Positions 1 through 64,000 of a DNA stretch of 64,000 bases are shown one piece after another. How positions within the stretch are numbered: the first letter of the stretch is position 1; the number at the start of each line of letters is the position of its first letter. The notes beneath the pieces are model-generated. The model worked only from the letters and a program-made list of their open reading frames with translations, was not told where the DNA came from and searched no databases. The stretch covers positions 603-64,602 of the forward strand of contig JAAZKW010000003.1 in NCBI GenBank assembly GCA_012799635.1, written 5' to 3'. Both the position numbers and the translations under genes were made by a program. This DNA comes from Mollicutes bacterium. GTDB lineage: Bacteria > Bacillota_I > Bacilli_A > RF39 > UBA660.

Positions 1-510
1 GATGCAAAAGTAACTATGGTTTGTCCATCGGGATATAAACCCAGTAAGGATAGAGATGATTGTTATGATAAACAACCATTTAATACTGATGGTTCCGCTC
101 TTTGGTGGTGTCTTCCACCATATAAAAAAATTGATGATGCATGTTATCATTTTAAATCAAAGGTTCCTAAGTATTCGTGTTCTAGTGGCACCTTAAGTAA
201 TAAAAAGTGCTACTCTTATGAAAAATATATTTCCGTTCAATATGTTTGTAGCGAAGGTACTTTAGAGGATAAGACTTGTTATAAATATGATCAGATGAGT
301 TGTGATTCTTGGAAAATTGTTACAACTAAAAAAGATAATTATGATTTTTTCTCAGTAGTGACATCAGATGGAGCTTGCTCAATAACCCCTAAAATTGTTT
401 GTGATGTTGATAATGTAGGTAATTCATATATATCAGAATGTACTCCATCGGAATATACATGCAATAAAGGAACAAAAATAGATAATAAGTATTGTTTAAT
501 AAATAAGTAA
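1..510 (+). CDS. Cys-rich secreted repeat protein, C-terminal part (5' end outside window)
   Basis: Frame is open from nt 1, with no stop before the first Met at 16. Five copies of a two-cysteine motif C-x2-G-[TY]-x4-7-C-[YK]. Stop at 508-510. Confidence 0.6.
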   Translation, partial: DAKVTMVCPSGYKPSKDRDDCYDKQPFNTDGSALWWCLPPYKKIDDACYHFKSKVPKYSCSSGTLSNKKCYSYEKYISVQYVCSEGTLEDKTCYKYDQMSCDSWKIVTTKKDNYDFFSVVTSDGACSITPKIVCDVDNVGNSYISECTPSEYTCNKGTKIDNKYCLINK

Positions 511-541
511 AGACTTTAATTTAGTAATAGGAGTATAAAGG

Positions 542-2173
542 ATGTTATTTTTTAAAGAGAAACTTGATATTGAAATGTTAACCTATAATTTTGTTTTAGA
601 TAAAGATAATAATCATTCTTATACATATAAAATAATTAATAATCATATTATATGTACTAAGAAAACGCTTTATCGTTTTCCTATGAAAAAAAATAAAGAT
701 GGTAATTATACTCTTAATTTAAAAAAGATTTTTAATATCACAAAAAATGATGAGTTAGAAAAGTGCTTTGGGTCAAAATTTAAAAATCAAGAAGTACTTA
801 TAGGTGTAGATGAAGATGATTTATATCATATATATTTTAAAACACTTAAAAATCCTCCATATAAATTTATGGAATATTGTTTGAAGAAATTTAAACAGTC
901 AATTGTTTGGTTTGCAATGCCTTTAGAAGTTACTTTTGCTACGCAATCTAGAGCATATTATTATGAGGATGGAAAGATTGTTTCTTTAATAGAAAAGTCA
1001 AAGAGTAAAAAAGAAATACAATATCTTAAAGAAAACAAATATGAAATAGGTTATTTTTTACCATATAAATATGTTTTTAAAGGAAATTATATTGATGCAT
1101 ATTCAACTGAACTAGGTAAAGAAAAATATATATGTAGTTGTTATAAGAGGGCAATTGAATGTAAAATAAAAATGTTTGATTATAATTTAAAAGATAATTA
1201 TTCAGTAAAAAAGCAAAAAAAAGCATTTTTAAAATTTTTAGGGTTACCAGAATATTATAATAATAAGATATTAGAATATAATATTCAAAATAAGTATGAA
1301 GAGTGTTTAAGTATCTTTAATTATAAAGATAAACTATGTCCTATATGTAATAATGTAAGACCCTTAAGGTATCAAAGTGAAAAGAGTTTTGATTTAGCAT
1401 ATAAACAAGAGTTTGAAAAAAGATGTAGTTTAAATGGTATTGTGCTTCTTTGTCATAATCAAGGGAAAATATTTTATATGGAAAGTTTGCTTTCAAATAA
1501 AGCAAAGAAAATTTTAAATTTTAATGATGATGATATCTTAAAAGAATTAAAGGGTAAAAAATGTGACTTTGATATTAAAAAAGAATTAAAAAAATTTAAT
1601 AATCTTCCTTTAAAAGATAAAAAAAATATTAAATGTAATTTAACCGAGGATATAACTAATATTAAAAAATTAGATTCTGCTTTTGTGAAGAAAGTACAAA
1701 ACGTTTTTCTTAAAAGATATAAATTGTTTTTAAATAGCATTAATAAAGAATTAAAAAAATATCATAAAGATGCTTTATCTTCAAAAAGGTTATTTAAGCC
1801 AGAGTTTGGTATTAATATTTATTTAATTAATAAGAATAATTTTTTAAAGATATCACTTGATACAGATATAATCGTTTTTACTGATTATTATAATAAGAAA
1901 AAAAATGTTTTTGAAAGAAAATCAAATGTAAAACTATTTGCAAATGTTATGGAAATAATTAGTTCAGAACATTTAACAATTGGAAGTAATGGAAAGTCAT
2001 ATAATCAATATTTTATTACTAATGGAAAAAAACAAAAAATAAATAAACGTGATGGTGTAAAAGGAGATTATAATTCTGTTGGACTTAATCATGCAATTAT
2101 AAAAATAAGATCATATCTAAATCCTAAAGAAGATGAAGTAATTATTAAATTAATTGATTATTGGCTTTTATAG
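542..2173 (+). CDS. hypothetical Lys/Asn-rich protein (543 aa)
   Basis: Long uninterrupted ORF with AGGAG about 8 nt upstream of the ATG. No domain recognised. Small Cys cluster (CPIC...C...C) in the middle. Confidence 0.65.
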   Translation: MLFFKEKLDIEMLTYNFVLDKDNNHSYTYKIINNHIICTKKTLYRFPMKKNKDGNYTLNLKKIFNITKNDELEKCFGSKFKNQEVLIGVDEDDLYHIYFKTLKNPPYKFMEYCLKKFKQSIVWFAMPLEVTFATQSRAYYYEDGKIVSLIEKSKSKKEIQYLKENKYEIGYFLPYKYVFKGNYIDAYSTELGKEKYICSCYKRAIECKIKMFDYNLKDNYSVKKQKKAFLKFLGLPEYYNNKILEYNIQNKYEECLSIFNYKDKLCPICNNVRPLRYQSEKSFDLAYKQEFEKRCSLNGIVLLCHNQGKIFYMESLLSNKAKKILNFNDDDILKELKGKKCDFDIKKELKKFNNLPLKDKKNIKCNLTEDITNIKKLDSAFVKKVQNVFLKRYKLFLNSINKELKKYHKDALSSKRLFKPEFGINIYLINKNNFLKISLDTDIIVFTDYYNKKKNVFERKSNVKLFANVMEIISSEHLTIGSNGKSYNQYFITNGKKQKINKRDGVKGDYNSVGLNHAIIKIRSYLNPKEDEVIIKLIDYWLL

Positions 2174-2277
2174 AGCACATTAATATATAAAATATTTTAA
2201 AGTTACTTGACATAAAAGTGTAAAAAAATATACAAATGCAAAAGTTTATAATATAATTATTATAGAAAGGAGTCTTT

Positions 2278-2760
2278 ATGAAGAGCAAGAGAGTCTTGTG
2301 GATATTTATTATACTTCTTGTTTTATTGGTAATTGCATTAAGTATATTATTATGTATTGAGAAAAACAACTATAAGTTAACTTTTAACTTAAATGGCGGT
2401 CAAGGAAAAAAATCAATGTTAGTTAAAAAAGATACTGAGATAAAATTGCCAAAACCTACAAAAGAAGGCTTTATCTTTGTAGGATGGTCTTCAGGTTCTC
2501 AAAACGAAACTGTGGGAAAAACAATAGAAGTTAATAGAGATTTAAAATTACAAGCCGTATGGAAAGAAAAAGCTGATCCAAATAAGAAATATACTTGTCC
2601 TGATGGTTATACTTTAGATGAAACGATGTGTAAGAAGCAAGTTAAATTAGAAAAAGTATGTAAAGGTTCAGTATGTAGTTGTCCAAGTAATTCTGTCAAT
2701 ATTACTGGTATAGGATGTATTGGCGTTAATATAATGCCAGCAGCTGTTTCTGAAAAATAA
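2278..2760 (+). CDS. membrane-anchored protein with a Listeria-Bacteroides (Flg_new-type) repeat and a Cys-rich tail
   Basis: N-terminal TM helix (VLWIFIILLVLLVIALSILL). YKLTFNLNGG...KEGFIFVGWS...LKLQAVW matches the Flg_new/InlB B-repeat pattern. The tail has the same YTCPDGYTLDETMCK motif as ORF 1-510. RBS AAAGGAG. Confidence 0.75.
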   Translation: MKSKRVLWIFIILLVLLVIALSILLCIEKNNYKLTFNLNGGQGKKSMLVKKDTEIKLPKPTKEGFIFVGWSSGSQNETVGKTIEVNRDLKLQAVWKEKADPNKKYTCPDGYTLDETMCKKQVKLEKVCKGSVCSCPSNSVNITGIGCIGVNIMPAAVSEK

Positions 2761-2795
2761 TTGTATTATTAGCAAAAAAATGATATTATTTATGT

Positions 2796-2978
2796 AATGT
2801 TTATTTGAAGAGTAATAATATTATTTATTAAAGAGAATTAGCATATGGTGAAAGCTATATAAAGCATATTATGAAAGACACAAATAGTTAAGACAATCGC
2901 ATAATTAGCGTTAAAGATTAAAGTGTGTGATAAAGTCATGAACTAAGGTGGTACCGCGGGTAAACTCGTCCTTAGATT
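2796..2978 (+). promoter_or_regulatory. T-box leader of aspS (Asp specifier GAC)
   Basis: Promoter TTGTAT(2761)-17 nt-TGaTATTAT(2784-2789). AGAGA box and GGTGAAAG distal-loop motif present. GAC followed by A at 2877-2880. T-box core AAGGTGGTACCGCGG at 2945-2959. Confidence 0.8.
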
Positions 2979-3005
2979 ATGGCTTTTTATTATTTAGGAG
3001 GATAT

Positions 3006-4751
3006 ATGAAAGAAAATATTTATCGTAGTATCTACTGTGGAAAAGTAAGTATAAAAGATGTTGGTAAAAAAGTTAGATTATCAGGATGGATTAATAACAT
3101 TAGAAATTTAGGTAGTTTAATATTTATTACCTTAAGAGATGAAACTGGTATTGTTCAGCTTATTACTGATGAAGAAAAATATAAGAGTCTTCATCGTGAA
3201 TCAACTATTTCAGTTGAAGGAATAGTAAATAAACGAACCGATGATATGATTAATAAAAATATGGTTACTGGTGAATTAGAGGTGAAAATACTTTCTTTAG
3301 AAGTTTTAGGAGATTGTGTTGATATTCTTCCTTTTGAAGTTAATAATTCTAAGGAATCAAGTGAAGAAACAAGATTACAGTATCGTTATTTAGATTTAAG
3401 AAATCCTGTGGTTCATGAGAGTATTTTGTTTAGAAGTAAAGTTATAGATTTTATTAGAACAAAAATGAAATCACTTGGATTTATAGAAATACAAACACCT
3501 ATTCTTACTGCTTCTTCACCAGAAGGAGCAAGAGATTTTATTGTTCCAGCAAGAAAGCATCCAGGAAAATTTTATGCTCTTCCTCAAGCACCCCAAATAT
3601 TTAAACAATTATTGATGGTATCAGGATTTGATAAATATTTTCAGATAGCGCCATGTTTTAGAGATGAAGATGCCAGATCTGATAGATTATATGGTGAATT
3701 TTACCAACTGGATTTTGAAATGAGCTTTGTAACAGAAGAAGATGTATATAAAGTTGGTGAAGATTTCTTTTATGATGTGTTTACTACTTTTAGTAATAAG
3801 AAAGTGTCTTCTAAACCTTTTAGAAGAATAAGTTATAATGATGCAATATTAAAATATGGTTCAGATAAACCTGATTTAAGAAATCCTCTTTTAATCGAAG
3901 ATGTTACTAAAATATTATCAAAAGCAGAATTCAATCCTTTTAAAGATACAACTATTAGATGTATTAAAGTAAGTAATGTTGATAAAAGTAATTCATGGTA
4001 TAAGATGATTGAAGAATATGTAAGAAAATTAAATGGTAATCTAGCATATATTAAAGTTGATGAAAATAATGAATTAAAATCATCAATACTTAAGTTTTTA
4101 AATAATGATATTATTAATGAGTTAATTAATAAATTTTCTTTAAAAGAAAAAGATGCTTTATTTATTGTAGCTGATAAAAAAAGATGTGCTAAAATAATGG
4201 GAGAACTTAGAATTAAACTTGGGGAAGAACTAAATTTAATAAATAAAGATCGTTATGAGTTTTGTATAATTAATAACTTTCCATTTTATGAAAGAAATGA
4301 AGAAACTAATAAAATAGAGTTTTCACATAATCCATTTAGTATGCCTCAAGGAGGATTAGATTCTTTAAATAATATGAATCCTTATGAAATTAAAGCTTAT
4401 CAATATGACTTTGTATGTAATGGTTATGAAATAGCATCTGGTGGAGTAAGGAATCATGATCGAAAAATTCTTAAAAAAGCATTTTCTATTGTAGGTTATG
4501 ACGAAAATGTTGTTAAATCTAAATTTCCATCATTATACGAAGCATTTAAATATGGTGCTCCTCCTCATGCTGGGATGGCTCCTGGTATTGATCGAATTAT
4601 TATGCTTTTAAAAGATGAAGAAAATATTAGAGAAATCGTTGCTTTTCCTCTTAGTGCTAATGGAACAGATACAATGATGGGATGTCCTTCAGAAGTGTTT
4701 GATCATCAACTTAAAGATGTGCATATTAAAATAGATTTTCAAGATAAATAA
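3006..4751 (+). CDS. aspS: aspartyl-tRNA synthetase
   Basis: Bacterial-type AspRS motifs (FYALPQAPQ, FQIAPCFRDED, GAPPHAGMAPGIDR). Start moved to the ATG at 3006, which follows AGGAGG; the track start at 2979 lies inside the leader. Confidence 0.95.
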   Translation: MKENIYRSIYCGKVSIKDVGKKVRLSGWINNIRNLGSLIFITLRDETGIVQLITDEEKYKSLHRESTISVEGIVNKRTDDMINKNMVTGELEVKILSLEVLGDCVDILPFEVNNSKESSEETRLQYRYLDLRNPVVHESILFRSKVIDFIRTKMKSLGFIEIQTPILTASSPEGARDFIVPARKHPGKFYALPQAPQIFKQLLMVSGFDKYFQIAPCFRDEDARSDRLYGEFYQLDFEMSFVTEEDVYKVGEDFFYDVFTTFSNKKVSSKPFRRISYNDAILKYGSDKPDLRNPLLIEDVTKILSKAEFNPFKDTTIRCIKVSNVDKSNSWYKMIEEYVRKLNGNLAYIKVDENNELKSSILKFLNNDIINELINKFSLKEKDALFIVADKKRCAKIMGELRIKLGEELNLINKDRYEFCIINNFPFYERNEETNKIEFSHNPFSMPQGGLDSLNNMNPYEIKAYQYDFVCNGYEIASGGVRNHDRKILKKAFSIVGYDENVVKSKFPSLYEAFKYGAPPHAGMAPGIDRIIMLLKDEENIREIVAFPLSANGTDTMMGCPSEVFDHQLKDVHIKIDFQDK

Positions 4752-4818
4752 ATTTACTTTTATGAAATCTTAATATATAATTAGATAAGAAAATAGTATG
4801 TTATGAAAGGAAGAGTTT

Positions 4819-5247
4819 ATGAAAAAAAATACATATTCAATTATATCTTTTACGCTTGCAATGGTGGTATTGCTTTTAAATACTTTATGGCCGGTTAACC
4901 TAAATTTAATAGTAGGCTTTGTTTTAATGACAATTCTTGCAATAGTATCTATTGTGTTTGGAATACTAGGTAGAAAAGAATCTAATAATATTAAAAATGA
5001 TAAGAAGTGGTTATATCGTATTGGAATTATTATTTCAACATTTTTTGGTTTTTTAGATCTTACAACGTTGATTCTTTTTTATCGTATAAATGATATTAAT
5101 TTTGCAGACCAATTTGCTTGTAATAATCCCCAATATGTTCAAAAATGTAAAAAAGGAAAGAAAAACATTTCTAAATGTATTTTTGCAGAAAGTATTAATA
5201 TTAAATGTTCTACTGATAAACTGAAAAAAGAACAATTTATAAAATAA
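4819..5247 (+). CDS. hypothetical membrane protein (3-4 TM)
   Basis: Hydrophobic segments in the N-terminal 90 aa, Cys-containing C-terminal tail, RBS GAAAGGAAG. Confidence 0.65.
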   Translation: MKKNTYSIISFTLAMVVLLLNTLWPVNLNLIVGFVLMTILAIVSIVFGILGRKESNNIKNDKKWLYRIGIIISTFFGFLDLTTLILFYRINDINFADQFACNNPQYVQKCKKGKKNISKCIFAESINIKCSTDKLKKEQFIK

Positions 5248-5343
5248 GATAAAGTAAGTTTATACTTGCTTTTTTTGAGATTAAAATTATAATTTGAAAT
5301 TATTATTTTAAATGGATATAATTTAGTAAGAAAGTAGGGTTGA

Positions 5344-6978
5344 ATGAAGAAAAAAGTAAGATTAACATTGATATTAACACTAATAGTAGTTGTCATAGGG
5401 GGCATTTTTTGTTTTTTTTATAATCAAAATAAAGAAGGTTATAGTGAAGGGCCTAAATTGATGCGATATGCAAAATATATAAGCGATATTAATTATGATG
5501 TGAATATAGGGTTATATGATGATCACATCAATATTTATGAATGTGATGACAAGGGATGCTTAACATTATTGTATGATTTAAAAAATAAAAAAAGATATAA
5601 AATTAAGGATCCAGTGTATGGAGAGTTTCTCGAGCGAATTGGTCAAACAAACAGTTTTTTATTTGCTAAAGATAATAAATATGGAATATTTAATGCTGAT
5701 AAAAACAAAATAATACCTGTTGATTATGAAAATATTGTTTTAGGTCAGAATAAAAGTGAGTATTTAATTGTTAAAAAAGATAATAAAGTAGGTTATATAA
5801 ATTATAAAGGAACGGTAATTATTCCAGTTGAATATGATTGTGAAGTATCTTTAGATTGTGTGGGCTGTTCTTGTTTATATAATTCTAGAAAAGAATATTC
5901 TTATAATGGAAATACTTATTTTATATTGAAAAAAAACGGAGAATTTAATCTAATAAATGAAAAAAATGAAATTCTATTAACAAGTAATAATGAAATAATT
6001 TATAATGATGAAACTAATTATTTGGAAATAAAAGATAAAGAAAAAAATAATTATTACTCTCTAGATGGTGAATTTATTAAAAGCATTATAATTAATTCTG
6101 ATTGGAATCTTAATGGAAAAAATTCAATAGCAACATTAGAAAATAACACGCATGAATATTATCAAAGCAAAAAAGAGGAAACTACATTATATATAATTAA
6201 TGAGAAACTAGAAGAAATTAAATTGGAACATGTATATTTTGAATATGAGTATCCAATTGGTGGTATTTTAGGGCCGCCTGAAGAAGTTATGAAATATGAT
6301 ATTGGTCCAACACAAAAATATTATTTAACAAATGATTATTATATAACTAAAGAGAACGATAAATATATTCAATATTCTTTAGAAAATAAAGAAAAATTAA
6401 ATGAGTTTTCTTATGTAAAAAATATTGCTTCTGATTATAGAATAGATGAAGCACATTATAACAATGTTATTGTAGCATGTAAAGAAAAAAATGAATGTGG
6501 TGTTTTTTTAAATGATGGTAAAATTTTATATGATTTTAAGTATAAGATGTCTATTTTAGATAATCTTACTGATTATGATGGGATAATAGAGTTAAAATTA
6601 GGAAAAGAACAAATATTTATCTTTGTAGTTGACGGAATAAAAAGATTTTTATGTGATAATATGCAAATTAATCATAGAAAAATTAGATTCAAAGATATAA
6701 ATTCAAAAATATATAAAAGAGATAATAATCTGTATAATGAGAATTGTCAAAAAATTAATGAAAAAGAAATTAATGATTATATTATAGCGGGAAATTATAT
6801 AATTGCTGAAATACTGAAAGAAAATGATGATTATAAGGATTATTATGTTTATAATATAAAGGGTGAAAAGATTAATTATATAATTCCTAATAATGTAAAA
6901 ATTAAAAATTATATTGGTATATATGATAATAAGATATATTTTTTAACAAACAAAGGAATATACTATTTAACTAATTAA
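5344..6978 (+). CDS. membrane-anchored WG-like beta-repeat protein
   Basis: N-terminal TM. Repeated K.G.I...G..IIPVxY[DE] units (KYGIFNADKNKIIPVDYENI, KVGYINYKGTVIIPVEYD) resemble WG-containing repeats. Confidence 0.6.
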   Translation: MKKKVRLTLILTLIVVVIGGIFCFFYNQNKEGYSEGPKLMRYAKYISDINYDVNIGLYDDHINIYECDDKGCLTLLYDLKNKKRYKIKDPVYGEFLERIGQTNSFLFAKDNKYGIFNADKNKIIPVDYENIVLGQNKSEYLIVKKDNKVGYINYKGTVIIPVEYDCEVSLDCVGCSCLYNSRKEYSYNGNTYFILKKNGEFNLINEKNEILLTSNNEIIYNDETNYLEIKDKEKNNYYSLDGEFIKSIIINSDWNLNGKNSIATLENNTHEYYQSKKEETTLYIINEKLEEIKLEHVYFEYEYPIGGILGPPEEVMKYDIGPTQKYYLTNDYYITKENDKYIQYSLENKEKLNEFSYVKNIASDYRIDEAHYNNVIVACKEKNECGVFLNDGKILYDFKYKMSILDNLTDYDGIIELKLGKEQIFIFVVDGIKRFLCDNMQINHRKIRFKDINSKIYKRDNNLYNENCQKINEKEINDYIIAGNYIIAEILKENDDYKDYYVYNIKGEKINYIIPNNVKIKNYIGIYDNKIYFLTNKGIYYLTN

Positions 6979-7051
6979 ATATAATAGCCATATACGTTTA
7001 TTTTATTGAATTATTACAATAATAATTGTATAATTATTTTAAGGAGGAAAT

Positions 7052-7672
7052 ATGAAAAAGTTTATAATAAGTATATTATTGTTATTATCTTTTTTTATAG
7101 TTAATGTTAAAGCAGAGAAGTTACCAGAAGTAACTGATCATGAAAAGGTAACAATATATATTTTTAGAGGAGATGGTTGTGGTTATTGTGGTAATGCAAT
7201 CGAATGGTTTTATAATCTAGGTGATAAATATGATGATTATTTTCAAGTAATTACATATGAAGTTTGGAATAATGATAGCAATGCTATTCTTCTTGAAGAG
7301 GTTGCTGCAGAACTAGATGTTGATATAAGTGGGGTTCCATTTATTGTTTTAGGAGATAAATTTTATGTAACTGGATTTAGCCCTGAAGATGGTGAAGAGC
7401 TTGTAGATGTTGCTTTGGAAGAATATCAAAATAAAAAATATAAAGATATTGTTGCTAAAATTTCTAAAGAAATATCTGATGATTTAACAAAAAATAAAAA
7501 TAAAGATAATGAAGAAATAGAATTACCTCAAAGTACATCTTTATATGCTGCTGCAAAAGATGAAGGTTTTGTAGTAGATAATAGTTCAGATACTGCTGCT
7601 ATATTAGGTATTTCTGCTGTGGTAGCAATAGTTATATTAGGTTTTATTGTTATAACAAGAAAACAAAATTAA
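7052..7672 (+). CDS. secreted thioredoxin-fold protein (CGYC) with C-terminal TM anchor
   Basis: Signal peptide, CxxC motif GDGCGYCGNAIEWF, C-terminal hydrophobic helix followed by RKQN. RBS AAGGAGG. Confidence 0.75.
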   Translation: MKKFIISILLLLSFFIVNVKAEKLPEVTDHEKVTIYIFRGDGCGYCGNAIEWFYNLGDKYDDYFQVITYEVWNNDSNAILLEEVAAELDVDISGVPFIVLGDKFYVTGFSPEDGEELVDVALEEYQNKKYKDIVAKISKEISDDLTKNKNKDNEEIELPQSTSLYAAAKDEGFVVDNSSDTAAILGISAVVAIVILGFIVITRKQN

Positions 7673-7684
7673 AAGGAATAAAAA

Positions 7685-8023
7685 ATGATAAAAGAATTTA
7701 AAGAATTTATTGCTCGTGGTAATGTATTAGATTTAGCTGTTGGTGTTATTATTGGAGGTGCTTTTGGAAAGATTGTTTCATCGCTTGTTAATCATATAAT
7801 TATGCCAATCATTGGAATAATTTTGGGAGGAATTAACTTTTCGAGTTTATATATTAGAGTAAAAGATGCAACTATTTATTATGGCGCCTTTATTCAAAAT
7901 ATAATTGATTTTATTATAATTGCTATATGTGTTTTTGTAATAGTTAAATCAGTTAATAACCTTTCTGCTTTTAAAAAAGAAGGCCTTAAAACTTCTAAGG
8001 AAGTAAAAAATAATTTAGAATAG
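7685..8023 (+). CDS. mscL: large-conductance mechanosensitive channel
   Basis: [31 protein letters not shown]... is the canonical MscL N-terminus and TM1. Size (112 aa) fits. Confidence 0.9.
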
Positions 8024-8040
8024 ATAAATTATAAATAAAG

Positions 8041-8064
8041 AGTGTTGAAGTTACAACGCTTTTT
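8041..8064 (+). terminator. intrinsic terminator after mscL
   Basis: 7-bp stem AGTGTTG/CAACGCT (one G.U), 6-nt loop, T-run. Confidence 0.55.
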
Positions 8065-8121
8065 ATATCAAAAATTTTTATTATGTGTTACAATAAACGC
8101 ATGAAGGAGGGTTTGGTTATT

Positions 8122-8412
8122 ATGAAAGAGGATTTTAATGGAAAAATACAAAATATAAGACATCTTCATAAGCTGATAAAACACAAAGATGGAGAGACCA
8201 TTTTTGAACAACAAGAAAAAGATAAAAAAAGGATATATGTTGTTATTATTACAAGTCTTATTATAATACTTATCATTCTTTCTAAAAAAATAGGGCAAGA
8301 AGTTTTAGAAAAGTATAATAAACCTATTAGGGATGAAATACAAGAGCTTAGTAATGATTTAATATTACAAGATCCTGCGATTGAAGAAATTATAATGACA
8401 CGTAAAAATTGA
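8122..8412 (+). CDS. hypothetical single-TM protein
   Basis: ATG at 8122 follows GAAGGAGGG. One TM (YVVIITSLIIILIIL). No homology recognised. Confidence 0.5.
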   Translation: MKEDFNGKIQNIRHLHKLIKHKDGETIFEQQEKDKKRIYVVIITSLIIILIILSKKIGQEVLEKYNKPIRDEIQELSNDLILQDPAIEEIIMTRKN

Positions 8413-8427
8413 CATAGGATATATATG

Positions 8428-8457
8428 AAAGAGTGTAAACTTATAGCACTCTTTTTT
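8428..8457 (+). terminator. intrinsic terminator
   Basis: 8-bp stem AAAGAGTG/CACTCTTT with T-run. Confidence 0.6.
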
Positions 8458-8497
8458 AATTATATGATAAAATAAGAAATGAAAAGGAGATATTAAA

Positions 8498-9805
8498 ATG
8501 TTTGAATACCTTGGAGATAGATTATCAACCGCAATAAAAAATATTAAAGGTTTAGGTAAAATTACTGAAGAAAATATATCTGATGCTATGAGAGAAATTC
8601 GAATGGCTCTTTTAGAGGCAGATGTTAACTATGAAGTTGTTAAAGAATTTACTAATAATGTAAAAGAAAAAGTACTAGGAGAAGAAGTAGGTAAGTCTTT
8701 AAGACCAGATGAAGTATTTATTAAAGTTGTTAAAGATGAACTTATCACTTTGTTAGGCAAGGAAAATGTTCCTTTAGAAATAAATAAGAAACCTACTGTT
8801 ATTATGTTAGTAGGGCTTCAGGGCTCAGGTAAAACAACAACAGCAGGTAAAATAGCTAATTTAGTTCGTAAAAAATATCATAAAAAGCCTCTTCTTGTAG
8901 CAGGTGATATTTATAGACCTGCTGCAATTGACCAACTTGAAGTAATAGGCAAAGAACTTAATATTGAAGTATTTAAAAAAGACAGTAAAGATGTTACTAA
9001 AATAGTTGATGAAGCCTTAAAATATGCTAATGAAAATAAATATGATTTTATTATTATAGATACTGCAGGAAGATTACAAATTAATGATGAATTAATGGAA
9101 GAACTTAAAAGTATTGAAAATAACTTTGATTTATCTGAAAAAATTTTAGTTCTTGATGCAATGATGGGACAAGATGCTATTAATGTCATAAATGGTTTTA
9201 ATGAAAAGTTAAATTTAACTGGAGCAATACTTACTAAAATGGATAGCAATACTAAAGGAGGAGTTGCTCTTTGTGTAAGACATTTAACAAATATTCCTAT
9301 TAAGTTTATATGTGACTCAGAAAAAATGGATGGTATTAGTGAGTTTAATTCTGAAAGAATGGCTGAAAGAATACTTGATATGGGAGATCTTTTATCAGTA
9401 GCTGAAAAAGTTGAAGGCTTAATGGATGAAGAAGAGGCTAAAGATCAAATTAGTAAAATAAGAAAAGGTTCTTATAATTTAGATGACTTTTTAAATAATT
9501 TAAAAGCTATTAAAAAATTAGGCCCTTTAGAAAACATTCTAAAACTTCTTCCTGGAGCAAGAAAGATGGGACTTAATAATATCAATATTAATCCAAAAGA
9601 AATGGCTCATATCGAAGCAATAATACTTTCTATGACACCATATGAAAGAAAGAATCCCGAAATATTAAAAGCATCAAGAAAACAAAGAATAGCTAAAGGA
9701 TCTGGAAGAAGTGTTGAAGAGATAAATAAACTTTTAAATCAGTTTGAAAATATGAAAAAAATGATGAAATCATTTACTAGTGGTAATATGCAACTACCAT
9801 TTTAA
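8498..9805 (+). CDS. ffh: signal recognition particle protein Ffh
   Basis: SRP54 N and G domains (GLQGSGKTTT, DTAGR, TKMD) and a Met-rich M domain. Confidence 0.95.
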   Translation: MFEYLGDRLSTAIKNIKGLGKITEENISDAMREIRMALLEADVNYEVVKEFTNNVKEKVLGEEVGKSLRPDEVFIKVVKDELITLLGKENVPLEINKKPTVIMLVGLQGSGKTTTAGKIANLVRKKYHKKPLLVAGDIYRPAAIDQLEVIGKELNIEVFKKDSKDVTKIVDEALKYANENKYDFIIIDTAGRLQINDELMEELKSIENNFDLSEKILVLDAMMGQDAINVINGFNEKLNLTGAILTKMDSNTKGGVALCVRHLTNIPIKFICDSEKMDGISEFNSERMAERILDMGDLLSVAEKVEGLMDEEEAKDQISKIRKGSYNLDDFLNNLKAIKKLGPLENILKLLPGARKMGLNNININPKEMAHIEAIILSMTPYERKNPEILKASRKQRIAKGSGRSVEEINKLLNQFENMKKMMKSFTSGNMQLPF

Positions 9806-9821
9806 AATAAAGGAGAAATTA

Positions 9822-10175
9822 ATGGGAAGTATTAGTTATGTTTATCAGCCAGAATGTTGGAAAATCGTAAAAAAGGGTATAAGTATATATGATGGTAAAC
9901 CAATTTATACTATGGTAATTGGAGGAGGTATTGATTACCTTCCATATGAGTTTGTGGAAAATATTTCAAAAGAAAACTATGACCGAATATTAAGTCGTGA
10001 ATATAAAATAAAGACCTTTGCTTATTCAAAAATAAAAATATTATTATTTAATAAGGAGGGTAATTTAATTCCTCTGGTAAATGGTAAGAAGGGGTATTAT
10101 GAAAACTTAACCGAGGAACAAAAAGAATTTATTAGTAATTATCAAAAAATATTTGTAAGAAGTAAATCTTATTAA
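9822..10175 (+). CDS. hypothetical protein (117 aa)
   Basis: ATG at 9822 follows AAGGAGA. The track start at 9780 overlaps the ffh 3' end and has no RBS. This occupies the slot where rpsP usually follows ffh, but it is not S16. Confidence 0.55.
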   Translation: MGSISYVYQPECWKIVKKGISIYDGKPIYTMVIGGGIDYLPYEFVENISKENYDRILSREYKIKTFAYSKIKILLFNKEGNLIPLVNGKKGYYENLTEEQKEFISNYQKIFVRSKSY

Positions 10176-10261
10176 TACATTATCATAAAGTTAATATTCT
10201 TTATTTTTTAATTATGTTGAAATAATAAGTGTTTTTTTATATAATAATAATAGGTGAAGAT

Positions 10262-13200
10262 ATGAAAAAAAAGCATTTATTATTTATTTTTATATTTATA
10301 TCTGCATTAATGCTCTTTTTTGTTCCTAAAAATAAGTTAACTACAATTGAATTTAAACCAAATATTATGTTTTATAATCCTTCGGTATATGATAATACTG
10401 AATTTGTTACTAGATGGAAAACGGATGTAAGTGGTGTAAATCCCAATGCAGTAACTTTAAGTTTTAATTTAAAAGGCACAGCTTGGTATGAAGTTTCTTG
10501 GACATGTAATGGTACATATGAGCCAGTGTTTAATCCTATACATACTCATGAATATGCTACGGCAGGTACTTATGATGTATGTATTAGAACTGCTTATCCA
10601 CTTCATTTTTATGCTCCAGGATTGACTGACAATGATAAAGCAAAGCTTTTAGAAGTTAAACAATGGGGAAATATTAAGTGGTCAAGTTTTAGAGAATCTT
10701 TTAAAGGTATGACAAATATGGATATTACTGCCGAAGACATTCCTAATTTATCTAATGTTACTGATATGGCATATGCTTTTGAAGGTGCTTCTAATCTTAT
10801 TGGAAACGAAGCAATGAAAAATTGGGATACTAGTAAAGTAATTAATATGAATAGTTTATTTAGGTATGCTAACAATTTTAATGCTCCAATTGGTGATTGG
10901 AATACGATTAGTGTAACTGATATGAAATTAATGTTTAGTGAAGCCTTTTTATTTAATCAGGATATTGGTAATTGGAAAACTGAAAATGTAACAAGTATGG
11001 CCCATATGTTTTATAAAGCTTCTTCGTTTAATCAGAATATTGGTTCTTGGGATATTAGTGAAAATACTTCTATGCTTTGTATGTTTGAAGAAGCAACTAA
11101 TTTTAATAATGGTGCAGCTGCAGGAGAAGTAGGAGAGCCACTTCTTTGGAACACTTCAAAAGTTACTACAATGCAAAGACTTTTTAGACACGCAAGTAGT
11201 TTTAATTCTCCGATTAATAATTGGGATACTTCAAATGTAACAAACATGATAAGGGTGTTTTCAGGTGCAGCAAGCTTTAATCAACCATTAAACAATTGGA
11301 AAACAGGAAACGTTACTTCAATGAGAGAAATGTTTAGGGGCGCTTCGGAATTTAATCAAAATATTAGTAGTTGGGACATTTCAAAGGTAACAGATTTATC
11401 AAATATGTTTTGGTCTGCTAGTTCTTTTAATAATGGGCAAGCTCCAGGAGAGGAAACAGCACCATTAAATTGGACTACAAGTAGTGTTACTGATATGGCT
11501 TATATGTTTTATTATGCTCCATCATTTAATCAACCACTAAACGGTTGGAATACTTCATCTGTAACTAATATGACAGCTATGTTTGGTTCTGCAACTTCGT
11601 TTAATCAAGATATTGGGAATTGGAGAACTGAAAATGTAACAAATATGAGTAGCATGTTTAACAATGCCTCTAGTTTTAATAATGGTGAAAAAACTAATGG
11701 TGGTAGTAAAGCATTAAATTGGAATACTTCAAAAGTAGAAAATATGAGTAGAATGTTTTATTGGGCAATAACATTTAATCAACCAATAAATAGTTGGAAT
11801 ACTTCTTTAGTTACCACTACCAGACAAATGTTTGAACGTGCAGAAAAGTTTAATCAACCTTTAAGTAATTGGAAAATGGGAAATGTAACTGATATGTCAG
11901 GTATGTTTGCTGCTGCTTTAGTTTTTAATCAAGATATAAGCGGATGGAACACTAGTAATGTAGTTAATATGTCTTATTTATTTAGACTTGCGGGTGATTT
12001 TAATAAAGATATTGGTTCTTGGAATACTTCAAGTGTAACCGATATGTCTTTTATGTTTGATTATGCAACTTCGTTTAATCAAGATATTTCAAAATGGGAA
12101 ATTGAAAGTGTATCAAGAATTAGTTATTTTATAAGTAATTCAGACATGAAGCCAAATAATTATGATAAATTGTTGACTTCTTTTAGTCAGCAAAATATTA
12201 TTTCGGGATTATCCTTAGGAGCTGTTGGTATTTATTATTGTAATGCCAAAACTGCTAGAGATACTTTAACAAATCATCCGAATAATTGGCGTATTAGTGA
12301 TGCAGGCAAAAATTGTCCGCCAGTGGATCTAAAATTATCTGAAAATGAAATATTTGAAAACACTAAAAAGGTAGGTACTATTTCTGCAATTGATCCAGAG
12401 GGTCAAGAAGTTGTATATATATTGATTGATGGAGAGGGTTCTGAAGACAATGATAAGTTTATCTTAGATTATCAAACAGGTAAATTATCATTTAAAGAAG
12501 CCCCAGATTTTGAAAATCCAACAGATATCGGAGAACCACTCACTACAAACACTTATTCAATTCGTGTAAGAGCAATTGATGATATTGGTAGTTATAAAGA
12601 AAAAGTCTTTGTTATAACAGTAAAAGATGCTGATGATGTTCCGCCAGTAATTGAGATAAAGTCTATAACAAAAGATTCTGTTGGTCCAATTACTGATACA
12701 ACAATAGAAATAAGTGATAGATTTTCAATTGCCGATGTAGATGTAACTAGTTTAAGTACCGCTATTGTAGATGATCTTGTTTGTACTCCAAATAATCCAG
12801 AACAAACAGACGATCTTGATTTCCCGTTTGAAAATAAAAATCCTGTAGCAGGTAATCATTTAAAAATTACTTGTACGCTAAGAATAAAATCAACAGGTAA
12901 GTTAGTCGTAATTGCTGAAGATTTATTAGGTTACCAGTCAATTGCTGAAGAAAAAAATTACTTCATTAGTACTTTAGGGCCAGATTTTAAACGAAAAGAA
13001 GTTGATGTAACAAGTAGTGGTAATGATATTAATAATCCGATGTTATATATTGAAATGGTTGATGAAGAAAATATTGATAAAATAGAAATAAAATATATTT
13101 CGCCAACAGGTGTTATTACTGAAAGATATACTGGTCCAAAACGATTACATTTAGATTCAACTGAGATGCCACATCAAATATTTATGACTGCATATAATAA

Positions 13201-15463
13201 ATCTGGTAAATATACTACTAATAAAATAGTTTATCCATCAACAATAAGCTTTCTTCCACCTAAAACAGTAAGTAATGAAACAGTTAATAATGTTCAAGTT
13301 AAAATTAAAGCTTCCGATCCAGCTAAAACAATATCAAATATAAATTTAAATGGTTCTTCAATTGAGGGTTTACAAATTACTGGTTGTGATGAACCTTCAT
13401 ATACTGATGAAGTGACGTGTACTATTAATAATATAAATAAATCAGGCATTGTTATGGTTCAAGCAACTGATGATGATACTGGAGTAATTGGTTGTAATAC
13501 TTTAAAGTTTATTATAGATGAAAATAAACCTTCTTTAATTGTTAATACTCCAACTTTACTTAGTAATAATTCAATTACTGATACTAAAGTAGTTCTAACA
13601 GATGATAATTATACAGAAAAAATAGAAATTGATATAAATTCAACTGCTTTGACAAGTAACTTTGTTTGTACTAAAGAACTTGATGGTTCAATTGAGTGTG
13701 CTTTAAGTGTTGATTCAACAGGTTCTGTTATATTTAAAGGTTATGATAAAGCAGGAAATTTTGAAACTAAAACAGTTAATTATACTGTCGATAAAGAAAG
13801 CCCAAATATTGCGATTGATAATGATTTTATTTACTTTGATAATATTGAGAGTTATAAATTTAAGGGGACATGTACTTTTGGAGATAATGATTTACTTTTA
13901 ACAATAACAAATGGAATAACAACAAATAAAAATGTGCCTTGCCTAAATGATAATACTTGGGAATATACTTTAGATATGAGTTCTTATCATGATGGATCAT
14001 TACTTGTGTCATTATCACAAAGTGATAAAGTAGGAAATGAATCATATATAACTAAAACGATTGTAAAAGATACAAAAGGTCCGGCATTATATTTTGATGG
14101 TCTTGATTTTGTTAATAGTCAAAATCAAAATAATTATGTAATTAAAGGATATTGTGAAGCAGATAATAATGTTAGTTTAAAAGTAAATGATGATAATTAT
14201 GCTATAAATTGTAATAGTCATGTATTTGAAAAAGAATTAAATCTTTCAAATATTGTTGATGGTGATATCTTTTTAACCATTACTCAAAGTGATGATAAAG
14301 GAAATGTTACTACAATAGATGATATCTTAATAAAAAATACTACAAGACCTAATATTAATATTAAAAATGTAGGTGCAAAGGTTACAAATCAAGCAACAAT
14401 AAAATTTAGTTTGATATCTAGTAAAAAGATAGAAAATATTGCTAAAGATATGATCACTATTGAAGGCTCAAGTACAGCTGAAATATTAGAAATATTGAAA
14501 GTTAATAATAAGACTTTTGATATATTTGTATCAAATATGAGTAATAATGATAATATTAAATTAAAAGTAAATGCTAATACACTAGAAGATATCTATGGTA
14601 ATTTAAATTATGAAAGCATTTATTCAGGAAATTCTGTCTATTTTGATAATGAAGCTCCAGTAATTACCTTAAATGGTGATAAACAAGTTAAATTATTAAA
14701 AGGAACAGTCTATAATGAACTTGGAGTAACGTGTAAAGATAATTATGATTCAAATTGTAAAATTATAATAAACGGTGAAGTTGATACTAATGTTTTAGGT
14801 ACATATATTATAACTTATACTGCTAAAGATTTATTAAATCATGAAAGCGTTTTAATAAGAGAAATAATTATTTACGAAGGTCCTAAACCAATAACAAAAA
14901 AACCAAGAATAAGGTCTAAAAAACCAATATTAAAACAAGATGTTATAGTAGAGAAAAAAGAGGATATTTTTGAGAAAGATACTGTTAGAGAAGATTTAAT
15001 AACAAAAGAAGATTATTTAGATGTATATAAAATAGATCCAACAGACTATCATAAATCTTTAGCAAGAGCTTTAATTAAAACAAAGGGCGGATGTTCCTTA
15101 ACAAATAATCTTGAAGTATTAGATACCGATAAGATTAAAAACCCAAGAAATGTTAAGATTTTATCTGGATTAGAATATGAACTTGATTGTAGCAAAAAAG
15201 GTGAGACTAAAATAACTGTTCTTTTAGGAGAGTACTATAAAAACCCAAGTAAATTAAGGTTTTATACTATGATAAATGGAAAATTAGTTAATATATCAGA
15301 TAAAGTTCAAGTTTATAATGATGAAGATCATACATTCTTTGCATATATAGCTAATAATTCAAATAATATTTATATAGGTGAAAAAATACCAGGTTATTGG
15401 TGGTTATTATTCTTATTAATAGTACCAATATATATTGCAAGAAAAAGAAAAAGCATTAAATAA
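10262..15463 (+). CDS. giant surface protein: BspA/DUF285 leucine-rich repeats, cadherin-like and Ig-like domains, C-terminal TM anchor
   Basis: Signal/TM at the N-terminus. About 18 tandem ~26-aa units (A.sFNq.Ig.WnTs.VTnM..MF) encoded at nt ~10650-12180. Cadherin-like segment (ISAIDPEG...YSIRVRAIDD...VTVKDADD) at ~12320-12650. DUF5011-like Ig domain at ~14650-14880. Tail is GYWWLLFLLIVPIYIARKRK. Start taken at the ATG at 10262, not the GTG at 10229. Confidence 0.85.
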   Translation: MKKKHLLFIFIFISALMLFFVPKNKLTTIEFKPNIMFYNPSVYDNTEFVTRWKTDVSGVNPNAVTLSFNLKGTAWYEVSWTCNGTYEPVFNPIHTHEYATAGTYDVCIRTAYPLHFYAPGLTDNDKAKLLEVKQWGNIKWSSFRESFKGMTNMDITAEDIPNLSNVTDMAYAFEGASNLIGNEAMKNWDTSKVINMNSLFRYANNFNAPIGDWNTISVTDMKLMFSEAFLFNQDIGNWKTENVTSMAHMFYKASSFNQNIGSWDISENTSMLCMFEEATNFNNGAAAGEVGEPLLWNTSKVTTMQRLFRHASSFNSPINNWDTSNVTNMIRVFSGAASFNQPLNNWKTGNVTSMREMFRGASEFNQNISSWDISKVTDLSNMFWSASSFNNGQAPGEETAPLNWTTSSVTDMAYMFYYAPSFNQPLNGWNTSSVTNMTAMFGSATSFNQDIGNWRTENVTNMSSMFNNASSFNNGEKTNGGSKALNWNTSKVENMSRMFYWAITFNQPINSWNTSLVTTTRQMFERAEKFNQPLSNWKMGNVTDMSGMFAAALVFNQDISGWNTSNVVNMSYLFRLAGDFNKDIGSWNTSSVTDMSFMFDYATSFNQDISKWEIESVSRISYFISNSDMKPNNYDKLLTSFSQQNIISGLSLGAVGIYYCNAKTARDTLTNHPNNWRISDAGKNCPPVDLKLSENEIFENTKKVGTISAIDPEGQEVVYILIDGEGSEDNDKFILDYQTGKLSFKEAPDFENPTDIGEPLTTNTYSIRVRAIDDIGSYKEKVFVITVKDADDVPPVIEIKSITKDSVGPITDTTIEISDRFSIADVDVTSLSTAIVDDLVCTPNNPEQTDDLDFPFENKNPVAGNHLKITCTLRIKSTGKLVVIAEDLLGYQSIAEEKNYFISTLGPDFKRKEVDVTSSGNDINNPMLYIEMVDEENIDKIEIKYISPTGVITERYTGPKRLHLDSTEMPHQIFMTAYNKSGKYTTNKIVYPSTISFLPPKTVSNETVNNVQVKIKASDPAKTISNINLNGSSIEGLQITGCDEPSYTDEVTCTINNINKSGIVMVQATDDDTGVIGCNTLKFIIDENKPSLIVNTPTLLSNNSITDTKVVLTDDNYTEKIEIDINSTALTSNFVCTKELDGSIECALSVDSTGSVIFKGYDKAGNFETKTVNYTVDKESPNIAIDNDFIYFDNIESYKFKGTCTFGDNDLLLTITNGITTNKNVPCLNDNTWEYTLDMSSYHDGSLLVSLSQSDKVGNESYITKTIVKDTKGPALYFDGLDFVNSQNQNNYVIKGYCEADNNVSLKVNDDNYAINCNSHVFEKELNLSNIVDGDIFLTITQSDDKGNVTTIDDILIKNTTRPNINIKNVGAKVTNQATIKFSLISSKKIENIAKDMITIEGSSTAEILEILKVNNKTFDIFVSNMSNNDNIKLKVNANTLEDIYGNLNYESIYSGNSVYFDNEAPVITLNGDKQVKLLKGTVYNELGVTCKDNYDSNCKIIINGEVDTNVLGTYIITYTAKDLLNHESVLIREIIIYEGPKPITKKPRIRSKKPILKQDVIVEKKEDIFEKDTVREDLITKEDYLDVYKIDPTDYHKSLARALIKTKGGCSLTNNLEVLDTDKIKNPRNVKILSGLEYELDCSKKGETKITVLLGEYYKNPSKLRFYTMINGKLVNISDKVQVYNDEDHTFFAYIANNSNNIYIGEKIPGYWWLLFLLIVPIYIARKRKSIK

Positions 15464-15517
15464 TATCTATAAATATAAAATATAATTGACATAATTTACT
15501 TTAAGTAATACTATATA

Positions 15518-16018
15518 ATGCGATTGAAAGGGAAATATAATGGAAAAAAAGTTTTAAATATTAGACCAGAAGTAATAGTAAGTACGATGCTAAGTATAGG
15601 AAAAAAACCTATAACATTAAGAGAAGCATATCTTTGTGGTGAATTTTTAATAAAAGAACTACCTAAAACAGAGCATGATAAAATAAATATTACGCAAGAT
15701 AACAAAGAATATGTTTATGCTTGTTTAAAATATCCGAACTTGTTTCAATATTCTGATATTGGAAATGGAAAATTAGTTTTTTCTTTTGTAGAAGAAAGTC
15801 AAAATTTAGATAATATTTATATTGGATATGATCCCCATGAAATATTTTTGATTAAAGAAGCTGTTAAAAAATTTATTAATATGCTAATAGATATTGAAAA
15901 TAAATTAGATGAAGAAACTTTAAATAATCAATATAATCAAGATGGTCGCCATAACGAAATAATATCATGGTTTTTAAAGAGTAGAGATAATAAAGATGTC
16001 CTTTTAACTTCTAGATAA
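15518..16018 (+). CDS. hypothetical protein (166 aa)
   Basis: ORF only. TTGACA at 15486 and an AT-rich -10 lie directly upstream. The start codon is uncertain. Confidence 0.45.
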   Translation: MRLKGKYNGKKVLNIRPEVIVSTMLSIGKKPITLREAYLCGEFLIKELPKTEHDKINITQDNKEYVYACLKYPNLFQYSDIGNGKLVFSFVEESQNLDNIYIGYDPHEIFLIKEAVKKFINMLIDIENKLDEETLNNQYNQDGRHNEIISWFLKSRDNKDVLLTSR

Positions 16019-16034
16019 AATAAAAAATTACTAG

Positions 16035-17435
16035 TTATTTAGTAATTTTTTTAATTATATCTCTTGCAGCAACAAGTCCAGTGGCCGCAGCAGTAACAAT
16101 ATTTCCAGCTTTTCCAGCGCCATCTCCGATGAAATATATTGATTTATCTTTTAGTTTAAAATTATTGTCGGTTTCTATTTCATTTGAAAAGAATTTAATT
16201 TCTGGTCCATAAAGAAGGGTTTCATCATTATTAACTCCGGGAATTATTTTATCAAGCTGTTCTAAGCCTTCGACAATGTTTCTAATAATTCTATAAGGCA
16301 TTACTAGTGATAAATCCCCAGCAACACAATCTCTTAGAGTAGGGCTAATAAAACCTTTATCAATACGATGCCAGTTACTTCGTCTGTTGCTTTTTAAATC
16401 TTTAAGGGTTTGGATAATTGGCTTTTTATCTCCAAGGACATTAGCAATTCTCGCAATTGCTTCACCATATTCTCTTGTGTTAGTAACTGGTTCTGTAAGA
16501 CTTACTTTTGTAATAAAGGCAAAGTTACTATTATTTGATTTTTTTTCTTTTAAAGCAAAACCATTTACACAAATATAACCATAATAGTTTTCTTTAGCTA
16601 CATAACCTCCAGGATTTGTACAAAACGTCCTAACTTCATCACCATAAGTTTTAGTTTTAATAAAAATAGTAGGATCATATATTTGTTTAGTAATATCTTC
16701 GAGGATTTCTTTTCTTACTTCAACTCTAACTCCAATTTCAATACTTTGTGATAAATATGGAATAGAATATTTATCAGCTATTTCTTGTATCCATTTAGCT
16801 CCTGCACGACCTGGTGCAATAACAAGATTTTTAGTTTTAAATTTTTTAATATTATTTTTAATTCTAACATCAATTAGATGTTCATTTTCATTTAAACTTT
16901 CAAAATCTTCACAAAAGGCATTTTCTAAAGTTTTTACACCTTTTTTTTCAAGATAGTTAGTAATGTCTTCGATATAGGATGGAAGTTTATCACTACCTAA
17001 GTGTTTTTGCTTTATTAATAATAATCTAGCCCCATGTTTAGTAACTTCTTTTTGAATTTCTTTAGCTTTTTTTTGATTTTTAGGATATACTTCACTATCC
17101 ATTTTAAACTTATTAAATATTTCTTCAGTATCATCAATTATTTGATATGCTTCTTCTTCATTCATATATTTAAATAGATCACTTTTGCCAAGTTTAGGAA
17201 TATAATTTAACTTTCCGTCGGAGAAAGTTCCAGCACCTCCAAAACCATTCATAATATGGCATGGCTTGCAATGAAGACATTCTGTTTTTTTATTAATCAT
17301 AGGGCAATTTCTTTTTAGTGCTTTAAAACCTGAGTCGATTAATAGTATTTTTAACTTTGAATTATTTTCAATCAATTCATAAGCAGTAAACAAACCTGCA
17401 GGACCTGCTCCAACAATAATAACATCATATAACAT
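16035..17435 (-). CDS. FAD-dependent oxidoreductase (COG2509-like NAD(FAD)-utilising dehydrogenase)
   Basis: N-terminal dinucleotide-binding motif YDVIIVGAGPAGLF and C-terminal GDGAG.AGNI motif. Start is probably Met7 of the track ORF (17435), preceded by GGTGA. Confidence 0.8.
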   Translation of the reverse strand: MLYDVIIVGAGPAGLFTAYELIENNSKLKILLIDSGFKALKRNCPMINKKTECLHCKPCHIMNGFGGAGTFSDGKLNYIPKLGKSDLFKYMNEEEAYQIIDDTEEIFNKFKMDSEVYPKNQKKAKEIQKEVTKHGARLLLIKQKHLGSDKLPSYIEDITNYLEKKGVKTLENAFCEDFESLNENEHLIDVRIKNNIKKFKTKNLVIAPGRAGAKWIQEIADKYSIPYLSQSIEIGVRVEVRKEILEDITKQIYDPTIFIKTKTYGDEVRTFCTNPGGYVAKENYYGYICVNGFALKEKKSNNSNFAFITKVSLTEPVTNTREYGEAIARIANVLGDKKPIIQTLKDLKSNRRSNWHRIDKGFISPTLRDCVAGDLSLVMPYRIIRNIVEGLEQLDKIIPGVNNDETLLYGPEIKFFSNEIETDNNFKLKDKSIYFIGDGAGKAGNIVTAAATGLVAARDIIKKITK

Positions 17436-17642
17436 ATCTATCACCAATTTCATTATATAATAAAAATTGAATTATTACCATAAAAGTAATATAATAATAT
17501 TAAATTAATACAAGAATTTTTTAAAAAAGTGATAGGATGGTGGTAGATTAAATAAATTAGTTATTTTAACTAAGTTTGAAAGAATATTAATTGGTTAAAA
17601 TGATGTGTTGATGTAGCAAAACATAAATTTTTAGGAGGAATT

Positions 17643-18707
17643 ATGTTAAATGATAATGTAGGTTTAAAGAAAAACGGTGTTAAAGAAAGTTTATTTAGTA
17701 ATAGTTTAACGCAAAAGTTATTTATTTATCAATTAAATAATATAATCTTTGATTTGCAAGGCCAAATTAAAAATTATGATTTTCTTGCAAGTGATATAGA
17801 AAATGTTTATGTAAGATTAAATCAATTAATATTTATGACATTAAAAAATTATTTTAAATCGCAAATAGAACGTCTTTTTAAAAGGGAAAATCTAGGAGAT
17901 GAAAAAGCACATCAATTTTTTAATTTACTTTGTAGAGTAAATTTTGATATCAATAATCGTCTTAGAACTTTAGAAAATAAAGATGAATGTATATATACTA
18001 ATAAAGAAGAGTATGAATATTTAATAGAAAACATCAAAAAATATAACAAGACTCCTTATGCTACTGATTTACTAGAAGAAATATCAAAAGCATATTATAA
18101 ATCAAAATTAGAATATAATATTTTGAAATTTGAATTAGAATTATCATATATTAAAAATCCTCGTTTAAAAGAATTAGCGTTATATTTACTAGAAGGTTTG
18201 CCAGATAGTTTTTATGAGATGAGTGCTTCGTCAACCGGAAAAAATCATCCTTCTTTTGCTCAAGGAAGAGGAGGTCTTGTAAGACATACCAAAGCTGCTA
18301 TAGCTTTTCTTTATAATGCGCTTTCCCATCCTTATAATAGTATTAAATTTAGTAGTGATGAAAAAGATTTAATGTATATATCGATCCTTATTCACGATGG
18401 TTTTAAATATAATATCGAGAAAAGTAAAGGCACTTTATTTGAACATCCCGTCCTTGCAGTAAATTATATTAAATCAATGCAAGAAAAATGTGATTTAAAA
18501 GATGAAGAGGTTGAAATAATTAGTAATAATGTTTTAGCTCATATGGGACCATGGAATAAAGATAATCAAGAAAAAATGGAGGATTTACCTCTTCCAAAAA
18601 ATGAAATGGAATTTTTGGTACACTATGCTGATTATTTTAGTAGTAGAAAAAATTTAGATGTGCTTTATGAAGAGGGAAGCGAAGCTTTTGCTCGAAGATT
18701 AAAATAA
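17643..18707 (+). CDS. HD-domain phosphohydrolase with a ~190-aa N-terminal extension
   Basis: SSTGKNHP...GGLVRHT...ILIHDGFKY...HMGPW motifs are typical of an HD family. RBS AGGAGG. Confidence 0.75.
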   Translation: MLNDNVGLKKNGVKESLFSNSLTQKLFIYQLNNIIFDLQGQIKNYDFLASDIENVYVRLNQLIFMTLKNYFKSQIERLFKRENLGDEKAHQFFNLLCRVNFDINNRLRTLENKDECIYTNKEEYEYLIENIKKYNKTPYATDLLEEISKAYYKSKLEYNILKFELELSYIKNPRLKELALYLLEGLPDSFYEMSASSTGKNHPSFAQGRGGLVRHTKAAIAFLYNALSHPYNSIKFSSDEKDLMYISILIHDGFKYNIEKSKGTLFEHPVLAVNYIKSMQEKCDLKDEEVEIISNNVLAHMGPWNKDNQEKMEDLPLPKNEMEFLVHYADYFSSRKNLDVLYEEGSEAFARRLK

Positions 18708-18722
18708 TAAGGAGAAAAAATA

Positions 18723-19361
18723 ATGGGAATATATGATGATTTATTGCAAATAGAAAAAGAAAGCGAGGAATTATGGGGGATATATTCATCTTTGGAAAAA
18801 CAAATAATTGAAGAATGGAATATTAAAATAGGAGAAAAAGATGCTTTAAACTATACTGTTTTTAGAGATAAAGAGTTTTTAGAGAATTTTTTAAATCATT
18901 TTTCTCAAGAAGAAGGGTATTTGTATGCATTAAACACTTATAAATATTTTATGAAAGATAAATCTTTTGATCCTAAATATGTAATATTTACAAGAAGGGC
19001 AGTACCTTCTAAAGAACCAAAGCCAGAGGCCTTCTGGACTAGTGAACACAGAGTTGCTTTAGTAGGTTTAAAAAATGAAATACCAAAACCACAGCGTTAT
19101 TACACAGTTATTATGGTAACAACTTTAGATAAGCTTTTAAATCATGGTCTTGCCGAAACCTTTGGTGGAGCAAGTGATGGAGAGATTGTAATTAATCCTA
19201 AGATACCATTTGATGACTTTTTATTCTTATATAAACCTAAAAAAGAAAGGATAGAGCTTGCAGAATATATTAATGATGGTGGTAAATCTTGTGAAGAAGT
19301 TTTAATGGAATTAAAAGAAACAGCAGATGAAAGAAAAGAACAACAAGGTTTTATTAAATAA
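18723..19361 (+). CDS. hypothetical protein (212 aa)
   Basis: ORF with RBS AAGGAGA, 15 nt after the HD gene, so probably co-transcribed. Confidence 0.6.
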   Translation: MGIYDDLLQIEKESEELWGIYSSLEKQIIEEWNIKIGEKDALNYTVFRDKEFLENFLNHFSQEEGYLYALNTYKYFMKDKSFDPKYVIFTRRAVPSKEPKPEAFWTSEHRVALVGLKNEIPKPQRYYTVIMVTTLDKLLNHGLAETFGGASDGEIVINPKIPFDDFLFLYKPKKERIELAEYINDGGKSCEEVLMELKETADERKEQQGFIK

Positions 19362-19444
19362 TGATTTTATGTTATAATTAAAGTACTAAGATAAGATTAC
19401 TTGGATAATCTATTTTATAGAAGGAAGGATGGACTTTATGGATA

Positions 19445-20041
19445 ATGATAGAAAATAATTTAAATTCTGAGAAATATTTTAAAGCATCATTTATGGATGA
19501 AAAAAATAATCAAATAGATGTTAGTATAACTCTTGGAGAAAAAATAGTTATAAATGTTTCAATTGCAAATCAAGAAGAATTAACAATTCGTGCTTTTGAT
19601 GATTCTTTTCAAATGTCTATTAAGAAAGAAGATAATACTGAAAATTATTTCTTTGTTCAATTAAATGAAAAGGATAAAGAAATAGTGCACTATTCATATT
19701 ATGAAATAAAAGATCATATTGAAATAGAATCTTTTAATTCACAATTAATTTTTAATGAGATATTAGGTACAACTCGTATTAAATGTTATCATAATGGTAA
19801 TATATTAATATTTGAATCAGTAAAAGATGCTATGCTTGAACACGAAAAAGGAATGACACATTTCAATGAGATTAGACAGCTTTTAAATAATTTAATTCCA
19901 TTACCAGCAGAAGAAAAAGATGTTTTTTCATATGTTTTAAATCATTCTCTTACTACTTCAGAAAATATTCTTTATACTTTGCTTCCAATTATTGAAAGTA
20001 AATCTTTAGAAGAAAGTCAAAGAAAACGTAGTTATATTTAA
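19445..20041 (+). CDS. hypothetical protein (198 aa)
   Basis: ORF only. A GGAAGGA motif lies upstream. Confidence 0.55.
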   Translation: MIENNLNSEKYFKASFMDEKNNQIDVSITLGEKIVINVSIANQEELTIRAFDDSFQMSIKKEDNTENYFFVQLNEKDKEIVHYSYYEIKDHIEIESFNSQLIFNEILGTTRIKCYHNGNILIFESVKDAMLEHEKGMTHFNEIRQLLNNLIPLPAEEKDVFSYVLNHSLTTSENILYTLLPIIESKSLEESQRKRSYI

Positions 20042-20055
20042 AGGAATATAATAAT

Positions 20056-20754
20056 ATGAAAAAATATAATAAAGATTTAAGCTATTCATATACTTTAGGT
20101 CTTTTTCCTACTTTTGAGCTACTAAATAAGAAAAAATCCTTAGTTAAAAAAATAATATTATCTAATAAAATAACTGAAGATGTAAAAGATAAAATAATTA
20201 ATATATGTAATAAAAATAATATAAAATATATTTATGATGATAATTTTATATGTAAAGTTGCTGAAAAAGAAAATTGTTATGTAGTTGGTATTTTTGAAAA
20301 GAAGATAAACATATTAGAAGATGACAAGTCACATTTAGTTTTAGTAAATCCTTCGAATATGGGAAATGTTGGAACAATTATTAGAACAATGTTAGGTTTT
20401 AATTATAGAAATTTAGCCATAATAAAGCCTGCTGTTGATATTTTTAATCCTAAAGTAATAAGAGCCTCTATGGGTTCGATTTTTAGTGTTAATATTGCTT
20501 TTTTTGATTCGTTTGCTGAATATTTAAAAGAATATAAAAATCATAACATATATACCTTTATGTTAGATGGGAAAAACAAATTAAAAGATGTAAAGATTAA
20601 TTATCCTAACTCATTAGTATTTGGAAATGAATCAAGGGGATTAGATAAAAGTTATATTAAATATAATAGTGTAGTAATACCACATAATGATGAAATTGAC
20701 TCTTTAAATATAACAGTTGCAATTGGAATAAGTTTATATAAGTTTACGGAATAG
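20056..20754 (+). CDS. TrmH/SpoU-family RNA 2'-O-methyltransferase
   Basis: SpoU motifs NPSNMGNVGTIIRT, VFGNESRGL and SLNITVAIGISLY. Confidence 0.85.
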   Translation: MKKYNKDLSYSYTLGLFPTFELLNKKKSLVKKIILSNKITEDVKDKIINICNKNNIKYIYDDNFICKVAEKENCYVVGIFEKKINILEDDKSHLVLVNPSNMGNVGTIIRTMLGFNYRNLAIIKPAVDIFNPKVIRASMGSIFSVNIAFFDSFAEYLKEYKNHNIYTFMLDGKNKLKDVKINYPNSLVFGNESRGLDKSYIKYNSVVIPHNDEIDSLNITVAIGISLYKFTE

Positions 20755-20818
20755 TATTTATATTTACTATTGACTAAAAGTATAAATTAAGTTATTATCT
20801 TCGGGGAGGAGGTATGTT

Positions 20819-21277
20819 ATGGAAAAGCATTACAAGACAACCTCATTATTGGTGGAGGAATCAGGTTGTTATGATAAAGTGACAGGAATTATAGATTTTG
20901 AAACTACCTTTCAATTTATCAACAACTTTATTACTATCGATAATACAAAAAGGTCACAAAATGAAAAATGTTTTAATCTAATAGCAACTTCATTAGAAAA
21001 CGGAAAGGAATTTATTGTAAAACTTTTAGTTAATGCCAGTTATAAAAGATTAAATCAAAAGCTTCTTACTGAAATAGAACAACGTCTTAGACTTGTTATT
21101 GGTGCTAGTGGGAAAGCTTTTTTTATGGAATTATATAAGAAGGTACAGGAAATTACTAAATATGAGGAACTGCCATATCCAGATGTTGATGAGGTATGTT
21201 GTAAATTATCAATGAGTGAATTTATTAATAGTATAACAAATCATAATATTCAAAGAACCAAAAAACAGTCAAAATAA
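20819..21277 (+). CDS. hypothetical protein (152 aa)
   Basis: ORF with GGAGGAGG upstream. Promoter-like TTGACT-17-TATTAT at ~20771-20799. Confidence 0.55.
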   Translation: MEKHYKTTSLLVEESGCYDKVTGIIDFETTFQFINNFITIDNTKRSQNEKCFNLIATSLENGKEFIVKLLVNASYKRLNQKLLTEIEQRLRLVIGASGKAFFMELYKKVQEITKYEELPYPDVDEVCCKLSMSEFINSITNHNIQRTKKQSK

Positions 21278-21287
21278 ATGACTGTTT

Positions 21288-21911
21288 CTATGAATAATTT
21301 TCAATATTACTTTGTCTTTGTCTTGCTATAGCTAGGCAACCTTTTGGGACATCTTTAGTTATTACAGAACCTGCTGCAATGGTAACATTATCCTTTATAT
21401 TAAGAGGTGAAATTAAGACACAATTAGCACCAGTTGATACATTATTTCCAATTTTACAAATGCTTTTAACTTTAGTTTTACTATTATAATTAGCAATAAT
21501 TGTTCCAGCTCCAAAATTATTATAATTTCCAATAAGAGCATCACCTAGATAAGTTAAGTGTTTAGCATTGTTATTTGAACCCATTGTTACTTTTTTTAGT
21601 TCAACAAAATTTCCAATGTTATTAAAAGATAAAAGTTTACTATCCCCTCGAATATGGCTAAAAGGGCCAATATTATTACTGTCTTCAATAAAGCTATTAG
21701 TTAAATATGAAGATCTTATGACATTTTCATTACCAATATACATATCTTCAATAACACTACTAACACCTATTAAGTTATTCTTACCAATTGATGTTTTCCC
21801 TTTGATTGTTACGTTCGGCTCAATAATAGTTCCATCACCAATCTTTACATCTTCGTCTATATATACCGTTTTAACATCAATAAAAGTTACCATAGGATAC
21901 TTATTTTTCAT
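21288..21911 (-). CDS. stand-alone left-handed beta-helix acetyltransferase homologous to the GlmU C-terminal domain
   Basis: HLTYLGDALIGNYNNFGAGTIIANYNSKTKVKSICKIGNNV...ITKDVPKGCLAIARQRQ aligns with the GlmU acetyltransferase half. There is no nucleotidyltransferase domain. Start is the ATG at 21911 after AGGTGA. Confidence 0.8.
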   Translation of the reverse strand: MKNKYPMVTFIDVKTVYIDEDVKIGDGTIIEPNVTIKGKTSIGKNNLIGVSSVIEDMYIGNENVIRSSYLTNSFIEDSNNIGPFSHIRGDSKLLSFNNIGNFVELKKVTMGSNNNAKHLTYLGDALIGNYNNFGAGTIIANYNSKTKVKSICKIGNNVSTGANCVLISPLNIKDNVTIAAGSVITKDVPKGCLAIARQRQSNIENYS

Positions 21912-21994
21912 TTTTATCACCTAATGTAATTATACAACAATTTTTATTATTGTAAAATAATATACTAGTGACTTTCTTTTTAAAAAAGGTTTAA

Positions 21995-22023
21995 TTGACA
22001 TGATATAAATAGACTAGTATAAT
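21995..22023 (+). promoter_or_regulatory. consensus sigma-A-type promoter
   Basis: TTGACA(21995-22000), 17 nt, TATAAT(22018-22023), 44 nt upstream of the methyltransferase ATG. Confidence 0.65.
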
Positions 22024-22067
22024 TTTATTGTAATTAAGTATTTGTCTTATATTAAAGAAGGTATAAA

Positions 22068-22811
22068 ATGAAAAAAGAAAAAGAATTTGAATATTATGAA
22101 AAAATAAGAAACTGGAGTTTTAATGAATTTGAAATTCGACAAGAACGTTTAACAAATTGGAATATGTATGAAGAACTTAATAAAATAGCTACTAAGGATT
22201 CTAAGATATTAGATTTAGGTACTGGTGGAGGAGAAAAATTATTAAAATATTTTCCCGATTGTAAAAAAATCGTAGGGACAGATTTTTCACCTTTAATGAT
22301 AGAAACTGCAAATAAAAATTTGTTATTAAGTGGAAGAAAGAATACTTCATTTAAAGTGATGGACAATTTAGCTATGGATGAGCCAGAAAATTACTATAAT
22401 ATAGTAGTTGCTAGAAATACCGTAACTGATCCAGTTCAAATATACAAGTGTTTAAAAAAGGGTGGGTATCTTTTAATACATGGTGTTGATAAATATGATT
22501 GTTTAGCATTAAAAATGAAATTTAAAAGAGGACAAGGTATGGATGATGTTAAACCTATAAGTATAGTAGATTATGAAAATGTATTAAATGCTGGATTTAA
22601 AGATGTTGAATTAATCCCAATTCATGTAAGAGAATTTTATAAAAATAAAGAGATATTTAAAAATTTTTTAAAGAAAGTGCCAATAATAAATGAATTTGAT
22701 AGTTCAAAAGAAATAGAAGATGATATATTAGACTCATATATAGAAGATAATACTCATAATGGTGAAATAATAATGTTAAGAAGATATTATGGAATATCTG
22801 CTAAAAAGTAA
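22068..22811 (+). CDS. class I SAM-dependent methyltransferase
   Basis: Motif I ILDLGTGGGEKL, followed by the acidic loop VGTDFS. Confidence 0.85.
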   Translation: MKKEKEFEYYEKIRNWSFNEFEIRQERLTNWNMYEELNKIATKDSKILDLGTGGGEKLLKYFPDCKKIVGTDFSPLMIETANKNLLLSGRKNTSFKVMDNLAMDEPENYYNIVVARNTVTDPVQIYKCLKKGGYLLIHGVDKYDCLALKMKFKRGQGMDDVKPISIVDYENVLNAGFKDVELIPIHVREFYKNKEIFKNFLKKVPIINEFDSSKEIEDDILDSYIEDNTHNGEIIMLRRYYGISAKK

Positions 22812-22898
22812 TCTTTCTTTTTATAAAACTATTACAAAAAGGATTTTAGGGGTTATTTATCTATAAAAACGTGATATAATTTGTTTAGGAGGGTTTAT

Positions 22899-23609
22899 AT
22901 GTTTAAAGATAAAAAAACCGTTATATTTGATGTTGATGGAACATTAATTGATTCTATTGGAATGTGGAACGACGTAGACAGACAATTAGTATTATCAGGA
23001 GGAGGTAAGCCCAAAATTACTATTGGGGAAGATCGAGATAAGTTTTTAGCAGAAAATACAACAGGTGAAATTTATTTAAATTATGCCGAATTTCTTAGAA
23101 CTTCTTATGATTTAAATAAAACAAAAGAAGAGCTAAACGCTCTTAGAAATGTAATTTCTTTAGATTACTTAAAGAATCAAATTGATTTAAAACCAGATGC
23201 TGATGTATTATTAAAGGAATTAAAACAAAGAGGATATATATTAGTAATGGCTACAATTGGAAGTAGGTGGGTTATCGATATATATTTAAATGAGAATAAA
23301 AACATATTAAATAAAATTGATTTAAAAGAAATTTTCGGTAGTAACATTTTGACTAAAGATAATGTAACTAATAAAAAACCACATCCAGAAGTATATTTAA
23401 AAGCTATTGAAATGGCTAAATCAATGCCCCAGGAGTGTTTAGTAGTTGAAGACTCATTAAGTGGCATTCAAGCGGCAAAAAATGCTGGTTTAAGTGTTGT
23501 ATGTTTGTATGATAAGTACTCTGATGTTGATAGATCAGAAATATTAAAGATATCTGACTATAATGTATCAGGTTTTGGTGAACTTTATCAAAGAGTAAGA
23601 AAAAGATGA
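22899..23609 (+). CDS. HAD-superfamily hydrolase (subfamily IA)
   Basis: DVDGTLIDS motif I, KPHPEVY, EDSLSGIQAAKNAG. Start is the ATG at 22899 after AGGAGGG. Confidence 0.85.
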   Translation: MFKDKKTVIFDVDGTLIDSIGMWNDVDRQLVLSGGGKPKITIGEDRDKFLAENTTGEIYLNYAEFLRTSYDLNKTKEELNALRNVISLDYLKNQIDLKPDADVLLKELKQRGYILVMATIGSRWVIDIYLNENKNILNKIDLKEIFGSNILTKDNVTNKKPHPEVYLKAIEMAKSMPQECLVVEDSLSGIQAAKNAGLSVVCLYDKYSDVDRSEILKISDYNVSGFGELYQRVRKR

Positions 23610-23737
23610 AATAATATAAATTCATCTTTTTTGTTAAAATATATTTTATAATAGATATATAATGAATAATAAAGTTTCTTAAAAATTGAATTAAATTTAT
23701 TTTTAAAGTATAATAATATCGATTGAAAGGAGTTTCT

Positions 23738-24316
23738 ATGTCAGAAGAAGTAAAATATCCAGTATATTATGCAGTTCAAAGAATGGAACATTATTCTAAG
23801 TTTGAAGGCTTTTTATTAGTTGGATTTATTGTGTCTAAATGTTGGGTTATAAATGTAGTGAAAAATTATTCAAAAAATGGTGATAGTGAAATAATTTATA
23901 AAGTGTTTTTTCCTTATAGTTATTGTAGTATATATAATGGGTTAAAAACTTTCAATAAAGATGGGACAGTTATGTTAATACCATCAGAAAATGAGGCATC
24001 AACGGTTAGATTAACTAATATATATACAAGCTATGAGGAAGCAAAAAAAGAAGCAGATTGGCAAAATAGTAAAATGTTTGTTTCTGAACTTGCATTAATT
24101 CCAACTCTAGATATTGAAAAAAATAAAAATAGGCAACAAGAACTTGAAGAAAATCTTGAAGAATGTAGAAAATGTGAGGAATTTATTTTTGAATTAACAA
24201 AAAGTATACCAATTAAACCAGATGATGAAATGAATGTTGATATAAGGCCTTATACAAGAAGTTATCCTTGTAATGTTGCTCGAATCAAAAGGAATTCAAA
24301 AGGAGAAAGAAGATGA
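23738..24316 (+). CDS. hypothetical protein (192 aa), translationally coupled to maf
   Basis: ATG at 23738 after AAAGGAG. Its stop overlaps the maf ATG (ATGA). Confidence 0.55.
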   Translation: MSEEVKYPVYYAVQRMEHYSKFEGFLLVGFIVSKCWVINVVKNYSKNGDSEIIYKVFFPYSYCSIYNGLKTFNKDGTVMLIPSENEASTVRLTNIYTSYEEAKKEADWQNSKMFVSELALIPTLDIEKNKNRQQELEENLEECRKCEEFIFELTKSIPIKPDDEMNVDIRPYTRSYPCNVARIKRNSKGERR

Positions 24317-24921
24317 AGTTAATTTTGGGTTCTGGATCTCCATCCAGAAAAAGAATAATGGATAGTGTAGGTTTTGAATATACAGTTGTAACGAGCAAGG
24401 AAAATGAAGTAAGTAAAGCAAAAAATCCTTGTGAATATACAAAGGAACTTTCTGTAATAAAAGCCCTGTCGGTTGAACGACAACTAAAAGAAGATAGTTT
24501 AATCATATGTGCAGATACAATCATGTATTCAGGTAACAAGCTTTATGAAAAACCTCAAACAGTAGAAGAAGCTAAAGAAAATTTAATGGAAATGAGAGGA
24601 AAAACAATTCAATCAATTACTGGGGTTACAATAAATGATATGTATCAGAAAAAAATTATTTCATTTAATGAAATAACACTTATGCACATAAGAAAATGTT
24701 TGGAATCTGATATAGATTGGTATATTGAAAATGAAGCAGACATGTTTTTATATAGTGGTTTTGTTGTTGAAGGAAAAGGTAAAATCTTTGTAGAGAAATA
24801 TGAAGGAGATTACTTTAATATTTTAGGATTACCAATAAGTAGAACAATTCATGAGTTAAATAATCTAGGTTATGAACTTTTTGATTTACCAATAAAAAGA
24901 GACCGTTTTAAAAAACAATAA
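24313..24921 (+). CDS. maf: Maf-family nucleoside triphosphate pyrophosphatase
   Basis: LILGSGSPSRKRIM N-terminus and overall Maf architecture. Confidence 0.9.
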   Translation: MKLILGSGSPSRKRIMDSVGFEYTVVTSKENEVSKAKNPCEYTKELSVIKALSVERQLKEDSLIICADTIMYSGNKLYEKPQTVEEAKENLMEMRGKTIQSITGVTINDMYQKKIISFNEITLMHIRKCLESDIDWYIENEADMFLYSGFVVEGKGKIFVEKYEGDYFNILGLPISRTIHELNNLGYELFDLPIKRDRFKKQ

Positions 24922-25098
24922 AATTAGAAGAAAAAACACTGTAAATAAAAGATATTTAATTAATGGTATTAAAGGTATTAGTTTTTATCAATATTATTTT
25001 AGAATTAAACTAAAGTATTTTGATAATTTTTATATTAAAACCATTTTTATTTCATAGATTAAACGAAATGTTTCTTGCTTTACTTCTATATTTTTTGC

Positions 25099-25126
25099 TT
25101 GACTATTATAAAAACCTTTGTATAAT
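25099..25126 (+). promoter_or_regulatory. sigma-A-type promoter
   Basis: TTGACT(25099-25104), 16 nt, TATAAT(25121-25126). This explains why the track ORF start at 25020 is spurious. Confidence 0.6.
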
Positions 25127-25148
25127 AAAAGACATATTGAGGAGAAAA

Positions 25149-26249
25149 ATGGAAAAAGAAAAAGCAATGGAATTATTAAATTTAGAGGAAATCAGTAAAA
25201 TGATTAATTTAATAGGTGAAACTGAAGGAATTTTGGGAATTGATTTAAAAGATATTCAAATCGGTGAAAAAAAATATAGATGTATTATTAAAAAGTCAGG
25301 TAAAGAAAGTTCTCCAACTGATAAGATAGAGTTTGCTATTTCATGTTCTGATGGTAGATTATTAGAAATTAATGTTGATTATTTTTGTGTTATGACTTCA
25401 GATGAGGATGGCGGATATGGTAGTAACCCTTATACAGCACATAAGGTTTATTTAGATATATTTTATAAAATAACAGAGAAAAGCTCACTACGTTTACATT
25501 TATATTATAGATGGGAATATCCTAATATAGGTTATAGTCGGGTAACGCCTTTTTTAGAAGATGATAAATATGACGTATTAAGAAGATATTTTAATGTTGA
25601 TAGATTAAGTAATAAGTTAGACCTAACATATATGTGTAGGAATGGAGAGTTTCCTTTCAATTGGGGATTGGAGCCTGAATCTTCTTTTCGCTATGGTAGG
25701 CCTTATAAAGGAATTAATTCTAAGAATGGAGATATACTTTTTATAGATGATTGCACTATTTCTATAGAAGAATTAAAAATGCTTCAATCATTTAATGTAA
25801 ATGTTGAAACAGCTAAAATTAATGGCTTAATTTCCGAAGATTTTATTAATAATTTACACCCGCTTATACGCGAAGAAATCAAAAAATCATATGAAACATT
25901 GAAGGATAAATTAAAGGATATAGAGAGTTCAAAAGAAGAAACCTTAAAAGAATATAATACAAGGATTTACGATCTTGAGAACGTGACAACATTCAGTGAT
26001 AAACTAGTAGAAACTTCATTTACAAAAGAAGAACTTGTTTATTTGCAACAAATTTTAAATGAGCATATTCAAAATATGCCTCGTGAGATAATAGAGGAAC
26101 CCGCATTAGAAAGAGTAAGAGCTATTACAAAATCGTATGATCCAGAAATTATATCTAAACATCTTGAACTTTTGCAAATAGGACTTAAGCCGCATGAAAT
26201 TGATTGTTTAAAAAGAGAACTTATTAGAAGTAAAGAAAGACATAAATAA
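25149..26249 (+). CDS. hypothetical protein (366 aa)
   Basis: ATG at 25149 after GAGGAGAAAA. No domain recognised. The C-terminal third looks coiled-coil. Confidence 0.6.
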   Translation: MEKEKAMELLNLEEISKMINLIGETEGILGIDLKDIQIGEKKYRCIIKKSGKESSPTDKIEFAISCSDGRLLEINVDYFCVMTSDEDGGYGSNPYTAHKVYLDIFYKITEKSSLRLHLYYRWEYPNIGYSRVTPFLEDDKYDVLRRYFNVDRLSNKLDLTYMCRNGEFPFNWGLEPESSFRYGRPYKGINSKNGDILFIDDCTISIEELKMLQSFNVNVETAKINGLISEDFINNLHPLIREEIKKSYETLKDKLKDIESSKEETLKEYNTRIYDLENVTTFSDKLVETSFTKEELVYLQQILNEHIQNMPREIIEEPALERVRAITKSYDPEIISKHLELLQIGLKPHEIDCLKRELIRSKERHK

Positions 26250-26294
26250 CGTTTTTTCTTTTGTTACAAAAGGTATAAAGAATCAAAGTTTATA

Positions 26295-26344
26295 AAAACA
26301 GCAAATAACTTGCATTTATATTAGTGGTCTTTTGCTGTTTTTTT
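26295..26344 (+). terminator. intrinsic terminator (long-loop hairpin)
   Basis: 11-bp stem AAAACAGCAAA/TTTGCTGTTTT followed by a T-run. Confidence 0.5.
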
Positions 26345-26408
26345 ATGATATAATTACTAAAGATGTTAGTATTATTTAAATATAATAGGTTGGATTTAAA
26401 AATAATAT

Positions 26409-26987
26409 ATGAAAAAATTAGTTGAAATAATAAAAAATAATGGCGTGGTGTGTGTGCTAACAGATACAGTATATGGCTTATGTGCTACTACTAAGACAAA
26501 AAAAGCGTTTGAAAAATTATATGCTTTAAAACAAAGAAAACCAAATAAACCATTTCCTATTGTGTGTTTAAATGAAAGCCAAATAAGAAAAATTGCTTAT
26601 GTGACAAATAGAGATTCACAAATAACTAAAAAGTTTATGCCTGGTCCATTAACAATAATATTAAATAAAAAAGAGGGATTTTTAAATTATTTAGAAGAAA
26701 CAACAATTGCTGTTAGAATAGCACCAACTATTGAAATTAAAAAGTTGTTAAATAAAGTTGGTGTACCTTTATTTATGACAAGTGCAAATATAAGTGGTAT
26801 AAAGGTATGTAAAAATATAAAAGACGTTAAAAAAACATTTCCTAATATTGATGGAATATTAGAAGGACAAGTTCATTATAAAGTTGCTAGTACAATTATT
26901 GATTGTACTAGTAATAAGATTAAATTAATAAGAAAAGGACCAATTTCAATAAAAGATATCAGGGAATATTTTGATAAAAGTAAATAA
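26409..26987 (+). CDS. tsaC: L-threonylcarbamoyladenylate synthase, single-domain TsaC/YrdC type
   Basis: YrdC-domain motifs LTDTVYGL, PGPLTIIL and TSANISG. At 192 aa it has no Sua5 C-terminal domain. Confidence 0.8.
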   Translation: MKKLVEIIKNNGVVCVLTDTVYGLCATTKTKKAFEKLYALKQRKPNKPFPIVCLNESQIRKIAYVTNRDSQITKKFMPGPLTIILNKKEGFLNYLEETTIAVRIAPTIEIKKLLNKVGVPLFMTSANISGIKVCKNIKDVKKTFPNIDGILEGQVHYKVASTIIDCTSNKIKLIRKGPISIKDIREYFDKSK

Positions 26988-27085
26988 TAATTAAGATATT
27001 ACTATATATTGAGAAAGTTTATAAACTCTTATGAAAAAAAATAATAAAAAAATGTTACACTTTTGATAACATTATAGGAGGAGAT

Positions 27086-27463
27086 ATGATGAATAAATTA
27101 ACAATGATAGGAACAGGACACGGTTTTGTACATAACTTATATAATACATGTTTTGTAATAAATAATAATTTTTTGATAAATACTGGTGGTAGTGTAGATA
27201 TTGTTAAAGATAAAGATTATGTAATGCATGAAGCGTTTTGTTTAGATGCTAATAAGGAAATATTTAAACCTTATGAAAAGAAACATTCAACTGTAAAATA
27301 TGTTTGTGAAAACTTTAATGATTTAAATATTAAAAATTTAATTTTATTTCATACAGAAGATTCTCATCCAAACGATAAAGATGTTTTGTATAAAAAAGAA
27401 GCAAAAGAATATTTTGATAACGATGTAATTGTTCCTAAAGATTTAGATGTTATAGAAATATAA
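27086..27463 (+). CDS. remnant of an MBL-fold metallo-hydrolase (in-frame internal deletion)
   Basis: The N-terminus LTMIGTGHGFVHNLYNTCFVINN..INTGGS and the C-terminus HEAFCL...KPYEKKHSTV...LILFHTED...VPKDLDVIEI match the two ends of a ~250-aa MBL family. The central part with HxHxDH is absent. Confidence 0.55.
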   Translation: MMNKLTMIGTGHGFVHNLYNTCFVINNNFLINTGGSVDIVKDKDYVMHEAFCLDANKEIFKPYEKKHSTVKYVCENFNDLNIKNLILFHTEDSHPNDKDVLYKKEAKEYFDNDVIVPKDLDVIEI

Positions 27464-27480
27464 AAAAGGAGATAAACCTT

Positions 27481-28326
27481 ATGGAAAATAAAACAAATAT
27501 TAACTATTATCCTGGTCATATGAATAAAGCAAAAAGATTAATTATGGAAAATATTAACGTAATAGATATTGTTTATGAAGTAATTGATGCTAGGATACCT
27601 TTTTCTTCGAAGATAGAGGATATTGATGAATTTATTAAAATAAAAAATAAAATTTTAGTTATGACAAAAAAAGATTTATGTAATATGGTTGAAACAAATA
27701 AATGGGTTAAATATTATGAAAAAAGTGGTTATAATGTCTTATGTATAGATTTAAAAGATAATAATGATTATAAAAAACTTATTGATTTAACTAAAAAAGT
27801 TACTTTTGAAATTCAAAAAAGAAGAATAAATAAAAAGCTTAAAGATAAAGTTATTAATGCTCTGGTAATAGGTATTCCTAATGTAGGTAAATCAACCTTA
27901 ATAAACAAATTAGTGGGTAAAAAAGTTGCTAATGTAGAAAACAAACCTGGAGTTACTAGACATTTAAGTTTTCTTCCAACCAAGCATGGAATAACATTAC
28001 TTGATACTCCTGGAATACTATGGCCTAAATTTGAAAATCAGCAAATTGCTATGAATATAGCTAGTGTTGGTTCAATTAAAAAAGAAGTTCTTAATATATA
28101 TGATGTTTGTTTATATCTTTTAGATATATATTTAAAACATTATCCTTTTATACTTGAAGATTATAAAGTAAAAGGTAATAACTCATTAGAAATATACGAA
28201 GCTCTAGCTAAGAAATGGGGTTTTATAAAAAATAATGAAATTGATAATAATAAAGTAAATGATAGGATATTTCATGATTTTGTTAGTGGTAAGATAAAAG
28301 GAGTAACTCTTGATATATGGAGATAG
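27481..28326 (+). CDS. rbgA: ribosome biogenesis GTPase A (YlqF/RbgA)
   Basis: YPGHMNKAKR, circularly permuted GTPase motifs (TKKD ... GIPNVGKST ... DTPG). Confidence 0.9.
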   Translation: MENKTNINYYPGHMNKAKRLIMENINVIDIVYEVIDARIPFSSKIEDIDEFIKIKNKILVMTKKDLCNMVETNKWVKYYEKSGYNVLCIDLKDNNDYKKLIDLTKKVTFEIQKRRINKKLKDKVINALVIGIPNVGKSTLINKLVGKKVANVENKPGVTRHLSFLPTKHGITLLDTPGILWPKFENQQIAMNIASVGSIKKEVLNIYDVCLYLLDIYLKHYPFILEDYKVKGNNSLEIYEALAKKWGFIKNNEIDNNKVNDRIFHDFVSGKIKGVTLDIWR

Positions 28327-28943
28327 ATTTACTTTCATACGAAAAAGATTTATACTTAAAAGGATATCATTTAATAGCAGGAGTTGATGAAGCTGGAAGA
28401 GGTCCTTTATGTGGTCCTGTAGTGGCAAGTGCCGTTATTCTTCCTGAAAATTACCATTTAAAAGGTCTAAATGATTCTAAGAAGCTTACATCAAAAAAAA
28501 GAGATGAGTTATATGATATAATTATGAAAGATGCTGTTAGTGTTGGAATATCTATTATAAGTAATGATATAATAGATGAAATAAACATTTTAGAAGCATC
28601 AAGACTTGCTATGAATAATGCTATAAAAGATTTAAAAACAAAACCTGATTATATATTAACTGATGCTATGGATTTATATAAAGAAAAGGTATTACCTATA
28701 ATTAAAGGTGATCAAAAGTCTATTTCAATAGCTGCCGCATCAGTTATTGCTAAAGTAACTAGAGATAGAATTATGGATGATTATGATAATAAATATCCTT
28801 TATATGAATTTAAAAATCATAAGGGATATCCTACTAAAAAACATTTAGAATTAATTGAAAAATATGGTATACTAGATTTCTATCGAAAAAGTTATAAACC
28901 TGTTAAAAAAATTCTAGAAAGGAAAAATAATGAAATACTTTAA
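28317..28943 (+). CDS. rnhB: ribonuclease HII
   Basis: AGVDEAGRGPLCGPVVA active-site motif, DSKKLT, and appropriate size. Confidence 0.9.
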   Translation: MEIDLLSYEKDLYLKGYHLIAGVDEAGRGPLCGPVVASAVILPENYHLKGLNDSKKLTSKKRDELYDIIMKDAVSVGISIISNDIIDEINILEASRLAMNNAIKDLKTKPDYILTDAMDLYKEKVLPIIKGDQKSISIAAASVIAKVTRDRIMDDYDNKYPLYEFKNHKGYPTKKHLELIEKYGILDFYRKSYKPVKKILERKNNEIL

Positions 28944-30978
28944 AACTCAAGTACTTAAAAATTATTTGTATTTAATAACTGTTAGTTTGCTTTTAGAGAT
29001 AATATTTAGATTAATAACTAACTTACCAATTTTTAATTATTCATTAATAAGAATTTTTTTAGCAAACTCACTTATATCAATTATAATTGCATATATATCA
29101 TCTTTCTTTAAAAAGAAGATAAATTTTATAATATGTACTATATATTTATTAGTAATATCTATTTATGGATTATTACAACTTGCTTTTAATAATTATATTG
29201 GTGTTTATATATCTTTTAATACATCAAGTCAATTAGGAGCTGTTAAAGATTATATTATAGATTTTATAAAAGCGATTAAACCAAATTATTATTTAATATT
29301 ATTACCTTTAGTTATAGCTATAATAAGTAAAATATTACTAACTAAAATAGGGGTTAAAAAAGAAGTTACTTTATCAAAAGAAAGAGATATTTATCAAAAT
29401 ATTATTACACTTGCAGGAGTAATAATTCTTTTAATTGTCTTTGGAAGAAGTTATACCTTTCTTTTAAAGGATAATTATTCTACTGATAATTATCAAGCAG
29501 TATCAAATAGGGATCTGTTTATAAATATTCCTAATTCTGGTCTTTTTGTTAAAGAGTTTGGAATAGCTACATATGGATTTCAGGATTTGAAAAACAAGAT
29601 GCTTAAAAAAGAAAGTAATGTTTATTCATATGAGGATTTTGCTTCAGCAAATATTATGCCAACCAATAGAGAGTTTGATGATACTTTGTGGGAAATGTTA
29701 ATCGAAGAAGAAACAAAAGATAAATATAATAATTTAAATAAGTATTATATTAATAAAGTTATTGATGATAAGAATGAAAAGACAGCTATTTTTGAAAATA
29801 AGAATTTAATTATTATTATGATGGAAAGTGTCAATGATATTATATATAATGAAAAATATTTTCCTAATTTTTATAAAATGGCTTCTGAAGGATGGTATTT
29901 TGAAAATAATTATTCACCTAGAAACTCTTGTGCTACTGGAAATAATGAATTTTCAGCATTAACAGGACTTTATACAGTATATAATACTTGTTCTGCTAAT
30001 ACTTATCGCAATAATGAATATTATCAGGCTTTATTTAATTTATTTAATAAGAAAGGTTACTATACATCAAGTTATCATAACTATAACGAAAATTATTATT
30101 ATAGGTCGATTATTCATCCTAATATGGGAAGTCAAAAGTATTATGGTGTTCAAGATCTAAATATTAAATGGTCTAATAAATATGGTGATTGGGCTGATGA
30201 TGTTGATTTAATGAAGGCTTATTTAAAGCTTTTAATTGAAAATAAAGATGATAAAAAATTTATGAGTTTTATAACAACGGTTTCATCTCATAATCCATAT
30301 GCTATATCAACTGATTTTGGAGATCGATATTTAGATATGACTAAAGATACTGATTTTCCAAAAGATCTTCGTAGATACTATTCTAAATTAAAAGTATTAG
30401 ATGAAGCATTAGGAGTCTTATTAAATAGTCTTGAAGAGGAAAAATTACTTGATGATACTGTTATTCTTTTGTTTGGTGATCATTATCCCTATGCTCTTGA
30501 TACTAAAACTTTAAAAAATGTTATGACAAGAGATTTAGATGACTATGAAATAGATAAAACGCCTTTAGTAATATATAATCCTAGATTAAAAAGTGAAGTG
30601 TTTGATTATTATACTAGTTATATTAATTTTACTCCTACATTAGCTAATTTATTTAATTTAGATTATGATCCTAGGTTATATGCTGGAGAAGATATGTTTA
30701 ATTCTAACTTTAGTAATACAGTAATATTTGCTGATTCATCATGGAAAAACAAATTAGCATATTATAATGCTTCAGTAGGAGGAATAACTTACTATACTGA
30801 TTTTAAATATTCTGAAGAAGAGATTAAAAATATAAATTATAAAATCTTTGATAAACTAAATTCATCAACCCAAAGTATTAAAAATAATTATTTTAAATAT
30901 TTACATGATAAATTACAAGAGATATCTTTAATTCAAAAAGATGAAGATATATTAAGCAAAGGAGAAAATATAAATTGA
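28930..30978 (+). CDS. LTA synthase-family sulfatase-domain membrane protein
   Basis: Five N-terminal TM helices plus an extracellular alkaline-phosphatase/sulfatase-like domain (IIMMESVN, CATGNNEFSALTGLY, GDHYPY). Confidence 0.8.
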   Translation: MKYFKTQVLKNYLYLITVSLLLEIIFRLITNLPIFNYSLIRIFLANSLISIIIAYISSFFKKKINFIICTIYLLVISIYGLLQLAFNNYIGVYISFNTSSQLGAVKDYIIDFIKAIKPNYYLILLPLVIAIISKILLTKIGVKKEVTLSKERDIYQNIITLAGVIILLIVFGRSYTFLLKDNYSTDNYQAVSNRDLFINIPNSGLFVKEFGIATYGFQDLKNKMLKKESNVYSYEDFASANIMPTNREFDDTLWEMLIEEETKDKYNNLNKYYINKVIDDKNEKTAIFENKNLIIIMMESVNDIIYNEKYFPNFYKMASEGWYFENNYSPRNSCATGNNEFSALTGLYTVYNTCSANTYRNNEYYQALFNLFNKKGYYTSSYHNYNENYYYRSIIHPNMGSQKYYGVQDLNIKWSNKYGDWADDVDLMKAYLKLLIENKDDKKFMSFITTVSSHNPYAISTDFGDRYLDMTKDTDFPKDLRRYYSKLKVLDEALGVLLNSLEEEKLLDDTVILLFGDHYPYALDTKTLKNVMTRDLDDYEIDKTPLVIYNPRLKSEVFDYYTSYINFTPTLANLFNLDYDPRLYAGEDMFNSNFSNTVIFADSSWKNKLAYYNASVGGITYYTDFKYSEEEIKNINYKIFDKLNSSTQSIKNNYFKYLHDKLQEISLIQKDEDILSKGENIN

Positions 30979-32996
30979 AAAATATTGTTATTGTTGAGTC
31001 ACCAGCTAAATGTCGAACTATTGAAAAATATTTAGGTGATAAAAATTTTGATGTTGTTTCTTCAAAAGGACATATTAGAGATTTAGCAACTACTGGTAAA
31101 TATGGTCTTGGTATTGATGTTGAAAATAATTTTAAACCTAATTATGAAGTAATATCAGGAAGAAAGAAAGATGTTAGTGCTTTAAAGAAGCTGGTTAAAG
31201 AAGCGGATCATGTTTATCTTGCAACCGACCCAGATAGAGAAGGAGAAACGATTTCTTGGCATTTGTTTGATGAACTTGGAATAAATGAAGATAAATATAA
31301 TCGTGTTGTTTTTAATGAGATAACAAAAGATGTTATTTTAAAAGCATTGGAAAATCCTAAAAAACTTGATATGAATCTTGTTCATAGCGGTGAGACAAGA
31401 AGGTTTTTAGACCGTATTATTGGTTTTAGATTATCTAAAGTTATGCAGTCAAAAACATCTGGTAGATCAGCAGGAAGAGTTCAAAGTGTTGCTTTAAAAC
31501 TAATAGTAGATAGAGAAAGAGAAATTCTTGCCTTTATTCCAAAAGAATATTGGACTATTGAAGCAGAGTTTGATCAATTTAAAGCTTTACTTGAAACATA
31601 TCAAGATAAAGAAATTGAGATAAATAATGAGCAGGAAGCTGATTTAATCCTTAAAAAACTTGATAAAGATTTTTTAATTAAATCAATTGAAGAAAAAGAG
31701 AAAAATAGAGCAGCTAAAGAAGTATTTAAAACATCTACTTTACAACAACTTGCTTCAAGTAAGCTTGGTTTTGCACCTTCTAAAACAATGAAAATAGCTC
31801 AAAAATTATATGAAGGAGTTAATGTATCAGATGGTCACGTTGGTCTTATTACGTATATGCGTACTGATAGTGTTAGAGTTTCTGATGAATTTGTTAAGTC
31901 AACTTATGGATATATAAAAGAAAATTATGGTGAAAAATATATTGGTTATGTTAAAAAGGGTAAGAAGAAAGATACAATACAAGATGCTCATGAAGGTATA
32001 AGACCGACATCTATAAATAGAACTCCTGATAAAGTTAAACAATATCTTGATAATGATGAGTATAAGTTATATCGACTAATATATATAAGAGCTTTGGCTT
32101 CATTAATGAGTAATGCTAAATTTTTAGCAACTACGATAAAATTAGATAATAATAGTTATGGATTTAAAGCAACAGGATCTGTTTTAGTTTTTGATGGATA
32201 TTTAAAAGTTTATAATGAGTATGAAGATCAAGAAGATACTATTTTACCTGACTTAAAAGATTTTATAAATCAAAAAATTAGTAGTAATGTTATTAATAAA
32301 TATCAACATTTTACAAAACCACCAAGTAGATATAATGAAGCTTCATTAATTAAAGAACTTGAATCTTTAGGAATAGGAAGGCCTTCAACTTATGCTACAA
32401 TAATTAGTACGATTAAAGATCGAAATTATGTTACACTTGAGGAGAAGAAATTTATCCCTACAGAAGTAGGTTATGAAACAACTGATAAGTTGCAAGAGTT
32501 CTTTTCATCAATTATTAATGTAAAATATACTGCTAATATGGAAAAAGATTTAGATTTAATCGCGGATAATAAAGCTGATTATATCAAAGTATTAACTGAC
32601 TTTTATAATGGATTTTCTCCTTTAGTTGATGATGCTCTTAAAAATATGGAAAAAACCCCTCCTCAAGAAACTGGTGAAATGTGTCCGGAGTGTAATAATC
32701 CTTTAGTAATTAGGAAAGGTAAGTATGGTGAGTTTGTAGCATGTTCTAACTATCCAAAATGTAAATATATTAAAAAAGAAAAGAAAGATTTAGTAAAAGT
32801 AGCTACATGTCCTAAATGTGGTGGTAATATTGTTCAAAAACCTACTCGAAAGGGTAAAATCTTTTGGGGATGTGATCAATATCCAAAGTGTAAGTATGCT
32901 ACTTGGTATAAACCAAATGGTGAGAAATGTTCTAAATGTAATGACTTGCTAGTAGATAAAAATGGTCAAATAATATGTCCTACTTGTGATGAATAA
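30975..32996 (+). CDS. topA: DNA topoisomerase I
   Basis: TOPRIM N-terminus (VIVESPAKCRTIEKYLG), catalytic YMRTDS, C-terminal Cys4 zinc ribbons. TTG start overlaps the previous stop. Confidence 0.95.
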   Translation: MKNIVIVESPAKCRTIEKYLGDKNFDVVSSKGHIRDLATTGKYGLGIDVENNFKPNYEVISGRKKDVSALKKLVKEADHVYLATDPDREGETISWHLFDELGINEDKYNRVVFNEITKDVILKALENPKKLDMNLVHSGETRRFLDRIIGFRLSKVMQSKTSGRSAGRVQSVALKLIVDREREILAFIPKEYWTIEAEFDQFKALLETYQDKEIEINNEQEADLILKKLDKDFLIKSIEEKEKNRAAKEVFKTSTLQQLASSKLGFAPSKTMKIAQKLYEGVNVSDGHVGLITYMRTDSVRVSDEFVKSTYGYIKENYGEKYIGYVKKGKKKDTIQDAHEGIRPTSINRTPDKVKQYLDNDEYKLYRLIYIRALASLMSNAKFLATTIKLDNNSYGFKATGSVLVFDGYLKVYNEYEDQEDTILPDLKDFINQKISSNVINKYQHFTKPPSRYNEASLIKELESLGIGRPSTYATIISTIKDRNYVTLEEKKFIPTEVGYETTDKLQEFFSSIINVKYTANMEKDLDLIADNKADYIKVLTDFYNGFSPLVDDALKNMEKTPPQETGEMCPECNNPLVIRKGKYGEFVACSNYPKCKYIKKEKKDLVKVATCPKCGGNIVQKPTRKGKIFWGCDQYPKCKYATWYKPNGEKCSKCNDLLVDKNGQIICPTCDE

Positions 32997-33047
32997 TAAG
33001 AGGTTTAATACTTCTTTTTTTATGATATAATTTATATGAGGTAAGTC

Positions 33048-35222
33048 ATGTATGCTGAAGTTTTAGTTGAGTATCCTGTAAAAAGTTTAAATAAAGCATT
33101 TACTTATAGCGTTCCTGATTCTTTTAAAGATATTATTAAGATTGGAATGAAAGTATTAGTACCATTTAATAAAAGAAATATTAATGGTATTATTTTAAAA
33201 TTACATCATAATAAACCTGTTTATAAAACTTTAAGTATCAAAGATATTTTAAATAAAGACTTTTATTTAAATGATGAACAAATAAAGATAGCTTATTATC
33301 TATCAGAAATAACATTATGTCCTTTAATTAGTGCCTTTCAAACGATGCTTCCACCAGCTTTAAAAGTAAACAAAAATGAAAAATATGATTTATATGAAAC
33401 ATATGTTTATTTAAATGATAAAGATATCGTTAATAAGTATATAAAAGAGCATCCAAGGGCATTAAAACAAATAATGATGATTAATACTATAAAAGATAAA
33501 AAAGTTTTAAAAACATCTTTAAATGCAAGTATAGCCAATATACTAATCAAGAAAAATATTTTACTTACTTTAAAGAAGAAAAAATATCGTTTAAAAGCTA
33601 AAGATATTACAACATCAAAATTAAAGTTAAATGATGAACAAAAAATAGCATATGAAACAGTAAAAGAAAATCTTAATAAACATGATATTTATCTTTTAAA
33701 AGGAGTTACTGGATCAGGTAAAACAGAAGTTTATATGCATCTTATTAGTGAAGTCATTAAAAGTAATAAAACTGCTTTAGTATTAGTTCCAGAAATATGT
33801 TTAACTACACAAATGATAGATAGATTTTATAGTAGATTTGGTAAAGATGTAGCTATTTTTCATAGTGCTCTTTCTATTGGAGAGAAATATGATGAATATC
33901 TAAAAATATATAATGATAAGATTAAGATTGTTGTTGGTACAAGATCATCACTTTTTGTACCACTTAAAAATTTAGGTATTATTATTATTGATGAAGAACA
34001 TTCTGATAATTATAAACAAGAAAATACTCCTAGGTATGATGCAATTAATATTGCAACATTTAGAGCGAAGTATAATAATATACCACTTCTTTTAGCAAGT
34101 GCCTCACCATCACTTGAAGCAATGGCTAGAGCTGATAAAAAAGTATATAAACTTCTTACTTTAGAAAATAGAGTTAATAATATAAAACTTCCTAAAATTA
34201 CTCTTGTAGATATGACTAAAGAAATTAGATTAAAAAATTATTTATTTTCAAGTATTCTTAAAGAAAAAATGATTAAATGTATATCCAAAGGTGAACAAAT
34301 AATTTTATTACTTAACCGTAGAGGTTTTGCAACATTTATTTCATGCAAAAATTGTGGCTATACATATAAATGTCCCTACTGTGATATATCTCTTACTTAT
34401 CATAAACCTGAAAATCAATTAAAATGTCATTACTGTGGTTATTTTATAAAGAAAAATGATCTTTGTCCTAGTTGTCATGAAAAAGCACTTGTTTTTGATG
34501 GAGTAGGTACTCAAAAAGTTGAAGAAGAATTATTAAAAGTGTTACCTTCTGCTAAAGTTATCAGAATGGATCAAGATACAACATCTAAAAAGAATAGTTA
34601 TCAAAAAATAATAGATGATTTTGAAAATAAAAAATATAATATTCTTTTAGGAACCCAAATGATTAGTAAAGGACTTGACTTTAAGAATGTGACTTTAGTG
34701 GGAATTATTAATGCTGATACATCACTTAATATACCTGACTTTAGAGCTAATGAAAAAACATTTAATCTTTTATATCAAACATCAGGAAGATCTGGCAGAG
34801 GAGATAAAGAAGGAGAAGTAATAATTCAAACATATAATCCTGATAATAAGATTTTAAATTATGTTAAAAATAATGATTATAATAATTTTTATTTATATGA
34901 AATGAATATTAGACACAAACTTAAATATCCTCCATATACATACTTAGTATTAATAAATATAAAAGGAAAAGATTTAGAAAATATAGAGAAAGAATCTAAT
35001 ATTATTAAAAAATATTTACAAAGATACTTAGATGAAAAAACAATTATTTTAGGACCAACTCCATCATATATGTTTAAAGTTAAGAATATATATAACTTGC
35101 AAATTATAATAAAATATACTTATGATGATAAATTAATAGATATTTTAAAACAATTAGATCAAAATTATCTTATAAATAATAAGATAAGTATTGATATAAC
35201 ATTTAATCCCGTTAAGTTTTAG
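33048..35222 (+). CDS. priA: primosomal protein N' (PriA helicase)
   Basis: Walker A GVTGSGKTEVY, DEEH box, Cys-rich zinc insertion (CKNCGY..CPYC..CHYCG..CPSC). Confidence 0.93.
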   Translation: MYAEVLVEYPVKSLNKAFTYSVPDSFKDIIKIGMKVLVPFNKRNINGIILKLHHNKPVYKTLSIKDILNKDFYLNDEQIKIAYYLSEITLCPLISAFQTMLPPALKVNKNEKYDLYETYVYLNDKDIVNKYIKEHPRALKQIMMINTIKDKKVLKTSLNASIANILIKKNILLTLKKKKYRLKAKDITTSKLKLNDEQKIAYETVKENLNKHDIYLLKGVTGSGKTEVYMHLISEVIKSNKTALVLVPEICLTTQMIDRFYSRFGKDVAIFHSALSIGEKYDEYLKIYNDKIKIVVGTRSSLFVPLKNLGIIIIDEEHSDNYKQENTPRYDAINIATFRAKYNNIPLLLASASPSLEAMARADKKVYKLLTLENRVNNIKLPKITLVDMTKEIRLKNYLFSSILKEKMIKCISKGEQIILLLNRRGFATFISCKNCGYTYKCPYCDISLTYHKPENQLKCHYCGYFIKKNDLCPSCHEKALVFDGVGTQKVEEELLKVLPSAKVIRMDQDTTSKKNSYQKIIDDFENKKYNILLGTQMISKGLDFKNVTLVGIINADTSLNIPDFRANEKTFNLLYQTSGRSGRGDKEGEVIIQTYNPDNKILNYVKNNDYNNFYLYEMNIRHKLKYPPYTYLVLINIKGKDLENIEKESNIIKKYLQRYLDEKTIILGPTPSYMFKVKNIYNLQIIIKYTYDDKLIDILKQLDQNYLINNKISIDITFNPVKF

Positions 35223-35269
35223 TATATATTAATAAAGCCGATATAATAATAAGAAATAGAGGTATAATA

Positions 35270-36646
35270 ATGAAAACATATTTATTTATTGGTAATAAAA
35301 ATTTTGTAGATTGTTATTTCGCCCCAAAACTACTACGTAATAATAAGGTTGTTGCTGTTGAATCATTAAAAGTTCAAAGTAGTGATAATCTTCAAACAAT
35401 TTATTCTTTAAAATATAATTTTAATATTAAAAATACAAATTATTATTATAAATATATAGATTTTAATAACGATAATATAAATTTATTATTAGAAGAATTT
35501 CGGCCTGATTATATAATAATAGATATCTTACAGTTTTCCGATATTCAGCACTGTAATATGTTTAATTATCTTAGCAACACTAGTTTAAAAAAGTTAAAAA
35601 ATTTTGTAAATAAACTATATGATAGTATTAATAACTTTGATAAAAAAGCAAACGTTTTATTAATCTCTAGTCTTGAAAGTTTGTTTTTTAAACCTGTTTA
35701 TCTAGATATAAATAAGATTAATAAAAAAACTAAATGTATACAAAATATTAATATCAAATTAATTGTATTATTTGAAGTGCTAATAAAAAAATATAATTTT
35801 AATTATAAAATTGTTAGATTCGGGCAAACGATTGATAGTAAAGTTCTTAATAATTTAATTGGATATATGATTAGAGCTGTATATTTGAATGATGAAGTAC
35901 GATGGTTTTATCAAAGAAAAACAAGAAAACATTTAATATCATCGTTAAAAGCTTTTAATTTTATTGAAGTAAATAAACTTATTGATATTGTTTTAGAAAA
36001 TTTAGATAATAACGATAAAAATAAGGAAATAAATGTGATTTCAAAAAATAAAATAACTATAAATGAACTTTATGAGTTACTAATAAAATATTTAGGACTT
36101 GAAACTATTTATAATCATTTTTTTAAATTTCCAGTTATATATAATACTTCTGATAAAAAAATAAATAATGCAATTTTTGTTGAAACAAACTTTCAAAATG
36201 TAAAAGTTGCGATTGATAGTTATAAGAAAAATTACATTATTAATGCCAAACTAAGTAAAAAATTAAAAAAGACAATAGATACTTTAAATAAAAAAGATTT
36301 ATCAGAATTCTCTCTTATTTATTATCCGGGATATTTATCAAATATAGACGTTTTTAAATATATTGTAAAAAAAGAAAATAAAATCAATTACAATGATTTA
36401 GATGCAATACCAATCGATAAAATTAATCACGTTATAGATATTTATAATGAAGTTTTACGAGTCTTTAAAAATGTTCTAGGCTTTAATTTGCCAGATGGTA
36501 CAATTCTTTATGAATTTCCTAATATAAAATATAATCAAAATTTAATAGAGCCTGTTGATATAATAGATTTAAGATTAAAAAATATAAAAATAATAATTAA
36601 ATATTTAAAAGAAAGATTAGCTAATAATAGTGATTTTAAAGATTAA
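35270..36646 (+). CDS. hypothetical protein (458 aa), possibly a degenerate Rossmann/SDR-like N-terminus
   Basis: The ORF is clear. The N-terminus MKTYLFIGNKNFVDCYFAPKLL resembles an epimerase beta-alpha-beta unit but lacks GxxGxxG. Confidence 0.55.
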   Translation: MKTYLFIGNKNFVDCYFAPKLLRNNKVVAVESLKVQSSDNLQTIYSLKYNFNIKNTNYYYKYIDFNNDNINLLLEEFRPDYIIIDILQFSDIQHCNMFNYLSNTSLKKLKNFVNKLYDSINNFDKKANVLLISSLESLFFKPVYLDINKINKKTKCIQNINIKLIVLFEVLIKKYNFNYKIVRFGQTIDSKVLNNLIGYMIRAVYLNDEVRWFYQRKTRKHLISSLKAFNFIEVNKLIDIVLENLDNNDKNKEINVISKNKITINELYELLIKYLGLETIYNHFFKFPVIYNTSDKKINNAIFVETNFQNVKVAIDSYKKNYIINAKLSKKLKKTIDTLNKKDLSEFSLIYYPGYLSNIDVFKYIVKKENKINYNDLDAIPIDKINHVIDIYNEVLRVFKNVLGFNLPDGTILYEFPNIKYNQNLIEPVDIIDLRLKNIKIIIKYLKERLANNSDFKD

Positions 36647-36779
36647 AGTTAAGATAGAAGATATATAAACACTTTTTTTAATAAAAACTTTGATTATTAA
36701 TTTTTAAAATAATATAGAAAAATTAATTACTGTCAAATTTGTTAGAGCTAATTGACTTAAATCTAAATATATAATAAAA

Positions 36780-36925
36780 TAGATGTGTATTTATCTATGA
36801 GAAAACTAACAACTTTCTATAACATAGATACGCATAAGTGTGATAAATAATTAAGACCTAGAAATAAGGTGGCACCGCGAGATATCGCCCTTATACCTTT
36901 TTAGGTTTTTCTTTTAAAAAGGAGG
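36780..36925 (+). promoter_or_regulatory. T-box leader of the hisS-asnS-gatCAB operon (atypical, short stem I)
   Basis: T-box core AAGGTGGCACCGCG at 36866-36879. 13-bp hairpin at 36792-36830. No GGTGAAA distal-loop motif seen. Weak U-rich hairpin before the RBS. The 5' boundary is uncertain. Confidence 0.7.
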
Positions 36926-36930
36926 AAAAA

Positions 36931-38169
36931 ATGATTATTAAACCAAAAGGATGTTATGATTTATCAAAATTTGATGCAAAAATCTATCTTAATATTGAGC
37001 AAATTGTTCATTCATATATGAATGTTTATAACTATAAATATATTAGAACTCCAGTATTTGAAAACAGTGAGCTTTTTAAACGCGGAGTTGGAGAAACTAC
37101 AGACATAGTTCAAAAAGAAACTTATGATTTTACTGATCGTTCTGGAAGAAGTTTAACTTTAAGACCCGAAGGAACTGCAAGTGTAGTTAGAAGTTATATT
37201 GAAAATAAAGATTATGCTGATATAAGACCAATATCAAAATATTATTATATTGGAACTATGTATCGTTATGAAAGACCAGGTCAAGGAAGAAATAGAGAAT
37301 TTACTCAATTTGGAGTTGAAGCCCTAGGTTCTGATGATCCACTAATAGATGCCGAAATAATTTCGTTATCAGTTAATATTTTAAAAGAACTTGGACTTGA
37401 TCCCGTAGTTAAAATTAATAATTTAGGCGGAAAAGAAGACAGAGAAAATTATAAGAAAGCATTGGTTAAGTATTTAAAACCTCATATTAATGATTTTTGT
37501 TCTGATTGTCAAAAAAGAATTAAAACTAATCCTCTTAGAATACTTGATTGTAAAATAGATGATAAAAATGAAATTCTTAAAAAAGCACCTAATGTTTTAG
37601 ATTACCAAAGTAAAGAAAGTCAAGCAAGATTTAAAGATGTTTTACAATATTTAGATTATCTTGATGTTGATTATGAAATTGATTCTAACTTAGTTAGGGG
37701 ACTTGATTATTATGATTATATGGTATATGAACTTCAAGTTGATAATGGCTTAGCATTAGGTGGTGGGGGAAGATATAATAACCTTGTTAAAACTCTGGAT
37801 GGTCCCGATACGCCAGCCGTTGGATTTGCTTGTGGTATTGAAAGAATCATTAATCTTATCAAAGAGAAGGCAAAAGATTTTTCAAATATAGATGTCTTTA
37901 TTATGGCAATTAATAAAGAAGAAAAAATGAAAGCTAATATTATTATGCAAGATTTAAGACTAAATGGAATATCTGTGGAAACTGATTATTTAAATAAAGG
38001 TTTAAAATCACAGTTTAAAGATGCTGATAAATATAATGCTAAAAATTTAATAATATTAAATAGTGAAGATCTTAAAAAGGGATTAATAAATGTCAAAGAT
38101 AATATAACAAAAGAAGAGGTTAAAGTTCCTGAAGATGAGATAGTTGATTATATCTTAGGAATTATTTAG
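36931..38169 (+). CDS. hisS: histidyl-tRNA synthetase
   Basis: Class II HisRS motifs (LRPEGTA, YYIGTMYRYERPQ-like, GGGRYNNL, GFACGIERI). Confidence 0.95.
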   Translation: MIIKPKGCYDLSKFDAKIYLNIEQIVHSYMNVYNYKYIRTPVFENSELFKRGVGETTDIVQKETYDFTDRSGRSLTLRPEGTASVVRSYIENKDYADIRPISKYYYIGTMYRYERPGQGRNREFTQFGVEALGSDDPLIDAEIISLSVNILKELGLDPVVKINNLGGKEDRENYKKALVKYLKPHINDFCSDCQKRIKTNPLRILDCKIDDKNEILKKAPNVLDYQSKESQARFKDVLQYLDYLDVDYEIDSNLVRGLDYYDYMVYELQVDNGLALGGGGRYNNLVKTLDGPDTPAVGFACGIERIINLIKEKAKDFSNIDVFIMAINKEEKMKANIIMQDLRLNGISVETDYLNKGLKSQFKDADKYNAKNLIILNSEDLKKGLINVKDNITKEEVKVPEDEIVDYILGII

Positions 38170-38177
38170 GAGGATTT

Positions 38178-39542
38178 ATGGATATTAAAGATTTACTTAA
38201 AGATGCTGATAAGTATTTAGCAAAAGAAGTCAAAATAGAAGGGTGGATTAAAAGTCATAGAACTCAAAAAGAATTTGGTTTTATTAATTTAAATGATGGA
38301 ACTAATCAGAATGGGATTCAAGTTGTTTATGATAAAAATATAAAAGATTTTAATAATATTATTAAAATTCTTATTGGAAGTGCTGTAGGTATAACTGGCA
38401 TATTAGTTAAATCTGAAGGCTCAGGACAAGAATATGAATTAAAAGCAAATAAAATAGAGGTATATGGTTTATGTCCTGATGATTTTCCTCTACAAGCTAA
38501 AGGAAGACCAACTAGAGAATTTTTAAGAGAAATAGCTCATTTAAGACCTAGAACTAACTTATTTAGAGCTGTTTTTAAAATTAGAAGTGTCACTTCTCAA
38601 TTAATACATGAATATTTTCAAGATAGAAATTATGTATATGTTCATACACCACTTATAACAACCTCTGATTGTGAAGGTTCTGAACAAATGTTTAGATTAA
38701 CAACTCTTGATCCTTTAAAAGAAAATAAAGATTATAGTAAAGATTTATTTGGTAAAGAAGTATTTATTACTGGTTCAGGACAACTTCATGGAGAAACGTT
38801 TGCGATGGCATATAAAAAGATATATACTTTTGGGCCTACATTTAGAACAGAAAATTCTAATACCAAAACTCATGCTAATGAATTTTGGATGATTGAACCA
38901 GAGATTGCTTTTTGTGATTTAGATGGTCTTATGGATATTGAAGAAGATATGCTTAAATTTATTGTATCTGAAGTTTTAAAAAGATGTCCTGATGAAATAG
39001 ACTTTTTAAATAATTATGTTGATAATAATTTAAGAAAGAAGCTAGAAAAATTAGTTAAGTCTAAGTTTACTAGAATAAATCATAAAGATGTCATTGACAT
39101 TTTATTAAAAGCTCCGAATAAATGGGAGTTTACTCCTAAATATGATGGTGATATTGCTAAAGAGCATGAAAAATATATTACAAATTATTTTGATGGACCA
39201 GTATTTATTACTAATTGGCCTAAAGATATTAAAGCTTGGTATATGAAACAAAATGATGATGGAAAAACAGTTGCTGCGGTAGATTTACAAGTACCTGGAG
39301 CAGGAGAACTCATTGGAGGCTCTCAAAGAGAAGAGAATATGGACAAACTAATTAGAAAAATAAAAGAAGATAATATTGACTTAAATACAGTTGATTGGTT
39401 TGTTGCTTTAAGAAAATATGGTACATGTGTTCATTCTGGTTTTGGAATGGGATTTGAAAGATTAATTATTTATTTAACTGGTATTGACAATATTAGAGAT
39501 GTTATACCATTTCCTAGAACTCCAGGATCTTGTGAATATTAG
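38178..39542 (+). CDS. asnS: asparaginyl-tRNA synthetase
   Basis: FRTENSNTKTHANEFWMIEPE and GFGMGFERL are AsnRS signatures. OB-fold N-terminus. Confidence 0.92.
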   Translation: MDIKDLLKDADKYLAKEVKIEGWIKSHRTQKEFGFINLNDGTNQNGIQVVYDKNIKDFNNIIKILIGSAVGITGILVKSEGSGQEYELKANKIEVYGLCPDDFPLQAKGRPTREFLREIAHLRPRTNLFRAVFKIRSVTSQLIHEYFQDRNYVYVHTPLITTSDCEGSEQMFRLTTLDPLKENKDYSKDLFGKEVFITGSGQLHGETFAMAYKKIYTFGPTFRTENSNTKTHANEFWMIEPEIAFCDLDGLMDIEEDMLKFIVSEVLKRCPDEIDFLNNYVDNNLRKKLEKLVKSKFTRINHKDVIDILLKAPNKWEFTPKYDGDIAKEHEKYITNYFDGPVFITNWPKDIKAWYMKQNDDGKTVAAVDLQVPGAGELIGGSQREENMDKLIRKIKEDNIDLNTVDWFVALRKYGTCVHSGFGMGFERLIIYLTGIDNIRDVIPFPRTPGSCEY

Positions 39543-39553
39543 AAAGGATTATT

Positions 39554-39844
39554 ATGATTACAAAAGAGCAAATAATAAAACTAGCTGATGATCTTTTAAT
39601 TGCTTTAAATAAAGAAGAAATAACTGATTTACTAAATGATTTTAAAGCTTTAAAAGAAAGGATGAAATTAATAAACAATGTTAAGGGACTTAAAAAAACA
39701 GATATCTTAAGTTTCCCTCAAGATATAAAAACAACTGTTTTAAGAGATGATAAAGATGTAGCTAATATTTCTACTACTGATGCTTTAAAAAACTCATCAA
39801 ACGCTTATGAAGACATAATAGAAGTACCCAAGGTGGTGGGATAA
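39554..39844 (+). CDS. gatC: Asp/Glu-tRNA amidotransferase subunit C
   Basis: 96-aa protein immediately upstream of gatA with a 1-nt TAATG overlap. GatC-like sequence. Confidence 0.85.
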   Translation: MITKEQIIKLADDLLIALNKEEITDLLNDFKALKERMKLINNVKGLKKTDILSFPQDIKTTVLRDDKDVANISTTDALKNSSNAYEDIIEVPKVVG

Positions 39845-41079
39845 TGAAATACTTAGATAAAGACATATTATTTGTTTTTAATGCTTTAAAAAAGAATGAT
39901 ATATCAAAAGAAAAGTTTAAAAAAGAAGCATTAGATAATATTAAGGATACTAATATTTTTAAATTAATTAATGATAAAATAAATTACCCTGATACTGATA
40001 ATATATTATCATGTATTCCATATACACTTAAAGATAATATATCAACTAAAGATATTATAACTACTGCAGGATTAAATACACTTAAAAATTATGTTCCTGT
40101 ATATAATGCAACTTGTTATGAAAAATTGAGTAGTAAAGGTGCTATTATGATTGGAAAACCTATTAGGGATGAACTGGAAACAAGTGTTAAAAAAGATCTC
40201 GTTTCTTATGCAATTGGTACTGATACTTTTGGTGAAATAAGAAATACTAGTGTCGTTGGCTATAAACCTAGTTATGGTCTTATTTCACGCTATGGGGTAT
40301 TTGCTTATGCATCATCATTTGATCATGTAGGAATATATGCTAAAAATGTGCTTGATGCTACATTAGTAGTAGATGAAATAAAGGGATATGATAAAAAAGA
40401 TATGACCTCTATTAATGATATGGATGATATTAAATTAAAAGATTATCTTAATAATAATGTTAATGGTAAAAAAATATTTTATATTAAAGAATTAATTAAT
40501 GATCAACATTATATGAAAGAAATAATTGATAAAATTAAAACGCTTGGTATTGAAATTTATGAAGAAAGCATAGATATCAATTTACTTAATGCTATTAAAC
40601 CAGTACATGATATGATATCTTTAGCAGAATTATCAAGTAATACTTCCAATTTAACAGGAATTATATTTGGTGATGCTAACAAAAATGGTAATATTAATGA
40701 TATGATGAAAAAACATCGTAGTGAAAGTCTTACATCTACTATGAAAAGAAAATTAATAATGGGTTCATATATCCTTCAAAAAGAAAATATAAATAATTAT
40801 TTTATTAATGCAAAAAAAGTAAGAAGGTTAATTGTTAATACCTTTAATAATTTGTTTAATAATTATGATGCTCTTATTTTACCCATCTTGTCAAATAAAG
40901 ATAATAATTCTAATAATCATTTATTAATAGGAAATTTAGGAGGCTATCCATCGATTACTGTTAATATAAATAAAATGCCAATTAGTGTTAATATTACTGG
41001 TAAATATAAAGAAGATGGGAAAGCGCTTAATATAGCTTCTTATATCGAGAAGTTATTTAATAAGGAGGATAAAAAATGA
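39844..41079 (+). CDS. gatA: GatA-like amidotransferase subunit A lacking the amidase-signature serines (predicted glutaminase-inactive)
   Basis: Aligns with GatA throughout (LKDNI, GYKPSYGLISRYG, ASSFDHVG), but is 411 aa versus ~485. The GGSSGGSAAAV block is deleted, and GSDTGGSIR reads GTDTFGEIR (nt ~40156-40251). Confidence 0.8.
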   Translation: MKYLDKDILFVFNALKKNDISKEKFKKEALDNIKDTNIFKLINDKINYPDTDNILSCIPYTLKDNISTKDIITTAGLNTLKNYVPVYNATCYEKLSSKGAIMIGKPIRDELETSVKKDLVSYAIGTDTFGEIRNTSVVGYKPSYGLISRYGVFAYASSFDHVGIYAKNVLDATLVVDEIKGYDKKDMTSINDMDDIKLKDYLNNNVNGKKIFYIKELINDQHYMKEIIDKIKTLGIEIYEESIDINLLNAIKPVHDMISLAELSSNTSNLTGIIFGDANKNGNINDMMKKHRSESLTSTMKRKLIMGSYILQKENINNYFINAKKVRRLIVNTFNNLFNNYDALILPILSNKDNNSNNHLLIGNLGGYPSITVNINKMPISVNITGKYKEDGKALNIASYIEKLFNKEDKK

Positions 41080-42506
41080 AATATCAAGTAGTTATTGGTC
41101 TTGAAATGCATTGTGAACTTAAAAGTAACTCAAAAGTTTTTTCTCCAGCATCAAATATATATTCTAAGAAAGCTAATATTAATATAAATGAAGTATGTTT
41201 AGCATTTCCTGGAATTTTACCTTCACTTAATTATAAAAGTGTTTACGATGCAATTAAAATGGCTATAATTCTAAATTGTAAAATACCTAAATATATGATC
41301 TTTGATCGTAAAAATTATTTTTATCCCGATCTTCCAAAAGGTTATCAAATTACTCAAAATACTCATCCTGTGGGTACCAAAGGAAATATAGATATAATAG
41401 TTAATGGTACTAAGAAAAATATTACTATTCAAGATATTCATTTAGAAGAAGATACAGCAGCTTTAGACCACTTAGAAGAAGTTTCTCTACTTGATTATAA
41501 CAGAGCAGGCATTCCTCTTTTAGAATGTGTTACAGACCCTTGTTTATCATCTGCTGAAGAAGCTGCAGCATTTATAGAAACAATGATAAAAATATATCAA
41601 TATACTGGTATTTCAGATGCTGATACTAAAAAAGGACAAATTAGATGTGATGTTAATATAAGTCTTAAAGATGATAAAGACAATTTTGTAACCCCTAGAG
41701 TAGAAGTTAAGAATGTTAACTCAATAGCTAATGTAAAAAATGCCATTATTTATGAAGAAGCAAGACAAATAAAAGCTTTAGAAAATAATCCTTCTTCTTT
41801 AGTAGGCGAAACAAGACGATATGATGAAAGTTTAAATGAAACAGTATTTATGCGCTTTAAAGAAGATGATATCGATTATAAATATTTTATAGAACCTAAT
41901 ATTCCACCATTTGAAATTACTACTGATTTAATAAATGAGATAAAAAAAGATATCCCTGTTTTAGCAAATGAAAGAAAAGATTATTATTTAAATAATTTAT
42001 TATTAGATGAAGAAAACGTTAACATTCTTATTAAAGATATCGACACAGCTAATTATTTTGAAAAATGTATTGATATTGGAATTAATCATAAAGAAGCAGC
42101 TAATTGGATAAATGGAATAATACTATCATACCTTAATAAAGAAAGCCTAAGTATTAATGAATTTTTTTTAAAACCAGAATATTTAAAGCAAATATTAGAT
42201 GCCATGACAGAAAATATTATTTCCTCTAAACAGGCTAAAGAAATATTTTATAAAGCACTAGAAAATAAAAAAGAACCCAAAGAGTTTATTTCAAAAGAAA
42301 ATACTCAAATATCAGATGATAAGGAACTTAATGATATAATTTCTAAGATTCTTAATAATTCTGAAGAACAAATAAAAGAATATCACAATGGAAAAACAAA
42401 TCTTTTTGATTATTTTGTAGGCCAAGTAATGAAAGAAACTAGAGGAAAAGCTAATCCTAATCTTACTAAAGATATCTTAACTAATAAATTAAATAAATTA
42501 AAATAA
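41076..42506 (+). CDS. gatB: Asp/Glu-tRNA amidotransferase subunit B
   Basis: VIGLEMHCELK, DRKNYFYPDLPKGYQITQ and HLEEDTA motifs. ATGA overlap with gatA. Confidence 0.95.
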   Translation: MKYQVVIGLEMHCELKSNSKVFSPASNIYSKKANININEVCLAFPGILPSLNYKSVYDAIKMAIILNCKIPKYMIFDRKNYFYPDLPKGYQITQNTHPVGTKGNIDIIVNGTKKNITIQDIHLEEDTAALDHLEEVSLLDYNRAGIPLLECVTDPCLSSAEEAAAFIETMIKIYQYTGISDADTKKGQIRCDVNISLKDDKDNFVTPRVEVKNVNSIANVKNAIIYEEARQIKALENNPSSLVGETRRYDESLNETVFMRFKEDDIDYKYFIEPNIPPFEITTDLINEIKKDIPVLANERKDYYLNNLLLDEENVNILIKDIDTANYFEKCIDIGINHKEAANWINGIILSYLNKESLSINEFFLKPEYLKQILDAMTENIISSKQAKEIFYKALENKKEPKEFISKENTQISDDKELNDIISKILNNSEEQIKEYHNGKTNLFDYFVGQVMKETRGKANPNLTKDILTNKLNKLK

Positions 42507-42534
42507 TTAGTTTATTTTATATTTTTAAATATTA

Positions 42535-42543
42535 TGTTATAAT
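42535..42543 (+). promoter_or_regulatory. extended -10 promoter (TGtTATAAT) of the candidate sRNA
   Basis: TGTTATAAT at 42535-42543. G42550, 7 nt downstream, is the first base of the long helix. Confidence 0.5.
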
Positions 42544-42549
42544 TAAGAT

Positions 42550-42718
42550 GCTTAGAGATAGTTTATTAGTATATAAAACCGACAAAGATAAAATAAGGGA
42601 GTCTAATGGATTTACGGTGTGAAAACTTAATTTAATTAAGGATCCTAAAGTAATCTTGTGACTTACCACCTGCGAAGAGCGGGCTTTATCAACGATAGAC
42701 TTTCTTTAAGCATTTTTT
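42550..42718 (+). ncRNA. candidate 6S-like RNA (rod-shaped ~169-nt RNA upstream of tcdA)
   Basis: 42550-42580 pairs with 42682-42711: 17 consecutive positions with one mismatch and three G.U, then 9 more pairs. Internal bubbles, an inner imperfect stem, and T6 at 42713-42718. Same position (upstream of the yrvM/tcdA homologue, downstream of the hisS operon) as Bacillus subtilis bsrA/6S-1. Confidence 0.45.
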
Positions 42719-42730
42719 ATAGAGGTAGTT

Positions 42731-43390
42731 ATGAATGAAAGATTAATTGGTTTAATTGATACCAAAAAACTAAGTAAATTTAATATTTTACTAGTTGGAG
42801 TAGGTGGGGTGGGTTCCGCTTGTTTTGAAGTTTTAATAAGAAGCGGAATTAAAAATATTACAATAGTAGACTTTGATACATATGAAGAAAGTAACTTAAA
42901 TAGGCAACTACATTCTAACTTAAACGTGATTGGTAAAAAGAAAATTGATGTCCTTAAAAATTTTGCTAATACCCTTCCTCTTGATATAAAAGTTAATTCC
43001 GTTGATGTCTTTTTAGATAGTTCTAGTAATTTAAACTTTAATAAATATGATTATATTATTGATGCCTGTGATACTATTGAAGCCAAGGTTTATTTAGTTA
43101 AAAAAGCTTTAGAATTAAATAAGAAAATTATTTCTTCGATGGGTGTTGGTAATAGAATAAATCCTCACGATCTTGGAGTTTTTAAACTTTCCAAAACGTC
43201 TAATGATCCATTAGCAAAAAAATTTAAGCTTGCATTAAAAAAAGAAGGAATAACTAAAGATGTAATTGTAGTTGCATCAAATGAATTGCCCATTAAAAAG
43301 ACCCCAGTATCATCTTATATAGGTGTTTCTCTTGTAAGTGGGGTTCTTTTAGCAGACTATGTAATTAAGGATTTATTAAATGAAAATTAA
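42731..43390 (+). CDS. tcdA: ThiF/MoeB-family protein, tRNA threonylcarbamoyladenosine dehydratase-like (TcdA/YrvM)
   Basis: LLVGVGGVGSACFEVL...VDFDTYEESNLNRQLHS dinucleotide and adenylation motifs, no C-terminal rhodanese domain, size close to TcdA. Confidence 0.7.
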   Translation: MNERLIGLIDTKKLSKFNILLVGVGGVGSACFEVLIRSGIKNITIVDFDTYEESNLNRQLHSNLNVIGKKKIDVLKNFANTLPLDIKVNSVDVFLDSSSNLNFNKYDYIIDACDTIEAKVYLVKKALELNKKIISSMGVGNRINPHDLGVFKLSKTSNDPLAKKFKLALKKEGITKDVIVVASNELPIKKTPVSSYIGVSLVSGVLLADYVIKDLLNEN

Positions 43391-45245
43391 AGATATAAAA
43401 AATAGTAAGTTTTTAAAAGATTATGATATTAATAAACTTTTAAAACTTTCTTCTGACATGAGAAAATTTATATTAGAAAAAGTGTCTCAAAATGGAGGAC
43501 ACTTGTCATCTAATTTAGGTATTATTGAACTAACAATTGCACTTCTTAAAATATTTGATGAAGAACAAGATGTCTTTTTATTTGATGTTGGTCATAACTC
43601 ATATCCATATAAGATATTAACAGGAAGAGCAAAAGAATTTGATAGTTTAAGAAAATTAAATGGTTTATCAGGATTTCAATCTAAAAGCGAATCTAAAGTA
43701 GACTATTATGAAACAGGGCACTCATCAACATCAATTTCTACCGGAATTGGATATGCTATCGCAAGAGATATAGATAAAAGAAATAAAAGAAATATCATAT
43801 CCGTTATTGGCGATGGCTCTATTAGTAATGGGCTAGCATATGAAGCTTTAAATCATTTAGGTGATCTTAAAACAAAACAAATAATCATTTTAAACGATAA
43901 TCAAATGAGTATTTCTAAAAACGTAGGAGCAATACATAATATGTTAGATAGTATAAGAGCAGGTAAAAGCTATAATAAGGCAAAAAAGAATACTAAGAAA
44001 CTACTAGGTAATACTAAATTTGGTAGAAAAATTGAAAAGTTTTTAGAAAATATTAAAAATAATTTAAAGAAAATTTATCTAAAAGAAGGAACGCTCTTTA
44101 GTGATTTTGGTGTTGAATATTATGGTCCAATAGATGGACATGATTATAAAGAACTGCTGCATTATTTACAAATAGTTAAAAATGAAGAAAAACCGGTTTT
44201 ATTACATGTTATCACTGTTAAAGGAAAAGGATATTCTTTTGCCGAAGAAGATGATGTTGGTGCTTTTCATGGGATTGGAACATTTAATCTTTTAACTGGA
44301 AAAGAAAAAATAAAGAACACTCTTCCTTCATATAGTGAAATAATTAGCACTTATCTATATAAATTTATGAAAAAAGATGATGATATTATGTGCATAACTC
44401 CAGGAATGTGCTATGGTTCTAAATTAGGCATTATAAAAGAAAAGCTACCAAAAAACTTTATTGATGTTGGAATAGCCGAAGAACATGGTTTAGTACTTGC
44501 TAATGGTCTTGCTTTGGCAGGAAAAAAACCATATATATTTATTTATTCTACCTTCTTTCAAAGAGGATATGATCAAATAGTTCATGATATTGCAAGATGT
44601 AATTCTGATGTAACAATAATGATAGATAGGGCAGGTTTAGTACCAAGCGATGGCCCATCACATCAAGGTGTATTTGATATACCTATGATGCTTAGTATTC
44701 CAAATATAATTATTACCATGCCTAAAGATGCTCAAGAAGCTAATGATTTAATATACACATCATTAAATTATATTGGACCATTTATTATAAGATATCCGAA
44801 AATTAATATTGAAAATAATTATAATAAAGCACAATTATTAAAAATTGGTTCATGGGAAATACTTACAAAAGGAAATGACGGTTATATAATATCTTATGGT
44901 CCTTTTATTGAAAAAGCTTTAAATATAACAAATAAACTAAAAAAAGATAATATTAAATTATCTGTTATAAATGCTAGGTTTATTAAACCACTTGATGAAA
45001 AGATGTTAAAAGAAATAATAAAGAATAAAAAACCAATCTTTATATATGAAGAAAGCATGAAAACAGCATCATTAGGAAGTATTATTGCAATTTATTTAAC
45101 TGAAAAAAGATTTAATGGAATATTCAAAATATTTGGTATTGAAGATACCTTTATTCCTCATGGAAATAGAGAAGAGCTTTTAAAATTATGTAAGCTTGAT
45201 GAAGATAATATCTATATAAATATTAAAAAATATTTTAAAAAATAA
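43380..45245 (+). CDS. dxs: 1-deoxy-D-xylulose-5-phosphate synthase
   Basis: GGHLSSNLG, GHSSTSIS, IGDGSISNGLAYEALN and EEHGLV motifs. 621 aa. Confidence 0.93.
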   Translation: MKIKDIKNSKFLKDYDINKLLKLSSDMRKFILEKVSQNGGHLSSNLGIIELTIALLKIFDEEQDVFLFDVGHNSYPYKILTGRAKEFDSLRKLNGLSGFQSKSESKVDYYETGHSSTSISTGIGYAIARDIDKRNKRNIISVIGDGSISNGLAYEALNHLGDLKTKQIIILNDNQMSISKNVGAIHNMLDSIRAGKSYNKAKKNTKKLLGNTKFGRKIEKFLENIKNNLKKIYLKEGTLFSDFGVEYYGPIDGHDYKELLHYLQIVKNEEKPVLLHVITVKGKGYSFAEEDDVGAFHGIGTFNLLTGKEKIKNTLPSYSEIISTYLYKFMKKDDDIMCITPGMCYGSKLGIIKEKLPKNFIDVGIAEEHGLVLANGLALAGKKPYIFIYSTFFQRGYDQIVHDIARCNSDVTIMIDRAGLVPSDGPSHQGVFDIPMMLSIPNIIITMPKDAQEANDLIYTSLNYIGPFIIRYPKINIENNYNKAQLLKIGSWEILTKGNDGYIISYGPFIEKALNITNKLKKDNIKLSVINARFIKPLDEKMLKEIIKNKKPIFIYEESMKTASLGSIIAIYLTEKRFNGIFKIFGIEDTFIPHGNREELLKLCKLDEDNIYINIKKYFKK

Positions 45246-45247
45246 AC

Positions 45248-46225
45248 TTAATCTTTATTTATTAGAAAATCTACAAGATAATGAGGATTCTTTTTACCAT
45301 TTACAATATCATCTATTACATATATAAGCGGTATATTAATATGTTTCTTTTTTAATAACCTAATAACAGTTTCTAAAGTATTAAAACCTTCAACAGTATT
45401 ACTATTTAAATAACTTTCTATTTCTTTTTTGTTTTTAGCGGTTCCAATAACATATCCAAAAGAATAATTTCTACTTTTTTTTGACATTGAAGTCATTAAT
45501 AAATCTCCAACTCCTGCAAAAGAAAGAATGGTTCTTTTTTTGCCTCCGAGTAAAGAAATTAATTTTTTTATATCATGAAGTGATTCATTTATTAAAAACG
45601 CTTGGGTGCTTTCTGTATATCCCAGTCCACCCAAAATACCTGATGCTATAGCAATAATATTCTTAACACTACCACATATTTGTACTCCAATAATGTCTCT
45701 AGATGGTCTTAATTTTAAGGTATCATTTTGCATAATATTGGTTATATAATATTTTGTTTTTATGTCAGCTGAAGCTACTGCCAATGCAACAGGGTTATTA
45801 TTAAGAATATCTACAGCAAAAGTAGGGCCAGATATTACAGCTATTTTTCTAGTATTTAAAATTCTTTTAACGATGTTTGAAAGTAGTTCACAATTTTCTT
45901 CATCAATTCCCTTTGCAGCAATACAAATAGGGATATTTTTTACATAGTATTTTTTAATATCTTTGGTAATATTTTTAACATATTTTGAAGCACATGTAAT
46001 AAAGATAACTTTTGCATCTTTAAGCGTTTCTTCTAAAGAAAGAGATAAAGTTATCCTTTTGGGCATATCAAAATTTTTATATATTGATTTTAAATTTTTA
46101 GTTTTTATATATTCATTATACTTATCTTTATTTTCGGTCCACATTACTATATGGTGGTTATTTTTAACTAAAGTGGATGCAATGGCGATTCCATAAATTC
46201 CAGTTCCTATAAGAGCTATTTTCAT
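45248..46225 (-). CDS. gpsA: NAD(P)H-dependent glycerol-3-phosphate dehydrogenase
   Basis: MKIALIGTGIYG Rossmann start and GSVKNIIAIASG motif. Typical length. Confidence 0.9.
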   Translation of the reverse strand: MKIALIGTGIYGIAIASTLVKNNHHIVMWTENKDKYNEYIKTKNLKSIYKNFDMPKRITLSLSLEETLKDAKVIFITCASKYVKNITKDIKKYYVKNIPICIAAKGIDEENCELLSNIVKRILNTRKIAVISGPTFAVDILNNNPVALAVASADIKTKYYITNIMQNDTLKLRPSRDIIGVQICGSVKNIIAIASGILGGLGYTESTQAFLINESLHDIKKLISLLGGKKRTILSFAGVGDLLMTSMSKKSRNYSFGYVIGTAKNKKEIESYLNSNTVEGFNTLETVIRLLKKKHINIPLIYVIDDIVNGKKNPHYLVDFLINKD

Positions 46226-46282
46226 AAGTTTCCTTCCTAGTTAAGAGTAATTATAACATATGTGTTTTTATGTGTAAATGTA

Positions 46283-46903
46283 ATGACACAAAAGTTTATT
46301 TTTTCATTGTTTGATAATCAAGATCGTTATACTGGAATAATCTTTTTTGCAGGAATAATAGCTATTATAGGTTTTACTTTTTATATAATTGTTCACGGAT
46401 TAAGTTTTAATAAGAAATATAGAGAAGAGCTTATGACTAAAAAACCTAAATTAAGATTTAGATATTTAGATACCTTTTATCATTATAGAAAAGTACCTAC
46501 AAGTGAAAGAGAAAATAATTATCAACTTATTGCATATCATATTATTCAAGACGTTAATTCCCAGAAAATTTATGCTATTGCCCTTCATAATACTAATACT
46601 ATATCACTATTAGAGGAAGGAAAAGTATTTAGAAATAATAAACTTGAAGGTTTTAGTACCAGAAAAAATTGGTCAGAAATTAATTATAATGATGAAGGAT
46701 CCTTTTGGATAGAAAAAGAGGTAGCAAATTGTTATCAAAATTATGGTGATTATATTACAATTACTTACTATAAGGAAGAAACTGATGAAGTAAAAATCGA
46801 TGGTGAATTATTTAATTTAAATCCTAATTATGACGTTTCATTATTAAATAAAGCTATCTTTATTCATGGGTATGCTGAATTCGGTTTTAGACTTGAAAAA
46901 TAA
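46283..46903 (+). CDS. hypothetical single-TM protein
   Basis: ORF with one TM (IIFFAGIIAIIGFTFYIIV). Start uncertain: the track uses a GTG at 46262, and the first ATG is at 46283. Confidence 0.5.
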   Translation: MTQKFIFSLFDNQDRYTGIIFFAGIIAIIGFTFYIIVHGLSFNKKYREELMTKKPKLRFRYLDTFYHYRKVPTSERENNYQLIAYHIIQDVNSQKIYAIALHNTNTISLLEEGKVFRNNKLEGFSTRKNWSEINYNDEGSFWIEKEVANCYQNYGDYITITYYKEETDEVKIDGELFNLNPNYDVSLLNKAIFIHGYAEFGFRLEK

Positions 46904-46930
46904 TTAAATGTATCTTTTTTTCAAAAATGC

Positions 46931-47036
46931 TTGACAAAGGATAATATCTTTGATAATATTAATTTGTGATTAGTTCATTTACCTATTTTTGATTAATTTC
47001 AATGTTTGGTATATATATGAATTAATCACTTTTTTT
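46931..47036 (+). repeat. promoter-hairpin-U-tract element, copy A
   Basis: TTGACA 46931-36, 17 nt, TGaTAATAT (-10 at 46954-59). G46966 starts the arm GTGATTAGTTCAT (46966-78), which pairs with ATGAATTAATCAC (47017-29). T7 at 47030-36. Confidence 0.75.
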
Positions 47037-47048
47037 AGGATAAATATT

Positions 47049-47578
47049 ATGGTTAATTTAGAAACAATTCAAAAAGAGATAACCTCTAAAAGAAACGAAC
47101 TTTTAAAACATTATGTTAAAGACTATTGTATTGAAAATATGGCAAATAAAACCCGAAAATTTTTAATTAACAAAGAAGGAAAATATTTAGAAGTTACTCT
47201 TGAAGGTAATATAAAAGTAGTTGATGAAAAAAACAAAGATATGAATATTATCTATTTGACTTAAGTTCTGAGGAATATGTTTTTTGCTGTTATTCATTTG
47301 AATTTAAAAGTAAAAACAATCTTAAAATTTTAAATGATTTTTATCATTATCCTATTAAAACCTTTCCTAGTGAATCCGAAATTTTTGATTTTCAATTATT
47401 TGCAGAAGTTGACAGGTTAACATTTATACAATATTTATTACGTACTAAAGGAAGTATTCGTAAGAACATAATAGAACTTGAAAATGATGGCTTTATTGAA
47501 TTTAATTTTTTTCGTTACCATAATCACAACAGATGTCGTCAAAAATATACTGAGCTAATAAAAAGCAAAAACAACTGA
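47049..47578 (+). pseudogene. small protein gene split by a frameshift at an A7 tract (72-aa frame-0 part plus a 116-codon Met-less -1 frame)
   Basis: Frame 0 stops at 47262-64. The -1 frame is open from 47228 to 47578 and contains no Met. A7 lies at 47227-33 within A_AAA_AAC. The fused product shares an RYEYY[LI]F motif with the next gene. Confidence 0.65.
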
Positions 47579-47674
47579 TATTTAAAGTTTTCTAAATCAG
47601 TTTTTTAATGTAACTGTACTTGACTTAAACAAATGATTTTGTTAGTATAGCTACTTGTTAAGGAGAAATATATT

Positions 47675-48232
47675 ATGAATAAAATAGAAAAAATTAGAAA
47701 CGATGCTATTATACAAATCCTGAATTTTTATTTTGGTAATGATAGTATATATTATATTTTATTAAAAAACTTTGAAAAACCAATTTATTTTGAAAAAAGA
47801 ATTTTAAAATTAACTAAAGATAGTAATATATATATAATAGATTCACAAAATCATAGATATGAATATTATATTTTTAATTTTGAGAATAATTTAAATCCAT
47901 TTCATCATTTTATTATTCAAATATATAATGATAATCTCATTCAAGTACACCATTCGGTTATTGGCTATAAAGATAATACTTTTGAATATTTTAGTAACGC
48001 ATATGTTCTTGAAATTTTAAGAAAGGAACAAACTAATGATATCGAGTTTGTATCAAATTTACTTAAACCTAATTTCTATGAAATACTAAAAAAACTTGAA
48101 CACGAGAAAAAGATAAAAATTTGTCATATTTCAGATTTTATACATCATCATAACATCGGTTTAGATGAATGCCTTAATATGACATTTGATAATAAAGTAA
48201 AGAAAAGTAGGGGAGAAAATATAAAAATGTAA
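47675..48232 (+). CDS. hypothetical protein (185 aa), weak paralogue of the frameshifted gene
   Basis: RBS AAGGAGA. Promoter-like TTGACT-17-TAGTAT at ~47619-47647. Shares the HRYEYYIFNF motif with 47049-47578. Confidence 0.6.
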   Translation: MNKIEKIRNDAIIQILNFYFGNDSIYYILLKNFEKPIYFEKRILKLTKDSNIYIIDSQNHRYEYYIFNFENNLNPFHHFIIQIYNDNLIQVHHSVIGYKDNTFEYFSNAYVLEILRKEQTNDIEFVSNLLKPNFYEILKKLEHEKKIKICHISDFIHHHNIGLDECLNMTFDNKVKKSRGENIKM

Positions 48233-48274
48233 TTATATTAAAATATATGATATAATGCGTAATAGGAGGATATA

Positions 48275-48796
48275 ATGACAAAAGAGCAGTTAGAAAAGTT
48301 ATATGAAAAATGCAAAGAAAAATGGGAAGCTTCAGGGAAAGATATTTTAATCGATACCGAAGAGATTAACAAACTTTGTGAGTATGGAGTAGCAATTGAA
48401 CAAATTTTTTATCATAATAATATGATGATTGACGGAAGAGGTTATGATTTCAATGAAAATGATGAACTAATTATTTACCTTATTAAAGACAATAAAGAAA
48501 ATGGGAAGATAATTTTATCTTTTAATGGTATAAACATTAGTTATATGGATAAAAGAGGAACCTCTGAAGCGTATAGCAATATTAGTTATAATGGTGAGTA
48601 TACCTATGGAACAATTAGTAAAATAGTTAATGATTCATATATTATTTCTGCTGATATTAATGATAACTCTTATTCTATTGGAGGCGAAAGTTATGCTTTT
48701 TCATCTGATAGTGAAGCTGCAAAAATAAATGAGGTATACAATTTACTAGCAATATTATCTAAAAACGAAGGGTTAAGTAGTCGTAGTAATAATTAA
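48275..48796 (+). CDS. hypothetical protein (173 aa)
   Basis: RBS AGGAGGA. No domain recognised. Confidence 0.6.
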   Translation: MTKEQLEKLYEKCKEKWEASGKDILIDTEEINKLCEYGVAIEQIFYHNNMMIDGRGYDFNENDELIIYLIKDNKENGKIILSFNGINISYMDKRGTSEAYSNISYNGEYTYGTISKIVNDSYIISADINDNSYSIGGESYAFSSDSEAAKINEVYNLLAILSKNEGLSSRSNN

Positions 48797-48819
48797 TTTA
48801 ATAATTTTTAAAAAAACAC

Positions 48820-48926
48820 TTGACATATTACATAGTATTTGATAATATTAAGTTGTGATTAGTTCATTTACCTATTATTGATTAATTTCAATGTTTGGTA
48901 TATATATGAATTAATCACTTTTTTTT
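48820..48926 (+). repeat. promoter-hairpin-U-tract element, copy B
   Basis: TTGACA 48820-25, 17 nt, TAATAT 48843-48. Arms at 48855-67 and 48906-18. T8 at 48919-26. Confidence 0.75.
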
Positions 48927-48964
48927 ATGTAAATTAATATTTTCTTAAAACTAAATATAGATAA

Positions 48965-48993
48965 TTGCTTATCTATATTTTTTATCTTATAAT
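48965..48993 (+). promoter_or_regulatory. promoter placing the transcription start at the xer ATG (leaderless mRNA)
   Basis: TTGCTT 48965-70, 17 nt, TATAAT 48988-93. The ATG is at 49001 and has no Shine-Dalgarno. Confidence 0.5.
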
Positions 48994-49000
48994 ATTATAT

Positions 49001-49876
49001 ATGAATAATAAATACATAGAAAATTATTTAGACTATTTAAAATATGAAAGAAAACTTTCAAAAAACACTTATTTATCTTATAAATATAATTTAAACAAGT
49101 TTTCTTACTTTTTAGGTAATGAGTCTTTGCTTACAGTTACTACTAATAAAATTAGAGCTTTTTTATACGATAGTAATATGAAATCTAGAACAAGAGCTCA
49201 TTTTTTAACTGTAATTAATTCCTTATACTTATATTTAATAGAAAATAACTTACTAGAAGAAAATCCATGTGCTTTAATTAAACTACCTAAACTTGAAAAA
49301 AAACTTCCATCATACTTAACAATTGAGGAAGTAGATAAAATGCTTAATATTAATCCTAAAAAGCCTTTAGACTATCGAAATATAGCTATGCTTGAGGTTA
49401 TGTATGGTAGTGGACTTAGAATAAGCGAAGTGTGTGATATGCTTGTTAGCAATATCGATTTTGATGAAGCTATAATTAGAATAATAGGGAAGGGCAGTAA
49501 GGAAAGAATTGTTCCTATGAATGATAAGAGTATTAATGCTTTAAAAGAATATATTAATAACTATAGATCCTTTTTACTTAAAGATAAAACTAGTGAATTT
49601 GTATTTTTAAATAAATTTGGAAATAAACTTTCAAGAGTTGGTTTCTTTAAAATCGTAAAAAAAATATGTGAATTATCTGGTATTGATAAAGATATATCCC
49701 CACACACGCTTAGACACTCATTTGCAACTCATTTACTTAATAATGGAACTAATCTAAGAGTAATACAAGAACTGCTTGGACACAGTAATATTACAACTAC
49801 ACAAGTGTATTCTCACATATCAAATGAAAGTATTAAAAGAGATTACGATAATCATCCAAGAGGTAAGAATGAATAG
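49001..49876 (+). CDS. XerC/XerD-family tyrosine recombinase
   Basis: N-terminal SAM-like domain (YLDYLKYERKLSKNTYLSY). Catalytic box HTLRHSFATHLLNNGTNLRVIQELLGHSNITTTQVYSH with R..HxxR..Y. 291 aa from the ATG at 49001. Confidence 0.88.
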   Translation: MNNKYIENYLDYLKYERKLSKNTYLSYKYNLNKFSYFLGNESLLTVTTNKIRAFLYDSNMKSRTRAHFLTVINSLYLYLIENNLLEENPCALIKLPKLEKKLPSYLTIEEVDKMLNINPKKPLDYRNIAMLEVMYGSGLRISEVCDMLVSNIDFDEAIIRIIGKGSKERIVPMNDKSINALKEYINNYRSFLLKDKTSEFVFLNKFGNKLSRVGFFKIVKKICELSGIDKDISPHTLRHSFATHLLNNGTNLRVIQELLGHSNITTTQVYSHISNESIKRDYDNHPRGKNE

Positions 49877-50107
49877 ATTCTTTCTAAAGAGTAAGTTAAC
49901 ATAATATATATTATGTGAAGTTATTAATTTTAAATTTAGTCCTTGTTTTTGATATCTTTTAAATTAAATTATATTTACTAGTAATATCTATCTTTTCTAT
50001 AAACGCTATAAAAAATGTTTTTTATTTAGAAAGATTCATAATGATACTAAATTAAACTCATTAATGATTTGTTATAACCTTATTTTATTAAATATAAGGT
50101 ATTTATT

Positions 50108-50139
50108 TATAACCTTATTATATATATTATAAGGTTATA
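50108..50139. other. dif-like near-perfect palindrome (11-6-11)
   Basis: TAACCTTATTA TATATA TTATAAGGTTA at 50110-50137; the arms are 10/11 complementary. A degenerate second copy lies at 50073-50102. It sits exactly at the + to - gene-orientation switch. Confidence 0.5.
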
Positions 50140-50166
50140 TATGCACATTATATATACATAATTTAA

Positions 50167-50189
50167 AAAGTAGGGGATTTCCCTACTTT
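50167..50189. terminator. bidirectional intrinsic terminator between the convergent xer and HTH genes
   Basis: 9-bp stem AAAGTAGGG/CCCTACTTT flanked by A and T runs. Confidence 0.65.
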
Positions 50190-50192
50190 AAT

Positions 50193-50966
50193 TTATATTT
50201 TTCTTGATTCAATTTCCGCAAGCTTTTCTAATATTTCAGCAGCATTTTCATCAGTAACTTCACTATAACCAAGCTCTTTTAATGCTTGAGATCTATTTAC
50301 AATAAGCTGTTGTGTCCTTGATAATCTTTCTTCATTCTTCTGCTCTATATTTTTAATAAATCTTCGTCTTAATTGCGCTACTTTCCCCTTCTCTGGATTT
50401 CCATGATTATATATGTTTAACCCAGAATATAAAATCGCTTCAAATATAAATTGTTGATTTTCATCAAAAGCAAATTCATCATGTTTAATAAAACTATTAG
50501 TTTTAGCTATATATGCTAACATATATTTAATTTCGGGTATATTATCAATTGATTGAAGCATATAATATAAATATCTTACTATAGCATTATTTGTATATCC
50601 CCCTACTATAAGTTTATCTTTAAGTAATTCAATAACATCTGCAAGCAAAATTTTAGCATCTTTATCAAGTCCACTAAAATCCAAACTACTTTCAATGTTA
50701 CCATCTTTTTTTAGATTAGAATTGAGTCTCTTCTCCACTTCTAAAAGGTATGCTGTATCTACTTTAATTTTAGCAAGTGCCTCGTTTGAATCATCATCAT
50801 TTATTCCTAATAATTGTAAAAGTAATAATCTTTTTTCTTTAGGCCACTTATCTAAACTTTCTAGAGATAAGTAATTATATACCATTTGTCTAGATACTCC
50901 TAAATACTTAGCTAACTTCACTTTTGATATTCCAAGCTCTTGTAACAAATCATTTAATACTTTCAT
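50193..50966 (-). CDS. XRE-type helix-turn-helix protein with a ~190-aa C-terminal domain of unknown function
   Basis: LNDLLQELGISKVKLAKYLGVSRQMVYNYLS is an XRE-type HTH. Start is the ATG at 50966 after GGAGG. Confidence 0.75.
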   Translation of the reverse strand: MKVLNDLLQELGISKVKLAKYLGVSRQMVYNYLSLESLDKWPKEKRLLLLQLLGINDDDSNEALAKIKVDTAYLLEVEKRLNSNLKKDGNIESSLDFSGLDKDAKILLADVIELLKDKLIVGGYTNNAIVRYLYYMLQSIDNIPEIKYMLAYIAKTNSFIKHDEFAFDENQQFIFEAILYSGLNIYNHGNPEKGKVAQLRRRFIKNIEQKNEERLSRTQQLIVNRSQALKELGYSEVTDENAAEILEKLAEIESRKI

Positions 50967-51000
50967 AATTACCTCCATAAGTTTTGTTTGACATCTTTAT

Positions 51001-51028
51001 TATACCATTTAACACTTGCTTGTCAATT
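51001..51028 (-). promoter_or_regulatory. promoter of the HTH gene
   Basis: On the minus strand: TTGACA (51023-28), 16 nt, TGgTATAAT (-10 at 51001-06). The -35 hexamer and a downstream TGTCAA form an inverted pair around the -10. Confidence 0.55.
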
Positions 51029-51049
51029 AAATATCAAGCATAATTTAAA

Positions 51050-53965
51050 TTATGTTTCTTTTGTTTCTAGTTTTACTGAAACTAATTTAGATACCCCACT
51101 TTCTTCCATAGTTATTCCATATAATATATCAGCATATTCCATCATTTTCTTTTTGTGGGTAATTAAAATAAATTGCGAATCATTTTTTATTTTTGATAAA
51201 TATTCTCCAAACATATGAACGTTTTCTTCATCAAGAGCGGCCTCTGCTTCATCAAGGACAATAAATGGTGCTGGATTAACATTTAAAATAGCAAATATTA
51301 AACATATTGCAGTAAGAGATTTCTCACCGCCAGATAAAGATATAATTGAATTGAGTTTCTTTCCAGGAGGAACCGCAAAAACATCAATACCAGTATTTAA
51401 TAAGTCGTTTTCATCACTTAATTTTAAAATACCGTTGCCACCTTTAAACATAACTCTAAATACTTTAGAAAACTCACTTGATATTTTATCAAAAGACTTT
51501 TTAAACTTTTCTTTCATAATTTCATCCATTTCTAAAATCACATTATTAAGTTCTTCTAAAGAAACTTCTAAATCTTCCTTTTGATGAGTTAAAAAGTCAT
51601 ATCTTTTACGTATTCTATCATATTCATCAATACTTCCAATATTTACTTCCCCTATTTGCTTTAATTTACTTTTTAAATTACTTACTTTAGATCTGGCAAT
51701 TTCTTCATCAACTTCAAGGTTATAGTTACTAAAAGCATATTCGTAAGTTAGATTGTAATCTTCGGATAAGTTAGTTATTAAATTATCAATCTTTATTTCT
51801 AATTTCCCTATTTCTATTTCATTTTGATTAATACTATTTTCAAGTTTTCGATATACGGTATTTTGATTAGAAATTTCTTTTTCCAAAGTAGTTATCTGTT
51901 CGTGCAAATCAAACTTTTGATTTTGCGTTTCTTTTAAATTGTTTTCAAGGATTTCTTTTTCCTTTTCCTTTTCTATGATATCTTTAGTAAGTTTATCGAT
52001 TTTTTTATGAATACTATTTGTTTTAATACTTTTTAAACCATCAATATTGTTTATATATTTATTTAACTTATCTTTTAATGTTTCAATATTTTTGTTATTT
52101 AAATCAATAGTAATTCGATACTCGGCAATCTTTTTCTTATAATCAGTTAACTTTTCACTAATATTATCATATTCTTTGGTATATTTTTGTAAGTCTTCTT
52201 CAAGTAATTTTTTTTGATTCGTTTTAATCTCTAACTCTTTATTAAGACTATTTAAATCACTTTTAAACGTATTATTTATAATACCTCCGGTAATGGAACC
52301 TCCTGGATATGTTATTTCTCCATCTAATGAAACAATTTTATATTTATATTCAGTTAATTTAGAAATATTTATTAGATCATCAGTACTATCAACTACAATT
52401 ACGTTACCAAGCTGATTTTCAATAATGTTTTGATATTTTTTATTGTATGAAACTAAATCAGAAGCTATACCAATGAAACCTTGATATTTTTCAATCATAG
52501 ATATAATTTCATATGAAAATTTCTTTGATTTAATAGTATCTAAAGGAAAAAATGTTGCCCTACCCAACTTTTGTTCTTTTAAATATTCAATAGCTTTCTT
52601 TGCCTTTAACATATCATCTACTATAATAAAATTAGCAGCAGCCCCTAAAGAAGCATTTATAGCGATATTATGAGCTTCATTGGACGTTATAACATCTTTT
52701 ATAGTACCATGAATTCCAAGCAGTCTAGGGTTGTTTAAAATGCTTTTAACAGGCTTTGGTAAATATAGATTATTCTCTATATTATTTTTCTCTATATTAA
52801 TTTTATTTTGAATTTCAAAAATAGCTCTATTTAAATTATTGATTTCGTTATTAAGAGAAGTTAGTTTTATTTTCCTTTTTAGTTCATCATCAGTAATTTT
52901 ATTATAATATGATGTTAGTTTTAATAAATGTTCCTGATTATTATTTAATTTATCTTCTTCGATGGAGATATCTTTTTCAATAGTAAGTTTTTCTTCATTT
53001 AAATTAAGCAAATTATCATCTATTTTACTTTCATCAACACTAAGCTTACTTCTTTCAATATTTATTTGCTTATCACTTTGTAAATTAGATAAAACTTCAG
53101 TTACATCAACGATTTTATGATTTAATTCCCCAATTTTCTCATCAATTTTTATCATTTCAAGTTTTTTACTCTCTAAACCTAGTGGATGAGTTATATTTAA
53201 ATCTTTAATTTCTATAGACATATGATCATTATTTTGTTTTAATACATCAAATTCTTTTTTATATTTATTTATGTCATGAGCAATTAACGCAACATCAATG
53301 CTATCGAGTTCTTTTTTAATATCCAAATATTTTCTTGCGTTTTCTTTATCTTTTTCTAAAGGAGATAAATTCATATCCAATTCTTTGATAATGAGATTAA
53401 TTCTTGTTAAATTTTCCTTTGTTCCATCAAGTTTTTTTAATGATTCTTCTTTTCTTTTCTTATACTTCCCTACTCCAGCTGCTGCTTCAAAAAGTTCTCT
53501 TCTTTCAGATGACTTATTTTCTACTAAAGCTGCTACCTTTCCTTGAGAAATAATATTAAATTTACTAGTTATATCCATAAGCATGTTAGTAACATCTTTT
53601 AGTCTAACTCTAGCATTATTAATATAATATTCATTTTCTCCAGTAGAATATATAATTCTTTTTACTTCAACCTCATTAAACTCACTATCAAGCTTTTTAT
53701 CAGAATTATCAAATAAAATAGCAACACTTGCTTTTTTTAACTTATCTCTTGTTTTTGAACCATTAAAAATAACATCACTCATCTCGTTTCCACCACGAAG
53801 TGATTTAACAGACTGTTCTCCCAGCACCCATAAAATAGCATCAACTATATTTGATTTACCTGAACCATTAGGTCCAACAATCGCACATATCTTTTCTGAG
53901 AAATCTAATTCTATTTTATCGGCAAAGGACTTAAAACCTTGAATTTTAATATTTTTAATATACAT
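51050..53965 (-). CDS. smc: chromosome segregation protein SMC (compact, 971 aa)
   Basis: Walker A GPNGSGKSN, hinge LGRATFFPLD, signature LSGGEKSLTA, Walker B FIVLDEAEAALD. Confidence 0.93.
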   Translation of the reverse strand: MYIKNIKIQGFKSFADKIELDFSEKICAIVGPNGSGKSNIVDAILWVLGEQSVKSLRGGNEMSDVIFNGSKTRDKLKKASVAILFDNSDKKLDSEFNEVEVKRIIYSTGENEYYINNARVRLKDVTNMLMDITSKFNIISQGKVAALVENKSSERRELFEAAAGVGKYKKRKEESLKKLDGTKENLTRINLIIKELDMNLSPLEKDKENARKYLDIKKELDSIDVALIAHDINKYKKEFDVLKQNNDHMSIEIKDLNITHPLGLESKKLEMIKIDEKIGELNHKIVDVTEVLSNLQSDKQINIERSKLSVDESKIDDNLLNLNEEKLTIEKDISIEEDKLNNNQEHLLKLTSYYNKITDDELKRKIKLTSLNNEINNLNRAIFEIQNKINIEKNNIENNLYLPKPVKSILNNPRLLGIHGTIKDVITSNEAHNIAINASLGAAANFIIVDDMLKAKKAIEYLKEQKLGRATFFPLDTIKSKKFSYEIISMIEKYQGFIGIASDLVSYNKKYQNIIENQLGNVIVVDSTDDLINISKLTEYKYKIVSLDGEITYPGGSITGGIINNTFKSDLNSLNKELEIKTNQKKLLEEDLQKYTKEYDNISEKLTDYKKKIAEYRITIDLNNKNIETLKDKLNKYINNIDGLKSIKTNSIHKKIDKLTKDIIEKEKEKEILENNLKETQNQKFDLHEQITTLEKEISNQNTVYRKLENSINQNEIEIGKLEIKIDNLITNLSEDYNLTYEYAFSNYNLEVDEEIARSKVSNLKSKLKQIGEVNIGSIDEYDRIRKRYDFLTHQKEDLEVSLEELNNVILEMDEIMKEKFKKSFDKISSEFSKVFRVMFKGGNGILKLSDENDLLNTGIDVFAVPPGKKLNSIISLSGGEKSLTAICLIFAILNVNPAPFIVLDEAEAALDEENVHMFGEYLSKIKNDSQFILITHKKKMMEYADILYGITMEESGVSKLVSVKLETKET

Positions 53966-53968
53966 ATA

Positions 53969-54613
53969 TTAACCAACACTTTTCTTTATTGCTTCCTTAG
54001 CAGCATTTTGCTCTGCTTCTTTTTTGTTACGCCCTTTACCTACGCCAAGAACGATATTATTTACTACAGCTTTAATAATAAAATCTTCACCCTTTTCAGA
54101 AGGTTCTTCATCTAAAACATACTTAATTGATTTACGATCAGTTTGAACTAATTCTTGTAGTTTTGTTTTATAATCTTCAAAGAAAAGATGATTTTCTTCA
54201 ATACATGGAATAACTATTTTATCTATGTATTCACGACATTTATCCATCCCACATTCTAAATATATTACAGCAAGTACTGACTCAAAAGTATCGGCAATTA
54301 TAGTATCGTTTATTTTACCTAAAAGGCCATTACCTACTCTAATATATTTATCATAACCCACTTTTTTTACATAGTATGCAAGTGCTTCTTCACAAACATA
54401 ACCAGCTCTTTTTTTAGACATTTCTCCTTCTTTTAAATTAGTATTTTTATAATAATATTCACTAGTTAAAAACTGTAATATAGAATCACCTAAAAACTCT
54501 AATCTTTCATAACTTTCACATTTATTTTCATTACTATATGATGAATGTGTTAAAGCTGTCAAAAGTAAATCTTTATTTTTAATAAAAATATTATATTTAT
54601 TCAAAAAATTCAT
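53969..54613 (-). CDS. rnc: ribonuclease III
   Basis: ERLEFLGDSIL catalytic signature and a C-terminal dsRBD (GKGRNKKEAEQNAAKEA). Confidence 0.92.
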   Translation of the reverse strand: MNFLNKYNIFIKNKDLLLTALTHSSYSNENKCESYERLEFLGDSILQFLTSEYYYKNTNLKEGEMSKKRAGYVCEEALAYYVKKVGYDKYIRVGNGLLGKINDTIIADTFESVLAVIYLECGMDKCREYIDKIVIPCIEENHLFFEDYKTKLQELVQTDRKSIKYVLDEEPSEKGEDFIIKAVVNNIVLGVGKGRNKKEAEQNAAKEAIKKSVG

Positions 54614-54778
54614 ATACTCACCTTCTTATAATCTTAATTATTATAACATATAAATGACTATTATAGCAATGTAATTGAATGTTAGAATAATATTTCTTCT
54701 TAAAATAAAATATAAATATAATTTATTTTTAAAGACTTTTTGTTAAAAATTTGGTACAATACTTGTACTAGGAGATTT

Positions 54779-55000
54779 ATGAAATATATTTTTATATCTT
54801 TAATAAGATGTTATCAAGTTATACCTTTTATTGGGCATAACATGTGTCGCTTTAGGCCCACTTGTAGTCAATATATGATTGAAGCTATAAAAGAATATGG
54901 TACATTTAGAGGTATTATAATGGGACTTAAAAGATTATCTAAATGTAGGCCTTATGGAGGTTTTGGATATGATCCGGTACCTAAAAAGGAGAGGTTATGA
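54779..55000 (+). CDS. yidD: membrane protein insertion efficiency factor YidD
   Basis: CRF.PTCSQYMIEAI...G...G..RL.KC.P motif. Start is the ATG at 54779 after AGGAGA. Confidence 0.85.
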   Translation: MKYIFISLIRCYQVIPFIGHNMCRFRPTCSQYMIEAIKEYGTFRGIIMGLKRLSKCRPYGGFGYDPVPKKERL

Positions 55001-55860
55001 AATCTAAAAATTATTTATTATTAATAACTTTTTTTATTGTTATATTAATGATATCAAGCTGTTCATTAAAGACAGATGATCTTGAAAATGCAACTATATA
55101 TACAACAGTATATCCTGTAAATTATCTAACTAAATATATTTATGGAGATTATGGAAAAATAACAAGTATATATCCCTCAAATACTAATGTTGATAAATAT
55201 AAACTTACCAAAAAACAAATTAAAGAATATTCCAAAGGTGATTTATTTATTTATAATGGGCTTACAAATGAAAAACAAATTGCTAAAAATTTAGTTAATC
55301 GTAATAACAAACTGCTTATAATAGATGTTTCAAATGGGCTTAGTATAGAATATGATACAATTGAGCTTTGGCTTTCACCGAATAATTTTTTAATGCTATC
55401 TAAAAATATTAAAAATAATCTTGAAGAATATCTAAAAAGCAAAATAATAATAGAACATATTAATAAGAAGTATGATGACCTACAAGAAAAAATATCTGTT
55501 TTAGATGCAATGCTTCATACTATAGGTAATAATGCTAAGAAAAATAATAAAAACACTTTGATAGTTTCTAATAATTTATTTAATTTCTTAGATAATTATG
55601 GATTCAATGTAATAAGTTTAGATCCTGATAATGATATTAAAGAAAATAAATTGACATCTATTAAAAGTAGCTTTAAATCTGGTAAATATGCCCACCTTTT
55701 AATAGCAGATATAGATAAAGAAAATAAAGACTTTAATGAATTAACAAAAGATATCAATGCTACCAAAATATATGTTAATACTTTAACATTCACTTTAGAA
55801 GAAGATTATTTTAATATTATGACAGAATTTATAGAAAATATTCGAACAATCACAAATTGA
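54997..55860 (+). CDS. ZnuA/TroA-like (cluster A-I) lipoprotein lacking the metal-binding histidines
   Basis: Lipobox ISSC. Collinear with AdcA/ZnuA (IYTTVYPVNYLTKYIYGD, DLFIYNG, LWLSP, LFNFLDNYGF), but EPHEY reads NVDKY, DPHVW reads TIELW, and QHAAF reads SNNLF. No ABC partner genes nearby. Confidence 0.55.
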   Translation: MKSKNYLLLITFFIVILMISSCSLKTDDLENATIYTTVYPVNYLTKYIYGDYGKITSIYPSNTNVDKYKLTKKQIKEYSKGDLFIYNGLTNEKQIAKNLVNRNNKLLIIDVSNGLSIEYDTIELWLSPNNFLMLSKNIKNNLEEYLKSKIIIEHINKKYDDLQEKISVLDAMLHTIGNNAKKNNKNTLIVSNNLFNFLDNYGFNVISLDPDNDIKENKLTSIKSSFKSGKYAHLLIADIDKENKDFNELTKDINATKIYVNTLTFTLEEDYFNIMTEFIENIRTITN

Positions 55861-55901
55861 CAAAAAGACTGCTAATATAGTATACTTGTTAGTAGTCATT
55901 T

Positions 55902-55992
55902 GGAGTAGTACTCAAGAGGCTGAAGAGGCGCCCCTGCTAAGGGCGTAGGATGGGTAACTGTCGCGAGAGTTCAAATCTCTCCTACTCCGCCA
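55902..55992 (+). tRNA. tRNA-Ser (GCU)
   Basis: Acceptor GGAGTAG/CTACTCC, anticodon loop CTGCTAA, long variable arm, T-loop GTTCAAATC, encoded CCA. Promoter-like TTGACA(55857)-18-TATACT upstream. Confidence 0.9.
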
Positions 55993-56004
55993 TATAAGTT
56001 ATTT

Positions 56005-56037
56005 AAAACCTTGTTAAAAATTAAACAAGGTTTTTTT
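56005..56037. terminator. bidirectional terminator between tRNA-Ser and tRNA-Glu
   Basis: Stem CCTTGTT/AACAAGG extended by A/T pairs. T7 follows. Confidence 0.65.
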
Positions 56038-56083
56038 AAGAAATAAAAATCTGATTATGTAATTAATCAGATATGTTTTTAAA

Positions 56084-56159
56084 TGGTGACCCGTACGGGA
56101 TTTGAACCCATGAATGCATGCGTGAAAGGCATGTGTGTTAACCGCTTCACCAACGGGCC
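56084..56159 (-). tRNA. tRNA-Glu (UUC)
   Basis: Reverse complement GGCCCGTTGGTGAAGCGGTTAACAC...CATGC CTTTCAC GCATG...GGTTCAAATCCCGTACGGGTCACCA. Confidence 0.9.
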
Positions 56160-56163
56160 TTAA

Positions 56164-56240
<77 letters not shown>

Positions 56241-56450
56241 ATATTTCTTGCTACTCATCCATTTTAACTTAAAAGTCAGATAAATGCAATGTTTTTTACT
56301 CTTTTTCTAGCGTTTTCGTTATTTTTTATTGCTTTTTTACATAATTTTAATATATAACCCTGTTTTAAATAATAAGCCAATAGCAAAATTCCAAAATAAA
56401 TTCAGTCATAATATTAAAATAATCTATTCTTTATCAATTAATAATTTATT

Positions 56451-56906
56451 TTATTTTTTTCTTTTAGTATTATTATTATAGTCACTATCATCAACTTCTA
56501 TCTGTAAATTATCAAATGAAACTCTTCTTAAAATAACATTTGATAATAACACTAACGATGTTCCTATGATAGCTTCTTTAATAAATCCATATGCACAAAG
56601 AACTCCAATTGAAGATACACACCATAAAGTTGCTGCAGTATTAAGCCCCCTTATACGATCATTTTGTTTAATTATAATTCCAGCACCCAAAAAGCCAAGA
56701 CCTGGCAAGATTTGTGATGCAATCCGATATTGATCCCCAACTAGCCCTGTTGAAAAAGAAACATATACAAATAAAAAGGAACCTAGGGCAACAAGAACAT
56801 TAGTTCTTAAACCAATTATCTTATTATGGTATTGTCTTTCAAATCCAATTATAATTGTTAATGAATAACAGATTGCTATTCTAAGTAAAAAATCATTAAA
56901 TTCCAT
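56451..56906 (-). CDS. MgtC/SapB-family membrane protein
   Basis: IIIGFERQYHNKIIGLRTNVLVALGS motif, 4-5 TM helices. Confidence 0.8.
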   Translation of the reverse strand: MEFNDFLLRIAICYSLTIIIGFERQYHNKIIGLRTNVLVALGSFLFVYVSFSTGLVGDQYRIASQILPGLGFLGAGIIIKQNDRIRGLNTAATLWCVSSIGVLCAYGFIKEAIIGTSLVLLSNVILRRVSFDNLQIEVDDSDYNNNTKRKK

Positions 56907-57011
56907 ATCTTTATCACCTACTCTAATTTTACACTTAATATGATAAAAAGTCTATTAAATGTTTATTTTAATAAATTAAAACTCAATATTATCATTGAGT
57001 TTTGTTTTAAA

Positions 57012-57087
57012 TGGTAGACTGTTAGGGATTTGAACCCTAGACCCACTGATTAAGAGTCAGTTGCTCTGCCAACTGAGCTAACAGTCC
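57012..57087 (-). tRNA. tRNA-Lys (CUU)
   Basis: Reverse complement GGACTGTTAGCTCAGTTGGCAGAGCAACTGACTCTTAATCAGTGGGTCTAGGGTTCAAATCCCTAACAGTCTACCA. Anticodon loop CTCTTAA. Confidence 0.88.
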
Positions 57088-57149
57088 ATATTTGTTGTTC
57101 CCGTTTATTAGTATAGCACAAGTTACTAAAAATTTAAATATTTAAATAA

Positions 57150-57175
57150 AAAATGTGATGAATTAATCACATTTT
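57150..57175. terminator. terminator hairpin containing the 13-mer ATGAATTAATCAC of the repeat family
   Basis: AAAATGTGAT gaatta ATCACATTTT, immediately 3' of the minus-strand gene ending at 57210. 57158-57170 is identical to the 3' arm of elements A-D. Confidence 0.55.
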
Positions 57176-57209
57176 AAAATTACAAAAAATTTTATTTATA
57201 ACTAATAAA

Positions 57210-58031
57210 TTATTTTCCTTTTATAAATCTTCTTACTCTTTCTTCAGGATCTTTCTCTAAATCATAAATTTCGTCTCTATAAGCTTTTAGCGTATAATCT
57301 GTTATAAATCCACTATTACTAAAATCTGGAGTTTTAAAATGCTCATCTTCAATTTCTTTTTTATAAATTATTGTTACAAAGTCCAATATTTCTGCATAAG
57401 TAATAGAATTAAGATACCGTGGTTGTCCATCATATATATATATTTCCTCTCCACCACCAAAAGATTGCGTTTTATAAAGATGCAAATTAATATTTACATA
57501 TGTTGGAACACCATCTCTTGTAATAGCAACATTGTTGTCAGCATTAATATCTGGCAATTTTAATTCTATACCAGGTAGACCTGTTCCATATATACCACCC
57601 CACACATAACGTTTCATATCTAAAAAAAAATCATAAATTCCCATTTTTTCAATATATTCAGGTAGCCCATGTAATAATGTTTTATCAGCATCAGGATTAT
57701 TATTCATCAAAATAGAAATAAATTTTTCCAAATCATAAGAACTTACATTAAAATTAAGGTTTTTTATTAAAAATTCAAAGCCCTCATCCCAATCTAACAT
57801 ATGAAGACTTTCTTCAGGGATTCCAATCTCAGAAATAATATAAGGGAATGTAACTAACATAACTCGTTCAATTTTATTATCATTTTTAACATAAAACACA
57901 TAAGCCGTTTCATATTTATCAGACTCCACAATTTTTTTTGCTATTTCTTTAGCTTTAGACAAATCTTTACCAACCACATCATAAAAAGAATAATTTTCAA
58001 ATGATCCCCACAATCCAAATGATTTATACAT
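57210..58031 (-). CDS. hypothetical protein (274 aa), paralogue 1 of a tandem pair
   Basis: Start is the ATG at 58031 after GGGAGG. The track ORF extension to 58118 reads through the repeat element. Collinear similarity to 58286-59188. Confidence 0.7.
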   Translation of the reverse strand: MYKSFGLWGSFENYSFYDVVGKDLSKAKEIAKKIVESDKYETAYVFYVKNDNKIERVMLVTFPYIISEIGIPEESLHMLDWDEGFEFLIKNLNFNVSSYDLEKFISILMNNNPDADKTLLHGLPEYIEKMGIYDFFLDMKRYVWGGIYGTGLPGIELKLPDINADNNVAITRDGVPTYVNINLHLYKTQSFGGGEEIYIYDGQPRYLNSITYAEILDFVTIIYKKEIEDEHFKTPDFSNSGFITDYTLKAYRDEIYDLEKDPEERVRRFIKGK

Positions 58032-58071
58032 AAAACCAAACCTCCCTATTATATTGTTTATAATTTTCTTA

Positions 58072-58176
58072 AAAAAAGTGATTAATTCATATATATAACA
58101 AACATTGAAATTAATCAACTAAGGTAAATGAACTAATCACAATTTAATATTATCAAAAACCATGAAGTATGTCAAG
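58072..58176 (-). repeat. promoter-hairpin-U-tract element, copy C
   Basis: Minus strand: TTGACA 58171-76, 17 nt, TAATAT 58148-53. Arms at 58129-41 and 58079-91. T7 at 58072-78. Confidence 0.75.
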
Positions 58177-58285
58177 TGTTTTTTAAAATATTTATTTATC
58201 AAGGTAAATGCAATAAATAAAATGAAATAGTAATGATTTTCGTTTATTTTAAAAATTTACCTATATAATATTTATAACTAATAAA

Positions 58286-59188
58286 TTATTTTCTATTTAC
58301 AAGCCTTCTAAATCTTTGCGCAAATCCTGATTTAGGTTTTTCTATTTCTTCTGAATCCCCAATAGTAACATAGTAAGTTCCTGGTTCTAATTCTTCTAAT
58401 TTTTTTTCTTCTTGTAAAGATGTTCTTTTAAATCCAATTGAACTAAAATCTAAGTTTTTAAAATGTCTACCATATTTATTACCATATTCATACATTCTCA
58501 CTACAAAGTCAAGTATTTCTGTATAAGAAATAGCAAGTGGACTTAGTTTTATATCTTCTATAGATAATTGGCCATCACTAGATGATGTTATTTTACAAAT
58601 GTGAAAATCAGGATCTACATATGTAGGAATACCATCTCTTGTAATAGCAACATTGTTTTCATCATTAATATCTGGCAAGTTTAATTTTTTAATTATTTCA
58701 TCATCGCCTATACCAGTCCACAGATAACGTTCCATATTTAAATAATTATCAATATAAACTCTTTTTTTAACAAAGAGATGACGTTCCATATTAAAATAAT
58801 TATCAATATAAACTCTTTTTTTAACAAAGAATGGAAGGCCATTAAGCCATTTTTCATTAGCATCAGGATTATTCTCTATTAAATTAGAAAGAAATTTTCT
58901 CATATCATCATGACTTACATCAAAATTAAGGTTATTTATTATAAACCCAAATCCCTCATCCCTATTTAATCTGCGGATGTTTACGTCAAGTTTTGTAGTC
59001 TCAATATTATCTAAATCCATCGAAGAAGCTAGCATAACTGATTCAATTTTATCACCGTTTTTAACATAAAAAACATCTATTTCTATATAATTAAACGACG
59101 TTGCAATTGTTTTTGCGAACTCTTTAACTTTAGACAAGTCTTTATCAACTACCTCATAAAATGAGAATTTTTTTAAATTGCTACTCAT
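58286..59188 (-). CDS. hypothetical protein (300 aa), paralogue 2, with an internal 18-aa tandem duplication
   Basis: Start is the ATG at 59188 after AGGAGG. Shares FYEVVDKDLSKVKEFAK, NNVAITRDG[IV]PTYV and YTEILDFV blocks with 57210-58031. Confidence 0.7.
   Translation of the reverse strand: MSSNLKKFSFYEVVDKDLSKVKEFAKTIATSFNYIEIDVFYVKNGDKIESVMLASSMDLDNIETTKLDVNIRRLNRDEGFGFIINNLNFDVSHDDMRKFLSNLIENNPDANEKWLNGLPFFVKKRVYIDNYFNMERHLFVKKRVYIDNYLNMERYLWTGIGDDEIIKKLNLPDINDENNVAITRDGIPTYVDPDFHICKITSSSDGQLSIEDIKLSPLAISYTEILDFVVRMYEYGNKYGRHFKNLDFSSIGFKRTSLQEEKKLEELEPGTYYVTIGDSEEIEKPKSGFAQRFRRLVNRK
58727..58834. repeat. 2 x 54-bp in-frame tandem duplication inside CDS 58286-59188
   Basis: 58727-58780 and 58781-58834 differ at only a few positions. 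They encode VKKRVYIDNY[FL]NMER[HY]L twice. Confidence 0.9.
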
Positions 59189-59226
59189 AAAAACCAAACC
59201 TCCTATAATATTTTTTATGATTTTTT

Positions 59227-59332
59227 AAAAAAAAGTGATTAATTCATATATATACCAACCATTGAAATAAATCAAATAAGGTAAATGAACTAATCACAAT
59301 TTAATATTATCAAAGGTATTATACTTTGTCAA
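59227..59332 (-). repeat. promoter-hairpin-U-tract element, copy D
   Basis: Minus strand: TTGACA 59327-32 (inside the last codons of the ATPase gene), 17 nt, TAATAT 59304-09. Arms at 59285-97 and 59235-47. T8 at 59227-34. Confidence 0.75.
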
Positions 59333-61667
59333 CATTTTTAATAAATTTATTTTTAAAATTTTTTGAAAAAACACCGTCGATGATTTTTTTAAATAAATTG
59401 AACATATATAAACTACAAACTAGTAATAAAGTATATATTAATAGTATATTTTTATTTAAATATGTTAGACTAAAAAAATCATATTGAAATACTGCACAAT
59501 ATATAAATGCTAATACAAGACCTAATATCATTACAATTCTCTGAGGAGTATATGGTTTACATATACTATTTAAAAAAATAAACTCAGTTGATGCTGTTAA
59601 AAGAACCATTAAGGTACTACTTACAGCTTCAGAAAGGTGAAATTGTGTTTGAAATAAATAGACAACTAAAACATTAAAAACTACTGTTAAAGAGCAAGGA
59701 AAACTTCTTAAAAAGACTCTTTTTAAAAAATTAGGCTTTACGATTTCATTATTATATTCTAAAGCTAAGATGAATGAAGGAATAGATATCGTACAAGCAG
59801 TAATTAAAGTTAAATGAATAGGAATAAAAAAATATGTTCGATCTAAAAATAAACAAATAAGAATTAATATAACAGTAAAGATTGTTTTAGTAAGAAGAAG
59901 CGAACTACTTCGTTCGATATTATTAATGCTTCTTCTTCCTTCTTTAAAAATAACAGGTAAGTTTTCAATTCGATTATCAAGTAAAATAAATTGACTAACA
60001 TTTTTAGCCGCTTCTGAACCAGACTCCATTGCAATTGAACAATCAGCTGCTTTTAAAGCTAATGTATCATTAACCCCATCTCCAGTCATTGCAACAAAAT
60101 GACCTTTTTTTTGTAAAGAAGAAATTATTATTTCTTTTTGGTGTGGTTTTACTCTACCAAAAATATCATATTTCATCACTATTTCCTCAATTTTTGTATC
60201 ATCTATATTATCTAGTGATATTGCCTTAAAATCTTGTATACCAGCTTTTGATGCAATCTTTTTAATAGTCTTTATATTATCACCACTTATTATTTTAACT
60301 TTTATTTGTTCTTGTTTAAAATAATCCAATGTTTTTTTAGCATCAATCTTCACTTCGTCTTCGATTAATAAGTAACAAACAGGAGTTAATCCTTCTAAAT
60401 CGTTGAACTTGCCATGACCTTTTGAAAAAACTAAAACGCGATAGTTATTTTGATAATTAGAAACCTCTTTAGTTACTTCTTTAAGTAGGTTATCGGGACT
60501 TCCCAAATAATAAGAACCATCTTTAAACTCTACTCCACTATACTTTCTTTCAGAAGAAAAAGGTATTGAATTTATTACTTTTAAACTAGTTGTTAGATTT
60601 ATTTTTTCTTTTATAGCAGTAATTGTACTTGAATTATCATCAATAGAGGATATATAGCTTGATAAAAGATTGTTAACCTTTTCTTCATCTTGACCTAAAT
60701 AATCAATTTTATGAAGTTTCATATTACCAGTAGTAATAGTCCCTGTTTTATCTAAACATATTATATCAACTCTTGCTAAGTTTTCCGTTGCGTATAGCTC
60801 TTGAACTAAAATATTGCTTTTTTTAAGTCTTACAACACTTACTGCCATAGCACTACTAGTAAGTAAAATAAGGCCTTCAGGAATCATACCAATAACGGCG
60901 CCCACCATACTAATTAATGACTCTGCCCAATTAAAGTTTGTAATTTTTAATTGATTAATAAGAAATAAAGTACCAATGGGCACTAAACAAATACTAAGTA
61001 TTTTTATTAATTTATCAAATGATTTATAAATAACTGAAGGATTATCTTTTATATATTTAGCACCTAAAGTAATTTTTGAAATATAATTATCTTTTCCAAC
61101 TTTAGTTACTTTTATATAACATGTTCCACTTACGATAAAAGAACCACTAAGAACTTCATCTTTTTCTTTTTTAAAGATATTGTTAACTTCACCAGTAATA
61201 AATGATTCATTTACTTCACAAAAACCAGATATAATAATTCCATCAGTAACAATTTGTCTTCCTGTTTTATATTCTATTACATCTTTTAAAACGATTTCTT
61301 CTTTGGAGATACTTATTTTTTTGCCATCCCTAATAACTATAATAGGAGTATCTCTTAATACATTTAATTTATCAATTGTTTTTTTTGCTAAAATCTCATG
61401 AATAATAGAAATAATGGTATTTATAATCGCAACACCAAGAAATAAAGAATTTTTTAAACCATAAAAAAATCTACCACTTATAAGACCACTAAATATTACA
61501 AGACCAGCAAGTATTAGGTTTAAAATATTAAAAAAAGTAATACTATTATCTTTTACTATTTCTGATATACTCTTAGTCTTTGGCTCTTCAACTATATTAA
61601 TTTTTCCTAGTTTAATCTTTTCTTCTACTTCTTTAGAAGTAAGACCTATAATTTTTTTGTTTTCCAT
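59319..61667 (-). CDS. cation-translocating P-type ATPase (P2-type, PEGL motif)
   Basis: DKTGTIT phosphorylation site, IPEGL in TM4, TGDGVNDTLALKAADCSIAM hinge, about 10 TM helices. Confidence 0.9.
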   Translation of the reverse strand: MENKKIIGLTSKEVEEKIKLGKINIVEEPKTKSISEIVKDNSITFFNILNLILAGLVIFSGLISGRFFYGLKNSLFLGVAIINTIISIIHEILAKKTIDKLNVLRDTPIIVIRDGKKISISKEEIVLKDVIEYKTGRQIVTDGIIISGFCEVNESFITGEVNNIFKKEKDEVLSGSFIVSGTCYIKVTKVGKDNYISKITLGAKYIKDNPSVIYKSFDKLIKILSICLVPIGTLFLINQLKITNFNWAESLISMVGAVIGMIPEGLILLTSSAMAVSVVRLKKSNILVQELYATENLARVDIICLDKTGTITTGNMKLHKIDYLGQDEEKVNNLLSSYISSIDDNSSTITAIKEKINLTTSLKVINSIPFSSERKYSGVEFKDGSYYLGSPDNLLKEVTKEVSNYQNNYRVLVFSKGHGKFNDLEGLTPVCYLLIEDEVKIDAKKTLDYFKQEQIKVKIISGDNIKTIKKIASKAGIQDFKAISLDNIDDTKIEEIVMKYDIFGRVKPHQKEIIISSLQKKGHFVAMTGDGVNDTLALKAADCSIAMESGSEAAKNVSQFILLDNRIENLPVIFKEGRRSINNIERSSSLLLTKTIFTVILILICLFLDRTYFFIPIHLTLITACTISIPSFILALEYNNEIVKPNFLKRVFLRSFPCSLTVVFNVLVVYLFQTQFHLSEAVSSTLMVLLTASTEFIFLNSICKPYTPQRIVMILGLVLAFIYCAVFQYDFFSLTYLNKNILLIYTLLLVCSLYMFNLFKKIIDGVFSKNFKNKFIKNVDKV

Positions 61668-61756
61668 ATTTCATCCTGAAATAATTATAGCAAAAACAAC
61701 AACAAAAGTTAAGCTAAACATATTATTATATCCTAATAAAAAAGAAGCTTTTTTAT

Positions 61757-61957
61757 TTATTCTTCTTTTTTTCTTTTTCTTACTGCTTCTTTTGGTTTTG
61801 AAGCTTCATCTATAGCAGCCCAGTCTGCTCGAAAATCTTGTTCTTCCATCGCAGAAATATGCTCATACTCTTCCCAAAAATTGCTGTATCCATCATTAGT
61901 ATCGTTTTGATTAGATCTTTCTTCTTCGGGATAAAAAGAATCAATCAACAGTAACAT
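61757..61957 (-). CDS. hypothetical small acidic protein (66 aa)
   Basis: ORF only, with no convincing RBS. Confidence 0.3.
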   Translation of the reverse strand: MLLLIDSFYPEEERSNQNDTNDGYSNFWEEYEHISAMEEQDFRADWAAIDEASKPKEAVRKRKKEE

Positions 61958-61977
61958 TTGGTTTGCTAAAACCCTTA

Positions 61978-62205
61978 TTAGAGAAACAACACTTTTTTAT
62001 TTGCTAATCTCCTTAAGCCTTCTTTAATTTTATCAATTTTTATTTTTTTTCTTTCTTCGTGCGCTTCCCAAAAATCATCCAAAGACTGTCGATTCTTTCT
62101 TTTTAAGTATTCACGAAACTCAACCATTCTACGTGAATATGAACTAGGATATTTTCCCTTTACTTTTTCATATTCATCATCGCTAAAATTAAAATTACTA
62201 CTCAT
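61978..62205 (-). CDS. hypothetical small charged protein (75 aa)
   Basis: ORF with AAGAGGAGA upstream. Shares a [DN]FWE[AE] motif with the following small ORF. Confidence 0.45.
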   Translation of the reverse strand: MSSNFNFSDDEYEKVKGKYPSSYSRRMVEFREYLKRKNRQSLDDFWEAHEERKKIKIDKIKEGLRRLANKKVLFL

Positions 62206-62311
62206 TTTGTCTCCTCTTGAAACTTTAATATCTATTTTTGTTTCTTATACTTAATTTATCATAAAATTATATAACTTTCAATTTAAAAGCAAAGCTTTTA
62301 TAATCTTTGCT

Positions 62312-64000
62312 TTATTTACTTATTAAATCACATATTATACTTGATATCTTGGTTGGGTTTTCAACTGATAATCCTTCGATTAATCTTGCTTGAGCATAAA
62401 GAACCTCAGTAATCTTTTTTAATGTTTTTTTATCATTTTCATACAATGATTTAATTTTCTTTGCAATTGAATGCTTATTATTAATTTCTAATATTACTTT
62501 AGCATTAACATCCCCTGCTTGAGGCATAGCATTCAATACTTTTTGCATTTGAGTACTAATTTGACCTTCTGTAGTTAAACATACCGGATGCTTTGTAAGT
62601 TTACTAGTAAATCTAATATCAGCTATTTCTTTAGGTAAGGCTTTTTTCATTTCCTTAAACATTTCTTTATAATCGACATTTAATTTCTCTATCTTCTTTT
62701 TGTCCTTTTCATCTTCAAATGAAAGTGAACTATCAGAAATATTCATAAACTTTTTACCATTATATTCACCAAGTATTTGTAAAGTAAATTCATCTAAATA
62801 ATCAGTTAATAATAATACATCTAAGCCTTTTTCCTTCATTTGATCCATTTGTGGAAGACTTTCAATCTTTTCAATTGTTTCTCCACATCCATAATAAATA
62901 TATTCATCTTTTTTATTCATTTTAAATACATAAGCATCTAAAGTGATAAAATCTTGTTCTTTACTTGAATAAAATATTAATAAGTCTTTTAGTTTATCTT
63001 TATTTTCTCCATAATTATTATATACTCCGTATTTAATTGGTCCACCAAAATTTTTAAAAAACTCTTTATATTTATCAAATTCATTTTTTTGCATATCAAC
63101 TAAGACACTATGAATTTTACTTTCTAAAGATTTGGCAATATTTAAAACTCTTTTATCACTTTGAAGTGTTTCTCTTGATATATTTAAAGATAAATCATCT
63201 GTATCAACAACTCCTTTAATAAAATTATAATAATCAGGAAGTAATTTCTCACACTTATCCATTATTAATACACCATTAGTATATAATTCTAATCCCTTTT
63301 TATAATCTTTATAATAATAATCAAAAGATACATGAGATGGAATAAATAACAGCGATCTATATGAAACAAGTCCTTCTACATTATTATGGATTACTTTTAA
63401 AGGTTTTTCATAATCATAAAACTTACTAGTATAAAAATTATCATATTCTTCTTGTTTAATATCTTTTTTATGCTTTTTCCATAAAGGAACCATTGAATTA
63501 ATAGTTTCTATTTCTTTTACTGTTTCATATTCATCCTTAGATCCTTCTTTTAAACGAGAGTTTTCAACTTCTATCTGAATTGGATATCTTATATAATCAC
63601 TATATTTTTTAACAAGTTGTTTTATTCTATACTCTTCTAAAAAATCACTATAATTTTCATCTTCAGTATCATCTTTTAAATAAATTGTAATTATAGAACC
63701 TACATCTTTTTTATCACATTTTTCAATAGTGTATCCATCGACACCTTCAGAAGACCATAAATATCCCGTTTTCTCATCAAATCTTCTAGTTAAAACTTCT
63801 ACTTTTTTAGCTATCATAAAAGCAGAATAAAATCCTACACCAAATTGACCAATAATATTAGTATCTTTTAAACCTTCATTTTCCTCTTTAAAGTGTAATG
63901 AACCAGATTCTGCGATAGTACCAAGATTATCATCTAATTCTTTTTCGTTCATTCCAATACCATGGTCTTTAATAGTTAATGTTCTTTTGTCTTTGTCTAC
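62312..64000 (-). CDS. htpG: molecular chaperone HtpG (Hsp90), N-terminus outside window
   Basis: The frame stays open past the track Met to nt 64000 (..VDKDKRTLTIKDHGIGMNEKE..). GQFGVGFYSAFM motif, typical middle and C-terminal domains. Terminator hairpin at ~62287-62311. Confidence 0.93.
   Translation of the reverse strand, partial: VDKDKRTLTIKDHGIGMNEKELDDNLGTIAESGSLHFKEENEGLKDTNIIGQFGVGFYSAFMIAKKVEVLTRRFDEKTGYLWSSEGVDGYTIEKCDKKDVGSIITIYLKDDTEDENYSDFLEEYRIKQLVKKYSDYIRYPIQIEVENSRLKEGSKDEYETVKEIETINSMVPLWKKHKKDIKQEEYDNFYTSKFYDYEKPLKVIHNNVEGLVSYRSLLFIPSHVSFDYYYKDYKKGLELYTNGVLIMDKCEKLLPDYYNFIKGVVDTDDLSLNISRETLQSDKRVLNIAKSLESKIHSVLVDMQKNEFDKYKEFFKNFGGPIKYGVYNNYGENKDKLKDLLIFYSSKEQDFITLDAYVFKMNKKDEYIYYGCGETIEKIESLPQMDQMKEKGLDVLLLTDYLDEFTLQILGEYNGKKFMNISDSSLSFEDEKDKKKIEKLNVDYKEMFKEMKKALPKEIADIRFTSKLTKHPVCLTTEGQISTQMQKVLNAMPQAGDVNAKVILEINNKHSIAKKIKSLYENDKKTLKKITEVLYAQARLIEGLSVENPTKISSIICDLISK

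Follow-up and report, generated by a model that had tools for sequence, protein, structure and literature searches.

Wherever a bacterium has no GlnRS, its GatCAB is regarded as an essential enzyme of three subunits that depends on glutamine, as for example in the minimal translation sets proposed for Mollicutes (PMC4014445). GatC joins GatA to GatB and is required for the folding of GatA (PMC2330236, PMC4027206), and an arginine in GatA binds the glutamine carboxylate (PMC4027206). The glutaminase can be bypassed: yeast GatFAB transamidates with 20 mM NH4Cl, and a mutant with a destabilised GatA site is faster than the wild type with NH4Cl (PMC4027206). Free ammonia is also used by the single-domain NAD synthetase NadE, which has no working glutaminase attached (PMC3376133). 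We found no published description of a naturally glutaminase-dead GatA of the kind reported here, and a review of tunnels (PMC8674909) contains nothing on GatCAB.

Here we show that a GatA from the Bacilli genome of an uncultured, small-genome bacterium of anaerobic-digester sludge has lost its glutaminase active site, in a gene that is real and kept in frame. The gene, gatA (39844-41079; 411 aa, assigned from alignments and predicted fold), lies in a window of 64,000 nucleotides, the whole stretch of DNA that was analysed, and is, like all features below, on the forward strand. It is placed between gatC and gatB, as is canonical GatA, with its start overlapping the gatC stop in TAATG (39842-39846) and its end overlapping gatB in ATGA (41076-41079). 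By sequence reading, a Shine-Dalgarno-like AAGGTGGTGG precedes it at 39830-39839, and the Shine-Dalgarno site of gatB, AAGGAGGA, is found within its 3' end at 41062-41069.

An earlier note on this DNA, based on alignment by eye, had claimed that the catalytic Lys survives whereas the block with the cis-Ser has been deleted and the nucleophile Ser replaced, and both serines stay lost under proper alignment to PF01425 and to the S. aureus GatA structure. In the HMMER alignment with S. aureus GatA (2df4_A), the Lys of LKDNI, K63 (codon at 40030-40032), pairs with K79, and E131 (codon at 40234-40236) stands opposite the nucleophile S178. Residues 129-161 of 2df4_A, which carry the GGSSGGS motif and S154, are unpaired and fall between L111 and V115 of our GatA. 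The same loss appears as a 31-column gap after DEL in MAFFT alignments with 8 and with 51 relatives, and the missing 31-residue block with the GGSS(A/G)GS cis-Ser motif belongs at the L111/E112 junction (40174-40179). The nucleophile motif reads GTDTFGEIR, where relatives have G(T/S)DTGDSIR, with four further residues missing after IR, and the E131 codon, GAA, is at least two base changes away from every Ser codon. The Ser-cisSer-Lys triad (S178, S154 and K79 in S. aureus) is therefore not met, and the Lys alone is left. S. aureus R358, the Arg to which the glutamine carboxylate binds, is matched by K303 (codon at 40750-40752) in both the HMMER and the MAFFT alignments. The counterpart of S. 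aureus D425, which is D or E in relatives, would be N357 (codon at 40912-40914), an inference from motif register, and the alignment has a deletion of 13-15 aa just upstream of this codon. Compared with the sister species (G001), more in-frame deletions of 4, 11, 15, 3 and 6 aa are seen.

Pfam Amidase (PF01425) matches the protein with 179 bits against a gathering threshold of 27, in two segments that are separated by the deletion, and the Gly/Ser-rich amidase signature GGSS(G/A/S)G is deleted. The score for the gatA equivalog TIGR00132 is 273 bits, under the cut-off of 481.1. The best PDB sequence matches are all GatA (E = 6e-43), and in the tree the protein is nested within the GatA clade of its genus with starred support. 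The single-chain AlphaFold model has a pLDDT of 84.6 and a pTM of 0.88, and its top fold matches are the GatA chains of GatCAB structures (TM 0.86-0.88).

An identical GatA protein is present on 10 contigs from independent assemblies, one source being a PacBio HiFi run of anaerobic-digester sludge (ERR10905742), and a 98% variant is found on two more. This assembly-level evidence excludes the artefact that the earlier note had named as a possible refutation. Across these 12 contigs, which represent two strains, the frame is open over all 411 codons behind a Shine-Dalgarno sequence and an ATG, and no frameshift, premature stop or lost start was seen. The loss of the active site is recent and species-specific, and affects a Bacilli genome whose GatCAB acts in the formation of Gln-tRNA; the block with the cis-Ser is kept in all 19 same-genus genomes that have a GatA match. 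Two other genomes of the genus (G006 and G011, bins 88% and 85% complete) gave no gatA, gatB or GlnRS matches and were set aside as evidence; the absence of gatA and gatB in them is most simply explained by one assembly gap.

The seven indels that separate gatA from the sister gene all preserve the frame and no stops occur, whereas a neutral simulation with at least 160 substitutions in the gene produced 9.6 stops on average, and the chance of finding none was below 1 in 2000. The sister differs at 24% of the highly conserved columns against 59% of the variable ones, a 2.5-fold difference, and 114 of 162 highly conserved columns are kept (48 changed). Together with the confident GatA-like model, these comparisons indicate a protein that is still under selection as such. 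The caveat is the variation within the species: the two known strains differ in gatA by 10 nonsynonymous and 1 synonymous codons, all within residues 1-86 and 394-410. This ratio is neutral-like, that is, not distinguishable from neutrality, and differs from that of the neighbouring genes (14:35; Fisher p = 0.0002). Both gatA and gatC show accelerated evolution on this lineage.

The operon layout with AsnRS, the two overlaps and the Shine-Dalgarno sites is as had been described. The cluster hisS-asnS-gatC-gatA-gatB opens with hisS (36931-38169), an ORF whose identical copies in other assemblies carry tRNA-synt_His and HGTP_anticodon domains and whose within-species dN/dS is 0.11. It is followed by asnS (38178-39542; NF003037, 580 bits against a cut-off of 414; within-species dN/dS 0.07), the AsnRS gene, which provides a direct route to Asn-tRNA. 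GatB and GatC had both been called intact, which for GatC (39554-39844; 96 aa) is true only of its length: the protein is divergent and fast evolving, scores below the TIGR00135 cut-off (29 against 47 bits) and gave no match to the Pfam GatC domain, and the two strains differ in gatC by 10 nonsynonymous and 6 synonymous codons. For GatB, the kinase/transamidase subunit (41076-42506; 476 aa), the description is borne out by 541 bits with NF004012 against a cut-off of 338 and by the retention of all motifs (GLEMH, KNYFYPDLPKGYQ, HLEEDTA and NRAGIPLLE). Changes at genus-invariant columns number 11 of 208, compared with 1-9 in relatives, and gatB of the two strains differs by 1 nonsynonymous and 3 synonymous changes. 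Judged from its sequence, GatB is under normal constraint and not decaying.

Within the limits of a bin that is 88.65% complete, no other route to Gln-tRNA was detected, and the pathway is still required. GlnRS was found neither in this bin nor in any of 18 genus relatives. Both tRNA-Gln genes carry U1-A72, the identity pair for the amidotransferase, and tRNA-Glu and tRNA-Asn have G1-C72. In HisRS, AsnRS and GatB, Gln is still present at 18 of 19 positions where it is invariant, and Gln usage is not lowered. The genome has a single GluRS gene, and this sole GluRS is of a foreign type taken up by the lineage, which demonstrates that aminoacyl-tRNA synthetase genes are transferred here; no flanks are shared around it with G001, G002 or G030 in the synteny comparison. 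Aligned with 1J09, this GluRS can be followed only as far as residue 329, short of T. thermophilus Arg358, the discriminating residue.

Among the three explanations that the earlier note had offered, the use of free ammonia by GatB with GatA as a scaffold fits best, in the absence of biochemical data. That GatA serves as a dead scaffold while free ammonia feeds GatCAB is a proposal to which we would give about an even chance. GatA would then be a pseudoenzyme, unable to bind or hydrolyse glutamine, but still made and folding like GatA. The single GluRS would charge tRNA-Gln with Glu, and GatB would phosphorylate the Glu-tRNA-Gln and amidate it with free ammonia from the surroundings, which are digester sludge rich in ammonia. 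A possible way in for the ammonia is the former glutamine pocket, now truncated, followed by the old tunnel, and GatA is probably kept because GatB needs GatA-GatC for assembly, stability or positioning of the ammonia path. The formation of a GatCAB complex, ammonia as the donor and the route it takes are all inferred.

The ammonia reading is strengthened by a parallel loss in CTP synthase (PyrG), the only class-I GATase of the source genome, where the glutaminase Cys has become Gly. The identical Cys-to-Gly PyrG is present on 7 independent contigs, and the Cys is kept in 3 genus and 9 family relatives. E. coli CTP synthase mutated at Cys379 keeps its NH3-dependent activity. The digester-sludge habitat and the ammonia-dependent AsnA that is also encoded in the genome count on the same side. 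On the other side we count that no ammonium transporter was detected in the source genome, that gatA is neutral-like within the species, and that AsnB, the only class-II GATase, has an intact catalytic Cys, which shows that some use of glutamine persists in the cell. Glutamine synthetase was not found in the 88.65%-complete source genome, but genus relatives that also lack it nonetheless keep a live GatA.

From our data we cannot exclude that GlnRS or a second, intact gatCAB lies on an unbinned contig, because the bin is incomplete and in 61 contigs; the copy studied here could then be redundant and decaying, with GatA going first. The foreign type of the only GluRS, which shows that synthetase genes are transferred in this lineage, the acceleration of GatA and GatC and the neutral-like substitutions in gatA would all suit such decay. 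However, the earlier note's suggestion of a GlnRS and a decaying pathway found no support, as GlnRS was detected neither in the source genome, at 88.65% completeness, nor in any of 18 genus relatives. The two genomes that carry the nearest GluRS of this foreign type (G030 and G031) use GatCAB without GlnRS, and the anticodon-binding half of the GluRS best matches the non-discriminating GluRS2 of the T. maritima glutamine transamidosome. The tRNA-Gln genes retain their U1-A72 pair, GatB is normally constrained, more than 160 substitutions and seven in-frame indels in gatA have left no stop, and the same picture is repeated in a second genome (G226, see below), so that we consider this explanation unlikely. 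It could also be that GatA has no function as a protein, with GatB, alone or with GatC, working on ammonia, and that the frame is kept only for translation or mRNA stability into gatB. The TAATG and ATGA overlaps, the neutral-like substitutions within the species and the 48 altered conserved columns are compatible with this. Yet gatB has its own strong AAGGAGGA site, most of the highly conserved columns of GatA (114 of 162) are retained with 2.5-fold less change than at variable ones, and the predicted fold is confidently GatA-like. A GatA without function is also at odds with the role of GatC, which holds GatA and GatB together and which GatA needs for folding (PMC2330236, PMC4027206), and the idea is in our opinion quite unlikely.

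A crippled pathway, in which amidation is slow and Glu is tolerated at part of the Gln codons as in mycobacterial gatA hypomorphs, overlaps with the ammonia model rather more than it rules that model out. Mycobacterial gatA mutants of the mistranslating kind are viable, and ammonia usually serves less well as a donor than nitrogen channelled from glutamine, which is in line with such a state. Mistranslation caused by mycobacterial gatCAB mutants is the subject of two reports (PMC7541841, PMC8406222). With Gln usage not reduced and the invariant Gln sites kept in our genome, we find it distinctly improbable. It remains that another enzyme delivers the nitrogen, or that a remodelled pocket with K63 and E131 hydrolyses or binds a different amide donor. 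The retention of K63 and the presence of Glu at the nucleophile position in several independent dead GatAs (P0159, P0222 and P0235) speak for a new activity, but the Lys is lost in other dead GatAs, and in our GatA nothing remains of the oxyanion and cis-Ser loop or of the Gln-binding residues. A substitute glutaminase had also been put forward in the earlier note, and the genome search gave no candidate: neither a second amidase nor a PF04960 glutaminase or asparaginase was found in the source genome, at 88.65% completeness. We regard this last possibility as very remote.

The ammonia reading with GatA as scaffold may extend beyond this species. Joint glutaminase losses in GatA and CTP synthase occur in a second, unrelated Bacilli genome (G226), whose GatA (P0123), encoded within a gatC-gatA-gatB operon, lacks the Lys and the cis-Ser and whose PyrG also has Gly for Cys; GlnRS, another amidase and glutamine synthetase were not found in G226. 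The closest relatives of P0123 in the database are mostly not dead: 113 of 115 are intact. About 30 further triad-defective GatA homologues are present in public data; a profile search with the block-less GatAs returned mostly canonical GatA of Clostridia and is a poor census. We would tentatively speculate, without considering it probable, that small-genome Bacilli which cannot make glutamine and live in ammonia-rich anaerobic habitats have repeatedly converted amidotransferases to ammonia-only enzymes, with GatA as a trimmed scaffold and its opened pocket as the entry to the ammonia tunnel.

If true, a naturally occurring GatCAB whose GatA is dead would mean that cells with ample ammonia can do without the glutaminase half in vivo, that the structural role of GatA can be separated from catalysis, and that the choice of nitrogen donor, both in translation and in the synthesis of nucleotides, can change with the habitat. 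Such proteins are also an annotation trap, since the names they receive, GatA or 'amidase family protein', lead metabolic models to assume glutamine use. The recent, datable loss and a sister species with a live enzyme make a convenient natural experiment.

Compared with the canonical GatCAB systems (S. aureus 2DF4/2F2A, T. maritima 3AL0 and A. aeolicus 3H0L), the locus has the same gatC-gatA-gatB order, and the GatA fold (TM 0.86-0.88), an intact GatB, tRNA-Gln with U1-A72 and a GluRS partner are common to both. It differs in a GatA that is 70-87 residues shorter, far below the equivalog cut-off, and without the cis-Ser block, the nucleophile Ser and the Gln-binding Arg and Asp. Short GatAs in gatCAB operons of reduced Bacilli are known from the Mycoplasma family NF005517 (PRK07139, ~440 aa), the second-best NCBIfam match of our GatA, and from a GatA family of ~441 aa (f3). 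Neither serves as a precedent: the Mycoplasma 'amidase' and the 441-aa proteins both have an intact triad, with the Lys, GGSS and GSDTG(G/D)S, and are shorter only at the N-terminus. Closer in function is yeast mitochondrial GatFAB with a truncated GatF N-terminal domain (PMC4027206), which likewise has a compromised glutaminase site and transamidates with NH4Cl; that is, however, a laboratory mutant with its triad intact, while the loss in our GatA is natural and complete. In the ammonia-only relatives of other amidotransferases (NadE, AsnA as against AsnB, and the Cys mutants of CTP synthase) the synthetase part uses free ammonia, and the glutaminase part is absent or mutated in the laboratory, whereas in our case the dead subunit persists as a folded protein of its own.

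The HMMER search of solved structures aligned the 411-residue gatA product (39844-41079, forward strand) with GatA from every known GatCAB structure. K63 pairs with K79 of the S. aureus enzyme and E131 with its nucleophile S178, and S. aureus residues 129-161, including the GGSSGGS motif and S154, have no counterpart. MAFFT alignment with close relatives gave the same picture, with a 31-column gap after D-E-L, the motif GTDTFGEIR where the relatives have GTDTGDSIR, four residues missing directly after this motif, and other in-frame deletions. K303 occupies the position of S. aureus R358, the arginine binding the glutamine carboxylate (PMC4027206), and N357, by motif register, that of the acidic D425, the preceding loop being deleted. 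The E131 codon (GAA, 40234-40236) could become a serine codon only through two or more base changes. Alignment to structurally solved GatA recovered neither serine, and since HMMER, MAFFT and the codon reading agree, the by-eye alignment of the earlier note (triad lysine kept, cis-serine block deleted, nucleophile serine replaced) was right in every particular. An assembly artefact can be excluded, since the exact protein recurs in independent assemblies, on 10 contigs in all, one source run being PacBio HiFi of anaerobic-digester sludge (ERR10905742), and a 98% variant on two further contigs, the operon being the same each time.

The gene lies in the closely packed five-gene set hisS-asnS-gatC-gatA-gatB (36931-42506, forward strand). 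The gatC/gatA (TAATG) and gatA/gatB (ATGA) overlaps, each with a Shine-Dalgarno site ahead, and the presence of AsnRS were as first described. AsnRS (580 bits against 414) and GatB (541 against 338) easily pass their curated NCBIfam cut-offs, while GatA stays at 273 bits where TIGR00132 demands 481, its Pfam Amidase match being split into two stretches. The statement that GatB and GatC are intact held for GatB, whose motifs are kept, and only in part for GatC, which has its full length and scores 29 bits against the TIGR00135 cut-off of 47; its product (39554-39844) gave no Pfam GatC match. As far as sequence can tell, a glutaminase-dead GatA inside a working operon is supported.

The studied genome is a 1.15-Mb bin (25% G+C, 61 contigs, 88.65% complete); the relatives that have names are uncultured Bacilli of the sheep rumen and the human gut. 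All 19 genomes of the genus in which GatA was matched have the missing block (open frames of 481-498 residues, one interrupted by a contig end). In the tree the studied GatA is nested within the genus clade, with starred support as sister to the G001 type, its stem branch being 0.52 versus 0.13 for the sister, and identity to outgroups is 0.52-0.545 versus 0.60-0.67. In 51 relatives 162 columns reach at least 95% conservation, and the studied protein has changed or lost 48 of these (median 1 and maximum 15 among the relatives). GatC is likewise accelerated, GatB only slightly, and the HisRS and AsnRS rates are symmetric between the two species. Judged from tree and alignments, the loss is lineage-specific and recent.

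The evidence that GatA is still selected as a protein is mixed but mostly positive, and the conservation and dN/dS analysis proposed in the earlier note gave a divided answer. Each of the seven indels that separate it from the sister keeps the frame, and neutral simulation of 160-320 substitutions produced 9.6-17 stops, with none of 2000 runs staying open. Change amounts to 24% at highly conserved versus 59% at variable columns, and the AlphaFold model (pLDDT 84.6, pTM 0.88) finds GatA chains as best structural matches (TM 0.86-0.88). Against selection, the codon differences between the two strains number 10 nonsynonymous to 1 synonymous in gatA but 14 to 35 in five genes nearby (Fisher p = 0.0002), and the within-species ratio of gatA is what neutrality predicts. 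All 11 differences fall within residues 1-86 and 394-410, edging a more diverged tract; gatC has 10 nonsynonymous and 6 synonymous differences. GatC is 89.6% and GatB 99.8% identical between the strains. Across 36931-45245 of the window, divergence from the other-strain locus L016 is a mosaic, dS being 0.05-0.11 for hisS, asnS and gatC but 0-0.01 from the middle of gatA up to and including dxs, which suggests a recombination boundary within the 5' part of gatA.

As to whether the pathway to Gln-tRNA is still needed, the evidence says yes. The genome has one GluRS copy and two tRNA-Gln genes (UUG, CUG), and each of these carries U1-A72, the pair that the amidotransferase uses; its tRNA-Glu and tRNA-Asn have G1-C72. 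Gln codon usage is normal, and invariant Gln positions of HisRS, AsnRS and GatB are kept in 18 of 19 cases. In GatB, 11 of 208 genus-invariant columns are changed (1-9 in relatives), and the strains differ by 1 nonsynonymous and 3 synonymous changes. Decay of the pathway owing to a GlnRS, as the earlier note had considered, finds no support, the GatB motifs being retained and no GlnRS having been found in the studied bin or in 18 genus relatives; class members without GatA carry GlnRS. Nor does substitution by another glutaminase find support, as neither a second amidase nor a glutaminase, asparaginase or glutamine synthetase was found in the bin. The suggested searches for glnS and for a second gatA or amidase were thus both negative, with the main caveat that the bin in which neither GlnRS nor a second gatCAB was found is only 88.65% complete. 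In two same-genus bins (G006 and G011, 88% and 85% complete) gatA, gatB and GlnRS were all not found, probably one assembly gap each.

The sole GluRS (543 residues, C4:15912-17540 of the bin, minus strand; L028 1492-3123) shares 53% identity along its whole length with the GluRS of G030, a genome of another family, and only 39-41% with the genus enzymes (474-491 residues, all 18 relatives). A native GluRS was not found in the incomplete bin, the adjoining pyrG is native (74-77% to the genus), and no flanks are shared around the foreign gene, which was demonstrably acquired by this lineage. Since its two closest holders have GatCAB and no GlnRS, and T. maritima GluRS2, a non-discriminating enzyme, is the best match to its anticodon-binding half, the replacement is not by itself a sign of the direct pathway.

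The best explanation, which we hold with about even confidence, is an ammonia-driven GatCAB with GatA as scaffold. GluRS would form Glu-tRNA-Gln, GatB would activate and amidate it with free ammonia, entering, as we infer, via the trimmed GatA pocket, and GatA and GatC would stay as structural partner. Digester sludge is ammonia-rich. Heterotrimeric amidotransferases take NH4Cl in vitro, and a loosened GatA site can raise this activity (PMC4027206); GatA folding requires GatC, which links GatA to GatB (PMC2330236).

The sole class-I GATase domain found in the genome is that of CTP synthase (pyrG, C4:13489-15090, minus strand, locus L038, outside the window), in which the nucleophile cysteine is glycine (PFLGIGLGMQ, motif GIGLGMQ versus the usual G(I/L)C(L/Y)GMQ) and the His-x-Glu motif is kept; it is a second dead glutaminase beside GatA. 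This exact protein occurs on seven independent contigs, and the cysteine is kept in three genus and nine family relatives. E. coli Cys379 mutants reportedly retain ammonia-dependent CTP synthesis. The genome also encodes ammonia-dependent AsnA (C4:6857-7822) and glutamine-hydrolysing AsnB with Cys2 intact (C34:31402-33213), which co-occur with AsnRS. Of the 45 genera sampled from family f1, roughly a dozen gave a true CTP synthase match; the others, with weak GATase-domain matches or none, presumably salvage cytidine nucleotides.

In a full-library search and alignment, one or more triad residues were missing from 32 of the 146 best-scoring GatA representatives, the studied pair included, and many had no GGSS block; as proteins without the block are favoured by the ranking, the figure is no measure of frequency. 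The tree requires at least three origins. Some 30 cluster representatives (P0122-P0269) lack one to three triad residues, and eight of them fall together in a quick tree as a single starred clade, either a genuine, long-standing lineage of dead GatAs or a product of long-branch attraction. P0123 (444 residues; L055/L056, L056 4305-5639), from the independent Bacilli MAG G226 (GCA_050948865.1), has Lys replaced by Ser and the cis-serine block lost in an operon gatC-gatA-gatB-aaRS; its nearest relatives are intact, and no GlnRS, other amidase or glutamine synthetase was found in G226. P0251, of Clostridiaceae type, is likewise flanked by gatC and gatB. The Cys to Gly change in CTP synthase recurs in G226, G207 and G030 (the last also His to Gln), and since G030 and G207 have a live GatA, the association of the two losses is suggestive only.

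In a study of minimal translation in Mollicutes all three GatCAB subunits were counted as essential where GlnRS is lacking (PMC4014445). The GatCAB system itself is known, and the literature searched gave no account of a GatA that naturally lacks the triad within a gatCAB operon. The nearest functional analogues are those members of amidotransferase families that work with ammonia only, for example the single-domain NAD synthetase (PMC3376133).

Follow-up and report, generated by a model that had tools for sequence, protein, structure and literature searches.

Within the 64,000-nucleotide window analysed here (the whole stretch of DNA), four copies of a short cassette couple a promoter to a hairpin that would begin with the first transcribed base of the RNA. 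Each copy presents in the same order TTGACA, 17 nt, a TG-extended TAATAT, a G seven nucleotides further on with which a 13-bp stem around an interior of 37-38 nt begins, and a run of seven or eight T; the promoter hexamers, the place of the G, the stem and the T-run layout are the same in all four. Our best explanation, put forward tentatively, is that of a reused promoter-leader cassette that would make a terminated RNA of ~70 nt and gate the genes behind it by read-through. In kind the cassette is ordinary, most probably a leader or small-RNA module that has been reused.

Two copies lie on the plus strand. Copy A (46931..47036) has its -35 at 46931-46936, its TG-preceded -10 at 46954-46959, a hairpin with a 38-nt interior at 46966-47029, and seven T at 47030-47036; copy B (48820..48926) has its -35 at 48820-48825, its -10 at 48843-48848, its hairpin at 48855-48918 and eight T at 48919-48926. 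On the minus strand, copy C (58071..58175) comprises a -35 at 58175-58170, a -10 at 58152-58147, a hairpin with a 37-nt interior at 58140-58078 and seven T at 58077-58071, and copy D (59227..59332) a -35 at 59332-59327, a -10 at 59309-59304, a hairpin at 59297-59235 and eight T at 59234-59227. An earlier note had described this anatomy correctly but placed copy C and its start, 58141(-), one base too high; the predicted start is 58140(-). These four are the copies found across the ~72 kb covered, and all fall within 12.4 kb. The 18-mer of the 5' arm occurs four times against 0.08 expected by chance, and of the 67 promoter-like sites in the window no others lead into a stable hairpin with a terminal T-run.

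Each arm contains TGA-N5-TCA; Rex- or CRP-like operators were rejected, the left half-site TGTGA alone being present. The interior sequence TTGATTAATTTCAA, first taken for a palindrome, gives only TTGA...TCAA, a 4-bp pairing with a loop of 6 nt. The idea of a conserved upstream ORF was likewise discarded, the TTG-initiated frame being open in A and C but not in B or D. After gene C, at 57148..57170 on the minus strand, stands a short relative of the arm, GTGATTAATTCAT-CAC-A-TTTTTT. Since it matches the arm at 13 of 13 positions (exact 13-mer arm matches expected by chance in the window: 0.014) and offers a 5-bp hairpin, GUGAU/AUCAC, with a U-run, it is likely to be a terminator and a collapsed copy of the cassette.

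Folding with RNAfold gave the 13-bp stem and two small apical helices in each copy, at -16.9 to -22.5 kcal/mol (z -4.8 to -6.5), and none of 200 shuffles folded as well. In the four copies a stable stem closed by G-C carries the U-tract directly on its 3' side, as in an intrinsic terminator. No competing antiterminator fold or aptamer was found: the best terminator-free fold reaches -4.5 to -9.9 kcal/mol as against -15.7 to -21.3 kcal/mol for the terminator, a difference that makes a self-contained RNA switch unlikely on these predictions. With the 5' arm blocked, the 3' arm of A and C is predicted to re-pair with the interior (-7.8), which again sets a hairpin just before the U-tract; that of B and D is not.

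The statement that no described family has this sequence held in every collection consulted. In Rfam 15 there was no match to the cassette at the gathering score and, with E allowed to reach 10, still none over the hairpin, the only matches in the window being three tRNAs and 6S RNA. Neither GTDB genomes nor JGI metagenomes nor IMG/VR contain the exact two-arm pattern, IMG/VR also lacks the 5'-arm 18-mer, and blastn against phage and plasmid records returned chance partial matches only. The 53 metagenome loci that carry the 3'-arm 19-mer were all judged chance terminators by covariance model R1, which also found nothing at the xer loci of the nearest available relatives (Xer 44-49% identical). 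The covariance-model search proposed at the outset recovered the window's own copies only, including those in other assemblies of the same species, in which the cassette is present in several samples. Because the arms are invariant there is no covariation among the copies, and no relatives were found outside the species; that the copies form an RNA family is thus something we infer from the sequence.

The genes behind the cassette bear most directly on its role. Copies A, C and D each precede an ORFan gene restricted to the species and end 1-31 nt upstream of its Shine-Dalgarno sequence: AGGA begins 1 nt past the T-run of A, and AGGGAGG and AGGAGG stand 23-24 nt past those of C and D. Between hairpin and gene these three have no other credible promoter. 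A second promoter within the hairpin (TGnTATATA) was rejected, since none of the hexamers in the 3' half has A as its second and T as its sixth base, and so was the TATAAT that follows the hairpin of C, from which the start would fall in the Shine-Dalgarno sequence and which is not conserved in D. The hairpins of A, C and D therefore occupy the position of an attenuator, between promoter and ribosome-binding site, and that of B does not. As the cassette abuts the ribosome-binding site and no other credible promoter intervenes, genes a1, C and D would have to be transcribed through the hairpin.

Gene a1 (47049..47570, plus strand), downstream of A, had been recorded as a frameshifted small gene; a 1-nt deletion at 47233 disrupts it, but that deletion is specific to the present assembly, and a1 can be taken as a real gene since it is intact in strain ERZ21942150, where it encodes 176 aa. 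Its distant paralogue a3 lies at 47675-48232. Genes C (57210..58031) and D (58286..59188), both on the minus strand, are paralogous ORFans, 46% identical in amino acid sequence, that carry copies C and D in their leaders; D encodes 300 aa as first given, C 273 aa rather than 274. Gene D contains an internal 54-bp tandem duplication that is missing in another sample. It was correct that the genes downstream of the copies (a1, xer and C/D) are unrelated. The proteins of these ORFan genes have no match in Pfam, NCBIfam, PHROGs, PADLOC or PDB sequences, and word-index searches and a full HMMER search of 1.84 billion representatives with the downstream proteins returned only the species' own. An AlphaFold model of gene C, with a pLDDT of 49, was too low in confidence and was left unused. 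The host is an uncultured Mollicutes bacterium, the cassettes lie near its replication terminus, and the genes they precede are unrelated and species-specific.

Copy B is arranged differently. No gene lies directly behind it; a second hairpin follows (48953..48993, plus strand; a 12-bp A/T stem at 48953-48980 with a U-run), which overlaps the promoter of xer. That xer has a promoter of its own, as had been proposed, is borne out by TTGCTT at 48965-48970, 17 nt, and TATAAT at 48988-48993, and an xer mRNA begun there would be leaderless. In one strain, moreover, the sequence leaves that of the window inside the -35 of B, after its first T. These features suggest that at least one copy, B, does not act as a leader.

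The mechanism that we infer would run as follows. A consensus-like sigma-A promoter would start transcription at the first base of the 63-64-nt hairpin, and because hairpin and U-tract are arranged like an intrinsic terminator, the majority of transcripts would be expected to stop at the seven or eight U, giving an RNA of ~70 nt. Where the hairpin precedes a fast-evolving species-specific gene as part of its 5' leader, in A, C and D, it would act as a promoter-proximal attenuator. Read-through could then be a fixed leak or the work of a factor in trans bound to the conserved 5' arm and apical part, a factor being invoked since the RNA itself offers no antiterminator fold. Behind each upstream gene, moreover, this hairpin is the sole terminator-like structure. 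The start, the termination, the read-through and any regulation are all predictions of this kind. Contigs of the Logan collection that end inside the cassette were rejected as transcript ends, since the sequence shared among the copies can break the assembly graph, which would explain such ends.

Factor-dependent read-through of promoter-proximal terminators is familiar from the '6S' transcript of lambda PR'-tR' with Q, and from the RAT-terminator leaders of BglG and SacY. The cassette resembles these in placing a strong promoter and a terminator within ~70 nt, an arrangement in which a short RNA would be the default and the genes would need read-through. It differs in that the early -10-like pause hexamer is not conserved (TATTTT/TATTAT at +19 occurs in A and B only), in having no antiterminator stem that overlaps the terminator, and in that its RNA opens with the 5' arm of the terminator. 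No Q, BglG-type or ANTAR protein was recognised in the part of the window's proteins that was scanned, nor was any candidate antiterminator protein identified there.

A bolder form of the proposal, which we consider unlikely, is that the four units belong to a regulon of a new type, in which one dedicated factor in trans, protein or RNA, suppresses the terminator of a +1 leader after recognising its invariant 5' arm and its apical part. Were this so, fast-evolving lineage-specific genes near the terminus would be switched on by it, the terminated ~70-nt RNA would be a second product, and the system would be a factor-dependent attenuator that lacks an antiterminator stem and has no relatives in the databases. 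If the plainer promoter-leader reading is right, several newly arisen genes of a small AT-rich genome are both driven and damped by a single recycled promoter-leader module, and the cassette would offer an example of gene conversion keeping such modules alike. It would also supply a candidate sRNA or attenuator from the uncultured Mollicutes-like Bacilli of anaerobic digesters, from which, to our knowledge, almost no regulatory RNAs have been described. Its interest is local for now, the cassette having been found in one species.

How the copies have been kept alike is a question of its own. The earlier note held that the promoter spacers are almost completely different and took the conserved remainder as a sign of selection rather than copying. 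The spacers in fact fall into two classes, A and D sharing 11 of 13 positions and B and C 9 of 13, while the other pairs share 4-5 of 13. Over longer stretches A and B are 84-87% identical across 140-147 nt, and A or B matches C or D at 79-98% across 48-75 nt. Only 4 of 70 positions distinguish the hairpin of C from that of D (P about 1e-8 at the synonymous rate), whereas the paralogues behind them, at their 46% amino-acid identity, have diverged to dN 0.39 and dS 0.46; the conservation of the cassette far exceeds that of the adjoining coding sequence. Six hairpin columns vary, all of them interior, and none of the 26 arm positions does (P 0.037), and the unpaired interior positions are nearly invariant among copies. 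In a second strain, 4 of the 15 differences in the 2.5 kb compared fall in the 106-nt A unit (0.63 expected), and three of these four go toward the states of sibling copies. This concentration and its direction point to gene conversion between copies, which alone could keep the hairpins alike under no strong selection. With two spacer classes and such signs of conversion, the argument from selection is weaker than was stated, and the best reading is that the likeness of the copies is kept in part by gene conversion.

The choice first offered, between sibling sRNAs and a shared attenuator, is still the right pair of options, and the sRNA side of it is possible, if rather doubtful as the whole account. 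It would have the ~70-nt hairpin RNA regulate mRNAs or bind a protein in trans, the adjacent genes being incidental. Promoter and terminator are complete in every unit, and copy B, since a second hairpin and the independent xer promoter follow it, looks like a self-contained gene, so that the description of a stand-alone sRNA fits B; the A, C and D hairpins, by contrast, stand in 5' leaders that abut the ribosome-binding sites of genes with no other promoter. The strand fits the promoter, since the G.U pair of the stem would be an A.C mismatch on the opposite one. A plain terminator would not need the near-invariant unpaired interior, though gene conversion may explain the invariant loops. Targets sought with RNAduplex, interior against the 64-kb window, gave a best energy of -22.5 kcal/mol, which falls inside the -20.3 to -22.9 kcal/mol of eight shuffled queries, so that no target signal stands out in those 64 kb. 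Qrr1-5, LhrC1-5 and the streptococcal csRNAs are free-standing sibling sRNA genes with defined seeds and targets. Like them, the cassette forms several near-identical short RNA units in one genome, each with its own promoter and terminator, but in three of the four cases the unit is fused to a protein gene, at that gene's 5' end. The sRNA and leader readings can coexist, as premature termination may release a functional sRNA.

It is improbable that the cassette is unregulated punctuation between genes, that is, a copied terminator and promoter module that chiefly stops transcription arriving from the gene upstream and whose +1 stem-loop also shields the read-through mRNA from decay that depends on the 5' end. 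The hairpin is indeed the first terminator-like structure past the upstream same-strand gene in four of four copies (the promoter spacer of D takes in the stop codon, 59319-59321, of the P-type ATPase gene upstream), and the short arm relative would serve as a terminator after gene C. The 5' stabilisers of ompA, ermC and aprE require a stem at the first transcribed base, and here the stem opens at the predicted one. But the promoter lies upstream of the terminator, so the cassette's own transcripts would meet it; plain punctuation would put the terminator first, as the promoter early stem-loops (PeSLs) of phages do, and structure alone would need no near-invariant loop sequence.

The putative mobile promoters, upstream regions that are 80% or more identical across 50 nt or more although the genes behind them are not homologous, within a single genome and with no associated transposase (Matus-Garcia, Nijveen and van Passel 2012; PMC3575422), form a purely descriptive category into which the cassette falls, as the genes behind it (a1, xer and C/D) are unrelated, and to which it adds a complete +1 hairpin and U-tract. 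The PeSLs of T4-like phages combine a sigma-70-type promoter and a stem-loop that are repeated before variable ORFans and are thought to promote recombination shuffling (PMC4122927, PMC2839356). The cassette is not one of them: their stem-loop lies upstream of the promoter and that of the cassette downstream, inside the transcript, and their context is the phage whereas the cassette is on a bacterial chromosome.

A role at the level of DNA, as a MITE-like element, a Xer recombination site, an operator pair or a polar replication-fork barrier at the terminus, appears very unlikely. A dif-like site (49894-49921) lies between copies A/B and C/D, two to a side; GC skew switches sign there, all four copies point toward it, and they are tightly clustered. 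The spacer classes A/D and B/C moreover pair across the terminus, which suggests exchange between the sides. The terminus-ward orientation, however, is merely that of the genes, and a DNA element would leave unexplained the consensus promoter at fixed distance, the U-tract and the strand-specific G.U pair. Correia, REP and MITE repeats are, like the cassette, short intergenic hairpin repeats able to carry promoters or terminators. The cassette, with only four clustered copies in ~72 kb, has no terminal inverted repeats of the whole unit; it is asymmetric, the promoter half not being mirrored, and no target-site duplication can be seen at its flanks. Nor are its arms dif-like: a Xer/dif site has two 11-bp arms around a 6-8-bp centre, while these are unrelated to the dif-like site in sequence and lie 37-38 bp apart, too short a distance for inversion by a tyrosine recombinase.

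A type III toxin-antitoxin-like locus, in which a short RNA made in excess by means of the terminator neutralises the protein encoded just downstream, is highly improbable: the order of promoter, short RNA, intrinsic terminator, ribosome-binding site and gene is that of ToxIN, CptIN and TenpIN, where the terminator sets the ratio of RNA to protein, and a1 (176 aa) is near the size of ToxN-type toxins, but the tandem RNA repeats are absent, no ToxN/AbiQ or defence-family match was found in Pfam, PADLOC, NCBIfam or PDB sequences, and the same RNA precedes unrelated proteins (a1 as against C/D; a4 was compared with C).

Each of the four cassettes, A at 46931-47036 (+), B at 48820-48926 (+), C at 58071-58175 (-) and D at 59227-59332 (-), begins with a promoter composed of TTGACA, a 17-nt spacer and a TG-preceded TAATAT, and after 6 nt 3' of the -10 comes the G that opens the arm GTGATTAGTTCAT. 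This arm pairs with ATGAATTAATCAC, at an interval of 38 nt (A, B) versus 37 nt (C, D), to give a 13-bp stem that includes one G.U pair in all copies and is directly followed by a T-run (T7 in A and C, T8 in B and D). The earlier note had placed A, B and D correctly and copy C one base off. The arm 18-mer occurs four times where 0.08 occurrences are expected. In RNAfold the 13-bp stem closes and is topped by two short apical helices (UACC/GGUA and UUGA/UCAA), with hairpin energies of -16.9 to -22.5 kcal/mol and z-scores of -4.8 to -6.5. A stable hairpin ending at a T-run stands behind only 4 of the 67 promoter-like sites in the window, and these are copies A-D.

The best-supported reading, which we hold tentatively, is that of a reused promoter-leader cassette: the hairpin would stop most transcripts as a ~70-nt RNA, its read-through would gate the downstream ORFan genes, and it would also end transcription arriving from the upstream gene. 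No credible promoter was found between the hairpin and gene a1 (47049-47570, behind copy A), gene C (57210-58031, 273 aa) or gene D (58286-59188, 300 aa), and a1, described previously as a frameshifted small gene, has indeed lost 1 nt at 47233 in the window, whereas another strain of the species (assembly ERZ21942150) has the gene intact (176 aa). To judge from sequence, transcripts of these three genes must therefore pass through the hairpin. Within its 3' half, no hexamer combines the two key -10 positions. A TATAAT 3' of the copy C hairpin was rejected as a promoter, as its start would fall inside the Shine-Dalgarno sequence and D does not conserve it. The Shine-Dalgarno sequence AGGA begins 1 nt past the T-run of copy A, and AGGGAGG and AGGAGG follow those of C and D after 23-24 nt.

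As to how read-through might be governed, the best fold with the 3' arm excluded reaches -4.5 to -9.9 kcal/mol versus -15.7 to -21.3 for the terminator, and when the 5' arm is blocked in copies A and C, the 3' arm finds another partner in the interior, a near-copy of the 5' arm (UGAUUAAUU). Since the RNA lacks a competing fold and, in A and C, a blocked 5' arm still yields a hairpin before the U-tract, folding models make a self-contained riboswitch-like switch unlikely. Read-through has to be either a steady leak or the work of a trans factor, for which the scanned part of the window's proteins gave no candidate. When the interior was scanned for duplexes across the window, it paired no better than shuffled queries.

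A role as a stand-alone sRNA, a good deal less probable, is compatible with the promoter-leader reading. Of the sRNA and the attenuator offered previously, both remain candidates: a1, C and D lie behind the hairpin with no other credible promoter, while copy B fits an sRNA best. Downstream of B comes another hairpin, with a 12-bp stem and a U-run, and then the promoter that xer was rightly said to possess (TTGCTT, 17 nt, TATAAT at 48988-48993); because this TATAAT ends 7 nt 5' of the ATG, the xer mRNA appears to be leaderless. In ERZ21942150 (locus L066, 11146-11285) the sequence diverges from window position 48821 onward, inside the copy B -35 past its first T, into unrelated, more G+C-rich DNA that runs 140 nt to the contig end; this stretch, which may be one end of an insertion sequence, matched neither the window nor the other loci nor plasmid records. 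In each of the four copies, transcription leaving the upstream gene on the same strand would meet no terminator-like structure before the hairpin, and the stop codon of a P-type ATPase lies inside the promoter spacer of copy D. Plain punctuation with 5'-end protection is ranked as a still less likely function. A short relative, GTGATTAATTCAT-CAC-A-T6 (57170-57148, -), forms a small hairpin, a likely terminator, 3' of gene C, and 0.014 chance occurrences of its exact 13-mer are expected.

The XerD/XerC-like recombinase gene (xer, 49001-49876) is followed, 18 nt 3' of its stop codon and at the change in GC-skew sign, by AGTTAACATAA-TATATA-TTATGTGAAGT (49894-49921), which we take to be dif-like, so that recombinase gene and probable target are neighbours at the terminus. 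A bidirectional terminator lies at 50167-50189. GC skew switches sign near 50 kb and genes converge at the same place; together with the Xer/dif-like pair, this places the replication terminus between the copies, with A and B on its left and C and D on its right. All four are oriented toward it, the same as the genes. An element acting as DNA is an improbable reading.

Only 4 of 70 positions distinguish hairpins C and D, roughly one eighth of the synonymous divergence between their genes (P ~1e-8), and all six variable hairpin columns fall in the interior, none in the arms (P 0.037), a pattern that favours constraint. The earlier claim of selection rather than copying is, however, weakened by two further observations. 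The promoter spacers form two classes (A~D 11/13, B~C 9/13, remaining pairs 4-5/13), and flanking similarity gives the same pairing across the terminus. Moreover, among 15 differences between two strains in 2.5 kb, four lie within the 106-nt A unit, where 0.63 would be expected (P 0.004), and three of the four bring A closer to what B, C or D has at the site. As far as such comparisons tell, the copies are therefore undergoing gene conversion with one another, and part of their uniformity may derive from it.

The proteins of genes C and D are 46% identical (dN 0.39, dS 0.46), and the structure model of C was of too low quality for use. Genes a1 and a3 are distant paralogues. No hairpin accompanies gene a3 (47675-48232), whose own promoter lies at 47620-47648 (+; TTGACT, 17 nt, TG-extended TAGTAT); the cassette is carried by one member only of this pair. 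Gene D contains a 54-bp in-frame tandem duplication (58722-58829; 18 aa, copies 96% identical) that the gene lacks in sample ERR11584583; in this fast-evolving ORFan the duplication is thus polymorphic between strains. No match to a1/a3, a4 or C/D was found in Pfam, NCBIfam, PHROG, PADLOC or PDB sequences, and among 5.8 billion clustered proteins or, for a C/D profile, 1.84 billion representatives, all homologues belonged to the species itself. The element holds neither tandem repeats nor a conserved small ORF. A type III toxin-antitoxin-like module is the most remote of the readings.

The cassette is the same in kind as the 'putative mobile promoters' of Matus-Garcia and colleagues (PMC3575422), and resembles the PeSL cassettes of T4-like phages, in which, however, the order of promoter and stem-loop is reversed. 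Nothing in evidence shows a new mechanism. As had been proposed, no described RNA family matches: Rfam gave no hit, and a search for the two-arm pattern came back empty for GTDB (one genome per species), JGI metagenomes and IMG/VR. Fifty-three metagenome loci with the 3'-arm 19-mer were dismissed as unrelated terminators by their score under R1, the covariance model built for the element; phage and plasmid records gave chance partial matches only, and nothing element-like surrounds xer in the nearest genomes available, whose Xer proteins are just 44-49% identical. Other, independently assembled genomes of the species (99.2-100% identity) carry the element with its sequence unchanged, and no further copy occurs in 8 kb of contig past the window. 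The sequence family is undescribed, of a familiar kind, and so far known from one uncultured species.

The window has a G+C content of 25% and long ORFs with the standard code, and the gene C product is identical to a protein of the NCBI 'MAG: Mollicutes bacterium' (locus tag GX951_). A 30-nt inverted repeat (55803-55832 and 56396-56425, 97% complementary), one arm of which lies in the 3' end of a ZnuA-like gene, encloses 563 nt with tRNA-Ser (+), tRNA-Glu (-) and tRNA-Ile (-), and may have been left behind by an inversion or duplication. A 6S RNA (RF00013; 42545-42717, +; 46.5 bits, slightly over the gathering score) is flanked by gatB and a ThiF-family gene. Finally, a 1744-aa ORF (10229-15463, +) carries a 75-nt-period array at 10.8-12.1 kb, encoding at least 13 copies of a 25-residue repeat, and its product is probably a repeat-rich surface protein.

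Follow-up and report, generated by a model that had tools for sequence, protein, structure and literature searches.

We report that the replication terminus of an uncultured gut bacterium carries a conserved module of paired inverted hexamers (dyads), which is linked to the dif site, distinct from it and mimicked by phages. Our best explanation, to which we assign a probability of about one half, is that the dyads serve the Xer/dif locus as an accessory element to which a protein binds. The DNA analysed, hereafter the window, is a stretch of 64,000 nucleotides from a low-GC organism of the same genus as 'Mycoplasma sp. CAG:472'. It sits within an 80-kb contig of a MAG (61 contigs, 1.15 Mb, 88.65% complete) and its base composition is 25% GC. 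Several short contigs of the assembly (C7, C13, C17, C44, C52, C55 and C60) have 39-60% GC and, given the 25% GC of the genome, are probably contaminants of the bin.

The 316-bp gap between the genes ending at 49876 and 50193 is the chromosome replication terminus. Left of 49.9 kb, 39 open reading frames lie on the plus strand and 3 on the minus strand, the latter being exactly the exceptions that an earlier note on this DNA had named; to the right, 8 lie on the minus strand and 1 on the plus strand. GC skew is close to +0.2 before 50 kb and close to -0.2 beyond it, and the flips of skew and of gene strand both fall at about 49.7-50.2 kb. The terminus that the earlier note had proposed from the strand switch is borne out by the cumulative skew, whose maximum over the 80-kb contig lies near window position 49691; the sole large switch of opposite sign in the fragmented 61-contig assembly, a minimum, adjoins dnaA on another contig (C61). 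The sign of the skew also changes at dif in 13 of 15 relatives.

Within this gap lies the site of chromosome dimer resolution, a canonical XerC/XerD dif (49894-49921, minus strand), where recombination is predicted from the sequence. Read on the plus strand, it consists of the XerD arm AGTTAACATAA (49894-49904), the centre TATATA (49905-49910) and the XerC arm TTATGTGAAGT (49911-49921), which gives the canonical reading ACTTCACATAA-TATATA-TTATGTTAACT on the minus strand. The reverse strand, ACTTCACATAATATATATTATGTTAACT, matches the dif of both B. subtilis (24/28) and E. coli (22/28) better than any other sequence of the genome does, the reference sequences being in part those of the earlier note. 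The site is present in a single copy, begins 18 bp past the stop codon (49876) of a xerD-like gene, and is conserved: the 28-mer is kept in 16 genus genomes, and the core ATAATNTATATTATGTWAA occurs once and with zero mismatches in 15 of 22. The aligned genus 28-mers follow the pattern [ATG]CTTC[GA][TC]ATAA-T..ATA-TTATGTTAAC[TC]. The 18-bp gap between xerD and dif recurs in the closest relative. Among the other 14 genus genomes with a dif match, 11 have the site on one contig with the xerD orthologue, which it follows at 2.7-12 kb (a range also put at 0-12 kb); in one the two are 97 kb apart, and in two they are on separate contigs.

The earlier note had placed dif elsewhere, at the 28-mer TAACCTTATTATATATATTATAAGGTTA (50110-50137). 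The palindrome is real, with 26 of its 28 positions self-complementary and no match in 100 shuffles of the window; it starts 234 bp past the xer stop, and the degenerate copy described for it is present at 50072-50100, at a spacing of 35 bp. Its identity as dif does not hold. The asserted likeness to Bacillus dif amounts to 14 of 28 shared positions, six of which are the TATATA centre, a match that is trivial at 25% GC. Compared with the XerC and XerD arms of this genome, the arms of the 28-mer score at chance level (P 0.16-0.6 against random genomic 19-mers), and the far better site at 49894-49921, 190 bp upstream, had been overlooked.

Three further observations concern the surroundings of dif. 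A purine-rich stretch of the AAAGAAAC type (49876-49893) adjoins its XerD arm, as it does in most genus genomes. A 13-nt inverted repeat, GATTCTTTCTAAA / TTTAGAAAGATTC, 92% complementary, flanks dif in this genome (49876-49888 and 50025-50037). Finally, one genus genome (G006, locus L109, contig C10) has a second, degenerate dif, AGTTAACATAATATATACTATAAAATTT, about 5.6 kb to the left of the intact one. It comes after the gene that normally abuts dif, and the 5.6-kb insert between the two sites holds two unknown ORFs; the insert looks like an element integrated at dif via Xer recombination.

The enzymes belong to a two-recombinase system, XerD-like and XerC-like, together with FtsK. The tyrosine recombinase gene beside dif (48965-49876, plus strand) is a 303-aa ORF, with translation probably beginning at the ATG at 49001. 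Its product has a Pfam Phage_integrase domain (6.4e-54) and an N-terminal SAM-like domain, and the NCBIfam models score it 315.8 bits for XerD, 290 for XerC and 107 for XerS, the last against a cut-off of 267. Orthologues occur throughout the genus at 63-79% identity. A second Xer paralogue, about 40% identical, is found in nearly all genus genomes and scores higher for XerC than for XerD in the closest relative (295.8 versus 284 bits). In this MAG the XerC-like gene is split across contig ends (C53:8845-9039 and C30:2014-2228), with its first 65 residues at the end of C53; the two contigs share an identical overlap of 127 nt, and C30 ends in a strand fold-back. With the N-terminus located on C53 and the overlap and fold-back on C30, the truncated appearance of the gene is an assembly artefact. 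A pseudogene was rejected for the same reason, the apparent TAA stops coming from the fold-back. FtsK is represented by one FtsK_SpoIIIE match (223 bits), a 749-aa ORF with a gamma-type C-terminal winged-helix motif, as judged by eye. A third Xer-like recombinase of 341 aa (C1:1456-2481, L003) matches the XerA/integron-integrase model best; it lies on a 5.6-kb contig next to an ABC ATPase and a repeat protein, and the other genus genomes gave no third Xer match at the search threshold.

These enzymes bear directly on the proposal of the earlier note of a one-recombinase module like that of XerS or XerH, with the 28-mer at 50110-50137 as its dif. The palindromic site and the nearby xer gene speak for such a module, and linkage of site and recombinase gene is indeed a trait of XerS/difSL and XerH/difH. 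The true dif has this linkage as well, however, and linkage alone does not define those families, which have a single XerS- or XerH-family gene where the present genus has two paralogues in nearly every genome. Given the second, XerC-like paralogue, the XerD-type score of the window enzyme and an XerS score far under the cut-off, the one-recombinase idea was rejected; what the terminus holds is a canonical dif served by a XerC/XerD pair, and we regard the alternative as scarcely credible. The locus instead resembles the E. coli dif and the CodV/RipX dif of B. subtilis, with which it shares a 28-bp site of 11-6-11 layout that is unique and falls at the skew switch, two Xer paralogues and the gamma-type C-terminus of FtsK. 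It differs from these model systems in the position of dif, 18 bp after xerD here and 0-4 kb from it in most genus genomes. No counterpart in them to a dyad module some 200 bp away has been described; in model organisms the chromosomal dif needs FtsK alone and is not known to have accessory DNA.

The dyad module itself consists of two similar units. Dyad 1 (50072-50102) has CCTTAT at 50078-50083 and ATAAGG at 50094-50099, and dyad 2 (50107-50140), which contains the 28-mer, has the same hexamers at 50113-50118 and 50129-50134, with a 10-nt spacer in each case; both are units of the ATAACCTTATT kind. Directly after dyad 2 comes an alternating purine/pyrimidine tract with C/G, TATATATGCACAT (50136-50148), and then a G+C-rich hairpin flanked by A and T runs (50167-50189), the terminator of the HTH gene and probably bidirectional. 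A terminator scan found one terminator at this hairpin, against 0.0 expected. When the whole genome was searched with a dyad matrix, dyad 2 scored best (32.8) and dyad 1 second (27.8), with the next best match at 18.7. Since these are the only two strong matches, the dyads are a dedicated site and no regulon operator.

The dyad pair is present in all 18 genus genomes in which the region is assembled, 177-251 bp from dif. In 15 of 15 genus loci the layout runs from dif through an unalignable AT-rich spacer to CCTTAT-N9-12-ATAAGG and to a second dyad 33-44 bp further on, always on the XerC-arm side of dif. Three more genus genomes, with the diverged dif GTTAACATAA-TATCGA-TTAAACGAACC, carry the same module. 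The purine/pyrimidine tract follows the dyads in 13 of the 18 genus modules, against a genome background of 0.03-0.14 per 420 bp. Gene order in the genus is xerD, three genes that are absent here, dif, the dyads, one gene in six genomes, then HTH, smc and rnc; genes have come and gone immediately outside this pair of sites, on the left of dif and on the right of the dyads, and in no case in the interval that separates the two. Four loci from MAGs (L162, L168, L265 and L275) have three dyads with ACGCG-type purine/pyrimidine tracts in between, from which the repeating unit may be tract plus dyad.

Within each dyad, the hexamers are the sole conserved part; at outer positions of the arms, pairing is seen in about 50% of cases, and compensatory changes are absent. 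Conserved hexamers in otherwise uncompensated arms argue against a hairpin and for sequence-specific protein binding. An RNA or DNA hairpin, a variant of the one-recombinase reading and just as hard to credit, does draw on a single-stranded DNA fold that is better than shuffled controls (z = -3.2); the stems, however, show none of the expected compensation, and an Rfam search of 49700-50400 gave zero matches. We also discarded a hairpin-type sRNA, with just 6 bp conserved, uncompensated stems, and fewer sites in a promoter scan than in shuffles.

Some uncultured gut Bacilli outside the genus carry the module as well, with the dyads on one or the other side of dif. Sixty other genera of the family gave a single match, a terminator hairpin. 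A scan of all species genomes returned 22 contigs, among them 'Mycoplasma sp. CAG:472' and gut MAGs from rabbit, goat and sheep; 15 of the 22 look like terminus loci, with a dif-like 28-mer 166-250 bp from the dyads. An exact match in a genome of the present genus (G018) was set aside, as it lies inside a coding region. In one clade, with the dif AGGCAACATAA-TATCAA-TTATAGGAAGT, the dyads sit on the XerD-arm side, between xerD and dif. The side thus differs between clades, and the dyad-dif distance of 177-251 bp shows no helical phasing. Sites with the widespread dif AGTTAACATAATATCAATTATAGGAAGT or a variant of it number 67, of which 7 have the dyads and 60 lack a CCTTAT dyad. From these counts we take the module to be a lineage-specific addition, and dif to work without dyads in most relatives.

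The same comparison bears on which protein binds. The hexamers stay constant where the dif arms vary (XerD arm GTTAAC, GGCAAC or GTTTAC), which makes XerC and XerD unlikely binders. It also weighs on the possibility that the palindromes serve as dif-like sites for XerD only and would unload or stall SMC at the terminus, an effect reported for B. subtilis. Their layout resembles 11-6/7-11 and they lie near dif, xerD and the smc operon, much as extra sites occur near dif at the terminus of a Bacillota relative: at the terminus of B. subtilis, XerD-specific dif-like sites (XDS) have been described (PMC11840125, citing Karaboja et al. 2021; such sites are likewise cited in PMC11894783). The best arm match of the dyads, on the other hand, is 6-7 of 11, at chance level against the XerD and XerC arms of this genome (P 0.22-0.6 relative to random genomic 19-mers), and the hexamers do not change with dif even where the XerD arm does. 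We consider XerD-only sites very unlikely.

Another candidate binder is the neighbouring HTH protein, a 257-aa product with a weak Pfam HTH_3 match and more than 5000 unnamed homologues, encoded at 50193-50966 on the minus strand as the last gene of an rnc-smc-HTH unit. That unit (50193-54613) encodes a highly conserved HTH protein and is a neighbour of dif across the genus; in four genomes of other family or order genera (L116-L119) it ends 15 to about 600 bp from dif. The idea that the dyads are the operator or target of this protein, which would act as a terminus-binding factor, draws on proximity and on the N-terminal HTH of the product: in each of the 15 mapped genus loci no more than about 1.1 kb separates gene and dyads, and in three more the two are directly adjacent. 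The gene also stands beside dif in other genera that lack the dyads, however, with its recognition helix VSRQM[IV]YNY almost unchanged, and it was on this ground that we rejected the protein as binder. Moreover, the dyads lie downstream of the gene, past its terminator, and the AlphaFold model is too poor to help (pLDDT 58.6). The HTH protein is a syntenic dif neighbour and probably not the dyad binder; that the dyads are its target is highly improbable.

A replication-fork barrier would require yet another factor. Here the unequal dyads would bind a terminator protein and hold termination beside dif, like the half-sites A and B of Bacillus Ter with RTP. The resemblance to RTP/Ter of B. subtilis lies in paired, unequal dyad-like sites at the terminus, and several observations fit: there is a single locus per genome, it falls at the skew switch, the two tandem dyads differ systematically from each other, and terminators on both sides of the dyads in many genomes may shield the site from transcription. 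Nevertheless, no match to PF02334 was found at E <= 0.1 in this 88.65% complete genome, and so no RTP homologue. Opposed groups of polar sites are absent as well; the genome has one locus, on one side of dif only, with the side varying by clade, and its near-symmetric hexamers have no obvious polarity. A barrier also leaves the phage dyads beside a dif mimic unexplained. We think this reading unlikely, none of the observations giving it direct support.

Two other kinds of factor were considered. The dyad-bearing genomes contain no conserved small serine resolvase; a resolvase with a res-like site was rejected, the serine recombinases found being large and of variable copy number, and two dyad-bearing genomes having none. 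A KOPS-like FtsK word was discarded too, as ATAAGG is barely strand-skewed (372 versus 279). The most strand-skewed words of the genome are of the AAGAAA and GAAGAA types, and are for this reason candidate FtsK-orienting words.

The module recurs, together with a dif mimic, in phages. A 35-kb tailed phage contig from IMG/VR (CheckV 88% complete) encodes a collagen-like tail fibre, a CHAP lysin, an HNH nuclease, an XRE repressor, a DnaD-like initiator and Erf, and no tyrosine or serine recombinase was detected in it. The region that separates its late from its early genes holds two dyads, a purine/pyrimidine tract and, 213 bp beyond the dyads, the dif mimic AGTTAACATAA-TATCAA-CTTCAAGAAGT. By hand count the mimic is identical to the widespread dif of related hosts at 24-25 of 28 positions, with the same central region. 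It is common to nine contigs of the phage family, two of which are the same phage. The metagenomes from which the phage contigs come include IMG 3300021399 and 3300001530. Six of the nine have the dyads 177-215 bp upstream of the mimic, and the other three have only a CCTTTA...TAAAGG variant; the phage dyads lie on the XerD-arm side. Against the 22 genus genomes, the dyads are the sole DNA similarity of the 35-kb phage, and no prophage of this family was found in them. Viral matches inside a 406-aa ORF were judged to be chance.

In the phages (L152 at 11270-11370, L192, L194, L198, L199 and L203) the dif mimic lies inside a stem whose sides co-vary between phages, with the pairs GTCTTGAG/CTCAAGAC, TCTCGAG/CTCGAGA and CCTTGAG/CTCAAGG. 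The stem is followed by a terminator-like hairpin, and the unit stands downstream of a TTGACA promoter and upstream of an XRE gene.

The phages raise the possibility that the dyads are phage-derived or phage-directed, that is, an attachment region of dif-targeting phages that was left behind or re-delivered, or a phage-related operator, with no role in host dimer resolution. The phage contigs carry the same dyads at the same distance from a dif mimic, and integration at dif would leave phage dyads about 200 bp from the restored site; the genus genome in which 5.6 kb has been inserted at dif, with a degenerate dif at the boundary, fits such a history. Against it, all 18 species retain the hexamers next to a flanking spacer that is randomised, and phage genes are absent alongside. 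Neither a prophage of the family in the genus nor a phage protein with a host homologue suited to be the shared binder was found. We hold a phage origin of this kind to be decidedly unlikely.

We return to the dyads as an accessory protein-binding element. Mechanistically, each inverted hexamer pair would bind a dimer of a host DNA-binding protein, and the resulting nucleoprotein complex would form, at about 200 bp from the core of dif, an accessory arm of the Xer site. By analogy with the accessory sequences of plasmid cer and psi, this arm may contribute to the assembly, alignment or licensing of the synapse made by XerCD. Temperate tailed phages with no detectable integrase, which carry copies of the dif core as well as of the dyads, would thereby exploit that host machinery.

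In cer (ColE1) and psi (pSC101), the accessory sequences bind ArgR or ArcA plus PepA and comprise about 180-200 bp of DNA on the XerC side of the core in a fixed geometry. The present element is like them in placing dyad-type sites in about 180-200 bp beside a XerCD core, and in occurring on a mobile replicon as well, here a phage. It differs in being chromosomal, in its motif (CCTTAT-N10-ATAAGG with purine/pyrimidine tracts), which by eye is unlike the ARG box, and in its side and distance, which are not fixed.

This variable side and distance, set against the fixed geometry of cer and psi, is one of several points that keep our confidence in an accessory arm at an even level. The others are the 60 of 67 same-core dif sites without a CCTTAT dyad, the three of nine related phage contigs with the variant dyad only, a candidate binder search that yielded no protein, and a search for an integrated prophage or hybrid att junctions that found neither.

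With no integrated copy found, the phage may integrate at dif or may persist as a plasmid prophage that resolves its multimers by host XerCD. Xer-type recombination is used by the IMEX elements CTX-phi, VGJ-phi and TLC-phi and by tailed plasmid prophages (PMC4246890, PMC8026635), the plasmid prophages being the background for persistence (PMC8026635). The phages described here resemble them in lacking a detectable integrase and in carrying a dif mimic. They differ in being tailed dsDNA phages of uncultured Bacilli that have also copied a putative accessory module of the host. Taken globally, these features suggest, tentatively, a new kind of accessory arm for chromosomal dif, one bound by a host factor and copied together with the core by integrase-less tailed phages to integrate or to resolve multimers; we see this fuller proposal as possible but doubtful.

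The dif site is ordinary in itself, and placing it correctly pins down where replication ends and which Xer system operates in a gut lineage that is widespread, uncultured and reduced in its genomes. The unusual feature is the dif-linked element; being conserved, unique in the genome and copied by phages, it suggests an additional level of control, specific to the lineage, over dimer resolution or over the integration of phages by Xer, and the dyad module, at about 75 bp, is a concrete bait for its factor. If the proposal is right, tailed phages that exploit Xer in such a way would be described for the first time from uncultured gut Bacilli, and a nucleoprotein complex would condition or filter Xer recombination at the terminus, as one does at plasmid cer and psi.
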